Assembly: GCA_951406725.2 (NCBI GenBank) | Contig: OX597826.1 | Coordinates: forward strand, 84,072,001 to 84,136,000 | Origin: Octopus vulgaris | Taxonomy: Eukaryota | Reading direction: 5' to 3' | DNA: 64,000 nucleotides | Shown here: positions 1-64,000 of the stretch, one piece after another | Layout: every line of letters starts with the position of its first letter | Position numbering within the stretch: the stretch's first letter is position 1 | Notes under the pieces: generated by a model | Told to the model about the DNA's origin: nothing | What the model saw: only the letters and a program-made list of their open reading frames with translations | Databases searched by the model: none | Position numbers and translations under genes: made by a program

Positions 1-429
1 TAATTATTTTAGGATGTTATTTATTTTATTGATCTTAGTTTGGGACTTTTGTCATCAAACCACTAAGTTACGATTTTGACATAACGAGATGTGACTCTAC
101 AATGTTTTACACCAATAAAAAATGAACTCAGATGCAGACATATACATAATGTTAATTGCACAGCAAGACGACCCCATAGATCTTAACCATCACTGCATAA
201 GGAAAATTCACAAATAAGTAAAGTTAGGGGAAGTCTAAATGCCTTGCAGTCTTCCCTTAACTTTGAGTTCAAATTCTACTGAAGGTCAATAGAATAATTA
301 GCAGTCAAGGAATGAGAGCAGCTAAATTGACTACACTCCTCCAGTTCAAATGTATACCCTTCTGTCAGTAATGCTAATTCTTATTTTATATTGCTGTTAA
401 ACCTATATTTTTTCCCTCTTTACCAACAG

Positions 430-617
430 CAAAATATTTGTTTTGTTGATGATTCCTTTCTACCATGTCCGAAATCCATATCCTGGTTACCCCAGTATCC
501 TCATATAGTTGAATATGTACAATGGCTGCGACCATCTTCAATATCTTCACGAAGTTGGACTGTCTATGAAAATCCAAGACCTGATGATATTGTCCAAGGA
601 AAAGTTGGTGACTGCTG
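430..617 (+). CDS. CAPN15: Calpain-15/SOL-like protease, first exon in window (catalytic Cys, QGKVGDCW)
   Basis: Acceptor ccaacAG at 428-429, donor GTaaac at 618. Encodes FVDDSF..QWLRP..DIVQGKVGDCW, the start of the CysPc domain; Cys codon at 613-615. Upstream exons are outside the window. Confidence 0.93.
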
Positions 618-699
618 GTAAACAAGAATTCTATTCCGTTCTTTCATTTAACCTTTTTATTGGATTGTGATGATTGGCAGTTTGCTATACTCAATAAAA

Positions 700-1530
700 C
701 CTATCTGTACCCAACCTATCCTCTCAATTCATACTCATAACACACATCTCTTTGTCAGTCTTCTAACTGTGGTACTATTTACTCAGTGGCTGTAATTTTA
801 TGAGAGTAGAACTGTGCATATTTCATCCCTCTTTCGTGCTACCAGTCATCTTTCTTGGCTTCACTTCTTCGTGTTACCCATCCAGCATTTATAATATCAT
901 CTCTTACCACTTTATTTTCCAGTGAATACACCTCTGCCCTGAACAGCTTCTCTTATTTGCCATTGATCTCCCCCTGCCTCTCTTTGCCAATCTCTGTATC
1001 CATTCCTACATGCCTTTTACCATCTCTTTGTCATATGCATCCCTATCTTTCTCCTCCTCACACACTTCACATCATTTTTCAGGTTTTTCATCTAACTACA
1101 GTTTTATTATGCTGCTCTCCACTCCATTCCTCTTTTTGTAATGGCCATTTATCACCCCTCCTTGACCCACTCTTATTTCTTCCACTTCTCTCTCACCAAA
1201 ACTGATATTCATCATTGACTATGCCTTCAACGCTGTTCACTATTTACTGCATTCACCTTTTAACCATGAATCACTCTCCTTTCACACTTGCATGAACCTA
1301 CTTGCTCACCCTTCTCAATCCTGTGTCCCATTTTTCTCTTTATCTACCTTCTTCTTTGAGAGTATGTTCTGACATGTTATCATCTGCATGTTTATCTCTT
1401 TTCAGCTGTGTAGCCATGTATCTTTCTCTGCAGCAAGTCGTTGCTTATGTTTCCCCATCATACTTTAGTCTCTCAACACATGGTGCAAACCATCTATATC
1501 TCCCTCTCTCTACTACTTCACCACTCATTT
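700..1530 (+). repeat. Pyrimidine-rich (CT) low-complexity tract, probably an old LINE 3'UTR
   Basis: Strong C/T strand bias, similar in character to 15090-16020 and 46560-47330. Confidence 0.45.
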
Positions 1531-2007
1531 TGAGTGGGGGTTGTATTGTGAGGTACTTGATGATGCCACAGAAAAGCACTCAGTCCAATTCTCATTCAGA
1601 AGGCTATTTAACCATAGAAACAATACTAAAGCAGACATTGGATGCTTGATGTATTCTGCAGGCGGATCAGATCCTTTTAAAGTTGTAAAAAATTTATATT
1701 AGCAATAGAGGCAGTATTTTAATAGTGAAAAGTAATCTTTATCCCCAGTTAAATGTGGATGTTCTGTTAGAACAAACTATACTGCACTAGATACCACGAG
1801 AGAAACTTTCATATTGGCTTTTGGTGCAAAATGCACTCTTGTTTATATTGCGGGTGGAGAGATAAATCTTCCAGATTGAGACCACCAGATCACATGATTT
1901 TGACCTTCTTTGGTTTTGTCAATGATGAATGCTTGACCGCTAGAGATAGCTGTCCAACCTATGCCAACATGGAAGATGGACATTAAATGATGATGTTGGA
2001 TGTCCTC

Positions 2008-2096
2008 ACATATATATATATACACACACACACACAGAGATAGATATTTATACATATATATATATATATATACACACACATACACCCACATAGATA

Positions 2097-2128
<32 letters not shown>

Positions 2129-2207
2129 CATACACACACACCCACATAGATATTTATACAAATATATATATATATATACATACACACACACCCACATAGA
2201 TATTTAT

Positions 2208-2262
<55 letters not shown>
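2008..2262. repeat. Compound (TA)n/(CA)n microsatellite with higher-order ~45-65 bp units
   Basis: Recurrent cacccacatagatatttataca units separated by TA runs, ending in a long (TA)n. Confidence 0.9.
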
Positions 2263-2265
<3 letters not shown>

Positions 2266-3114
2266 TTTCTTGGCAGCATAATGCCAAAATTGATAGTGTC
2301 AAAGAAAATATCATGTCTCATGTATTTAGGTTTTTTACACTCTGAATTCAAATCCAGAGTCAATTTTATAAACTACCTGTCTAGATAAGGAGATTAAATA
2401 ATAAATGCTTTTTATTTTTAAATACTCAAGCAGGTAAAAATGTGTAGTGAGTGACATGACAGTGACTTAATAAAAAAAGAAGAAAAAAAAAGGCCAGAGT
2501 AAAGTAATTTGTGTTCTTCCACAAAAATTCTAGGACATTGTTCAAAGAAGTTATTGCCAAAATAACTTTAATTACCTGGACTGATTAACCTTATGTGCAA
2601 GAAAAATTTAGAAATGTGCAAATCAACAAAGTAGCAGATGAAATGTCAGTTTCTAGTTTTAGTTTTTACTTGCTGTTCAAATTCCACTGATGTCAACTTT
2701 GCTTTTCATCCTTGCAAGTGCTAGTTCAGGAAAGTGGGCTAGTGAACATGTTAGAGCATCAATGCCTTTCTGAATTTGTTCTGGTTCTTTTAGTTCTGAG
2801 TTCAAATCCCAGTGTGGTCTACTTGAGTGGTAAACTTAATCCGTTGCCTAGCTTAACACCACCATTTGATTCTTGGATGCTTTTAGTGGAGTCAAATCTA
2901 TTGCAAGCAATCTGGCCAGATCTCTAGTTTCCACCCACCAGACCTTGAATCCTTGTAAAGAATCATAAGCACCACCCTTGACCAAACTATAAAGAGATAA
3001 AGATTGTTTGTTACCTTGATGATGCAAGAAAGGGAAGTACTTTTGTTTCACAATTATTCTTTTGTAACATTGTTGTCAATGCTCTTTTTTTTTTTTTGCA
3101 TGTTGTTTTTTAAG

Positions 3115-3295
3115 GTTGATGTCAGCTTTGGCAGTTATTGCTGAACGCAGAGAATTAATTGAAAATCTGATTCCTAGTAAATATAGTAAATATGGTGTAT
3201 ATCATGTTCGTCTCTATCGTGATGGTCAGTGGAAGATGGTTATAGTTGACGATTTACTTCCTTGTGACAGAAATGGGAAACTTGTCTTTTCTAAG
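3115..3295 (+). CDS. CAPN15: Calpain-15/SOL-like exon 2
   Basis: Poly-T acceptor taAG and donor GTaggt. Completes the W codon, then LMSALAVIAER..GVYHVRL..DGQW..VDDLLPC..LVFSK. Confidence 0.93.
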
Positions 3296-5099
3296 GTAGG
3301 TTTCTGGGTTGGTGGGTCTTTTTTCTTATATTTTGTTACAAATCTGTTTCTGTTGCTTTTAAGATTGTCTAGGACTTCATTGTGTAATAAGCATCTTTTT
3401 TAAAAGCATGGCAGGGTATAATTTGAGACATAGTTGCTGTTTCCAGCAGATTGAGTAACCATGTAGGGATACCCTTATTGGCTTAACGTTTTTTGGTGGC
3501 TCTACTGATGCTTGTTGTTGTACAACTCCAAGTCAGCCCTAACTGACCAGATCTGTAATCAAAAGTGTTCCAGCTGTAACTAACTGGTCTTCCGCCAGAT
3601 ACATTGCTTATGTTGAACAACATTTTTCAAATGTGTCCATCTATTTTTAGGATAGTAGATTCTTAAAAGACAGGGTTCACCACTGTTTATAGAAAATTGA
3701 AAACTAATCACCTGGAAGTTCAGATGTTAGTTTCTGTTGATTCTACTAATGTATTGAATTTTTTTCTCTACCTTCAATTCAGTCCTGAAGCTATGTCCAG
3801 AAATATCAGTATTACAAGAATAGCAATCTTGCGTATAGTTTGGTAGTTGTTTCCAGACCATTGCTTCACCAAAGCTCATGCACTTTCTTTTACTTCGTTC
3901 ATTGCCTCAGATTTACAAGGCAAGTTTGGCAGACTAGACAAAAGGGTTTGTCTTAGTTCCTCAATTTCATTTTAAAATAATTGAAATATATTCTAACAAA
4001 ATCTGTGACAAAATGTTGCTTTGCTGATGCAAAAGATCCATATGTATAAGGAAAATTATTCACTTTCTACATTAGTACTAACCAGATTGGAATTCAAGTT
4101 AGTAAAGACAAATAATCTGGAAATATAGTATAAAACTTAGTTTCCATTGAGCTTGAGAACCTGAAGATACAACCAGTTAATGCTGAAATAGGGAAGCACA
4201 TGCTTACTAGCATCACTATTGTATTTAAACCATCTTGGGAAAACTAAGATACATTTCAGACTGTTCTCCTATAATCTTTCATAATTTACAAGGTATTATT
4301 TATAAGAAGTTAATCTTACAACCTTTCTCAGTTAATAACTGTTAGTTGATACTTTCTTTACCATAAGTACCTATATTATATACTTTCTCTGTTTTAGAAA
4401 GTTAATCCGGAAAATGTTTCTTTGCACTGTACTCTGTTTTATTATAGTGTAGGTAGCTATCTTTATTATTATCATTAGTAGTTTTGCTCTTATTATTTCT
4501 CTGTGTAATATAGCAATTAAATGGTTGTAGAATTTAAGCTTTCTTGGGAATTAACTTGACTTTCCCCTTCAAAAAAGTTTTATTGATAATCTTCCTATTT
4601 TAAATGAATAGAATTAATACATCAATAATTCTCCTGTGGTTCTTAGTGGCAAGTTAGAAAAATATGTCTGGAATCAGCTTCTCTTAAAATAACCCAACAC
4701 TTGCTTCACTTTCAAAACAGCAAAGTCATTGCAGACCAGTGATGTACTTGTCAAAAACTTTAAACTGGGCACAGACATCTTATAAGTACTGTTATTTTGC
4801 AGATGTGATTAAGATGTTAACCAAACTATCAACAAAATTAAAGAATACTTTTTACTGCGCAGTATCTTGGTACAAGCTTGGTTGTGTGGTTTAGAAGTTT
4901 ACTTTGCATCTAGTTTCCAGATTCAATCTTACTGCCCAGCACATCTGCAAAGAGTCTTTTACCGTAGTGCTAGGATGATCCAAACTTTGTGAATAAGATT
5001 GTGTGAAAAGCCATCACATGTACTGTACACATTGTTGGATGGTGAGCTTAATCCATTATCTCTATTAACATTATTAATTGGACCTCAGCAGCCTTTTAA

Positions 5100-5900
5100 T
5101 AGAGGCTACTATGTTGCAAATATTCAGACCAGGTCTCTTGACTGAGAATATCATTCTTTTCTTCCAAAAGTCTGTTGCTTACAAAGCTTACATTCTTGGA
5201 TTGTGTATTTGTAGTTTACATTGAGTAGTATATGGAGTTTATGCCTACTCTTTTCTGCAGATTAAACAAGGCCTTCTCTCTGAAGCTACCAGAGTCCTGT
5301 CTTCTTTTATACTTAGTAAAACTTCTGTTTGCAATGTTTTCCTTGAAGCCTCTTGATTCTAGATTTTGCTTCCATGTCAGGAATTTCCTCTCTGATTCCC
5401 CTGTAGATTCAGCTATGAAAATTAGGTCACCAGCTTATAGGAGTTCCTATGGAAAACCAGTTTTAAGCTCTTTGGTGATGGCCTATATGACAATGGTGAA
5501 TAGAATAGTACTAAGGACTAAACTTCAATGAATTCCTACCTTCACATGAAATTAGCCTGAAAATTTAATCATCTACCTAAATTTCTTCACTTTCTGTCAC
5601 TTTTCCCCATATATTTGTAAGTTTTTGAAGTCATGATATGCAAAATTCCTTGGGTTTTGAATTAAAATGTATACTTAATTTACTTTTTGTGTCTCCTCCC
5701 TGTTAGCCATTTATTTCTCTTGTAATTTGTTTTGCAAAGATCTCAGTAGAAAGCCTGATAAAGCAATGTCTAGAAAATATGGAAGGTATATTGGTTTTTT
5801 CCCCTATCTAAACAATTGCAGAATATATTTAGTGATGTGTGTGGTGTAAGTTTGAGTGTTATCTTGATGAAAGTGAACACCCCAGTGTTTTATTCAGGCA
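5100..5900 (-). mobile_element. Degraded RTE LINE RT fragment
   Basis: Reverse strand resembles the RTE segment (FKTGxPWELLYADDL..GLK) seen more intact at 42250-42360. Confidence 0.55.
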
Positions 5901-8480
5901 GAAGAAGATCTGTAAAAAGCTGTCTTCAAATAATGAAATTACTGAATAACTTCAGAAGTGATTATTTAATTTGGTCCTAAAAGCTCAAAATGAATTCTTT
6001 AAATCTAGTTAAAATGTGGAGATTGGAGGTTATGTATATTGAGCACTTTACAGAAGTCAATAATTTGCTGATGGTTTGCTACAGAAAGAGCATGAGGAAC
6101 CCATTTACTCCACTTTGAAACTTATCCTAGCTTCAAATGATTAAGTATGTTCATAATGCTAAGATTGAAATTACTGGAAAGCTCTCTTACTGTAACAGTA
6201 GGATGCCTTGCAAGTGTTTCCTATGGTATTTTGTAATCCAGTTTGGAAGGATATGCTGATCTAATTGAAATTACCATATCATTAATTCCTTTCTACAATA
6301 GTAAATAAGAGATAAAAATATAGATGTCGTATTTTGTATTGAGTACGAAAATGTGGCATAGTGTTGAATGATGTTGATAGATGGATACTATCTTTACCTA
6401 ATATAAAACTTGTCTTAATTGTTGGACAGCCGTGATTAACAGATTAGATGGCAAGCAGAATAAAGTTTGAATAAAAGCCGCCTTTGAACTGGTTTATGAC
6501 ACTATGTCTGAATTTTTCACATCACATTCTGCAAGTCTTCTTATTCACAGCATCTTAACCAGAAGCCTTTTGAATATTTTTCACTGGTTTGTTTATGCTT
6601 GGACCTTAATGATTCATAAAGGACAAGATGTTAAATATTCTCTTTACTTGATTCTACATTAAGTTTTTCATATAGAAAATTTGCACTAAATATATTTGTT
6701 TTTAAATGAGAATTCTTCGTGAAATGGTTAAATGTTTACATACCATTGAGTGTCACTAATATTTATATCATGACCATCCCCCCCATAACCCCCACCCCCC
6801 ACCCCACCCAAAAGAAGACATGTAACAAATTTCACAAGTTCATACTTAGACAGAGTTCTCTTATACAACCTAATACCTTTAGTTCTATGTTGCAAAGTGG
6901 AAAAAAAAAAAAAAAAAAGATAAATTTGTGATTGCCATAGATGTAAGTTGTTTTGCAAAAAAGTTTTTGTGTTTTATTTAAATTGATATGCTAGAATTTT
7001 GTTTGAGTTAAATCTAGATTCAGATTAGCCATACCATTACTCTAGTGTTTGTATTAAAATATTATTTCCAATGATTTAATGTCTCAATTCTGAAGTATTT
7101 TGACTCAGTCTTAACCAAAAGTAGTTTTTTTCCCTTATAATTACTCTTGACATTGTTTTTGTTGATTGGTTATGCTGGTGGTTTGTATTGTAGTAGTGAC
7201 AAGCAAATTTAAGATCTATGACATTACATAAAGCTGTGTTCATCCTATCAATTTTGCTAGGTACAGTGCACTGAGAAACACATTAACTAATATGTTTTTC
7301 TAAGATGTGAGCCTGTGATTTGAAGGAATTTGGCTGCTATTTCTAGCAGGCTGAACAACCAAGTAAAGGCTCTCTCATTGGATTGTCTTGGTGTTACTGA
7401 TACTGCTAGTTATACTAATGAAGAAGACAGCAGTGGTTGTCATATCGGTGCTGATGGTAATGATGCTGCTGAAAATCAGTAATGTCGATGGAAGTGCTCC
7501 TGCTACTTTACCAAAGCTATAGATGAGACCTATAACTCTTTTGTTTATTGAAGTACAATGTAAGTGTTAAACTAGATATAATATATTTGGAGGTATATTA
7601 GCTTGATAAAGCCCATCTTACTCTGAGTTATGCTTACTGGAAATTTCATAAAATAGCTGCATCACTCATGTCATGAAAGCACTGTATTCTTGAAAATCTT
7701 GCCATAATGTACAGTTCCATAATACAGAATAGATTTTCCCATTAATTTCCATGTTTCATGGAAATCAATGGCAAATAGGATTCATGTTATGGAACTCCAT
7801 GACAAGATTTTCTGGAATGTGATGTGATGTTGGTTATTTTACCCTGAAGAGTAAAAAATTCACCATTTCAGGCTTTTGTCTTTCTTTAGGGATCATACAA
7901 TCAGCATACATATATTATTTTGTCTTTTCAAAGAACAAATACCTGAAATATTAGCCTTTCCACCCATTATTATGGTCGGCTAACAATTGTACTTTATGTT
8001 TATCTACAAACTGTTTTTGGATAAATTTTTGATGACTTAGTTCACCATTAGATTCTTTGGATTTAGGATTTTACTAGAGGAACTGAACTCTACACTGCTA
8101 GCTAATGAAAGACAATTGTTACAATATTGCAGCTTTTTGTAGTAGTCAGATACTCTTATCCTTTGGTACCACTGTACATCTGTATTGACTTGGCGATCTA
8201 AGAATTGTCTTGGTCATAGCTATAACACCATGCCAGTTATAGATTATAAATCCTTGATCCCTAAGCTACATATAGGAGTCAGTCATTTTTTAAATCTAAC
8301 CCTTCTGCCTCAAGTCTGCTTTTTCCATAGATCTTGATTCCTACCCACATTTTCTCTATAAAAATTATGGTCATTGTAATTTGTTTTGGTTAATGAATAA
8401 AAATGTTACAATCATCTATGAAAATGATAAACAGTCCAAAAACCAAAATTTCTATTTCTATATTGATTCTTTAATTACAG

Positions 8481-8628
8481 GCTGATCGAAATCAGCTGTG
8501 GGTGCCATTGATTGAAAAAGCCATGGCTAAATTATGTGGTTGTTATGAAGCTTTGGCAGGTGGCACCTGCCATGAAGCCTTACAGTCTCTCACTGGAGCT
8601 CCTTGTCTAAAGATCGACTTAGAATCTG
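8481..8628 (+). CDS. CAPN15: Calpain-15/SOL-like exon 3
   Basis: ttacAG / GTtagt. Encodes ADRNQLWVPLIEKAMAKLCGCYEALAGG..LTGAPC, matching the calpain LW..L.EKA.AKL motif. Not in the ORF track. Confidence 0.93.
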
Positions 8629-8999
8629 GTTAGTTTCTTTAAATGTTCTTTTCTCTTTTAAACACTGTTACCAATGCAAGATGCATTATAGATTTACGTA
8701 CATTTGTAACTTAATTGTTCCTGTATGTTTATCATTTATTGATCATCTATATTTGTCCATTTATCTTATGTTCAAATTCGCTACCAGCATAGGTCAAGAT
8801 GAATGTATTATTGGGATATTGTTTTACAACTGGATGATTTTCTGTTACAAACCCTTACATGTTTCTCAAGAAAAAGATTTTATTCCACGTCTTTAGAGGC
8901 ATAAAACCAGTGGATGATTTACTGAAAGTGAAAATGACATTTATTATCAATGCTTGTAGCTGTGAGGGATTTTCAGAGAAATGCAAATGTAAAGATACA

Positions 9000-9165
9000 C
9001 ACACACGATGAGCTTCTTTAGTTTCCATCTACCAAATCCACTCACAAGGCTTTGGTCAGTCCAAAGCTACAATAAAAGATACTTTCTGTAGGTGCCAAGC
9101 AGTAGACTGAACCTGATACCATCTAGTTAGGAAGTGAACTTCTTAACTACATCACTATGCCTACA
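9000..9165 (-). mobile_element. tRNA-head SINE, 5' half
   Basis: Reverse complement of the SINE at 62659 (accaaatccactcacaaggctttgg). Confidence 0.75.
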
Positions 9166-9354
9166 TCTATATATTTATGTATATTTATAATTTGTCCATC
9201 ATTTGTAGAGCTTCATGTTATACACTACTGAATTATAAAAACATTACTTCAAAATGATATGAAAGATGTCTTTCAAATGAAATACCTTCACTGATTCTTT
9301 GACGTATCATGTATGATCACGTTTGCCAGTTAACCAACTATTTCTGAATTAAAA

Positions 9355-9730
9355 ACAGTGATGTTTAGGCCTCACCAAGGAAATGACTTTAGGGACTCAC
9401 CAAGGAAATGACTAGCGACCGAGACTTTTGGAAATATGCTATGCTTGAGAAGACCCGGCAAGCCAAATGCGACCATAACCTGTGACCTATGCCTGGAGCG
9501 TAACCAGCCCACTTATGTGTACCTTTTCCTTCTTTGGTCACTAAATTTTGCTTGCGAAGATCTGTTGAGGCAAGTGAAATCGAAATCAAAATCAAATTCG
9601 ATGACTGGCATCTGTGCTAGCAGGGTGCAAAGAGCACCATACGAGTGTGATTGTTGACAGAGCAACAAACTGGTTTCCATGCCAGTGGCACGTAAAAAGC
9701 ACCATTCGAGTGTGATCGTTACCAGCGTCG
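9355..9730 (+). mobile_element. RTE LINE 3' fragment (family 1)
   Basis: Encodes LTKEMTSDRDFWKYAMLEKTRQ and carries the 3'UTR shared with 43140-43400. Confidence 0.85.
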
Positions 9731-10062
9731 CACATACACACATACATACACACACACATGCATTCACACATACATTCACACACACACATACATATACACA
9801 CATACTTACACATACTTACACACACACACACATACATACATACTTACATATATATGACGTGCTTGGAGGTAGTGGTGATGCTGGCTGTTATGATTTTGTG
9901 GTTTGCTGGTATGCTGAGAGAGATCCAGCGCACAATCATATGCATACAAACGTACACATACATGCACAAACATACACAAACACATACCTAAAGAGAGAGG
10001 CAGACAGACAGACAGATAGTCCACAACAAAGTTTTCACCTCTCTCTCTCTCTCTCTCTCTCT
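9731..10062. repeat. (CA/TA)n, (GACA)n and (TC)n microsatellite cluster
   Basis: Directly visible; it generates the spurious His/Thr and Val/Cys ORFs. Confidence 0.9.
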
Positions 10063-10070
10063 CCCTCCTT

Positions 10071-12810
10071 ACCTGTTGCTTTGTCACTGACTGGAATTGC
10101 TTTTCAGTTGGGTTATTCTTTGCTCCACTGTGAAAGATTGTTTTTGTGCTGAAGTTTGTGAAAATTTACCGTTTTGGTCATCGAGACCACTTCTTTTCTG
10201 CTGTTACAGCAGAATTTTGCTGTCCTTTCCTCCTTGTTTCAAGGAGGAAACAGCTAAAAACATGAATTTGTCACCAACTTCTTCCGCGTCCAAGGAAAAC
10301 TTTGAAATTTTGTTTCAAGGCATAGAGAGGAGTATGAAGGAGGAGAGCGGTAAAGATACAGAGGCGTCACACGCGCTCGTTACAAAGGCAGACGATAAAA
10401 TGTCTAGCAACGCAACACAGGAGGGAAAATCTAGAGTTAATTTTGCAAGTGCAGCAACTCGCTTCTGTGAAAATATTGAAATAAGCAAGGAAGATTTTTA
10501 AAAAATATCAAACTTTATTACAAAAGGAAGGTGAAAATGTGAAGTTGCTCCCTCCCAGTGAATTAATCAACACGACGGAGAGAAAAACACTAATATATAA
10601 GACTTACCACGTCAAAAATAGAAAAATTGACTTTGTGATGAGGGAAGCAATAGAGAAATGCTTGAGGCCAATATGGCAACAAACAAGTTATATATCGAGG
10701 GGTAGTCACTGTAGAAGTGCGTTTCCTCAGCGAAGAAAAAGCCAGGGAACATTCAACAACGACATTGAAGTTGGAAGATTTAGTTCTCCTGCTGACTTAC
10801 TAGGAAGGAGAACTTCAAAAGTCAGAGTCAGTGATATACCACCCGAAATAGATGTAGCCTGGCTGGTAGCTGCTATCCTCATGGATAGAGAGGAAAAATT
10901 GCCATTCTACAGACAAAGAAATACCACCACATGAACTGGGTTGGACAAGAGTTAGAGCTCGTCATTCAAGCAAACCCCATAGATTTAGAAGAAATTCCCA
11001 GTTCAATTATAATTGGGGAAGATACCAGCCTGATGTTGGTAGTCGAGGGGCGAAAGCCAAGGTGCTATAAATGTGGCAAGAAAGGCCACATAAGGTCAAA
11101 CTGTAAGAAGAAACAAAGAGTCAAAGGAAATGCAGCAGAAAAGGCAAGCACGTCACCGAAGACAATCACGACACTGCTAGAAATAGCAGCCACATTGTGT
11201 GCACAAATTACCGAAGTACAGCCGACAATGGGAGAAAACAACAACAACAACCAGGAGTGGGTCACCGTGGAACCTTCAAAAAGAAGACGGAAACAAAAAG
11301 ACCCCCCCCCTGTTCGGATACACAGGATTATGCTCCAAGAGAGACAAGCACACCCACACAGACAAATACAGCCACAAACACACACACTGGAAAAAGCACT
11401 CACAAACACACAGGCACCTACCACAAGCACACACACACCTACAAACACCCACGCATCTACAAGCACACACACACACACACCCCCCTCCACAATCGCCTAA
11501 TATAACTAAGAGAAACAACTTTACAGCGATAAACAAAAATAACAAACACTTAAGAGACCAAATCCTTTTAATAAAGTCAGCAAAAAAATATATCGCAACA
11601 GATTTAAATAGTACAATTCTTGCAAATGTCAAGTTTTATACCATCGGCAACACAAACTATTTCGAACTAAAGAAATCTTTTGCAGAGGACGTCAGCCCGT
11701 TACAGATGAACTTTTCAAGCCATCTGTACAGGCAATTCTCTAAAAAATGACCTCACAAACCACAACACTTACAGACAGAAAAGAAGAGGGTGAAACTACA
11801 CCCTCTCTCCCATTAAAACAGTAAGTTTTAAACATACGATTTATTTTTCACATTTTCATTTAAACTCGGTTGTTTAAATGTACGCAGCCTGGGGTCGGAT
11901 TGGAAGCAAGGCTGCCTCCTTGACAACCTTGGGTCACATCGTTTGGACATAGTTGTAATTACCGAATCCAGACTGAGTGGGCTGCAGGCTTTTTCACCCC
12001 TTCTAAATGGCTATGAGAAATACGTTTCTCCCTGCCAACCGGAAGGGGGCAGAGGAGTGGCAGTGCTAGTCGGGAAAAATCTGAATTTAGAGATTAGAAC
12101 TGTCTTTATAGATCCAGAAGGCAGGTTGGTCATTTTGGATGTGACGCACAGCAGTGGTAAAGTGTTTAGGCTGGTTGCTGTCTATGCTCCCTGCGAAGGA
12201 AAAATCGGACAGAAAGATTACTTCAAAAGCCTAGAGAATTTCCTCAGCATGTCGAATACTTTAGTATTGCTAGGCAACTTCAACACAATTTGCAATGCAC
12301 ACGTAGATTATGTTGGCTTGAGAAAGAATAGGATGGGATACCCTCACCTCAACAATCTGCTAAGTCATTTGGAGTTGGCAGATCGATTCAGACTGGACCA
12401 CCCACATGTTCTAGTGTGGACCTGAGCAAGAAACAACGGGTCAGCCAGATCTTACATAGATAGAATCATTACTAAAAGGAAAGATAAGAAAATACTTAGC
12501 TGTCCACAACACCATATTGTCAGCTACAGTGATCACAAATTAGTGACCTGTAGCATGTGTAGACGAGGTACCGGCTACTGGAAGCTAAACAAGTCGCTAT
12601 TGGACTAGGAAGCAGATTAGACAGTAATGAGGGCGTTAACTGGATCCATTATCAACAACAAATGGTGGTACACTCTGAAGAGAGTCATCAAATTTGAGTC
12701 GATTAGGTTTAGCGAAGAATTAGCTAGTGTCAGAAACAAAGTAGAAAAGGAACTAGTTAAAGCAGCAGACAAGGCAATGAGGTCAGGTGGTGCATCGAAA
12801 GTGTTAGCTA
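10071..12810 (+). mobile_element. L1/Tx1-clade LINE: 5'UTR, ORF1 and ORF2 endonuclease, 3'-truncated and pseudogenised
   Basis: ORF1 fragments with a gag-type knuckle CYKCGKKGHIRSNC. ORF2 APE motifs LNVRSL, ITESR, VYAP, GNFN, IDRI, SDH and the L1/Tx1 GYWKLN motif. Frameshifts and stops present. Confidence 0.9.
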
Positions 12811-12946
12811 TCTGTCTCGCTCTCTGCCTGTCTGTCTTTCTAGCTGCCTGTCTAGGTCTCTGTTCTTCTAGCTCTTTGTGTGTCTATCTAGCTGTCTGTC
12901 TGTCTCTCTGTCTGTCTGTCCGTCTATCTAAATAATAATGTCTGTA

Positions 12947-13035
12947 GTGACGTCATTTTCCAGTGTGCGCACATGCAACGTCATTCTTCAGTGTGCGTGT
13001 GCGGAACGTCATTCTTCAGTGTGCGTGTGCGGGGC
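12947..13035. repeat. ~28-bp tandem repeat x3
   Basis: acgtcatt(c)ttc(c)agtgtgcg.. occurs three times. Confidence 0.8.
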
Positions 13036-14056
13036 TGGAACCTTCTGGAAAGGCCTGAGGAAGTTCCCTCATGCACATGCGCTAGAGACTGGGGAAGAAA
13101 ATTCTATCGCGTTCCTTGTTAGTGTCGTTGACTTGAGACACGGCTATTGAAGAGAAAGGACGTGTTAAACGTGTGATCAGCCATTCTCCTGTTCCAGACG
13201 CTTGAGATTTGACCTGCTCTGTTGCTGCTGAATTTGTTGTAAGAATCTTACAAATGTTAAAATTCAGCCTTGCTATATTGAACCAAGTGGATACCAATAT
13301 ACCAACGTGCTTGATTTGTAAATAAGAGAATAAAGAATCATATATATTTTTAAAGTTGCGTTTTGTTCCTGACTGGTAGTTTCTGGAAAAAAAAAGAAAG
13401 GAAATTGTGTTGCACCCAGGTTTCACCCCAAAAAGTGTAAAGAATCAACCAGTTCCCTTTACATGTCTAAACAAGTAATGATATTTTGAATGCGTTTACT
13501 ATGCATGTTTCAGATTGTTGTGTAATAGCAAAAAAAAAAAAGAACTCTGAATTCATCTCTTTTGCAACACCTTCAGTTTACACATTTCAAAAAATAAATA
13601 ATGCAGTTAAATCTTCCCTTTGTCTCTTTCACTCTCTGTAGATATTCTACCACTTCTGTGTCAACCTTCCATCGAGTAGGTGATTTAAGCTGCCCTAGAG
13701 CATATGTAAATTTAGTCACTATTTATATTTTGGAATGTCTTACCTGAAGGAGGTGTTGTGTAAGAGATAAATTTTTTGTTTATATTATGCAATTATCTAA
13801 AATGAGTATATCAAAATGCATTCAAATTATTACTTGGTTGACTTCATTGTTATCTGTTAAATGAATGACTCTATAGCAGTACAAGCTACTTAGTCTTTAC
13901 TCCATTTACACAGATGCTCTAACAAGGATTTGGAGTGGTTTGTTTTATTCAAATTGTAAAATTCTTACTCCATGCATCGCTTCTAAGTAAGACACACATG
14001 TGCATACACACATTTACATAGAAAAATTCATGTATATTGTTTTTCTTTTTAAATAG

Positions 14057-14105
14057 AAGACGAAGATGAAGCATGGGCCTACTTGCTGAGTTCTTGGGAG
14101 TCCAG
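14057..14105 (+). CDS. CAPN15: Calpain-15/SOL-like exon 4 (49 nt)
   Basis: aaatAG / GTatga. Encodes EDEDEAWAYLLSSWES. Phase 1 in, phase 2 out, which joins exons 3 and 5 in frame. Confidence 0.88.
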
Positions 14106-14371
14106 GTATGACTATATCAATGTTTGGTTCTAAAATTAGTTGTTGTGTTCTCTCAAATCATTCCAGATTCAGTAGACCTATATACAAGAATGTTTCATTC
14201 ATGATCTTCCATCAGTATAAGAGCATCTAAGACTATTTAGGAGCTTGAACCTCACAGAAGAAATTATATAAAAGTATAGGATTACTGTTGATATACTGTA
14301 CTTGAGGATATGTGCCCATCTCTAAGATTCTGGAAGCACAATTTAATGTGTGTGTATACATGTATGTATCA

Positions 14372-14528
14372 TGATTATCATTTAACATCCGTTGTCCATG
14401 CTGGTATGGGCAGGATGGTTTGACTAGGGCTGGCAAGCCGGAAGGCTGCACCAGACTGCAGTCTGCTTTGACATCGGTTTCACAGCTGTATGCCCTTCCT
14501 AATGCCAACCACTCTGTGAGTGTAATGG
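14372..14528 (-). mobile_element. RTE/SINE 3' tail, interrupted by (TA)n and the palindrome
   Basis: Reverse complement of the tail ggttggcattaggaagggcat..gatgttaaatgatgat. Confidence 0.8.
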
Positions 14529-14549
14529 TATATATATATATATATATAT

Positions 14550-15008
14550 ATATTTTGTTGTATTTTGGAATGGTCATTTTGCCAGTTTAGCCAATAAAAA
14601 CACACACACTATATATTTGGTGTTACTTTGCTTCAGCACTATTTATTTTTTACATTAATCTTAATCTTATTTCGGCTAGAGTTCTTTCGTCACACTCCTG
14701 TGACCGCATCAGTGCTACTTTGTTTTCTTCTTTCTTATTTGTGTCTCTCCTTACTAACCGTCAGCCATTTTGCATTTCAAATACAAAATGGCTGACGGTT
14801 AGTAAAGAGAGACACACAAATAAGAAAGAAGAAAGCAAAGGACAACTGATGAGATCACAGGAGTGTGACGAAAGAACTCTGGCCGAAATAAGATTAAGAT
14901 TAATGTAAAAAATAAATAGTGCTGAAGCAAAGTAACACCAAATATATAGTGTGTGTGTTTTTATTGGCTAAACTGGCAAAATGACCATTCCAAAATACAA
15001 CACAATAT
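14550..15008. repeat. ~460-bp near-perfect palindrome (putative Penelope-like inverted pLTR) in (TA)n
   Basis: Arms 14550-14777 and 14779-15008 are reverse complements with a few substitutions and a small indel; the centre is tttCaaa. Flanked by TA runs. The PLE assignment is inference. Confidence 0.9.
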
Positions 15009-15089
15009 CTGTTTCAACACATGATTTCACATAAAAAATCTTGCAAAACAAAACTATAAACGTATATATATATATACACACACACAACT

Positions 15090-16250
15090 GGGCCTCCTTA
15101 CCCAATGCCCTCTTCAAGCCATCATCTACCTAACTGCAGTATTTATTTTTAGTATTCTCTCTCTCTCTCTTCTGTGTTACCAAATTATCCTTTCTTCTCC
15201 ACCATCATACAATTTAACTCTCCCCATGCACTCTGTTTACCTTTTCCCTTGCATTCATTTCACCTAACCACCTACACATCTTTCTTTCACTTTTTGCCTC
15301 ATCACTATATCATTATTCGTATTCTGCTGCTCTTCCCCACTTTTGTACAGTCAGTCGTTCCCTGCTCTCCCCTTCTTTTCTCCCAACTTGTATGTACCAT
15401 TGATCGCCCCACCCATTGTCCTTTATTTACTACATCCATAGCTCAACCCCACTCAATCACTGTAGTGGTTGGGTAGGATTGAGGTATGGGTGCAAGGAGA
15501 AAGGAAGCATACTGCAGGGGGGGAACTGAAATTGTATGGTGGTGGAGAAGGAGAGAATTTGGCAACACAAAAGGATGATCACTGCAAAATGTGGATGGAG
15601 AGCTGATCAATATCTTCCCTCCAGCATATTCATCATCCCTCAACACTTCATTCATAATATTCATCTCCCTCACCCGTTCCTCTTCTCTAGCCATTCCTCA
15701 CTCTCCTTGTACACTCTTGCAACCTCTACCTTTCCATGCTCAGTAAGAAAGTAGAGTTTGCAAAGAACAATGTCCTATAACTAAAAGTGAAGCTAGACAA
15801 GAGGTTTATCTCCTCTCACTTCTACTCACCTTGTATCTTGAGGGTTCATTCTGATACCTCATCACTACTATTTTATCTCCCTTTCCAGCTCTACCTTGGT
15901 TAAGTCCACCCACTATGCTATACTGTAAGTAGCTATGTAACCCCTCTGAAGCAACAGATTTCTGTTCTGATCCTTTCTCTCATACTTTAACCTCTTCTCT
16001 AACATAGATCTGCCTCCCAATTAGTCCACGGAAATCTTACTCTTGCAAGCTGATGACGACCTCACTAGTGCAGGTGACCTGTATAAAGCACCCAGTACTC
16101 TCTGTAATGTGGTTGGTGTTAGGAAGGGCATTTAACTGAAGAAGCTGTTCTAACACAGTTATTGGAGCACCATTGCCATCCTTGAACCTGTCACATTCTA
16201 TCAAATCATTTAATCCATCCAGACAGATATTAAAAAATTAATACGATGAT
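15090..16250 (+). mobile_element. CT-rich tract plus RTE-type 3' tail (old LINE 3'UTR)
   Basis: Pyrimidine-rich tract followed by aaagcacccagtac..ggttggtgttaggaagggc. Confidence 0.6.
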
Positions 16251-16763
16251 AGTGGGCTGTGTGATCTCAGAGAAATTTCAGTTATTTCTAGTGAATCAAG
16301 GCTTCTTTCTTTCTTCCATTTTTGGTAAAAAAAGGTTACTGTTAGCAAGAAAGCAATAGTATAATTATGTTATTGAGGCCTACAAATTGTAATGCTAGCT
16401 CACTTGTCATTTGATATTCAGTTTTATCTTGGCAAGGTTCATTTTTGCACTTCATTTATCTATGGAGTTCAAAAAATAATTAATAATACACGTGGTTTCA
16501 ATTCAAATAATCATATTACCTTTATCAAAAATGCCTTCCTCTTTTAAGATGGCTGGGTGTGATTTGGAGATTTGGCTCCTGTTTCTAGCAAGTCAAGTAG
16601 TCACTACATGTTAACTCAGAAAATAGCATTGTTTAGAAAAGCTTTTGCTGGTAATTGTGTTTAGGTTGGGCATTTCCTGAGGCTTATGAGGATATTGAGT
16701 TCTCTTTGCAACCTAAGTATTTTATTATTTTGTATTTCATTTTTTGTTTATTTTTTCTTTTAG

Positions 16764-16892
16764 ATTTTTGATTGCCTGTGCTTGTGGTGATAAAGTAAAT
16801 TCAAATGATACAGATTTGGACTACGAAAGTTTAGGACTAGCCAAAAATCATGCTTACTCAGTGTTGGATGTTCAGGAGGTAGAAGGAAACAG
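16764..16892 (+). CDS. CAPN15: Calpain-15/SOL-like exon 5 (catalytic His, HAYSVL)
   Basis: ttttAG / GTgagg. Encodes FLIACACG..YESLGLAKNHAYSVLDVQEVEGNR; His codon at 16849-16851. Confidence 0.94.
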
Positions 16893-17414
16893 GTGAGGAT
16901 TTTGTTCTTTGTTAAATATTGATTTCTAACATGTTCACAAGGTTTCCTGAAGTTGACAGACTAAATTTGTAATTGGGGCAAAGCTTCAGCCAGCTAAGGG
17001 TAACTTGGTGAGAGAACAGTGAGGTAGACAGGGCAATAAAAGAGAAGTGACAGGTTTTAGAAACAGTAAGAAAGTAGAGTTTACAAAGAACAATGTCCTA
17101 TAACTAAAAGTTTAGCTAGACAAGAGGTTTATATTACAACAGCAGAAACTGAAAGGAAGAGGTTTACCAATGTGTTACAGCATGAGGTGTTGCAGATAGC
17201 AAGACAGTTTATAACAGAGAGAAAAGTGTGTACGGGTAGATATTGATGTACTTCCACTTTGTGATTCTTGAAAGCTAGAATCAAGGAAGTGCTACCATAA
17301 AATATGGAAAATGCAACATTGACCCAACTGAGGGACTAGCTATCCTAGTTGACAGCAGTATGATAGATAAGGCTGACTGTATACTGATTTAAGTATTCTA
17401 CACTCATATTGACT

Positions 17415-18132
17415 GTAACTGTGGTGTGCAAGAGAGACGTTTGCGCTGGTATGGCCATGTGGCGAGAATGGATGAAGATAGTTGTGTGAAAAAGTGCCAC
17501 ACCCTAGCGGTTGAGGGAACCCGTGGAAGAGGCAGACCTGGGAAAACCTGGGACGAGGTGGTGAAGCACGACCTTCGAACTTTAGGTCTCACTGAGGAAA
17601 TGACTAGAGACCGAGACCTTTGGAAGTATGCTGTGCGTGAGAAGACCCGGCAGGACAAGTGAGACCATAACCCGTGGCCTCTGTAGCCAGTCCACTTATG
17701 CATACCTTTCCTTCTTGGGACACAAAACTCTACTTGTGAAGACCTGTTGAGGCAAGTGAAAATCGAAATCGATCAACATCAATGGAAATTGCAGCTGTGA
17801 TACCAGTGCCAGTGGTACATAAGAGAACCATCCAAACGTGGCCATAGCCAGCGCCACCCCGACTGGCCTCGTGCCGGTGATATGTAAAAAGCACCATCCG
17901 ATCGTGGCCGTTTGCCAGCCTCGTCTGGCACTTGTGCCGGTGGCATGTAAAAAGCACCCACTACACTCATAGAGTGGTTGGCGTTAGGAAGGGCATCCAG
18001 CCGTAGAAACATTGCCAGATCAGACTGGGCCTGGTGCAGCCTTCTGGCTTCCTAGACCCCTGTTGAACCATCCAACCCATGCTAGCATGGAAAGCGGATG
18101 CTAAACGAAGATGATGATGATGATGATGATGA
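17415..18132 (+). mobile_element. RTE LINE 3' fragment (family 1) with (GAT)n tail
   Basis: Encodes RRLRWYGHVARMDED..GRGRPGKTW, followed by 3'UTR repeats and a gatgatgat tail. Confidence 0.92.
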
Positions 18133-18322
18133 TTGACATCTTGTGCTAAGCATTTAATATAAGTCATAACCTGAAGACCTTAAGAGCTACAATCCTGGCT
18201 TTGGCTGCACTTAATCACAATGAATCAATCAATATTGAAACTATAATGATCAAGACTTCAAAAGCATGAAAACATTATCTGATAATTTAATCCATTAACT
18301 ATTTATTGACTTTCTTTTCCAG

Positions 18323-18481
18323 ACTTCTCCAAATTCGCAACCCTTGGAAATGCTTCAGCTGGAATGGCAAATGGTCCAATGATTCTCCACTTTGGGACAC
18401 TATTAATCCAGCAACTAAATGTAATCTACTTACAAGGTGTGGTGATGGAAAGTTCTGGATGTGTTTCAAAGATGTCCGAAG
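18323..18481 (+). CDS. CAPN15: Calpain-15/SOL-like exon 6 (catalytic Asn, IRNPW)
   Basis: ttccAG / GTtaat. Encodes LLQIRNPWKCFSWNGKWSND..DGKFWM; Asn codon at 18339-18341. Confidence 0.93.
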
Positions 18482-19302
18482 GTTAATATCTTGATTTAAT
18501 GTATTTTGTTGTTGTTGACAATGATAATGTAGCGGGTGAGTGATGTGGTCAATGGTGGTAATAGGATGGTGATGGTGTGGTTAATTGGTGCTGGTGAAGT
18601 GAGAGCAATAATGATGTTTGTTCCAAGTCAACCCTGATTAACAGTCTCAAGATCAGATGTTCCGTCTGTGACCAGCACAACTTGTTTCATGCATAGTGTC
18701 CTCTGTTTTTGTGATGGTAAGGTAATTTGTTATTTCTAGCAGTTTGTGTGGCTATATAAAGGCTTACATGTTGAACTGTATTGTTGCAGTTGTTTAGCCC
18801 CAGGCTAGTACTGACTTCATAGATATATGGTTGACAATGTTCCATCTATGGTCATTATGTTTTTAAGCATATCAAGAACCACATCCTCCAGTATGTTCTT
18901 TTAAGAGAATATGTAGGAGTTGAGTGAAATTTAACTGCTATTTGTTGCAATTCAAACAACCACAGGGAGACATTGTTGGCAAGAGGGTATGAATGGATCA
19001 TACCAATGTCATCAGTTTCTATTGTAATGTTCTTTGATGTGTCGCATTCACTGTCTAATCCTTGCCAGTTGGCTTTCTACATGGCTAGCTACTAGATCCA
19101 GCTTGGTAGGTTGTGTTATGTGTCCAATTCAGACGTTTTACTGTCTAGTATACTCTTACTCCATGATAAAAACTTTGACAAAACTTCAGTAGTTACTTTG
19201 TTATATCATCTGCCAAAAAAGATTTTTTTAAAAATTTGTGTTTGTGTGTAATAATCATAATTTTATGTCCACTTTTTATGCTGGCATGGATTAGACACTT
19301 TG

Positions 19303-20070
19303 TCATCATCATCATCATCGTTTAATGTCTGCTTTCCATGCTGGCATGGGTTGGATGGTTTGACTGAGTATTGGCCAGCCAGAAGGCTACATCAGGTTCC
19401 AATCTGATCTGGCAAGGTTTCTACAGCTGGATGCCCTTCCTAACGCCAACCACTCTGGGAGGGTAATGGGAGCTTGTTATGTGCCAGCAGTACTGGCATC
19501 GGCCACACTTAAATGGTGCTTTTTACCTGCCACCAGCACAGGAGCAGTCGAGCAGCACTGGCAACGACCATGGTTGAATGATGCTTTTAACGTGTCGCTG
19601 ATACGGGAGCCAGTCCAGTGGGACTGGCATTGACCATACTCAAATGGTGCTTTTTACGTGCCACCAGCATGGGTGCCAGTCAGGTGGTACTGGTATTGGG
19701 CACGACAATGATTTCACTTGACTCAACAGGTTTTCTCATGTACAGTTTATTGCCCAATGATTGAAGGGTACTCTTAAATTGGCCGGTTATTTGAGACTGG
19801 CATAGGCCACGGTTATGGTTTCACTTGGCTTGCCAGGTCTTCTCAAGCACAGCATACTTCCAAAGGTCTTGGTTACTTGTCATTGCCTCCATGAAGCCCA
19901 ACGTTCGAAGGTCGTGCTTCACCAACCCATCCCAGGTTTTCCTGGATCTACTTCTTCCACAGGTTCCCTCCACTTTTAGGGTGTGACTCTTTTTCACACA
20001 GCTGTCCTCAACCATAAGCAACATGTGACCATACCAGCACAGTCATCTCTCTTGCACAACACATCTGATG
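19303..20070 (-). mobile_element. RTE LINE 3' fragment (family 1), reverse orientation
   Basis: (CAT)n tail on +; ORF 19821-20024 is homologous to 17426-17662. Confidence 0.9.
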
Positions 20071-20259
20071 CTTTGGTCAATATAAAGATCTTCACCCAGG
20101 AACAAAAAAAAAACCAGTCAGGTATGTGTTAACAAGTGTGTGGAAAAGAAATAGGAAAAAAAAAATGCACACTGACGACCCTGGGGGTGAGGAGGGGACT
20201 TTTGGAAAATTCACAAGATCTGATTTTTCCATCATAACTTCCAGGAAAATGGATATATT

Positions 20260-21946
20260 CTTTTACTTGTTTCAGTTATTTGACTATAGCCATGCTGGAG
20301 CACTGCCTTTAGTCAAACAAATCAACCCCAGGACTTATTCTTTGTAAGCCTAGTACTTATTCTATTGGTCTCTTTTGTTGAACCACTAAGTTACAGAGAT
20401 GTAAGCACACCAGCATCGGTTGTCAAGCGATGGTGGGGGGTCAAACACAGACACAAACACACGTATATATGACAGGCTTCTTTCAATTTCCATCTACCAA
20501 ATCCACTTACAAGGCTTTGGTTGGCCCGAGGTTATAGTAGAAGACACTTGCCACGCAGTGGGACTGAACCCAGAACCATGTTGTTGGTAAGCAAGCTACT
20601 TTATTTCATCATATTTGCCATAAAGGCAGTACATAGAGTGTGGCTTTGCGGGCTGGAAAAGAACATTAATGAAGTGAATGATAATGAAACGAAGATGATG
20701 AGGATGGGAGAAGACAAAAAGTACCTGCCGACTTTTGCTTCTCTAAAACATTGTTCTTCAGAAAAATACAAAATGACATTTTGTATTTTACAATTTAAAA
20801 CACGTAGTTGAGTCAATTAAGTTCCTTACTCCCCAACCAGGCTGTACACTACCCTTAGGCACTGCTCCAGGTCCAGGTCGGGGCCCCAGAATGTAAATCT
20901 GAACATATGCTTCGAGAAGGCGCCCATCACCCTGAACATACCGACATCCAATATGACCTTCGTAGTCACCTACAAAGGCCAATCCTCATCCTCTGTCCAG
21001 GGCATGGGCTACTCTCTCTGGTCATCCAGCTTCTCTATGAAGCTCTGTACTGCCCCTCCCTTCTGGAAGAAGATGACAAAATCTTCTTTCCTCTTTCTGG
21101 GAGGGGCCGCTGTTTCCTCTGTCGGTGGCACCGGGCATGCCGACAGTTCATCATCAGCTGCCTGTGATGTCCCATTCTTTTTCTTCTTCCTTTTTCTCTT
21201 CTCCTTTACGACGGGAGGGGGGAGTTCCTCCTTCATGTCTGGAAGTCCTTCCTTCCCTTCCGTGCCTCAGGATCAATAGGTGGGCAACAACAGTTGCCCA
21301 CCTTCTTTCTTTTTTCCTTTCCTTTTTGAGGGGGTTGACACCCCCTCGACTTCCTCCCTCTCTCCCTCCAGTGGGGGAGCAGTGGGCTCTTCATCTCTTA
21401 ACTGCTCTAGGACCTTTGCTTGGTCCTGGCAACAGTTTTTCTTTATGTGTCCCAATTCCAGGCACCGGTGGGGATCACTGGGTACCTGGAACTGGCCATT
21501 GTTAAAAAATCTGGCAAAACCAGATCATTGGCTGATTGTGTCCGTAGGGTCAAAATTGCTTTTGACCCCACCCAATCAGCTGCAGGGAGAATTTTGACAT
21601 TCAAGAGCTTGGCAGTACTGCCACCCAGACCCCGGCGGATAGTGTCTCCTATCCATTTGGGCTCTATACTGGGTGGAAGCCCACACACCCAAGCTCTTGT
21701 CAATCTCCTCCCTTCATAAGTGTAGAGAAACAGAATTTTCTCCCCTTCTAATGGTTGGCTTGCAAAATCTCAAGCCTCTTGTTAGCCAAAAAATAAATAA
21801 TACGAGCAACAGAACCCCACAAGGTCCCCAAAAAATCAGATGTCTTACCTAGGAGTTGTTCTTCACTATTTCATGCCGCTGACACACACCGACGTGACTG
21901 CCACTGCGAGAAAAAAAAACGCGTCTTACCACACAGCCACTCCTAT
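20260..21946 (-). mobile_element. tRNA-head SINE split by a LINE insertion (body 20260-20600, head 21925-21946)
   Basis: Both pieces match the intact SINE at 62659-63057; tatt is duplicated at both flanks. Confidence 0.85.
20602..21924 (-). mobile_element. ORF1-only L1/Tx1-like element (HAL1-like)
   Basis: GRRLTRAWVCGLPPSIEPKWI is similar to ORF1 at ~10800 (GRRTSKVRVSDIPPEIDVAWL). A partial knuckle RCLELGHIKKNC follows, then an AT-rich 3' end with AATAAA. No EN or RT. Confidence 0.7.
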
Positions 21947-22560
21947 TGATTTTTTTTTTTTTATGCAACTCCATGTTTTTGGTTATGGGGGATCTGATTC
22001 CGAAAAAAGGTTTTTAAAAAAATCGCATTTTTGAAATTTCAATTATCCCTCCCAGATTTTTTTTTCTTTTTTCTGTGAAATATGTAGAAAAATAAGATTA
22101 CGATTCTGAAAAAAATTGGTTTGTAAAATTTCAATTTTTCAAAAATAAAAATATATATATATAGCCTTCAAGTAGGCTATCCACATGCTAGAAATAACAG
22201 TCAAATGTCACAGAACTGTGATAACATAATGTAATCAATCTACTCACCTTTCTGCAAAGATATTTTTCAGAGTAATTTCCCGCAGTAATATGACAAAATT
22301 ATTCATGTGAAATTAAAGTGTCTTTTTTTGTTTATTTTTTTTAAACTTTCAAAACAACCATTCATTTACTGGAGGATTTTAGGTCAGCGTTTTTCATAAA
22401 AAATTTGAAATTAGAATTTGAATGTGTTTATTTTTTCCATATTTTCAATTTCCATATTTTCCCACATACATTGACGGGGAAAAAAAAAAATTCGCAAAAT
22501 GTTTTAAAAAAGAGTTTAAAAAAGAAAGTTTAAAAGAAAAAAAAAACACTTTAATTTCAC

Positions 22561-22561
<1 letters not shown>

Positions 22562-22592
<31 letters not shown>

Positions 22593-23381
22593 TGTGTACA
22601 GTGCTCAGGTGCACTACAACTCATCTAAAGTGTATATATAATCAGGTGAAGTTTCGGCGGATTTCGGAAAGCATGAGGGCCTTAAAAGATGCAGTGTCAT
22701 GGCAGTCAACAACTGACGCAGGCAGTTTATTCCATGCTTCAGCAACTCTGAGCGTGAAAAAATGTTTCCGAAAGTCATGGGAGCTGTATTGTTTTCTGAC
22801 TTTGTAGGCATGTCCACGTGTGTTAGACACATGGAGATCAAAAAGGTGTTCAGTGTTGTTGTTGGTGAGGTGGTTGATAACTTTGTGGGTGTTTACCAAG
22901 TCCGTCGCCAAACGCCGGAGCTTCAGTGAATCCATGCCCAGGGAAACAAGGCGCTCAGAATATGGTAGGTGTCTGATGGAGGGTATGCGTTTGGTTGCAC
23001 GTCTCTGGACAGATTCCAGGAGGTCAATGTTCTGTGCAAGATAGGGGTTCCAAACTGATGATGCGAATTCCAAGTGTGGTCGTACCATAGCTGTATACAG
23101 TTTTAAATAGATGGCTGGAGAGCGGCTAACAAAAGACCTGCTGAGTGATGCCAAGACACCCTCGGCCTTCCTTGACAATCTTAGAGATATGCTTTGACCA
23201 ACGCAAATCACTGCTGACAGTGATGCCTAGGTCACGCTCGCAAGAGGATTTCTTGATATCAGTGTTGTGGAGGGAGTATGTGAACGCAGGGTTTTTTCTC
23301 CCAAAATGCATGGTGGTACACTTGTCCACAGCCAGTTTCAGTTGCTAGTCTGTGATCCATTGCTGCATTGTGTCTAGGTCT
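22562..23381 (-). mobile_element. CR1-clade LINE 3' end with (ATT)n tail
   Basis: ERDLGI, LYTAMVRPHLEFASSVWNPY, LESVQRRATK, TRGH, FFTLRV..WNKLP. Stop at 22642, short 3'UTR. Confidence 0.93.
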
Positions 23382-24253
23382 GAATAACTTTGAATAACTT
23401 TGTCATATTACTGCAGGAAATTACTCTGAAAGATATCTTTGCAGAAAGGTGAGTAGATTGATTTACGGATAGCCTGCTTGAAGGCCTGAGGGTATATATA
23501 TATATATATATTTCACCAAAAAAAAATTAATTTCCACGAGGAGAGTAATTGAAATTTTGAAAATGCGTTTTTTTGAAAAAAAATTTTCGGAATCTGATCC
23601 TCCATAACCAAAAACGTGGGATTCCGTAAAAAAAAAAAATCAATATATGTCCATTTTACCGGAAGTTATGATAGAAAAATTGAATCTTGTGAATTTTCTG
23701 CAAGTCTCCTCCCTACCCCCTAGGCTTGTCAGGTTCAGTTCCCCTATGTGGTTCTTAGAGCAAGTGCCTTTTACTATAGTCCTAGGCCAACTTAAGCCTA
23801 GGACTATAGTATCTACCTAACCCTATTTGGTAGATAGAAACTTGAAGAAGCCCATCATATATGATGTGTGTGTGTGTGTGTGTGTGTATGTGGACATCAC
23901 TGTCTTGACATATGACTATATTAAACAAGTATCACCATCATGCGAGTGGTGGCCTTCATTTCCAGTCTTCTTGGAAACAGGTAAGGACTGGTGACATGAA
24001 GGGTATCTGGCCATAGAAATTATGGCCCAACAAATTCTGTATGACCCATGTTGACATGGAGAAGTGGACAAACATTAAAACGTGTGTTTTTGTGTGCATT
24101 ATATGTGTGCTTAAGTTACTTCTGGACTGATGCAAATTAACAATCTTCATAAAATTGTCCTATTATTCTTTTTTACTTTCTGTAACCTATTGAATTGATA
24201 TAAAAGGATGTCATGTGATAGTAAAAAAAAGGTCATATGTTTATATTATGCAG

Positions 24254-24415
24254 AAACTTCAATAATATGGAAGTGTGCAAAGTCTGTCCAGATTGGCATG
24301 AAATGGGAATCCAAGGGAGATTTTTATCTCATGCAAACATGCCATTAAAAGTGCACATTTTGACTGTTCATAAAACTGCTGAATTTGATTTTTCCATCTA
24401 CCAAAATGACAGGAG
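24254..24415 (+). CDS. CAPN15: Calpain-15/SOL-like exon 7
   Basis: atgcAG / GTgagt. Encodes NFNNMEVCKVCPDWHE..QGRF..LTV..FSIYQ, the end of CysPc and start of the SOL-homology domain. Confidence 0.9.
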
Positions 24416-24454
24416 GTGAGTTAATATGTTGTCCAGTTGATGTAGTAATAATAA

Positions 24455-24675
24455 TAATAATCATCTTCTAAAGGTACAAGGTTTGAAATTTAGCAGGATA
24501 GGACAAGTCGAGTACATCAACCCCAGTGCATAACTGGTACTTAATTTACTGACCCTGAAAGGATGAAAGGCAAAGTCAACCTTGGTGGAATTTTAACTCA
24601 GGATGTAAAGATGGATGACATGCCGCAAAGCATTTTGCCCAGCATGCTAACAATCCTGCCCGCTTACCACCTTGA
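24455..24675 (-). mobile_element. SINE family 2
   Basis: Reverse complement of 36184-36410 (gactttgcctttcatcctttc). Confidence 0.8.
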
Positions 24676-24959
24676 TTAATAATAATAATAATTCTAAAAG
24701 GTATAATGGTTGTGAGGTTAAGGCATTGAATTACTAAAAGCAAATGTAAATTTAATCTTACTGGAATGGATGTATTGTCTACCTAAGTAAGGCTCATCTG
24801 GTAATTTACTTTGCATGAACAGCAATGACAACAGAGTACCATTCCTACTTCACAGTTGAATAGATAATGTTAGAAGAGCATTTATTTGTAAAAACAGTGA
24901 TTTCAACAGAGATTATCTGACATAAATATGATGCTTGTAAGTATGACAATGTAAAAAAA

Positions 24960-25470
24960 AAAAAATAAAGCAAAGTTTGTTTTATTTCCTAGCACGGAAA
25001 TCTGATACCTGGAGAAATCTTGCAACCCCACCCTTGTTTGGATGTAGGTAGCTACTAGTCTGAAGGTATAGCCTAAGATGTTAGTCACTAACTTACTACC
25101 TTCTGGGTCCAAGAAAATTGTCCATATTGGAAGATCTAGACCTTTCCAAAACAACATAGCAACTTGGCCTCCCGATCCAAATTAATTTGGAGATGCATAC
25201 ACCTCATAATCATCAAAGATAGGCATGAAAGCTTAGACCTTGGAAATAATTCTGGTTTTGTGAATGGCCACCACATCTATATCTCATGACCTGACGTTGT
25301 TGATTACATGGCCTATTCTTAGAGAAGCTATGTTGCATAAAAGTAAAGATTGAGAGGAGCCACTTATCTCCTTCATATGAAAAAACAGTTCTGTCCTTCT
25401 GGCTAGTTGTGAGAATTTCCAAGGAGTAGTGATGATAAAGATGGTGATAGTCCATCCATTCCTCACCCAG
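24960..25470 (-). mobile_element. Degraded L1/Tx1 endonuclease fragment
   Basis: FLDPEGSK..FRLVATY is homologous to 12100-12190 and 38330-38420. Confidence 0.65.
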
Positions 25471-25471
25471 T

Positions 25472-28240
25472 GTTTTAAATCCAGGTTTTGTTCCCGTTAA
25501 TGAGGGTGGCCGGATCTACCTCAATGCCATAGCAACCGCCCTCACACCATCTCGCCATCTTGCCCAGTTTTGGGCATCCTCCTTTTTCAAACCAACCATC
25601 CCAATCTCCTCCAGCACCTTTTCCTCAGTCTACCTCGCTTTCATGCTCCATTTACCTCAAATGCAGTCACACTCCTCAGAACATGCCCTTCATCCCTCCT
25701 CAACACATGCCCATACCACCTCACTCCATTCGCCCTTGCCAACCATTCCACCGATTCCTCCAACCCCAGCATTCCCATCAAATCCTCAATCCTCCTCTTA
25801 CCAAATAGCTTCACCCTACACATTTCTCTCACCATTGCTCTCTCAGTCCTTCTCAAAATTCTCTCTCCCTCAGACACCATGTTTCACTCCCATACAGCAT
25901 TGCAGCTCTCATGCAACTCCTATCGACCCTTCCTTTCATATTTAATGAGAACCTTTTCCCATTTAACAATGCTGCACATTTCCTGAACTCCATCCAGCCA
26001 AGTCTCACTCTTGCTGTCACAGCTGTTCCACACCCACCATTTACATCTACTCTGTCTCCCAAATAATAAAATCCTCTCACTGTTTCCACCTCATCACATA
26101 GCGTTACCTCTGGTTCTGCCAGCCCTGCAGTTCCTTTCTCATATCTTCCACAAACAAACTCTCTCACCTGTCTTGGGGGTCACCTTCATTTTCGTACACC
26201 TACCATGAACCCATTTTTCACATCTCATACTTAACACTGCAGTTGCCATTACCCGCCTCCCACATACACCACATGGATCCACCTTACGCACTAACACTTT
26301 TCCTTCCATCCCGCTCACCATCACCTTTGTCTTCTTGATGTTTACCTTCAAACCCTTTCCAAATTCTCCTCTCCAACACCCTTTCCTCAGTCTTCATTGC
26401 ATGCTCCAATAACTTCACTCTCCTATACGCCTCACAACTTATTGCATCCCTCTTCTCTTTGAAGATCGGCACCATCACACTTAGTGCCCAATCATCAGGC
26501 ATTCCTCTTCCATCCAGTGCACTCTGGCAGAGCTTCATCATCACAACAACCTCCATCTCTCCACTTGCAGTTATCATTTCCACACTTACCAGCTGTCTTT
26601 CCTGTTTTTGTTGCCTTCATTGCCTTCATTACTTCTTGACTAACCCTCTCCACTGGCTCCTTTACCACAGCAACTTCCACCCTCTAATCCCATTCATTCT
26701 CCTCGTTCATAATTCCCTTCATATGCTCCTTCCAAACTCTTCCCTTTTCTTTCTCACTAATATTCAACCTTCCATCACTCCCCCTCATGCATCTTCCTCC
26801 CTCAACATCTCTTCCATCTTTTTTCATTGATTTAATAAACTTAAACTCTTTCTGGGTTCTCATCTAGCCCGCTCAACCTCTCCTCAGCTTCCTTCCTCAT
26901 GGATCTCGCAACCACCCTTTTTGCATGATTCTTCATGTTATACCTGGCTTTAATTTGCTCAATCCTATGATTACATAAAGCTTTATCTGCCTCTTTCTTC
27001 CTCGCTTTTGCATCCCTCGTCTCCATGTTCCAGCACTATGTATCTCCTCAATCTCTCCTACCTTTCGCCCTTCCACACACTTTGTCACATGCCTTTAGCA
27101 CCTTTTCCTTAAAAGACTTCCACAAATCCAGTGCATCAATGCTTACTAACTCCTCAACTTTCTCCTCAAAACTTGCTCTTGTTTCTTCTTCCTTCAGTTT
27201 CCACACCTTTCTCCTCTCAACTGTTCCCATTCTCACACAACTTTCTTCTTATGCAAGTCAGCAACCACCAACCTGTGCTGCAACTCTCCTGGTATTGTCT
27301 TCACATCTCTCAGATACTTTCTGTTTTTCCTGCCAACCAACAGGAAATCAATTTCTGTCTCATTCCCTCCTGCACTGAAAGCAACCTTCCTTTTCTCTGT
27401 TTTCCTAAGCCACATGTTCACCACACACAACTCTTTCTCATCACAAAACTCCAATAGCATTCTTCCTTCTACATTTCTTTCCCCAATTCTGTTTCCCCCA
27501 TGCACACCCTCAAAGCCCATTTCCCAACATACCCATTAAAATCAGCCATGCCCAAAACCAATTCATCCAAATTACGCAAGTCCCACTCATTCGCCCCATT
27601 TCATCTAAGAACCACTCTTTCTCAGCAATCCCTCTTCCACTTTGTGAACCATACCCACAAATCACTCTCACCACCTCCTCAAATGCTAACACTACTGCCA
27701 TCACTCTGTTGCTCTTTCTCCTGACCTCCATCACCTTCTCACAGATTTCTTCCTTCACCAAAACTCCTACACCTCCAGTCTCCTTGCTATTTCTTGACCA
27801 TCACAACTCGTACCTTCCTCCCTTGACCACCACAAGTCTTGCACCCTGGCTCCTCCACCTAGCCTCCTACACACAGCTCACATCCACCCTCCCCTTCCTC
27901 AATCCCTCACACACCTCAGTTCCCCTTCCATGCAGACTGCCCACATTCCAACTTCCCAACCTCACCCCAAGCTTCTCCACAGGCCTTCGGCCATTATAAG
28001 GCAAGTCATGCTTGCTCAACCCAGGATGAGGGTTTTCACCTTCCTTTTGAGGAATGACACCCATTCTCCTTTGCTATCATGAGGCTTTCTTGGAGCTAGA
28101 TTTTCTACAGGGAGCATGCCTCGCTTATCCCCAACCTCAGTTTCTAGACATGAGTGGTTCTCAGACCAAGGCCTCTAGCACGATTTTTAAGAAATGTGGT
28201 GGTAAACTAGCTCGGGAAGGCAGGAACACTACTCACTGAG
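25472..28240 (-). mobile_element. RTE LINE family 2, near full span with internal deletions, pseudogenised
   Basis: LGSWNVGSL, GERNVEG..LLEFC, EIDF, QHRLVV, KVNIKKTKVM, FYYLGD, MLYGSETW, RWYGHVLR. Many frameshifts. Confidence 0.92.
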
Positions 28241-29257
28241 ACCCCTTTGTAGTGTTTAATTGCACATCTCCTGTATCTGTGAACTCCTAGATTTTTCTTT
28301 TGGAGTGGGGGAGGGGGGCATAAAGTTTTTTTTTTCTTTTGAGCACTTTCTTTTCTTTCTTAGTTTCCTTGTCTCCATTGTCACATAACATGTCTGAGTG
28401 GTCTGAAATTGCAGCGAAGGCAGGTCTTGGGTGGAAGAAGAGTTGTACTTTACTTCTGTTCATTTTGTCATTGTTTTGGGGTATTATACTGGAAATTTAA
28501 AGAGACGGGATTAATCACTTGATTTCAGTACTTCACTGTTTTATTTTATTGACCCCTGAGAGATGGTAGGCAAATGTGACACTGGCAGAATTTGAGCATA
28601 AAGAGCCACAAGTACTGCATGATATTTTGTCTTAAGATTCTGTCAATTCACCACCTTGATGGGAAAAAGAAATTATATTTTGTGAGAAACTTATATGTTT
28701 GACTCTTAGGAATATAAACTTTTTATATATATCAAGTTTGGTAAGGTCTTGAATGTAAAGTTTATCTTTTCTTTGTTAGTACCTCAGGGTGCGTGTCTGT
28801 GATAAAGTGTAATTACCACTGTAATCTACAACACTGAGTCAGTTCTTAGTCATAGTTATTTCACTTATTCAGCCAATACCCTTGGTTGAGAGAAATATGA
28901 ATTACAATATGCTTTGCATCCTTTGAAGTGAATAGCTTTGATTTCTCATGAATAATGAATTTATTTTTGATAGTGGTTTAACCTCATAAGTCTTAATTGA
29001 GCATACCTAGGATTCAAGGTGTTATCCATAACTTTTTTTTCTGCAGGTATGCAGTATATGGGTAAACATTATCAATGTAATTTTTTTCTTTTATTACTAT
29101 AGTGTAATTTAAGAGGAATATTTAGTTGCTATTTCTCATAGGTTGAATGGATACAGAACCCTACCTTAGGTTTTGTGATGATAGAGTAGAAAAACTTTTA
29201 AATTTGTTTTATTTTATGACAAATTACAAATGTTATAAAAAACTTTTCATTCTTCAG

Positions 29258-29457
29258 AAGCTGTTTTAAAGATGGAAAACCTTGGTTACCTGTTGATATT
29301 TTGCTGCTTGTATTTAAATACAACCAAAATGGTAAATGTATTTTGGGTGACTTAGTAGTGTGTCGGCGAAAGATACAATCTCAGATGAACTTGACTAATG
29401 TATTAGAAGTTGGAAGGTATGCTGTTATCTGCTTGGGTTTTAATCATTGGGAAGTAG
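29258..29457 (+). CDS. CAPN15: Calpain-15/SOL-like exon 8
   Basis: ttcAG / GTaagt. Encodes DILLLVF..LEVGRYAVICLGFNHW, matching the SOLH motif LEPGxYxVxCxAFNHW. Confidence 0.9.
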
Positions 29458-30059
29458 GTAAGTCATTCGTACATCACATCTTTTATTCATTTAAATTTTC
29501 CTATTGTTTGAAGAGAGAATTATTTTCTCTTTCTGGCAACTCTTTAAATGAGATAATTTAAAAGCAAATTCAAAGCAGATGATTTTGTTTTCTTTTCATG
29601 TTGCTCTAATTGAGATAATTTTTTAAAGATTTCTATACTCTTTTATTGGTTTCAGTTTTTAGGCTGTGCTTATGCTTTGACTCCGCTTTCAAGCATCTTA
29701 GTCGATTTTGTCTGTCCCTGTTCTTTGTCTAGCACTTAATTTATTGAACTTCTTTGTCTTTCTAATTTTACTTTATGCTGAATGTGAGGTTTTAGCCAGA
29801 CCAAATGAAATGTAATGATGAAACAGTGAAATAGAAGGCCATAAAATAGAAAAATTATCTTGGAAAGACTAGAAAATCGGTGCAGCAAAGAATACTGTTC
29901 TCTGCTGCACCTATTTTCTAATTGTCCTGTAGGTTGTTCAAGGGATGCTAGGCCACAGTTTTAGGCAAGGGGAAAAGTAGAATGTGAGAAAATTGCCAAT
30001 GTTCTATGATATGAGGATCAGGGGTATATGATATTTTGGATTACAAGGCAAGTAACTAA

Positions 30060-30650
30060 AGAGTCATGTCATTGTGGCTGAGAAATGTGTACAAACAGAC
30101 TAGTTGTACTCCTGCATTTATTGGTTCTGAAACAAAAGAAGCATGGAAGTGCTACTTTGACAGGTTGAATGTGGAATATGCATCAGAAAGAGTGGATCTT
30201 GCTAGCATGGTCCATCATAATTGCCCTTGAAATGCTTAAATGGCCCAATGGGATATGGACTATTCAGCTGTGTAGTAAATGAGGTTCTACGTCAAGGTGT
30301 CATATCACAGTCAACTGTTATAAGAACAAAGAAGATGCCTTAGAGAAAGGTAACTACAGAGGAATCAAATTGTTTGAGAAAGTCATGAAACTTGCAGAAT
30401 GATTGCTCTGTTTATTTGAGAGAAAGTCAGCCTAGCTGAAATACAGTATGGTTTTGTGCCAGGAAGAACTACTACTGATGCCATCTTCCTAGTGAGACCA
30501 CTGCAAGAGAAGTACTTAGCTAAAGCTAAATTGCTATACCTAGCCTTTGCCAACCTGGAAAAAGTTTTTGACAAAAATTCTTCACTCAGTGATCTATTGA
30601 TCACTGAGGAAATTGTGGGGTAAAGGAATGGTTTGTGAGAGTCATACATG
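30060..30650 (+). mobile_element. Degraded RTE RT fragment
   Basis: QYGFVPGRTTTDAIFLVRPLQEKY..LAFANLEKVFD. Confidence 0.8.
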
Positions 30651-31009
30651 TGCCTATTTTTTGGAGCAATTTATGGTTTTAGTTGTTGACTGTAGTTATT
30701 CTGGGGATACCTAGCATATAGTTAATTACATTGACTATTATTGTTTTTAATACTCATTTTACTAATCTTGGAAGGTTGAAGGGCAAAGAGTCCTGGAACT
30801 GGATATGAAGTGAAAACAATTAAATCCTTTAGCATGCTTTGTTCAGTGTTCTGATTACTATTAATATGCAGTTTTTATTTTTTCCTTTCCTTTCCCCCTA
30901 ACTGGAAAGTAGAAATGAAAACTGAGACCTTATGTGTTTATAAATAAAGATATTCCAGCCTTGAGCATCTTATTTTCTAAATGTCAAATCACATTATTCA
31001 ATGTATTCA

Positions 31010-31345
31010 TCCACTTTAAGCTCCATCAGCATCATCTATACTGGCTTGGTCATGTATATTGCATGCTGGACAGGAAGATCCCAAAAGACCTCCTGTATGG
31101 GGAATTGGCCACCAGCACAAGAGCGCAAGGATTACCTCAACTTTGTTTCAAGGATGTCTGCAAGAGAGATATGAAGTTGCTTGATCTGGACCTGTTACAC
31201 TCTTGGAGTGTTTGGTGTTAGGAAGGGCATCCAGCCATAGAAACCATGCCAGATCAGACTGGAGTCTGATGCAACCTTCCAGCTTGCCAGCTCTGGACAA
31301 ACCATCCAACCATACCAGCATGGACAACAGATGTTAAATTATTTT
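31010..31345 (+). mobile_element. RTE C-terminal fragment of a different family (LLYGEL) joined to a family-1 tail
   Basis: WLGHV..DRKIPKDLLYGEL..FKDVCKRD, followed by ttaggaagggcatccagcc. Confidence 0.7.
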
Positions 31346-31619
31346 ATATACACACACATATATATATAGGCAAATCAAAATTAAAAACAAGATAAACAAC
31401 AAAAGTCAAGAGGATGTACATGATGAATGTATTAGACTGATGCTCAGAGAAAGTCTAAGATGGAAAAAAAAGTGGGGATGGGACATTTCAAGCATAGCTC
31501 TTCATCAGAAGAGGCAAAAGTTCAGAGAGAAGGAAAGGAATAGCCTGAGAAAAACATGTCATTACATGGCTGAAAAACACACACACATACACACATATGT
31601 ATGTGTATGTATATATATA

Positions 31620-32125
31620 TATATATATAAAACTCAACTTGTGTGTCTGTGTGTGTGTCTGTGTGTGTGTCTGTGTGTTTAACTTCCCGGCACATCTCCT
31701 CCTAGCCAACAAATCGTAGAACCACCCAAAATGGGTCACTTAAAGTTTAGGCGAATGAAAATTGAACTGCGCTATTTCTGTTCTGAAATTCATCTCACAA
31801 GTGCAAAAATCGATAATGTGTTTGTTTAGGCCTTATCCCATGCATTGAATAGTGAACTTTACTCGGTCAGCTGTTTGACGTGAACTGTGTTCACCACGCT
31901 TGCAAGCATGTGTAAATTGCATGAAAAATAAAAAATCAAGATATAAAAACGAATCGCCGTAAACATTGTAGAAATTCGGCAAAGAAATGAATTTTTGGGA
32001 TGTAGCCTGGAAGGTTTTTTCGTATTAATCGTTTGGACTTTGTGAACACATACCAATTGTTTTCATAACATTTTTAACGCTTTGAATTAAATGTGACCAT
32101 TTTGCAAAGCCGGGCAATACTGCTA

Positions 32126-32126
<1 letters not shown>
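31620..32126 (+). mobile_element. Non-autonomous Helitron
   Basis: 5' tatatatataaaac followed by a (GTCT/GT)n microsatellite. 3' gcaaagccgggcaatactgCTAG followed by T, with no TSD, embedded in (TA)n. Confidence 0.7.
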
Positions 32127-32164
<38 letters not shown>

Positions 32165-34225
32165 TAATAATCTTCAGCCAACTTGTTTATAAACTTTGCA
32201 TGGGAAGTGTAGTTATAGTCAAAGATGGTCAATGAGAACATGAATCTTACATGATGACTACTTAGAACAGAAGAAATTAAATGCTAAAATATATTCAATC
32301 CACACTGTAAAGTGATTGTTTGGAAGTGTATCCAGCTGTAAAAATTTTCTTTTATGTGAAAGAGGATATCTTCATGCAGAATATCATTTAGTGTGTGTGT
32401 ATGTCTGTATTTTTGTGTTTTACAGCTGTAAATACCTTGAGGTATTTAAGCCTTAAATGAGAGAGAACCCATAAACTTAACCAGTCAACAAGGACCAATA
32501 AAAGGAGTGCCAGACTAAGTAATGGGTTTAACATAATTGACTAAAATTCTAAAAACTCTTGTCTCTGGTAAATAAATTAAAGAAGCAATGACTGTTACTA
32601 CTCAAAGGTAGCTGGAACTCCCAGTGGCTCTATATGGTAACTGAAACAGGCTTTCATGTGTCAAGTTGTAAACAGCTTGAGACATGCAAGCCAGTTTTAA
32701 TGAATCATTTTATACGTGAGGCCCATAATTATAATTGTAATTCATATGTGATCATATAAACAAAGTGTTTCCCTCATTTACAATTGAGGATGACCTGGTT
32801 ATATGTCATCAGCAAAAACAATTAGCCTGCACTAATTGTTTTTGATGCTGATGTAATCACGAGTAGGTTTAGACATCTCTCAGTCCTCCCACTCTTGACT
32901 TTGGAATTATCCAGGTTATAACAGCTAGAGAGCATGAGGGTTACACTGGCACTTGAAAGGCACTCATTTCAGCTGAGTAGACTAGAGCTGTTTTAAATAA
33001 AATGCCTTCCTTAAGGAGATAACAAGCTGTCCAGCCCTGAAATCAAATTCATGTGTGTGCCCAACATCTTAACAATTAGGCCATGTACCTTCACAAGTGT
33101 GAGCATTAAATGTTGTAACATTGGCAAGATACATGATATGAAGTGTATGTGGAAAGTGTTTTGCCATATGATATTGAATGTAGAATATCAGCAATTAGAA
33201 AGTAATGGATTGAATATATATGGTCTGTGAGATGCATTGTTAACCCACTTATACTGAAGCACTCTTCTAAGGTAAGCGATATGCAGAGGGAGAGGTTGTT
33301 GTTTCCAGTAGATATGTAATCAATAGCTTTCCATCAATCATTATCTTTTCTTTTGATTGAGAATTGTGTATCTAGGACTACCCTCTCCAATACACCCTTC
33401 CATTTTTTGAATGAAGTGTGTTATATGTATGTATGCATGCATGTGCATATCTATGTTCAACAAATTAATAGAGTCATTACTTTGTTGAACAGAATGCTTC
33501 ATGGCATGTCTTGTAGCTGTTTTATGTTCTAAGTTCAAATCCTGCCAAGATCAACTTCGCCTTTCATCCTTTTATGGTTGATAACAAAAAACAAAAGTAT
33601 CAATTGAAGGCAGTGTAAGAACATTAGACTGGATGCTTTGCAGCGTTTGTTTCAACTCCTTGCATTCTAAGTTCCAATCTTACTGTGGTCTACTTGGGTT
33701 GTAGACTTAACTCATCACCTAGTTGAGCACTGACACCTGGCTCACCACAGGTACTTTAAGTAGAGTTCACTCTAATGCAAGAATTTGGCTTGGTTTCTGG
33801 TTTGAGGATACCTTACTTCTTCTTTCCCACCAGTCTTAGAGGTTCTGTAACAAGCGATGGTTACTGCCTTCAGTTTTGATTGAAAGAAGAAAAAAAATGT
33901 ACATGTCTGCATGTGTATCCATATGTGTGTATATGTAATATTTATATATAAGAGAGAGAGAGAGAGAGGTTAAGCAATATGTTGAAGCTCTCTGGTTAGC
34001 TCTTTGTTGTAGTGAATGTTCACATGTAACATATTTATACCATCAGTTGTATGTATTTGGGTAAAATCTGCAAAGAAAACATACAGTGAACAGTAAATAT
34101 GGTACATGTAATTAACAGAAAACATTCTCTCTACACCTTCCTTATAACTGTTCAGTCTTGTGTTAATGTAACCTATATTATTTCCATGTCCTCTCATTCA
34201 AAATTATTATTCTGCTTGTTTATAG

Positions 34226-34398
34226 GTAATTCTACAAATCCAAATCTGAATTCTGATCCTATTCCATACAGACTTGTACTCCACTGCATTAAAGCCTTTA
34301 TTCTGAGAGAGATGAAGTTGACATCAAGTTACGATGATTACTTTCTTCTGGCTGACACCATCATAAAACTTGTGCTTACTTTAGGCAAAAAGCAAACG
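34226..34398 (+). CDS. CAPN15: Calpain-15/SOL-like exon 9
   Basis: ttatAG / GTaata. Encodes PYRLVLH..LADTIIKL; phase 1 in, phase 0 out fits both neighbours. Confidence 0.86.
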
Positions 34399-35259
34399 GT
34401 AATATACAATTACATTTATTAATTTCTACTTCGGTTTAGTCCTAGGTCACTGCTGATCAAGCAAGCGTGTAATTGGAGGCAAAGCTGTCTAGCCTGACTA
34501 TCATGACTCTTCTGTGTTAGGAACTCGGGACCATTTCCAATATATCCCTTTTTAAGATGGTGGTTAAGCTTTGTAGGAGATGTAGCTGCTATTCTTAACC
34601 TGTTGATCTATCACATTGAAGTTGCTCCATTAATCCAAACTCCTTTCTTATTAGTATGTTTTGATCAGTTGACAACTTACTCCAGTATTTTCATTTTTAT
34701 TGTGACAAAACAAAACTGTCTTTATCTCCTGCTTTTGGAAGAAGATTGTGTCATTATTAAGGTTGCAATCAAGCAGAATCAGACCAAATGGCTAGTGGTT
34801 TTTATCCTAGTCCTTCACATTGAGTTTAAATCTCACTCAAATCAACTTTGTCTTTCATCTTTTTGGGGGTTGATAAAAAAAAATGTACCAAATATGTATT
34901 AGTGTTGATGCAATCAACTCTACCACTTCTATGAAAATTGATGAGTTTGTACTAAAACTTGAAGCAATTCTTATTAAGAACAGTGGATTGACTGAATCCT
35001 TAGATCATTGGAAAAAACTTCTTTGCAGCATTTCTTCATGTTCTGCATGCAAAACCAGTCAACACCAACTTTATTTTGACTCTGGAGAAATGGAAAGTAA
35101 AATACAAATCAAATATTAGAGTTGAGGTTAATGAATATCCAACTGTCCTTAAAATTGTTGGCCTTAAATCATTATTATAGGATGGAGAGTTGGCAGAACT
35201 GTCAAAGCATCAGACAAAATGATTTGTTACATTTGTTCTGGCTTTTTATGCTGAGTCCC

Positions 35260-37110
35260 AATGCCAGCATGGAAAACGGGGTACATTTCTGCTGGACGTC
35301 TATAAATGTCTCTCTTTTGATATCCTTCAGCCTCTTAAGCAATAATTTCGGTGTTGTGCTAAGTGCTCCAGTTACCACAGGAACAATTATCATCTGAGTC
35401 TTCCACAATCTCTTCATTCCTCTTGTTAGGTCCCGGTATTTCTCTCACTTTTCAATTTTTATTTTGTCCTCTACAATCATGTCTGCTCTTGCTTCAATAG
35501 TATGGTCATTCTTTGTGAGATCTCATAAAATCCTGTAATTCTTATTCTCCATCACAGCGTCTGATTCATATTCATACCACTTTTCTGTTACTTTGAATTT
35601 ATTTTTATTTCATTTTTATTTCATCTAGTTTCAGTTCACGAGCTGTGGCCATGCTGGAGCACTGCCAGACATTTGGCTAACATCCCAATACACTCTTTTA
35701 CCTATAGTCATGTATGCAAATAAACTGTTTACGCTAAGTTACTGCATTTACTCAAGAGGTAGTTGATATTTTTGTCTCCTTTAGTGAAGATTCTGTATTT
35801 GCTCTCCAACTGAGTTTTATCTATCTTTACCTTTATAAAATTCATCCCAGTAGCTTGTTCCTGAGCAGCTATGGTTAGCTCTTGGGTTTGGATTTCTGGC
35901 TTTTGTCCATCAGTGACAACAGGCATTTTTTACTACCAACAGGTGGTTGCATGAATTGACCATGTAATTTCTCTTTTTCCATCTACTCATTCTGTCATTT
36001 TTCCTATTCTTGAATTCTGTTGTTTCAGTAACTTTTTGGACATTTCAAGCCACTAATAGTATTCTATCTTCACTGCACATCACAGTTTTTCAAACCCAAG
36101 ATTGCAGTACTAATGGTGTCGTCTGCATTTAGCCATCCTCTGCCTCTTTCTTTCTCGATAGGTTTGATCTGGTCAGTATTTTGCGAGCTGGCAGAAATGT
36201 TAACGCGCCGGGTGAAATGCTTAGTGGTATTTCGTCTACCACTACGTTCTGAGTTCAAATTCCGCCGAGGTTGACTTTGCCTGTCATCCTTTCGGGGTTG
36301 ATAAATTAAGTACCAGTTGCGCACTGGGGTTGATGTAATCAACTTAGTCCATTTGTTTGTCCTTGTTTGTCCCCTCTGTGTTTAGCCCCTTGTGGGTAGT
36401 AAAGAAATAAGTATTACTTTTAGGGTGGTGTGCATTGTAGCTGTCTTTGTCCATATGAATCACAAACTCATAGGTAGGCCTGCATTTCTTCTATATACTT
36501 GTTAGTGGGATAAATATAATGATGAAGAGTAATGTAAAGAACAAGTCTTCTTGAAATCTCCTTCTATATATTTTCATGTTTCCTAATGATTCATTTGCAT
36601 ATGTTAGTTCTACTTCCCAGTCACTTTTCCAAAAAGTTGTTTGTCTTCTCATTGACTTCACACATTTGTAAGCACTCCAAGAGCCATCAGTATGGAACAT
36701 TGTTGTAAGCCGTTTTGTGGTGTTTCAGCCAACAACTAAATTCTTCTTTCTTACTTGTGTCTCATTTAATATTTCACTATCTATATACAGTAGATCAGCA
36801 TTTCCCCTTGACTTCTTTCTGCATCCCTTTTCCTCCTCCAACAATAGACTCTCTTCTACAAAGCTATGCACCTTATCTGCTGTGAAGCCAGATGACAATT
36901 TTCAGAGTAGAACGTAATTGGTGTGTAATTACTGATTTACTCTTCTTCTCTTTGTTCTTCTGTATCAACGCCATCTTTCTTTTTGTCATCCATGTTGATG
37001 TTCCATTTTCTATACAGTCAATAAGAAATGGTTAAATATAGTTGTGTATACTTTTTAGCCAGAACCCCTGACCATCATCTGGTCCAGAGACTTTCCAATT
37101 TGGTATACAG
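35260..37110 (-). mobile_element. R4/Dong-like (RLE-type) LINE remnant
   Basis: PNWKVSGPD..WLK, a degenerate RGIFQGDSLSPLLF, IAAQEQA, NYLLSKCSNLA, and WKTQMIIVPVVTGAL. Confidence 0.75.
36184..36410 (+). mobile_element. SINE family 2 inserted in the R4-like LINE
   Basis: tRNA-like head gagctggcagaa..gagttcaaattcc and central gcctgtcatcctttcggggttgataaattaagtacc, which resembles the MetaSINE-type domain from memory. Well preserved and CpG-rich. Confidence 0.85.
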
Positions 37111-38734
37111 ATTGATCAGGAAAGCATTGAAGCTATCCCTGATCTGATCAACTGCCCTAATGGTGCACAACTGAGGTTAGAAGTTGAGATGCACATTTGT
37201 GGTGAGACAAACCGCTTAAAGGTTTTCTGCCCCATAGAGAGAAACCAGAAACACCCAATACTGCACACACCTCAAATAACATCAACATCAAAAGCAACAG
37301 CAGCAGCATCAGCTTCAAGAATAGCAGCACCTAAAACAACACCAGTATCAACAGAAGGAGCAGCAGAAGAGATTAATTCAACAACATTAGCAGCAAACAC
37401 CAGTACCACACCTGAGATAAACAAAACCATCACTTGCACCATCGCAAGTAAGAAGCCTTACCTGCACCAGTCAAGCAAACCACCAACTTAGAAATGCAGG
37501 ACGATTGTGCAGACCTACTTCTCTCCCCTACTATAGATTTCTCTGACTGTGGAAATTTGTCTCGCAAGGAAAACAGTTTGAGAAAACCACTAAAATGTAT
37601 CTTGGGGAAAGGAAAAAGAAAAACATTACAAAATATAAAGTACAGTACAAGACTGAAAATAAAGAGATTAGAGGAGGAATCACAGAAACCAACAAAACAT
37701 CATACACCCACATACTCTACATCAACACAATTATAAACATCTCCAACACTACAAACATCACCAACATTACAAACAAAAACACACAGCAATCCAGACCAAC
37801 AACATGAACATCACTCCCAAAGCATCATCAATTACACAGCAATATACAAAAACAACAAGAACTTAATAAAACATTTTCAAAAATACACAGGCACTACCAT
37901 AAATGAATACATTACACACCTGCATAACACCCCTATTCTCATAAAAATTATAAAAACAATATAACAAAGTTACAACACACTGAAAGCAAAATATCACAAA
38001 GGAATGGGAGATTTCTGTTGGATCATAAACAAAAAAACTCTACAAAAGATTGCTTGTGAAGACCCCCACAAATAGCTAGAAGGACAGAACACATTTCTCT
38101 CCATAGAAATAGGGTGATTCTCTTCACTCTCCTTCTTTCTGACAAACATGGTCTTGTTCAGAATAGGCAGTATAAATGCACATGGCCTGGTGCTACTTTG
38201 GAAACAGGTCCACCTACTCAATGACCTCAGCTGACTAAGTATATTTTTGGTGAATACAAGAATTACCTCTATATCAACTGGGAGTAGGGAGTGGAACAGC
38301 AGTGTTTCAGAGAAGTCTAGATCATGAGATAAGGGCCATTCTGGACCCAGAAGGTAAGTTAGTTGTCATAGATGTGAATAGTAGTGACAGGGATGCTTTC
38401 AGACTGGTGGTTGTTTATGCCCTAAAAGGAGAAGGAGAGCCAGATTTCTTCAGCCATCTGGAGGTTTTGCTGGGAATGTCTTAACCTTTAGTGCTAATGA
38501 GTGACTGGAATGCTATCTTGGATGCACATTTAGATTGTGTGGGGCTAGCTGTTTGATGAGGGGTGTACAAAAGCCATGCAAACCTGCTCAGACATTTTCA
38601 ATTGTCTGACAGTTACTAATTGGATTTCCCAACTGTGCTTATGCGGACATGGATGAACCACATCAGGTCATATCTAGATAATCTGTAGATCATTAGATAA
38701 GGTTACCATAAGTTGTACATTTTTAAAAATCACA

Positions 38735-40195
38735 TAATGTGGAAGACAACTGGACAATCTGCTGAGAGCCACTGACCAGATCTGTGGATGGACCAAAGTC
38801 CCATCTCGATCCAAGGTAACGTGGTGGTGGAACAATGTGGTTGACAGGGCTATTAGAGAAAAGAAACGGGCTTGGAGGGACTGGAAGAATGGAGGTAGCA
38901 GGGAATTGTATCAGACTGCCAGAAGGGAAGCTAGGAGACAGGTATATTTAGCCAGAAGGGAAGCAGATAAGAAAAAATTTGCCAATGTTCTGCGCCGTGA
39001 GGACCAAAGACTTGAGGTATTTCATGTTGCAAGACAGTGTGTGAGAGAGAATCATGATGTGGTAGGAGAGAAATGTGTTCGCATGGATAATGGTTCACTT
39101 GCGCTAAATGAGGATGCAAAGCGAGAGGTTTGGAAACACCATTATGAGAGGCTGCTCAGGAGCAATAAACACTGAAAATGCACAGAGACCATCTTCCGCC
39201 ACATTCCAGGGAGAAAAACTAGAAATAGTTGATAGCTTCCATTAACTAGGTGACCAAGTCAGTAGCCGGGGTGGGTGTGCTGAAAGTGTAACTGCTAGGG
39301 TAAGAATTGCCTGGGCAAAGTTCAGAGAGCTCTTACCTCCGCTGGTGACAAAAGGCCTCTCGCTCAGAGTAAAAGGCAGACTGTATGATGCATGTGTACG
39401 AACAGCCATGCTACATGGCAGTGAAACATGGGCTGTGACTGCTGAGGATATGCGTAAGCTCGCAAGAAATGAAGCCAAAAGTTGGACCTAAGAAGCATCA
39501 ATTGTGGTTTGCGCTGGTATACTCATGTGGTGAGAATGGATGAAGATAGTTGTGTGAAAAAGTGCCACACCCTAGCGGCTGAGGGAACCTGTGGAAGAGG
39601 TAGACCCAGGAAAACCTGCGACGAGGTGGTGAAGCACGACCTTCGAACTTTAGGTCTCACCGAGGAAATAACTAGAGACTGGGACCTTTGGAAGTATGCT
39701 GTGCGTGAGAAAACCCGGCAGGACAAGTGAGGCCATAACCCGTGCCCTCTACATGGGATGTAGCCAGTCCACTTATGCATACCTTTCCTTCTTGGGACAC
39801 AAAACTCTACTTGTGAAGACCTGTTGAGGCAAGTGAAAATGAAAATCAAAATCGTAATCGATCAACATCAATGGAATTTGTAGCTGTGATACCAGTGCCG
39901 GTGGCACGTAAGAGACCCATCCGAACGTGGCCATAGCCAGCGCCGCCCTGACTGGCCTCTGTGCCGGTGGCACGTAAAAAGCACCATCCGATCGTGGCCG
40001 TTGCCAGCCTCGTCTGGCACATAAAAAGCACCCACTACACTCACGGAGTGGTTGGCGTTAGGAAGGGCATCCAGCTGTAGAAACACTGCCAGATCAGACT
40101 GGGCCTGGTGCAGCCTTCTGGCTTCCCAGACCCCACTTGAAACGTCCAACCCATGCTAGCATTGAAAATGGACGTTAAACAATGATGATGATGAT
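38735..40195 (+). mobile_element. RTE family 1 copy with internal deletions removing RT
   Basis: Collinear with 41110-43718 except a ~1 kb deletion at ~39157 and two smaller ones; (GAT)n tail. Confidence 0.92.
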
Positions 40196-40416
40196 GTTTG
40201 GCTACATAGACCATAAGTTTGTGATCTGCACTGTCAACTTAGATAGGCAAGGACATAGCTACTGGAAGCTGAATGCATTACATCTGGCATGCCAAGCTTA
40301 CAGAGACCAGATTAGAAAATTTGTTTGGTGAGCATTGACAAGGTTAGTCATCAACAACAAATTTAGTAAGGCATTGACGGTAGAAAGAAATAGAGGGCAA
40401 ACTTGGTTAAAAACTT

Positions 40417-43400
40417 GTAGATAAGGTGCTGAAAAATGGGTAGATAAGGCGCTGGAAAATGGGTAGATAAGGTAATAGAGGTAATCAGAGTAAGTGATAG
40501 AATACTTAAGATTAGATTAGTGCTTCATCATGGATTAGCAACCATTATATCGGCCTATGTCCCTCAGCTGGGGCTACCCGATGGACAGAAAGACCGATTC
40601 TATGACACCCTACTGCAGACTACCTCGTTGACGAATGACAGAGACCTTCTCTTTGTGGCTGGTGACTTCAATGGTCATGATGGACGACATGCTGGGGGCT
40701 TCCATGGTGTACATGGAGGCTATGGTTATGGTTCCCGCAACGAGGAGGGAATCAGGCTGCTGGAGTTCTGCGATGCAAATGATCTTATGGTTTGCAACAT
40801 TAACTTCAGGAAACCTACTAGTCACCTACCGATCGGGCCGACATACCAGCCAAATTGACTACATCCTTGCCAGGAAAAGGGAAAAGATGGCTGCTTATAA
40901 ATGCCAAAACCTTCCCAGGCGAAGAATGTTCCCCACAACATAGACTGGTAGTTAGTGACTTTAGGATCAGGACTAAGAGGACGACCAGAAGACGACCAAC
41001 ATGGAGAAGAAGGATCTGGAAGCTTAAAGATCCTGCGAATGGACAGAGATTTAGACACATATTACTTGAAGCCTTTGACGAAGTAGAAGGGGATATAGCT
41101 TCACATGGGGTAAAAGACAACTGGAGGTTTCTAAGGGACAACCTGCTGAGAGCCACTGACCAGATCTGTGGCTGGTGCAAAGTCCCCTCTCAAACCAAAA
41201 TAACGTGGTGGTGGAACAATGTTGTAGACAGGGCTATTAGAGAAAAAAGACTGGCTTGGAAGGACTGGAAAAATGGTGATAGCAGGGAATTGTATCAGAT
41301 TACCAAAAGAGAAGCTAATAGACAGGTTTATTTAGCCAGAAGGGAGGCAGGTAAGAAAAAATTAGCCAATGTTCTGCGCTGTGAAGACCAAAGACTTGAG
41401 GTATTCCATGTTGCAAGACAGTGTGTGAGAGAGAATCGTGATGTGGTAGGAGAGAAATGTGTTCGCATGGATGATGGCTCACTTGCGCTGAATGAGGATG
41501 CAAAGCATGAGGTTTGGAGACACCATTATGAGAGGCTGCTAAATAAGGAAAATAAATGGGATAAAGAGAGTCGACCCAACAGAGGGACCAGCTATCCAAG
41601 TTGACAGTTCCTTAGTAGTTAAGGCAATTACAAGCATGAAGACAGGGAAAGCTCCAGGCCCATCAGGAATTACTGCAGAGATGCTTAAAATATCTGGTAG
41701 TGTCGGCTATAGCCTAGTCACCCATATAGTTAACCAGGTGATACACGAAGGAGTCATACCCAATAACTGGGGTAGCAGCATAATAGTCAACTGCTACAAA
41801 GGTAAAGGTGATGCCCTATATACAAATAATTACAGAGGTATCAAGATGTTGGATCAGGTAATGAAGGTTACGGAGAGGGTCATAGCCCAACTGATTAGAG
41901 AGAGAGTCAGCTTGGATGAGGTGCAGTTTGGTTTCGTGCCAGGGAAAAGCACCACTGATGCCATATTTCTGGTGAGACAGCTGCAGGAGAAATACCTAGC
42001 CAAAGATAAGCCCCTGTACCTGGCTTTTGTTGACATTGAGAAAGCCTGCGACAGGGTCCCCCGATCCCTTATCTGGTGGTCAATGAGGAAACTAGGGATA
42101 CTTGAATGGTTAGTGAGAGCTGTGCAAGCCATGTAAGTAAGGTGAGGGTTGGCAACAAGTACACTAAAGAATTCAGGGTAGAAGTAGGGGTTCACCAACG
42201 TTCAGTCCTCAGCCCCCTCCTATTTATCATAGTCCTCCAGGAAATAACGGAGGAATTCAAGACAGGATGTCTCTGGGAGCTCCTCTATGCTGATGACCTT
42301 GCTCTAATTGCTTCAAGTTTCAAGTGTGGAGACAAGGATTAGAATCGAAGGGCCTAAAGATTAACCTAGCCAAAACCAAAGTCCTAATAAGTAGGAAGGT
42401 AGGCAAATCACAAACGCCTTCAGGTAGATGGTCCTGTTAGATCTGTAGAAAAGGTGTAGCTAGAAACTCTATAAGATGCACCAAGTGTAAGCTATGGACA
42501 CATGAGGTGCAGCAATGTCAAAGGAAGGCTAACTGGGAAGATAGTTTTTGTATGTGGCAGATGCTCAGGAGCAATAAACACTGAAAATGCACAGAGACCA
42601 TCTTCTGCCACATTCCAGGGAGAAAAACTAGAAGTAGGTGATAGCTTCCGTTACCTAGGTGACCAAGTCAGTAGCGGGGGCGGGTGTGCTGAAAGTGTAA
42701 CTGCTAGAGTAAGAATAGCCTGGGCAAAGTTCAGAGAGATCTTGCCTCTGCTGGTGACAAAAGGCCTCTCGCTCAGAATAAAAGGCAGACTGTATGACGC
42801 ATATGTACGAGCAGCCATGCTACATGGCAGTGAAACATGGGCCATGACTGCTGAGGATATGCGTAAGCTCACAAGAAATGAAGCCAGTATGCTCCGATGG
42901 ATGTGTAATGTCAGTGTTCATACTCGACAGAGTGTAAGTACCTTGAGAGAAAAGTTGGACCTAAGAAGCATCAATTGTGGTGTGCAAGAGAGACGTTTGC
43001 ATTGGTATGGTCATGTAGCGAGAATAGATGAAGATAGTTGTGTGAAAAAGTGCCACACCCTAGTGATTGAGGGAACCTGTGGAAGAGGCAGACCCAGGAA
43101 AACCTGCGACGAGGTGGTGAAGCACGACCTTCGAACTTTAGGTCTCACCAAGGAAATAACAAGAGATTGAGACTTTTGGAAGTATGCAGTGAGTGGGAAG
43201 ACCCAGCAGGACAAGTGAAACTATAACCCACTTATGCATACCTTCCCTTCTTGGGACACAAAACTCTACTTGTGAAGACCTGTTGAGGCAAGTGAAAATG
43301 AAAATTGAAATCGATCAATGGAAATTGTAGCTGTGATACTAGTGCTGGTGGCATGTAAGAGAACCATCCGAGCGTGGCCGTTGCCAGTGCCGCCCTGACT

Positions 43401-43718
43401 GGCCTCCGTGCCGGTGGCACGTAAAATGCACCATCCGATCGTGGCCAGCGCCAGCCTCATCTAGCCCCCGTGCTGGTGGCACATAAAAAGCACCATCCGA
43501 TCGTGGCCGTTTGCCAGCCTTGTCTGGCACCTGTGCAGGTGGCACATAAAAAGCACCCACTACACTCACGGAGTGGTTGGCGTTAGGAATGGTATCCAGC
43601 TGTAGAAACACTGCCAGATCAGACAGGGCCTGGCGCAGCCTTCTGGCTTCCCAGACCCCAGTTGAACCGTCCAACCCATTCTAGCATGGAAAACGGATGT
43701 TTAACGATGATGATGATG
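40417..43718 (+). mobile_element. RTE family 1 LINE, 5'-truncated, EN+RT+PHD, pseudogenised
   Basis: SAYVPQ, AGDFNGH, QIDY, QHRLVV, KAPGPSG, YRGI, QFGF, LAFVDIEKA, LSPLLF, LLYADD, FRYLG, LHGSETW, WYGHV, then 3'UTR and (GAT)n. Confidence 0.95.
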
Positions 43719-45251
43719 AAACACTCAGAAAAGGCATCATAACTGACGTGCTCATGATAAAATTGGCCCTGGACCAATTCTTCAATGCTAAGCATGAAGG
43801 ATGCATTGTTAGAGCTAAGGCATTTGCTCTAAGAAATGATGTGCAGGGGCGCAACATGGAAAGAAAGCCACAATTCAGTCTTTGGTGGATCAAAATAGGT
43901 GTTTGGTACCCAATCTAGAGCAGATATGTGCTGCATTTCAGCAGCACTTTGCCCAACTGTTTGAGATGAATGGTAGTCCACAATGTAAGATGGGCTGCGT
44001 GGTGGGGTGGCGGGAGGGAAATTGCCTTGTTTGGATGGTCTGCCCTACAAGCTTTACCTTTGTATGCCAGAATTGTTTGGTAGCCTATAACCAGATATCT
44101 TCTGCAACTTTCAGCAAAATGGGAAAATTCTAGTTCTGTGAGTCAAGGAACAGCAGTACTGCTAAGAAAGGACTCAAACAAGAGGGGATGAGTAACATCC
44201 CAATCAGATCTATCCACGACAACTTCTACCTCATGTGATGCATCGTACTCACTGGGTAAAGAAGCTGGCATGGATGAGGTCCTGATGAATTTGGATCAAT
44301 CAAAAGCCTGTGATAGGATTGACTACTAATACTTGCTAGCCAGTTTTGTTTCCCTTTTCTGTGACTGGATTGCCACAATGTAGAGCAACATCTTGGTAGT
44401 TTGGGTAAATGGTTACTTGCCAGAAACATTCAGTATCATATAGCTTGTCTGTCAAGGGTGTGCCCTCATGTCTTTTCTCTATATACTGGCTTTAGAGCCA
44501 GTATGGTGTCACTCAGCTGGGTTTGACTCAGATGTGTACACAGCAACAAAACTGTTCTGCATTCTCTCATCCAATGTGCAAGCATTGCTGGCTTGTTGGT
44601 TCATGTCATACAGCTGCTTTATGTATAGGATGGGCCCAGCTATCAGATGAGTCTATTGTGAAGATTGTCCTGCCACATTCTTTTAGCCAGGAAGGGCAGG
44701 CAGTGTTCATTGATCTTGTGATTGTAGAAAAAGAGGTTGTGTGGTGAACCAGGTTAAAACATATAGACCAATACTTTCCTCTTTGGGCAAGTCTTCATCA
44801 ACTTTATCAAGTTTTACTTGAAAAGGAAGTTGAGGCTAGAGAGGGAAGTGATGTCTCCCAGTAATTCTTTTTTGAAGGTGGGTGAACTGGCCTACACTAA
44901 GCATGTACTCCTAGATTGAAGGAAGGCCATATGGAGAGAGCACCTCCCTTAGTGGTCAGGGTGACCGAGGTTTAGTGGAGTCTCCATGAGCAGCTCTAGG
45001 AAGTCTCCCTCTGTTGGAGAATTTTTCATTATTGCAATTTATATTGTTACTGTTTTAACTTTTTCCACACTCCTCTATGTAATCCCACTTGTTATTATCC
45101 TGTGCTGTGCCCAGTGAGTTTTGTGAACCCTGAGTGGTAAATAAAGAAAGCATTATTATTATTTTTAATTATCAGTAACAATGGTGGACTGGCAGAATCA
45201 TTACAGTATAGAGTAACAAATACTTTACAATGACTTTTTTTTCTTTCCCAG

Positions 45252-45427
45252 ATTGCCAAAGATGTTCAGATATATTGTTTCTCAAAAGTAGGGACAATAA
45301 TTATGGCTGAAAACAATTCCAGTTATACTCCAGTAACAGTATATATTAATGGAAATGATAAGTCCAGAAACATTGTATCGAGCAGAGGGTCATTTACTTC
45401 AGAAGATACTGTACCTCCATTGCATCG
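45252..45427 (+). CDS. CAPN15: Calpain-15/SOL-like exon 10
   Basis: tcccAG / GTgagt. Encodes IIMAEN..NIVSSRGSFTSEDTVPPLHR, matching SOLH NVVSTRG..DxVPPLHR. Confidence 0.92.
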
Positions 45428-45499
45428 GTGAGTTCATTTTCTTTGTTGCTGTCATTGTTGTTGTCCCTTTTTCTCATTAACTAGGAATTTATTCTTAGC

Positions 45500-47545
45500 T
45501 AGGATAAATTTAGTCTGTAGGTAGGCATTCACCAAAGCTTGCTTTTTGGGCCCCTCCTCTTCATTATTTTCCTCTAGAGAGGAATTTAAGACTGGCTCTT
45601 CCTGGGAGCTACTATATGCTAATGACATTCCTTTCAGCAAAATCTGTAAAAAAAAGTTAGAAAAGAAATTGCAGGTGTGGTAGCAAAACCTATAACCAAA
45701 GAGTTTTAAATTTAATTTAGGAAAGATAAGAGTTCTAGTAAGCAAGAAAACAGACAGGACCCTATCCTGCTCAGGTAAATGGCCCTCTCACCATGTAGGA
45801 AAGGGGAAGTATCTAGTATAAGCTATGGACACACAAGAGGTACTCTGAAATTGCAGGAAGGTTAATGGAGAAAGTATATTTTGTTGGTGGAAGATGCACA
45901 GGTGTTATAAAGTCCAAGTTCATATGGGATGTTGGTCCTCTTAAATTCTCTGGAGGCTTTGAGAAGTAATAGCTAGCTTTTGTTACCTAGGCAACCTAAT
46001 TAGCAATGGAGGAGGATATTCTAAAAGTTTAGTTACTAGAATGGAGAAAGTTCAGGGAGCCATTACCTGTTGGCAACAGAAGGTCTCTCTCTCCAAATGA
46101 AAAGCAGATTATATGATGCTTGGGTATGTATAGTGATGCTTATTTAGTAGTTTGACATGGACCCTGAATACAGATGACATACAAAGACTAGAATGGAATG
46201 AAACTACTATGCTCTTTTAGATGTGCAGTATTAATGTACATGTACAACAAATTGCAAATGTATTGAGTAAAATTTGACATAAGAGGAATCAAATGTAGCA
46301 TACAAGAGAGAAGACTGCATTGGTTTGATTCTGTGATACATATGGATGAGGACAGTTTCATTGCATAAACAAGTGCTGATCACTTAAAGTAGCTTGAACT
46401 CATGGAAGAGGTTGACCCAAGAAGACATGGATTGAGATATTGAAGGCTGATTTCAAGATGTTGAGCCTTACAGAGGAGATAACAAAGGACCAAGCAGACT
46501 CGCCCATTATGGTAAAAATGATATCCTAAAACCACTCAGATATGTTTGTATGTATGAGGCCATGTGCCCACTCCTCTCTCCCTGACGTATCAACCATTCC
46601 TCCCCCAACATCTATGGTACTATGTGGTTGCTGTACTCACTTGCAAGAAATATTGTATGTATTGTATGTATTACATCCCATACCCTTCCAAACATTATCC
46701 CCCCCCCCCCCAAGCTACTTCTATTCCTAATCCTCTCTACCCAAACCATTTCAACCAATTACCTCTTTTCTGTGCCTTTAACCACTGCTCTTTCCCCCCT
46801 CCCTTCTATTATATTCCATTCTAAACACTTCTGTTATCATTCTCCATTACCTCTCATATCCACCATGTATCACTCTCTCTCTCTTTCCACAGTTGCTACA
46901 CCTTAAATATCATTGTATTACTTTCTATTCTATTTTTCCTGAGCCACTCCTTTATCCCTCACCTGACATCTCTGCATACTCATATTTTCCATCATTTACA
47001 CCCTTTTCTTTGTTCTTCACCCACTACACTAAGCTCTATCTCCATTTGTTTATTACCTTCTCAGATTCTTATGAAAGAATCCACTTTCTCATCCCATCCT
47101 TGTTCCTTGAGAGTTTGCTTTAGGACGCCTTCACTACCTTTGTTTCTTTTTTCTCCTTCAGCTGTATACCTCCACCATAGCAAAACACCTGTGCTTATCC
47201 CTCTAGCATACTTTAGCCTTTCAACATCTGGCATACTGCCACTCATCTTCACCTTCCCCTCTTGAATACTTCTTTGTAGTGGGAGCTTTTTCTTCCTTTC
47301 CTTCTCCCCATTCTCTATTCTTTGCTGTCTTACAAGTTACATGGCAACCTTATTAGTACCATTGATGCAAAAAAAGCACCCAGTACACTCTGTAAAGAGG
47401 TTAGCATTGAGAGGGGCATCCAGCCATAGAGACCATGCCAAAAATGACCATGTTGGAGCTCAGCATGGCCTTTGCAGCTCACTGGTTCGTTGTTAAAGCA
47501 TTCCAACCCTTGTCAGTGTGGAAAGCAAACATTAAATGATGAAAA
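45500..47545 (+). mobile_element. Old RTE 3' half with ~800 bp CT-rich 3'UTR and tail
   Basis: Degraded WELLYAND..YLG..RRLHWF..GR.KKTW (45500-46500), CT-rich tract 46560-47330, tail 47330-47545. Confidence 0.75.
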
Positions 47546-47644
47546 TAAGCACCACACTGAAATAATTACTGAGGCCAGTGGAATTCACTAATGATTTCAA
47601 GGTGTTACTCCAGCATGGATACAGCCTTATGATTGAAACAAACA

Positions 47645-48350
47645 CACATCAGAGTGTACTGGGTTTTTATTTTTCATTTTTATTTTTACACTAGCTCTAG
47701 CAAGGTTGCCATGCAGCTGGCATGATGAAAAATCCTATTGACTGAGTGGAGGGTGAGGTGGCTGTACGCTAGATGAGGCATAAAAGCATGAGAGAAGGGA
47801 CCGAAACAGGACAGGAGTTATATGGCTACTTATTGGTGCAATGGTGGTAAAATAGCTATGCACAAGCGAGGGTGGGTGTGACCATGGTGGAATTGGAACG
47901 AAATAAGAATATCAATGGTGTGGTGTCAGAATGACTCCTCAAAGTAGAAGTGAAAACATGTGGGTGGTGGGGATCGAAAACGGGCTATGGATGAGTAGAG
48001 GTTGCTGCATGAGTGTGTTGAAGATGGAGAATGGGGGAAGGGCTGAATGTAATGAAAAATAAGTGTTGATGGATGTTAAATAGGGAAAGTAGGAAAGAGT
48101 AGGTGACATCTGTAGAAAATGGGTGGGTTTGAGAGTTGGATAGCAGGTGAGGGTGACTAAGGATATGATTTGGGGGAGAGTGGGAGAAAAGTGAAGAGTT
48201 CAAGAATACTAATGTTACTGATCACCGAGATGAGTTGGAAGGGCTGCATCTTTCTCGCATTTAATTCTTGATTTAGTTCCCCTGGTTGGCTGTTCTTTCT
48301 AACACCAAACATTTTGCAGTGTCCTGGATGCTCTTCCCATTGGACCAACA
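47645..48350 (-). mobile_element. Old RTE 3'UTR (purine-rich on +), tail-to-tail with the preceding copy
   Basis: Begins with the reverse complement of the tail motif (agagtgtactggg), then a GA-rich tract. Confidence 0.5.
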
Positions 48351-49657
48351 CTAGAGACGTTATGTCAAGGACATGACTAAAGGGGTGTAATTGGGTACTT
48401 AGAATTCTGAAATATATACATATACTTAGGACAATATAAGGCTAAGAGTATAGGTTGATGACAAAGGCAGTGTCATCAAAATGGAGCAGGGGTATTCAGG
48501 AGCAATGATATTCAGGATGTGTGGAAGAGAAAGTGTTTGCAGATTATATCATCACCATCATTGTCAATATCATTGTTTTAACATCCATGTTTTATGCTTG
48601 CATGGGTCAGATTAAAAAACTTTGGGCCAGAGATTTTATGGCTGGGTGTCCTTACATTGCCTCCTTCTAGACAATGTAATAATCCCACAGTCTATCAAAC
48701 AACAAATAACCTGGACATGGTGATATGTGTTATATGGTGAACTGGAAACAAACACCACCATTTTGAATGAGCCTTTTGCTTAAAAAGATTACATGACACC
48801 CAAGATTTATCAAGAATCACAGTCCTGCCTTCAAACAAAAATCAATCATTTGTATGAACAGTAAGGCCTTTGTCTACACTCAGCAAGCACACATGAAGAT
48901 AAGAGGAAATACAATCTCTCTCTCTCTCACTCACTCACTCACACACACACCAAAAACTGACAAGCTTCTTTCAGTTTCTGTCTTCAAATTGCACTCACAT
49001 GGTATTGCTTGACCTATGGTTGTATTAAAGGATACAAGCCAATAGTATACATGCTGCAAGGCCCTAACCACATGGCTTTGAAGTGAACTTCTTAACCATA
49101 CTGTCTTGCCATAAAATCTTTAGACAATTTCATCTTTCTAAGAATATCTAGAATGACTATTATTTAATGTTTTATATACATTTTAAATATTGTAGAAATT
49201 AACTGCTATTTTCATCATGCTGAGTGACTAATTACTATATTTGTTTCTACTGTCCCACTTTCTCTTTCTTATTTTTTTTTTTGTGCATGTAGTCATTCAT
49301 ATAGTTATTTTATGTTTGCCTCTTCTCTTTCTTGATTACTTGCCTTTGTCTCTTTCCTGAAATTCTCTCTCTCATTCGCTCACAGAGAGAGAGAGGAGAG
49401 AGAGTTTAATCTTACAGGCAAAAAGACTCTGCACATAGCTTTTTTTTGGAAAAAGTGTCAGACAAAGCATTTTTAATTTATGTGTGAGAGTGAGAGACTG
49501 TGCATTGTGAGGTGAACAGCACTAAGATAACCCTCACTTGCAATGTTTTCTTCACATTCTTGAGACTGAAATATTATTATTGCTTAAGCAAACCCTAAGA
49601 CTAAGGTCATGTTGTAATATTTACCAGCCTCTATATATAATTATATTTCTTTTTCAG

Positions 49658-49802
49658 ACAAGTTATAATGATTTTCACACAGAGAGAAAACGCCTACTAC
49701 CGTATAAGTTACAAAACTAAAGTTGATTTTAAGGCTAACTGTGTTAATAATCCTCCATTGGACCTACAAGTTAAAGCTCTGCACTCGCCACGCCCCATAT
49801 AA
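49658..49802 (+). CDS. CAPN15: Calpain-15/SOL-like last coding exon
   Basis: tttcAG acceptor. Encodes QVIMIFTQ..NPPL..LHSPRPI, then TAA at 49800-49802, like the SOL C-terminal LHxPRPL. Confidence 0.92.
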
Positions 49803-50579
49803 AAATAAAAAATAATGGCGGCAACAAGACTTCAGCTGTTGGTAAGTTACCTGAAAGTTAAAATATATTTAGATATTCACCAGTTCAACCTAATAAAATC
49901 ATATTTAAAATACCATTTTATTGAAAACATCAAAATTTAAATATAAAATTCAATAATCTTGATAGATGCTAACAATAAAGAAGAGGATGCATCTTGCATT
50001 TGTGAGGTACCAGATTTGATTCTACTGTTTGGCATCTTGGGAAAATGTATTTTACAAAATCCTGGGACCAAACCAAGCATTGTGTGAAAATTTGGGTTGT
50101 TTAGAGTTAATTCATCCCTGATTAAGCAGACATATCATCAAGGTATTCTGGCAATGACTGTCTCCTATTTTGTATCTATGACTACCTCATCCATTGTCCT
50201 TCCCTCTCTTTTGAAGATAGAGCATCTATTGTCAATGAATTGAAGAATGACACAGTAACTTCCTTGTTGACATCAAAGTGCATCAGATGAACTATTTGTT
50301 GTTCGATGGACCAGCTTTGTCTGAATGATGATTATCTTACAGGTTTAGTTAAGTAATCACATAGAAGTAAGGTGTTTAGGATGTTATGGTTTGGTAAACT
50401 ATATAGTAGGGTTATTTCTGTCTGACTTCATGAAGACAAAAATTTGGCAAGAAAATAAACTGTATATCAGAGAATGATCAAAATAATCATCTTGTTTTAA
50501 CTATTTGTCTAGTTAAATATGCCTTCAAATCACACCCTACCGTATTAAAGGAAGAGTCATTGTTCAATGTAGTTGTATG

Positions 50580-51200
50580 TATAAATCAACATTTTACATC
50601 TATTTTTCATGTTTGCTTATATTAAAAAGGTTTTCTGCAACCCAGTAGCCCACTATTTATTGTTCCTTTGTGAGGTTCAGCACCCTGAGGTTAGCTTTCT
50701 TCACTTCTATTTTGTCTTCTTGAAGTTTCCTTTTCCAGCCACTTGGATCTCCTGATGCCTCTTTATATGACTACTAGTATCCATACATATTACATAGCTA
50801 CGTCACTTCAGTATCTTGCAGACCACACCTGATTTCTTTTGTGTCCAGTATTTCTTTTAAGCTCATATATACCTTGTAGTTCATTCATACTAATATTCTA
50901 CATATAACAGAGCATGCTTATTTCATTTTTGTCTAGTTTTTACAAATCCTCTGCATTTGTTAACTCATATCTCACTACCATGTAATTTCACACTTTGTAT
51001 ATAAGCATTGTTTAATCTACATTTACTCAGAGAGAATGAATGCCCTTGATGTCAGCAAATGCAATAGCACCTTGAACTTATTCCACCCTATTCTTATTCT
51101 GGCTATTATCCTTTTGAAGCACTTCTCTTCATCACTGATTAGGTTGCCTTGGTAATGGAAGCTATAACCAATTTTTGTGGGGCCTTCTAAGCATTAAAGA
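50580..51200 (-). mobile_element. Highly degraded RTE 3' fragment
   Basis: Reverse strand resembles FHYQGNLIS..RIRIGWNKF..LHGSEIW. Confidence 0.55.
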
Positions 51201-51953
51201 TCTGGTCTGTAGTAAACTGAACTAATCTGTGTTGAGTAGTACATTTGTCACTGGAAGAAATTACAATAGGTTGTGAATATTGTTTCTGAAAAAAGGAAGT
51301 CTGGTTGAACACCTCTGATCATATGTTTACTTGATCAGGCCTGGGCTCTCTTTTTATTATTATTATTATCATCATCATCATCATCATCATCATCTATTAG
51401 TCAATGAGGAAGGGTAGTTCTTTGACCTTTTATAGGATCTTCAAGAGAGGATACCTTACTTGCTACTACCAGTCTGGAGATTGAACCTGAATTCTTGCTA
51501 CAGATTGGATTCTGTTAAAGGTACCCAAGGACTTGGTGGTGATGTTTTACTGAGTGAAGGATTAAGTCTACAACAGCAGCAACATAACAGTATGTTTGTG
51601 ACATAATAGATAGAGCATTACCACCATTAGCTTAGAAATAGATTCTTTGTTCAAATCTAATCTGGTAATTAGACATACATGTAGGAACAAGGTGTCCAAT
51701 GACAACTAGAAACATTATTAATAGAAATGTAGCATAGATGTAAATATTATTTTTTAAAAAGTTTCATTGTAAAAAATGATGTTAATTAGTCCAAAAAATG
51801 ATTGTATTAACAAAAACTTAAATATTTAATCAATGTAAAATTTTATTCTATTTGGGAAATATATAAATTAACCTCATTGAAACAACAGCAACATTAAAGT
51901 TTTTGCATGTTTTCTAAATCACCTAAATTTTTCAAATTTTGTTTTTCTTTCAG

Positions 51954-53810
51954 TGTCTTGCAAACATAAAAACATCTTGTAGATTAAAATGTCATTGGAA
52001 GAAATGGTACATAACAATTTTCAGGAAAGCAAGAAAATTTTGATTAAAATTCCACTTTTAACTATCAATTTTAATATCAACTTTTTTTCTATAATTGTTG
52101 GACATTTCACAGCATCTAACAATCTGCAAATTAGGAATTTAATTCAGAGCAGTGCTTAAGCTGGAACTTTTCCACCAGGTTGCTGTGGTTATATTTCATT
52201 GTATGCATTGTTAATATATCCACCTTGAAAACAAAACTGTAATTTACAAAGGAGTGTTTTAATATGCAGCCTATATGATGAAACATTTCCTATTGAGTGC
52301 AGTAAGATGTTCCTCATATGAAATATATTCAATAATCTGAAAAAAGAAAGACACAATGGTTTTCTCTTGTGCTACATACAAAAGGATATGCATGTGAATG
52401 AATGATTGTTATATTGGGATATGGGTATGTGATTTTAGAGAAATATTCTGACCTATGTGTTTTTGTTGTTGTTGAAGAATTAACTTTTAACTTGAAGACA
52501 CTTTTGTCGATTTTTTTGAGGAAAAGGTCAGGATCAGTGATAATAGAAAAATATTTTTTTATCTTTTTTTTATGAATGTCTTTTACATTGATCCTACTGT
52601 AGTAGCTAAATTAGTTTTGAAATACTGGCAGGATATTTAAAAATATAACCATAAGAAAACAAAGAGGTTTAATTCAATATTGGGTCCTAAATATTTCTTC
52701 AGAACTGTATGAAGGATTCTGTATTTGAGCCCCTCACCCCCTACCCCAAGAAAAAATTTATTTTCATTAATAGATAATAATATTCTCAAACAGTTCAGGG
52801 ATTTTTTGTGAAAGATGTGCAAGATATTAGGCTAAATTATTAAAGTGAAGTCTTGAATAGATGTTTGGATCAACTTTTAAGTAATTATTGTGATGAGACT
52901 AATAATGCCTGGTTACAGTGTAAATAAAGCCTATTGCAAGTATATTTATTAAGGTCTGTGATAATAATAAACTAGTTTGTAAATGTTACCAAAATTCTTA
53001 ACTGATATGTTAGTTGTGATATTAAGATATTAACCCAGTGAATAAAAGCAATATTTATGTTAATGTTTTCTTATTAAAAATGTACTTAAATGTTATAAGA
53101 TCCTAATAGATCTATATTTGTTGCCTAAAATTATGATGAGACAAATTGTCATTGGGAGACTTCCAATGCTGGTGTTTGCATATATTTTCACTAGCATGTA
53201 ATTTAATATACATGCAACTCTCTACAGGGAGAATGAATTCAGATAGAAAATAAATAAAACATTCTTCTCTTTGTTAAAATTGCCTTTCTTCCTAATATTT
53301 AATTGAAAATAATTTATTGGAAACATAAAAATTGGTTCCCCAAAAATGACCAAAGCTGAAAGCATATATATGATTGAAAGTATCTGGAATCTAAGTAATT
53401 AAAAACTTTATAAGAGTATTTAATTCATTGCCTTTTAAATCATTCCCTTTCCTTGTCACTGAAGAAAATTAGTTAATCTATTTACCACTGCCAAAGTTAC
53501 TATAAAAACAAAAATTTACATTTTTTTAAAGACAAATCTTTGTTTTTGTTAACATTTTTTTCTCTCTTTTGATATAATCTTTTGATTGTTAATTTCAATT
53601 AAGAAATTTCTTTTTACTGTGTTTTTAAAATCATAGCATAATTTATATTCTTTCATGAAAGAATTTTTTTTAATTCACAAGTGTTATTGTTATTAATGTT
53701 CATAATTATGAATCTCTAAACTCTAAAATTCAACAGTAACATTTTAAAAATGTTTTTTAATATATTTTCTTTTTTTGTTATGCAATAAAACTTGCACCTC
53801 ATCCCAGTTT
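51954..53810 (+). other. Probable non-coding terminal exon (3'UTR) of the calpain gene
   Basis: Consensus donor GTAAGT at 49842, 39 nt after the stop. Strong pyrimidine tract plus CAG at 51951-51953. Then about 1.9 kb of very AT-rich sequence with no recognisable TEs and several AATAAA (e.g. 53784). The end point is uncertain. Confidence 0.5.
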
Positions 53811-54529
53811 TAACTGAGACAAAAAATAGACTCTTTGTCTCTTTTATGAAATTATGTTTTCTTTGTAGTTTAAGCAATTATCTCAAATGAATTCTTTTGA
53901 GCTAGAGATTTCAATGTTTATAATTATCAAGCTGTGAATTTTCAAAATTAACTTAGAGAAAAAGATCATTATAATTACTTTTATCCCTTAAATTTCAGTT
54001 TCAAATAAATGAATCCAAAGTTTATATTTTATATTAAGAAACAAATTCACAGAAAAGGTCATGAGAAATAAATCTAAATAGCTCCTTAAATTTTTTCCTT
54101 TTTTTATCTTTTTTTCCCTTAATCTCAGCTAAAGCAGACAAACATTACTGCTCATATGAAACATATATCTATTAAATATCTAGAAGTATCTAAGACACAT
54201 AACATTGTGTCAGGAAACGTCTCTATTTGAGGTAATTTGTCATATTAATAAAGAGATGAAAAAAATCTGTTCTCTACATCATCAAATTAATTGCTCAAAT
54301 ATCTTATTAACAAACTTCTAAATAAGATTAAAGTTTAAAATTTGGAGCCTGAAAATGTAATGCTACGACAGTAAACCTGCACTGAGGTTATAAACACTAA
54401 GCTAACAAGTGAGCCATTACAATGTTACTCATTATACTAGAAGTAGCGACCAACACCCATTGTCTTAAAAGGAGATGTTGAACAATGCTATCTCTGATAC
54501 AAAAGTTAGGACGGTGTCTGTCAAAACTA

Positions 54530-56470
54530 CATCATCATCATTTAGCATCCATTGTCCATACTGATATGGGTTGGATGGTTTGACCAGAGCTGGCAAGGAA
54601 GGCTGCACCAGGTTCCAGTCTGATTTGGCATGGTTTCTATGGCTTGATTCCCTTCCTAACCCCAACCACTCCGAGAGTCTAATGGGTGCTTTCACATGTC
54701 ACTGGCATGGGTGCCATTTTCATGTAACTGGTACCTGCCATGACTGAAATTTTACTTGGCTTGATGAGTCTTCTCCTCAAGTGCAATGTAAGGTCTCCGT
54801 CATTGCATCCATGAGGCACAACACTTGAAAGGAGCTTTTCATGTGTCACCAGCATCAGCCACTTTGCTGCCATGAGGCCAAATGCTTGAAAAGTACTTTT
54901 CATGTGCCATCAGCACAAGTGCCAGTTATGTGACACCTGCATTAGCCACAACTACGATTTCACTTGGCTCTCTTGCACACCACATCTGATGGCTCTTATA
55001 CCTAACTTTTCTCTCAAAAGGCTTTCAATCTGTGGAGCATGAACTCTGACATTTCACCTCCAGCAAAGCATACTGGCTTCATTTCTTTCAAGCCTACACA
55101 TGTCCTCAGGTAGTCACATGTTTCACTGCCATGTAACGTAGCTGTATGCACACAAGCATCATACAATCTGCCTTTCATTCAGGAGAGTCCCTTTATTGCC
55201 AGCAGAGGTAGGAGCTCTCTGACCTTTACCCAGCCTAATCTTATTCTCACAGGTACGCTTTCGGAGCATCCACCTCCTCTACTAACTTGATCACCTAGAT
55301 AACAGAAGCTATCTACTACCTCTAGCTTACCCCACTGGCAGTTGATGGAGTCTATTTTCTGTACATTTTTGCTGTTTATTGTACCTGTGCATCTTCCACT
55401 CACAAAAGCAATTTCCCCTGTTAACATTCCTCTGATATTGCTGCACTGCTTACACTGGGTACTTCTTATGGAGTTTCTACCTATGCCTTTCCTACAGATT
55501 GAGTAGGGCCATCTACCTGAAGGGATCTGTGGTTTGTCTGCCTTACTACTTACTAAGACTTTGGCTTTTGCTAGGTTAATACTAAGGCCCTTTGATTCTA
55601 GATCTTGCTTCCATACCTGAAACTTCTCAGCTATAAGAAAATGGTCATCAGCATAGAGATGCTCCCAAGGGCAATCTATCTTAAATGTCTTTATTGCCTG
55701 GAGGACTATGAGAAACAACAGGGGGCTGAGAACTGATGCTTGGTGAGCCCCTACTTGTACCCTGAATTTTTCACTGAACCTCACCTTATTGGTAACATCC
55801 CTGTACATAGCTTGTACAGCTCTTACCAACCTCTCATCTATCCCTATTTCCACATTAACCACCAGCTAAGGGATCGGGGGACCCTGTCAAAGGCTTTCTC
55901 CAAGTCAACAAATGCCAAGTATAGCATTTTATCTGCAGCTGCCTTACCAGAAATATAGCATCAGTGGTGCTTCGCCTTGGCACAAAACCAAACTGCATCT
56001 CATCGAGCCTAACTTCCTCTCCCTAATTAGTTGAGCTGTGACCCTCTCCATAACTTTCATCGCCTGATCCAACAATTTGATACCTCTGTAATTATTGTTA
56101 TATAAGGCCTTACCTTTACCTTTGTAGCAGATGACTATGGTGCTGCTACACTAGTCATTGGTATGACATCTTCATGAACCACCTGATTTACAATACAGGT
56201 GACTAAACCACAACGAACACCACCAGATATTTTAAGCATCTCAGTGGTGATTCCTGACGGGCTGGGGGCTTTCCCTGTCTTTATATTCTTCGTGACTTTA
56301 TCTACCAAGGTATTGTTGATTCAGCTAGCTGGTCCCTCAATTGGGTCAACATTTGGCAGACTCTCCTCCTCCCATTCATTCTCTACATTCAGCAGTCTTT
56401 CATGGTAGCATTTCCAAGCCCCTTTCTTTGCAGAATCATTAAATGCAGGTGTGCCGTCATCCATGTGGAC
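54530..56470 (-). mobile_element. RTE family 1-like LINE, 5'-truncated
   Basis: ORF 55179-55862 LSPLLF..LYADD..FCYLGD and a (CAT)n tail at 54530. Confidence 0.92.
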
Positions 56471-58689
56471 AAAATGGTTTCTTATTTGGGTATATGACCA
56501 ACACTTTCGAGGAGAGGGGTTAATTGATGTCACTGATTTAGGTCTGATGAAAAGCAAAGTTGATCTCAGCAGGACTTACAGATATGCACAGCATACTGAA
56601 AGTAGCCCAAAATAGGCATTAGACACATCAGTACTGCCACTATAATTATACAAACCAAAACAAAATACTGTACATACTCATTCAAAATCACAAATTTTAT
56701 TTAACCTGGACAGATTTGATCTTGGAATGTAAAAAGTTTACAACTAAAATCTACAAGGTCAACACTTTTCTGTTTCTAAAATCTACTGTTGTCTTGGATA
56801 CTGCACTAAGTTTAATTCTCAGCTGCCAGAAGTTGTAGTTCTTTAGGTGCAACTTCTTACTACCAGATATAACTAAAACTAGATATTCATATCTAAAATA
56901 GGTGTCTTTATATTCATCTTTAACTATCTGTTCATATTACTCCCAGTTTATTTTCAAAATCTTTGTATCCATTGACAATGTTTTATTTTTATTTGTCATT
57001 AGTTGACGGCCTAGTTGTTGATTCTTAGGTGGACTTGGCCCACTTCATGTGCTCAAGCACTAATCACTTATTATTTATAGTATCATTTAATCTTACATCC
57101 TCCATTAACTTCGGTCATTACATTGTGGCTATATCAGGGTACTACCTTTGATTGCTTAGTTAGTTATATCAGTCCCAGCACTTCAGTCTGGTACTCAGTT
57201 TATTTAAGTACCAGTTACAGAACAAAATGAAAATCTTATTGTAAGTATGAATAAGGTCTAATACGTGTGCATATACTTTTACTCAGTTCAACCATGGTTG
57301 AACAGATTTCTGTACAATACATTTCTTCAGGTATGTCTCAGTTGGTCATCTTGTTCACAAAGTCCAGTTTCCTAATCTCAAGTCATGTTTTGCTGCATTA
57401 CTATATGTTATAATTTGCAGAACTATTTTTAGTTGTTATATTCTTTGTGCTACTCATTATTTTTGCTTCCTGCATATGTTTGCCAACATCCATGTTAATG
57501 TAGTTAAATTTCTGTTTTCTTGTTCTCAGAATGGTAGTATACATTGAATAATTTTGTACTGGATATATTGTTTGAGGAAAAACTTTGTATAATTGTAATG
57601 AGTAGATCTTTTATCACAGGTCTGCTGAATAAGATGATGTGGCTACTAAATAACGCTCTGAAAACATAAGTTCCAGAGATTTCTGTACTTAGCACATGTA
57701 ACTCATAAGCTGAATCCTTGCAAACCTGGATGAGCAGACATAAATTGGTGGCAAATTTAGTTTAATTTGAAACTACTCCTTCCCACAACCTAAATTTTTA
57801 ACCAATACTCTCCTGTAATAGTTTATTCCACTTATTCAACAAATTATAATTGAATACAAACCAAAGAGGGAGCCTGTCATCACTTCATGTGTCAGAAATA
57901 GCAGCCAAATCTCCTTTAAATCATGCATTTCTTGAAGCAAGTATCTGCTGTTTTAGAAAATCTGAAAAGAAATGAGAAAGTTTTGAGATTTTCATGGTTC
58001 TAATATCTTTTAATCAGAAGTCTGCTTAAGACTGAATGATGAGGGGATAGACAACAAAAGTAATTAGAATATTTATGTTTAGAAGAATCTTAAATTTTTT
58101 CTTGTAATTTAGAAAGTGTCTGTAACTAAGTACTAAGGGCATTTTGTTTGATTTTCTATTGACTCTGCCAATCCACATGAAATAAGTAGTTATTAGAGAA
58201 ATGTATCAATGTTTATTAGAACTTTTCAAGTATGTAGATCTAAATTCAGTCATGGTAGATTAAATTTAATCTGTCTTGCATGTATTGGGGTCAACACCAC
58301 TGCAATATAAAAAAATCTCAGTAAACCAAGTCTGTGAACTTACTTTTAAAATTAACTGGAACTATTCATTGTATAAAAATATATTTACATCACTTTATAT
58401 CACAAAATATATTTACATCCCTTTTGTATCTAACAAAAACAAACAATTGAGTTGTATGTAAATGGTAATGAAAAGAATTCTTTTTAAGTGTGTCATCTTC
58501 ATTAAAACTGTAGTTGTGTTATTGCTGTAAAATCAGTTATAAATTTCAATAAAGCTCAAACATTGATGTTTTTATATAATTTTTGTTTTTGTGTTGTCTG
58601 GAAAATGGGTTGTGAAGTTCAAATTTATGGCTAGTAGAGAAACATACACAAAGAGAAAATTCCTGAGGGTCAACATTGTGGTGGACACT

Positions 58690-58770
58690 ATGGAAGACTG
58701 CATTCACCCACCTCCTACAATTTGATTTTTGTCCCCAAGGGAGTGATTCACCCCTGGTTGAGAACCACTG
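58690..58770. mobile_element. hAT-type transposon terminus
   Basis: Ends ggttgagaaccactg, the reverse complement of a CAGTGGTTCTCAACC hAT TIR. The partner end was not located. Confidence 0.5.
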
Positions 58771-59352
58771 AAGAAAAAGATGAGGGAATTGACTGCAAAG
58801 AACAATGGTTGGCAGAATAAGATGGGTTTCCCTTTATAGAAAGGGATCATACTAGTGTATTTCCAAGGATAGGGATATTATCACTATAGAGGAAAAGCAG
58901 ATTGAAGACTTTGTCTTGAATAGAGGCTAGCTCAAGGGCTCATTGTTGGATGGAAAATGTTAGGCCAGTAACCAGATCTGCTTTTGAAATATATGGTATA
59001 CATGGTTACATGAGTGATAGAATGGAAAGGGTATTTTGACATATTTAGTGTGGAGGGATATTTCATTTTTTGTCCTCTAGTAGACGCATTACTTAGAGAA
59101 CCATTCCAGCCTGGACATAGAATGAAGGCAGAGATTTACCTGCAGATTGTATGATCTCTGAAAGCATCTTTCATATTTTTAATAATAGAATTATGGTTCT
59201 GGATAAAAGCTGTCTAGATTGTAGAAGTAGGTGACTTTCTCCTAGTCTTCTTTACTTGGAGTGTAAGTATATGTGAACCACTTGAAATTTGGTTTTATGT
59301 TATTCTTGTTAACAGAAAAAAGGGCTGTGAAAGAGAGAAATTTTTTTGTTAA

Positions 59353-59569
59353 CCCTTTTGTTATATTTCTGTTGAGATACTGTGTTTTTTTCAATTAATT
59401 TTAAATATAACAAAGAATTTAGTAAGAATAACTTAGTTATCATTAAGCTAGTTTTAGGAACATAAATTGTGACTAAGGTTGGTGGAAGATTTTAATTCAC
59501 AACTTTTGAGAACCACACATTTGTCCTACAGAACCAGAAGCTGTTTCAGGTGGGATGGTATCAAAAGTG
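59353..59569. mobile_element. piggyBac-type MITE
   Basis: TTAA|cccttttg at the left and caaaagtg|TTAA at the right: TTAA TSD with a degenerate CCC/GGG TIR. Confidence 0.7.
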
Positions 59570-59762
59570 TTAAAGAAAACAGTCTTTTAACATAAAATTG
59601 CCTGCTGACTGAGAAAAGACCTAACACAGGATAAAACTTCTTACAAAAGGTATGAGACACTAACAGAGCAAATGTCTTTTAACAGTAAAAGTTCTAGTAA
59701 TAGAGATATTTAGATAGCTCTCTCTCTCTATTTGTATGTATATGTGTGCATATGTCTGTGAA

Positions 59763-60085
59763 AGTGCATGGCTTAGTGGTTAGAGCATCAAGCTCACAAC
59801 CATGAGGTTGTGAGTTTGTTTCTTGAATGGGCTGTGTGTTGTGTTCTTGAGTAAGACACTTATTTCACATTGCTCCAGTTCGTTCAGCTGTATTAATGAG
59901 TTGTGACATCACTAGTACCAAGCTGTATCGGCCTATGCCTTTCCCTTGGACTACAACAGTGGTATAGCGAGGGTGGCTGGTATGCATGGGCAACTGCTGG
60001 TCTTCCATAAACAACCTTACTTCGGAGGGGAACTTACTAGGGGCAATCCCATAGTCATTTGTAACCGAAGGAATTCTTTATCCTT
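59763..60085 (+). mobile_element. tRNA-head SINE family 3
   Basis: A-box-like tggcttagtggttagagc; a truncated sibling lies at 61828-61925. Confidence 0.7.
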
Positions 60086-60101
60086 TATGTGTGTGTATAT
60101 A

Positions 60102-61801
60102 CACTACCGTCAGAAATTAATTAGCACCCTTGATTTTCTCTTCACTCAAGGTATTTGCTGTCACCTAGTGGCCATATCTCGAACTATTGCTTTGTTGTGA
60201 GTTCACTGTTGCGCAGAACGATGACGTAACTTTGTTTGCAGAGCAGTTTGAGAGTCTATAGCCTAATGATGTTGACATAGCAGTGCAACAACAACTTGGA
60301 GTGCGGATGCAGACAAATCTTCCTTTGTTTAATAGATATAGGTAGCGCCTCGCAAGGACCGAAATCACACCGTACTAAGTTTTCTCATCGCGTAAGACGT
60401 TTTGAACAGCTCGTAGGTTAATTGATTTGTGTATTTGCAAGATTTTTTTTCCTCACAAATTCTCCTACACTCTGCTTGATGACGTCACTTCTGGTTCACA
60501 AAACTTTCTGTTATACATCAAATAAGGTGAGAAATTCTGCTTTCTTTCTTTTTTGTTTAATGAATAATAACTCATAGCAGTTTTGTTATAGCATAACATT
60601 ATTCAAATGAATAGTTTTAATGAAAATAACTGGTTTTTATCGTTCATTCCTAGATGGGCCCAAGACCTCGCATGACCTTGGAGAGACGGTACGAGGCTCT
60701 CTCGTGGCATGGGAAGCTGTCGGAGGCTGCAATAGCCAGAAAACTTGGTGTAGCCAGGCGCACAATTCAGTGCTTATTTAAGAAATACGAGGAAACCGGA
60801 TCAGCCGCTGACAAAAAGGGTAGGGGATGGAAGAGGCTGACGACCCAGCGGGAGGACTGGATGCTGATCCGAAAGTCGCTGTACAACCGAAGGGCAACGA
60901 GCCAGCAACTGGCGGAGGAGATGCAAAAGATGACAGGGAAGCAGTTGTCTACAACCACCGTCAAGACCAGATTACTGGAAGCTGGTCTAAAATCCTGTAG
61001 GGCCGCCCATAAGCCGCTCCTTACAGCCCAAAACTGGAAGAGGCGGCTGCTCTGGGCCCGTGCCCACAAGACATGGACCGTGCAGCAGTGGTGGACAGTG
61101 ATGTTCACTGACGAGTTGCGATTCAGTCTCGTCAGTGACAAGCCTGTCCATGTGCGACGCCGCAGGGGTGAGCGCTTCAACAAAGACTGCATTGCTCTCA
61201 CCATGAAGCATGGTGGGGGTGGTCTGATGGTGTGAGGGGCGTTCAGCTACAGTGGTGTTGGGCGGCTCTATGCCGTCGAAGGCAACATCAACGCAGCAAA
61301 GTACGTTGAGATAGTACGGGATACCTCTTTGGTGGCGAGGAGTACGTGCTCCAGCAGGACAACGTGCCTTCCCACACAGCCAAGCTCACAACCGGTTTCT
61401 TCAAGGACCATGGGGTGACGGTCATGGACTGGCCTGGCCAGTCACCTGACCTGAACCCTATTGAGAACCTCTGGAGTCGATTGGGTAGGGATTTGAATGT
61501 GCAGCAATACAGGAACCGACACAAGCTGTTTGGGGCACTTCTTGCTGCATGGAGGGCCATCCCTGCACGCACTCATAGACAGCATGCCGACCCGCGTAGC
61601 AGCTGTCATTGCTGCCAAAGGAGGAGCAACAAGATATTGACTAAATTTCACGATTAATAACAATTATGTGGTGTGCTGGGATATGTTTTAATAAATTTTT
61701 GATTATAAACGAGTTCGTTTCTGATAATAAGTTAATTAAATTAAGAAAATGTAAGAAAATGTAGAAATTTGAGAAGTGCTAATTAATTTCCGACGCAAGT
61801 G
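60102..61801 (+). mobile_element. Full-length Tc1 (DD34E) transposon
   Basis: TA|CACTACCGTCAGAAATTAATTAGCAC at the left and GTGCTAATTAATTTCCGACGCAAGTG|TA at the right: 26-bp TIRs and TA TSD. Confidence 0.95.
60654..61640 (+). pseudogene. Tc1 transposase pseudogene
   Basis: HTH (IARKLGVARRTI), W..VMFTDE, QQDN-34 aa-SPDLNPIENLW, and C-terminal SMPTRVAAVIAAKGGATRY. TGG>TGA at 61233 plus frameshifting deletions. Confidence 0.93.
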
Positions 61802-62322
61802 TATATATGCGTGTATATGTATAAAAGTGGAGGCACATGGCTGAGTGGTTAGAGCAGTGGACTTGCGGGTTTGAATCTCAGACTGGGCATTGTATATGTG
61901 TTTATGAGCGAAACGCCTAAGCTTCACACACCAGCTAATAAATACGTACTTCGAATCTGACTAGAATTATAAAATTATAGAATTATTTTGTTTGTTAATT
62001 GTTTAAATCACTTTCCATTGCTTTCGGTTTTTTACACGCGTAACAATTAAATTAATTTAACAATTAAGAAAAAAAAAATTAGGGTTAGGGTTAGTTACAG
62101 GATGTTGTCTCAGTTTTAGACGCAGCAAATGATTTTAGCTCAAAAGAGAGCATAGGATTGGTTAAAATTTGAAAAATTAAACTATGTTAAACAAACAAAT
62201 TACAATTTTCTCAAGAAAGCCAAGAGAAAAAATTGTTTTATTTTGACACATTCTACCAGTATACGAAGTTTTAAAGTGTTTAGTTAACTAGAAATTGTCT
62301 GCCGTTCAAAAGGAAAAGATCC

Positions 62323-62586
62323 TTAAAAGATATCCATTTTCTTCAAAGTTTTGACGCAAAACATCGGATTGTGTGAATTTTCTGAAAGTCCTCCCCCAGT
62401 TCGTTGGCGCAAATTTTTGTTTTATATCCATTCTTTTACACCTATTACACATTTTTGGTTTGTTTTGGCGGCCAGGTGTTAAAGTAGTAATTAACGGAAT
62501 GGAAAGGAGTTTCAGACAATTCACATAATCCGTCTTTCTCCGCCCCCCCCCCCCTCATAACTTTTATGAAAATGGATATCTTTTAA
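62323..62586. repeat. Imperfect inverted repeat (~70-bp arms) related to the foldback TIR motif
   Basis: ttaaaagatatccattttc..cggattgtgtgaatt versus aattcacataatccg..gaaaatggatatcttttaa. Confidence 0.7.
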
Positions 62587-62658
62587 TGAAATTTTGTACA
62601 ATTATCTTGATTTAAAAGAAATTGTATGCAAAAAAATGTTTTGAAAATTTGTTCACCT

Positions 62659-63057
62659 TAGGCATAGGAGTAGCTGTATGGTAAGCAGCTTGCTTACAAA
62701 CAACAAGGTTCCGGGTTCAGTCCCACTGCGTGGCACTTTGGGCAAGTGTCTTCTACTATAGCCTCGAGGCGACCAAAGCATTGTGAATGGATTTGGTAGA
62801 CGGAAACTGAAAGAAGCCCGTCGTATATATGTATATATATATATATATGTGTGTGTGTGTATGTTTGTGTTTTTGTCCTGCCAACATCACTTGACAACCG
62901 ATGCTGGTGTGTTTACGTTCCCGTAACTTAGCGGTTCGGCAAAAGAGACCGATAGAATAAGTACTAGGCTTACAAAGAATAAGTCCTGGGGTCGATTTGC
63001 TCGACTAAAGGCGGTGCTTCAGCATGGCCACAGTCAAATGACAAACAATTAAAAGAG
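62659..63057 (+). mobile_element. Full-length tRNA-head SINE family 1 (octopus-type) with internal microsatellite
   Basis: Head ggagtagctgtatggtaag..ggttcagtccc, central (TA/TG)n, tail cagcatggccacagtc..aaaagag. Other partial copies in the window. Confidence 0.9.
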
Positions 63058-63088
63058 TTACCACTTTGGACTGATTTTGGGAGTAATG

Positions 63089-63166
63089 TCTGACTTTCGC
63101 TGTTGATCAAGGAAAACGTGCTTGCTGCAGTGATCCAAGAATTTTGCCTCTAACATCGCAATACGA
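63089..63166 (-). pseudogene. 18S rRNA fragment
   Basis: Reverse strand reads tcgtattgcgatgttagaggcaaaattcttggatc..gttttccttgatcaacagcgaaagtcaga. This matches conserved 18S TTAGAGGTGAAATTCTTGGA..TCAAGAACGAAAGT with an internal deletion. Confidence 0.8.
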
Positions 63167-63459
63167 GAAGGCAGGAGCAAGGGCAGAGAAAAGTATGCTA
63201 TTAAAATGAATTATTGTTTACATAATTGACAACCCGAAGATTTAACTGCCTTGATTCGACGGGAAGAGTTGAGTGTCGTTCCATGATGGGTGAGAGTTCA
63301 ATCTCTGGTTCAATCACACTGAATACAAATATTGTATGATTGAGCCGGAGATTGAACTCACCCCCTTGTGTACCCCCAAACGCTTACACCCACCCATCCA
63401 TTAACCCGAATGAAAATGAAGAATCTTAAAACTATATTTTCCCACTTAATTTAATTCCG

Positions 63460-63993
63460 TTTACGTCAGACTATTTTTTTTTTAAACTTGTCTTTGCCGA
63501 GCCAAATTATGACAGATTGCACGACAAACGTTAAATCTCTCTTGTCCTCCTCTTCTGGCATCACTTAATTAGCTACCATGTTTCCTAATTGTGCTGAATG
63601 CAATTTAAGGTCTTGCTCTACCTTTCTCCAATTTCACAAAGATGTTTTATTGACAAACTCGTTTTATTGTTTTTAGCATTACATTCTCACCGGAACTCTC
63701 ACCACTTGTTGCCTTTGTTTAATTTTGTTAATCATTTGTCCTGTCTATAGTTTCCGTCCATGGACCCGTATGTCAATGGTAAGTGAAAATTAAGATTCTT
63801 AATCTCAACTTTTCCTACTGATTTTTTTCTGTTTACGTCTGACTATTTGTTAAAACTTGTCCTTCCCGTCGTGCCAAGTTATATCAGTTTGTTCTAGAAA
63901 TGCACGACAAACGTTAAATCTCTTTCGTCCACCTCAAAATCATTAAAATCTTTCATTAGCGTATTCTTTTGGTATCACTTAATTAGCCACCAT
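63460..63993 (+). repeat. Diverged direct repeat pair (63460-63580 and 63831-63993)
   Basis: gtttacgtc.gactattt..aaacttgtc..tgcacgacaaacgttaaatctct..atcacttaattagc.accat occurs twice. Confidence 0.8.
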
Positions 63994-64000
63994 ATAATAT

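What the first reader, a model, noticed from the sequence alone, without database searches (positions are those of the whole stretch)
14550..15008. 460-bp palindrome with a 1-nt loop carrying mirror-image hammerhead ribozyme-like cores, in calpain intron 4
Seen: two ~228-bp arms pair almost perfectly around position 14778. The unit sits between (TA)n runs, has a ~50-bp unpaired extension on the right, and truncates an RTE/SINE tail. The right arm reads CTGATGA-g-ATCACA-ggag-TGTGAC-GAAA (14846-14873). The left arm on the minus strand reads CTGATGC-g-GTCACA-ggag-TGTGAC-GAAA (14685-14712). Both match the hammerhead layout CUGAUGA / stem II / GAAA. Known: Penelope-like elements carry minimal type I hammerheads in pseudo-LTRs and often form inverted terminal structures. 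Inference: this is a PLE-derived inverted pLTR or non-autonomous element. In the pre-mRNA it would form a ~230-bp dsRNA about 450 nt downstream of exon 4, which would be a strong ADAR substrate and would sequester the ribozyme core. Stems I and III could not be convincingly drawn.
Basis: partly seen in the sequence, partly recalled or inferred. Interest (0 to 1): 0.72.

Follow-up and report, generated by a model that had tools for sequence, protein, structure and literature searches.

The report
Mirror-image Penelope stub, decayed hammerheads
The 460-base mirror repeat in this octopus calpain intron is two short ends of a very abundant Penelope-like jumping gene joined head to head, a known kind of footprint that likely forms during insertion, and both of its self-cutting-RNA motifs carry mutations predicted to disable them.

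Summary
The palindrome is real: 218 of 230 aligned positions match, centre 14778. Each arm is the 3' end of the pseudo-LTR of a Penelope-like element (PLE) with thousands of copies; full copies have a 1310-1312-codon RT + GIY-YIG frame between two such repeats. The 'unpaired extension' is the PLE tail (56 nt). One arm has it and the other lacks it in 39 of 39 scorable look-alike loci (50 examined); junction points vary, so the mirror arises anew at insertion. The hammerhead can be drawn fully (minimal type I), but both local copies have broken helices and would be locked in a 218-bp duplex. Family-level point: 2,741 exact copies, including the youngest subfamily, have C at core position 9, against 171 with canonical A, and helix III is not palindromic. 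Tests for cleavage footprints were inconclusive. Editing and long-read support could not be tested. The arrangement is published, and this scan has reported it several times on other octopus DNA. Ordinary; low interest.

The parts
14370..14528 (-). About 160-nt 3' fragment of an abundant RTE-type repeat (neighbour, not part of the element)
   Evidence: Six other copies in the window at 78-81% identity; no continuation right of the palindrome. 'RTE' label is recalled from the frame at 17393-17659, not from a database hit.
14529..14553 (.). (TA)n target, left side
   Evidence: 27 of 31 scored look-alike loci sit in simple repeats
14550..14777 (-). Left arm: 5'-truncated pLTR ending at the short (no-tail) end; holds the start of the PLE frame (ATG at 14577-14575)
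14674..14718 (-). Minimal type I hammerhead motif of the left arm: C at core position 9, 4 of 5 helix I pairs affected (2 remain drawn), helix II intact; antisense to the calpain transcript
14778..14778 (.). Head-to-head junction, in an AT-rich stretch where 62 loci have junctions within 30 nt
14779..15008 (+). Right arm: 5'-truncated pLTR; ATG of the PLE frame at 14981, frame shifted by a 2-nt insertion
14840..14884 (+). Minimal type I hammerhead motif of the right arm: helix I 14840-45/14880-84, core 14846-52, extra G 14853, helix II 14854-69, GAAA 14870-73, 2-bp helix III, predicted cut 14879/14880; G10.1-C11.1 and one helix I pair broken
15009..15064 (+). PLE 'tail', 56 nt, further codons of the PLE frame; second of two recurrent 3' ends of the family
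15063..15086 (.). (TA)n(CA)n target, right side; any target-site duplication is hidden in the TA run
   Evidence: 8-14 bp duplications visible at 4 non-repeat targets of 31 scored
14058..14106 (+). Upstream calpain exon (fourth calpain exon inside the window), boundaries approximate

Best explanation
The palindrome is a head-to-head pair of 5'-truncated pseudo-LTR ends of an abundant endonuclease-bearing Penelope-like retroelement, one with and one without the 56-nt tail, likely made in one insertion into a (TA)n repeat when both cut DNA strands primed reverse transcription, and its two hammerhead motifs are predicted to be inactive. Shown: identity of the arms, the two fixed 3' ends, the one-tail rule, variable junctions with short microhomology, preference for (TA)n, broken pairs in both local motifs. 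Inferred: the GIY-YIG domain nicks both strands; one strand primes at the short start site, the other at the tail start site; both copies abort after about 230-285 nt and anneal at an AT-rich microhomology. Predicted: in calpain pre-mRNA the arms would form a 218-bp duplex that hides the sense-strand motif and would be a passive ADAR substrate; no host function is indicated.
For: Right arm matches 40 of 40 scored genomic copies at 93-100% (2,424 candidates), all ending at one sharp 3' end and ragged at the 5' end. Six of 15 fetched long loci hold a 1310-1312-codon open frame flanked on both sides by this sequence at about 90% identity. The protein has RT motifs (DVVSLYPS, YVDD), a C-X4-C-X2-C linker and a GIY-YIG-like end with two internal Cys and downstream His (read against PMC8557442 passages); 7 and 6 of 47 homologues hit RVT_1 and GIY-YIG at E<=0.01; their profile hits a solved RT at 3.6e-5. 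One-tail rule: 39 of 39 scorable among 50 junction loci (includes this locus and one duplicated pair); 92 of 99 in a wider, non-random set of 185 loci. Among the first 100 listed motif hits, neighbours within 6 kb are head-to-head in 21 cases, tail-to-tail in 0, same-strand in 2. In 28 of those 92 loci the no-tail arm reaches more than 10 nt further 5' than the tail arm (17 the reverse, 47 about equal), which a single target-primed cDNA folding back cannot give. This locus's two arms differ at three subfamily-linked sites, as two templates would. Two adjacent RT start sites bounding the tail, cleavage and extension of both strands, and AT-rich targets are reported in vitro for another PLE (PMC11167929).
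Against: The 1312-aa protein alone hits no Pfam family or PDB chain (fragments), and the 99%-identical P0002 hits RVT_1 only at 0.0042, below the cut-off. Rfam gives no hammerhead match at E<=10. Seven of 99 loci break the one-tail rule (4 both tail, 3 both short) and the automatic calls contain errors. The two arms here also share three rare substitutions and a 2-nt insertion in their outer halves, which points to one source element or later conversion between arms. The tail is 56 nt, longer than the 30-40 bp in the papers. Inactivity of the motifs is predicted from pairing only.
Confidence: 0.8

Rival explanations
1. Same element, other route: the mirror forms by self-priming or fold-back into a hairpin intermediate, and the endonuclease trims the tail from one arm on integration.
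For: Proposed in PMC3846280 (self-priming; passages) and PMC8557442 (tail from EN-mediated resolution; passages). Junctions concentrate where the sequence is self-complementary: 62 and 24 loci in two such windows against 1 in a purine-rich window. Arms of one locus often share rare variants.
Against: Microhomology is expected under twin priming too. Simple fold-back of a target-primed cDNA cannot give the 28 loci whose no-tail arm reaches further 5'. The arms here differ at three subfamily-linked sites.
Confidence: 0.2
2. A dedicated non-autonomous palindromic element (MITE-like or retrozyme-like) that moves as a 460-bp unit.
For: 62 loci have a junction within 30 nt of this one, and the centre TATA recurs several times.
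Against: Centres differ in sequence and length; arm lengths run from about 30 nt to over 4 kb; arms track the autonomous subfamilies; no tandem head-to-tail array here.
Confidence: 0.04
3. The hairpin has been co-opted as an editing- or ribozyme-dependent regulator of calpain splicing.
For: It lies on the transcribed strand about 445 nt after a calpain exon and folds into 218 pairs.
Against: Arms have drifted 3.7% apart like other old copies; six of the 11 arm differences fall in the 45-nt motif and damage it; it is one of thousands of copies.
Confidence: 0.03
4. Assembly artefact (fold-back chimera of one arm).
For: Perfect 1-nt-loop palindromes can be artefacts (general knowledge).
Against: Arms differ at 11 places, end at the family's two biological ends, and sit in (TA)n like dozens of other loci, four with clear target-site duplications.
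Confidence: 0.02

Closest known systems
Inverted, 5'-truncated insertion units of endonuclease-positive Penelope-like elements with a one-sided tail (Arkhipova et al. 2013, PMC3846280; Craig et al. 2021, PMC8557442; passages seen)
   Same: Head-to-head inverted pLTR, tail at one end only, pLTR holding the first codons of the ORF and the tail adding more, short target-site duplication, (TA)n targets, asparagine-rich stretch in the ORF.
   Different: Tail 56 nt rather than 30-40; here the unit is only two pLTR stubs; clade (Neptune or Nematis) not resolved.
Minimal type I hammerheads of metazoan PLEs (Cervera and de la Pena 2014, PMC4209133; parts 1-2 of 4 read)
   Same: Short helix I, long helix II, unpaired base between 9 and 10.1, G10.1-C11.1, tiny helix III; pairs on opposite strands 100-700 bp apart are described there.
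   Different: Helix III is AGAACU, not a palindrome; most copies of this family have C at position 9, and the youngest have a CUU cleavage triplet.
PAc Poseidon element of Anolis (Frangieh et al. 2024, PMC11167929; parts 1-2 of 4 read)
   Same: Two 3' ends inside the ORF start that bound the tail; AT-rich targets.
   Different: Other clade (no Zn-finger linker); there the hammerhead overlaps the start codon and cleaves with protein help, here it lies about 100 nt upstream and activity is untested.

Membership tests
EN+ Penelope-like element | Single ORF with RT followed by C-terminal GIY-YIG endonuclease | tested here: met
   1312-codon frame with RT and GIY-YIG-type motifs; homologues hit RVT_1 (7 of 47) and GIY-YIG (6 of 47); the protein alone hits nothing, so the profile support is weak
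EN+ Penelope-like element | ORF flanked by pseudo-LTRs that include the ORF start; tandem or inverted units | tested here: met
   6 of 15 long loci; ATG inside the repeat
EN+ Penelope-like element | [quoted passage not shown] | tested here: met
   39 of 39 scorable of 50; 92 of 99
EN+ Penelope-like element | RT groups with PLE/TERT in a phylogeny | not tested
   no labelled reference set at hand
Neptune or Nematis clade | CX2-5CxxC linker before the EN plus CCHH motif | tested here: met
   C-X4-C-X2-C then Y-S-I..C..C..Y-V-G-E and His residues, by eye against PMC8557442 passages; does not tell the two clades apart
Hydra clade / Naiad clade | Hydra: no CCHH, CxCX5C linker; Naiad: N-terminal EN | tested here: not met
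Minimal type I hammerhead (family motif) | Helices I and II, extra base after 9, G10.1-C11.1, GAAA, A15.1-U16.1, H17 | tested here: met
   drawn for L002 and L051; same layout 12 times in 72 related metagenome loci against 0.47 expected
Minimal type I hammerhead (family motif) | Core CUGANGA with A9 | tested here: not met
   met in 171 exact copies and in the right arm; C9 in 2,741 exact copies and in the left arm
Minimal type I hammerhead (family motif) | Palindromic helix III for dimer cleavage | tested here: not met
   AGAACU; palindromic in 9 of 11 relatives
Minimal type I hammerhead (family motif) | Helix II covariation | tested here: inconclusive
   none inside the family (133 unchanged, 6 one-sided, 10 broken of 149 scored); different, pairing helices in related families
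Hammerhead ribozyme (these two copies) | Intact helices and self-cleavage | tested here: not met
   pairs broken in both arms; cleavage itself not testable here
Non-autonomous palindromic element (MITE or retrozyme) | Fixed unit length and junction shared by copies | tested here: not met

The most novel reading that the evidence does not exclude
The family to which this stub belongs spread to thousands of copies with a hammerhead whose core has C in place of the conserved A9 and whose helix III is no palindrome, and this variant still cleaves in the cell with help from the element's protein: a natural, active A9C core. A related element from a metagenome contig has C9 independently, and some truncated copies start at the predicted cut site.
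Probability: 0.15. Interest if true: 0.55.

Novelty: new member of a known kind. Interest (0 to 1): 0.22.

Why it matters
The locus itself is an ordinary retroelement footprint. The family is a usable natural experiment on two open points of PLE biology. First, hundreds of young inverted insertions with a near-strict one-tail rule allow twin priming to be tested against self-priming. Second, the youngest subfamily (mean pairwise distance 0.009, intact long frames) carries a non-canonical core, so either retrotransposition in the animal does not need self-cleavage (my preferred reading, about 0.55, in line with the in vitro result of PMC11167929), or A9C is tolerated in these minimal ribozymes. 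Such stubs would also supply many long intronic duplexes to cephalopod ADARs, untested here.

Tried and rejected
Rfam scan of 14000-15600: 43 matches at E<=10, none a hammerhead family; the best are generic miRNA hairpin models below their gathering scores. Pfam on four fragments and on the 1312-aa frame, and PDB with the single sequence: nothing. Sequencing runs: no RNA holder listed; contigs of 6 different runs laid in two calls break at the repeats and none bridges the palindrome, so neither long-read confirmation, presence in other species nor editing could be judged. Cleavage-footprint test (lead from e1-8622537): 23 of 24 head-to-head junctions near the predicted cut have one arm starting within -4..+3, but the pattern forces that range and the region is self-complementary; 8 of 32 TA-adjacent copies start exactly at the cut (rough Poisson p 0.001 for 6 of 23 direct junctions), but in a window anchored further 3' only 4 of 44 do, about 30 start downstream (counted by eye; p 0.035); flank-independent counts were 20 at the cut against 11 and 18 at two control positions, p 0.0013 after a rough capture correction, but 7 of the 20 are microhomology joins to the element's own inverted end and 2 are internal changes, and with 8 removed p is 0.14 (controls not cleaned alike). 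RT stalling at the hairpin would look the same. Verdict: inconclusive; at most 1-2% of copies. An alternative long helix II (GGUCA/UGGCC) was considered and dropped because it leaves no helix I or III. Paper searches: 'Penelope' + 'twin priming' + 'inverted' + 'tail' gave 1 unrelated review; 'hammerhead' with 'A9C', 'core variants', 'natural variation' gave no listing on A9C, and section 8 of PMC3088659 does not mention it in the text (its figure and supplements not seen). These searches cover open papers only, so they do not show that either point is unpublished. PMC13282606 (passages) lists recently active Penelope families in O. vulgaris but has no occurrence of 'hammerhead' or 'editing'. 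Repbase/Dfam could not be searched.

Full report
Observation. The sequence shows two arms, 14550-14777 and 14779-15008, that align at 218 of 230 columns with a single unpaired base, flanked by (TA)n, with 56 extra bases on the right (15009-15064). The locus lies on the sense strand of a calpain gene: four exons hit Peptidase_C2 in profile order and a short exon ending near 14105 fills the gap between profile positions 170 and 189. 'Intron 4' is window numbering. The closest named protein to the element is labelled Octopus vulgaris (99% identity).

What the arms are. The right arm found 2,424 candidates in the own genome; 40 were scored, at 93-100% identity. The 30 fetched copies share a sharp 3' end and are ragged at the 5' end. 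Longer copies run upstream into coding sequence. A piece of that protein found 2,722 candidates, with open frames up to 1,312 codons among the 150 listed. Of 15 long stretches fetched, six hold a 1310-1312-codon frame with a copy of the arm on each side at about 90% identity. The start codon lies inside the repeat (14981 in the window). The protein has RT motifs, a C-X4-C-X2-C linker and a GIY-YIG-type C-terminus with the CCHH residues, the marks of Neptune/Nematis PLEs in PMC8557442 (passages). Profile support is weak but consistent: nothing for the protein alone, RVT_1 in 7 and GIY-YIG in 6 of 47 homologues, and a solved RT at 3.6e-5.

How the mirror arises. The family has two 3' ends 56 nt apart. 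A pattern for head-to-head junctions within 30 nt of this one found 62 loci; 50 listed loci were examined, 39 could be scored at both ends, and all 39 have one short and one tailed arm; 6 belong to another repeat and 5 are cut short (the 39 include this locus and one duplicated pair). In a wider set chosen by several patterns, 92 of 99 scorable junction loci (185 examined) follow the rule, 4 have two tails, 3 none (automatic, with some errors). Junction centres vary and use short microhomologies. Neighbouring motif hits within 6 kb were head-to-head 21 times, tail-to-tail never, same-strand twice among the first 100 listed. Four of 31 scored loci show 8-14 bp target-site duplications; the other 27 sit in simple repeats. 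In 28 loci the tail-less arm extends further 5' than the tailed arm, which excludes fold-back of one target-primed cDNA there. Together with the two RT start sites and two-strand extension reported in PMC11167929 (parts 1-2 read), I infer twin priming. A self-primed hairpin trimmed by the endonuclease (PMC3846280, PMC8557442; passages) remains possible. At this locus the arms differ at three subfamily-linked sites yet share three rare substitutions and a 2-nt insertion; two differing pLTRs of one source element, or later conversion, would explain it; not resolved. Arm divergence of 3.7% suggests a few million years on the scale quoted in PMC13282606 (passages); rough inference.

The hammerhead. 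In intact copies it folds as a minimal type I motif: helix I GG(A)CCA/UGGCC, core, extra G, 6-bp helix II, GAAA, 2-bp helix III, the layout of PMC4209133 (parts 1-2 read), which also describes opposite-strand pairs 100-700 bp apart. Related elements in metagenome contigs carry the same motif 12 times in 72 loci (of 80 returned; the last 8 left out; 0.47 expected from 30 resamplings), with different but pairing helices II, A9 in 10 of 11 and a palindromic helix III in 9 of 11 (one of the 11, L186, is only a weak relative). Within the family there is no two-sided change in helix II (149 copies scored). Rfam does not detect it. Both local copies are damaged: the right arm lacks G10.1-C11.1 and one helix I pair; the left arm has C9 and a broken helix I. 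In calpain pre-mRNA only the right arm is sense, and it would be paired in a 218-bp duplex.

Family-level oddity. Exact 38-nt motif counts are 171 with A9 and 2,741 with C9. All 86 scored copies of the youngest subfamily (mean pairwise distance 0.009) have C9, against 0.041-0.045 for the older A9 and C9 groups, and helix III is not palindromic. That A9 matters for catalysis is recalled knowledge; PMC3088659 section 8 says core changes are usually assumed to disable the ribozyme but that some are tolerated. I tested whether truncated copies begin at the predicted cut site; the result is inconclusive (see Tried and rejected).

Not testable here: long reads, editing, expression.

Verdict. Other papers were seen only as search listings or passages (bioRxiv 10.64898/2026.07.22.740005). 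No supplements were read; those of PMC4209133 and PMC8557442 may list this family or a C9 variant. Interest 0.22.

Noticed in passing
L075, L078, L100, L103, L105, L110: A second, unrelated palindromic repeat family shares a 13-14 nt motif with this pLTR next to its centre (6 of the 50 junction loci examined); centre rich in TTGAAT/ATTCAA.
   Followed up: no
L051:3263-7201: The 1312-codon frame has a long asparagine-rich stretch (about residues 250-510) before the RT, recalling the N-rich inserts in Adineta Penelope ORFs (PMC3846280 passages), though at another position.
   Followed up: no
L115:2485-2540: A related PLE in a metagenome contig has a U3-A8 hammerhead core that also has C at position 9, with a palindromic helix III.
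   Followed up: partly
window 15169-15573: An older, decayed inverted repeat (79% over 86 nt) lies just right of the palindrome in the same intron.
   Followed up: no
G000, one search list: Well over 100 of the 150 listed copies give an identical score for the 124-aa probe, many as divergent pairs a few kb apart: a very recent burst.
   Followed up: partly
window 14779-14855 versus 14700-14777: The two arms carry different subfamily haplotypes in their inner 75 nt but shared rare variants in the outer half; unexplained.
   Followed up: partly
L090, L091: Two identical palindromic insertions with flanks 10 kb apart on one contig: a segmental duplication or an assembly duplicate.
   Followed up: no
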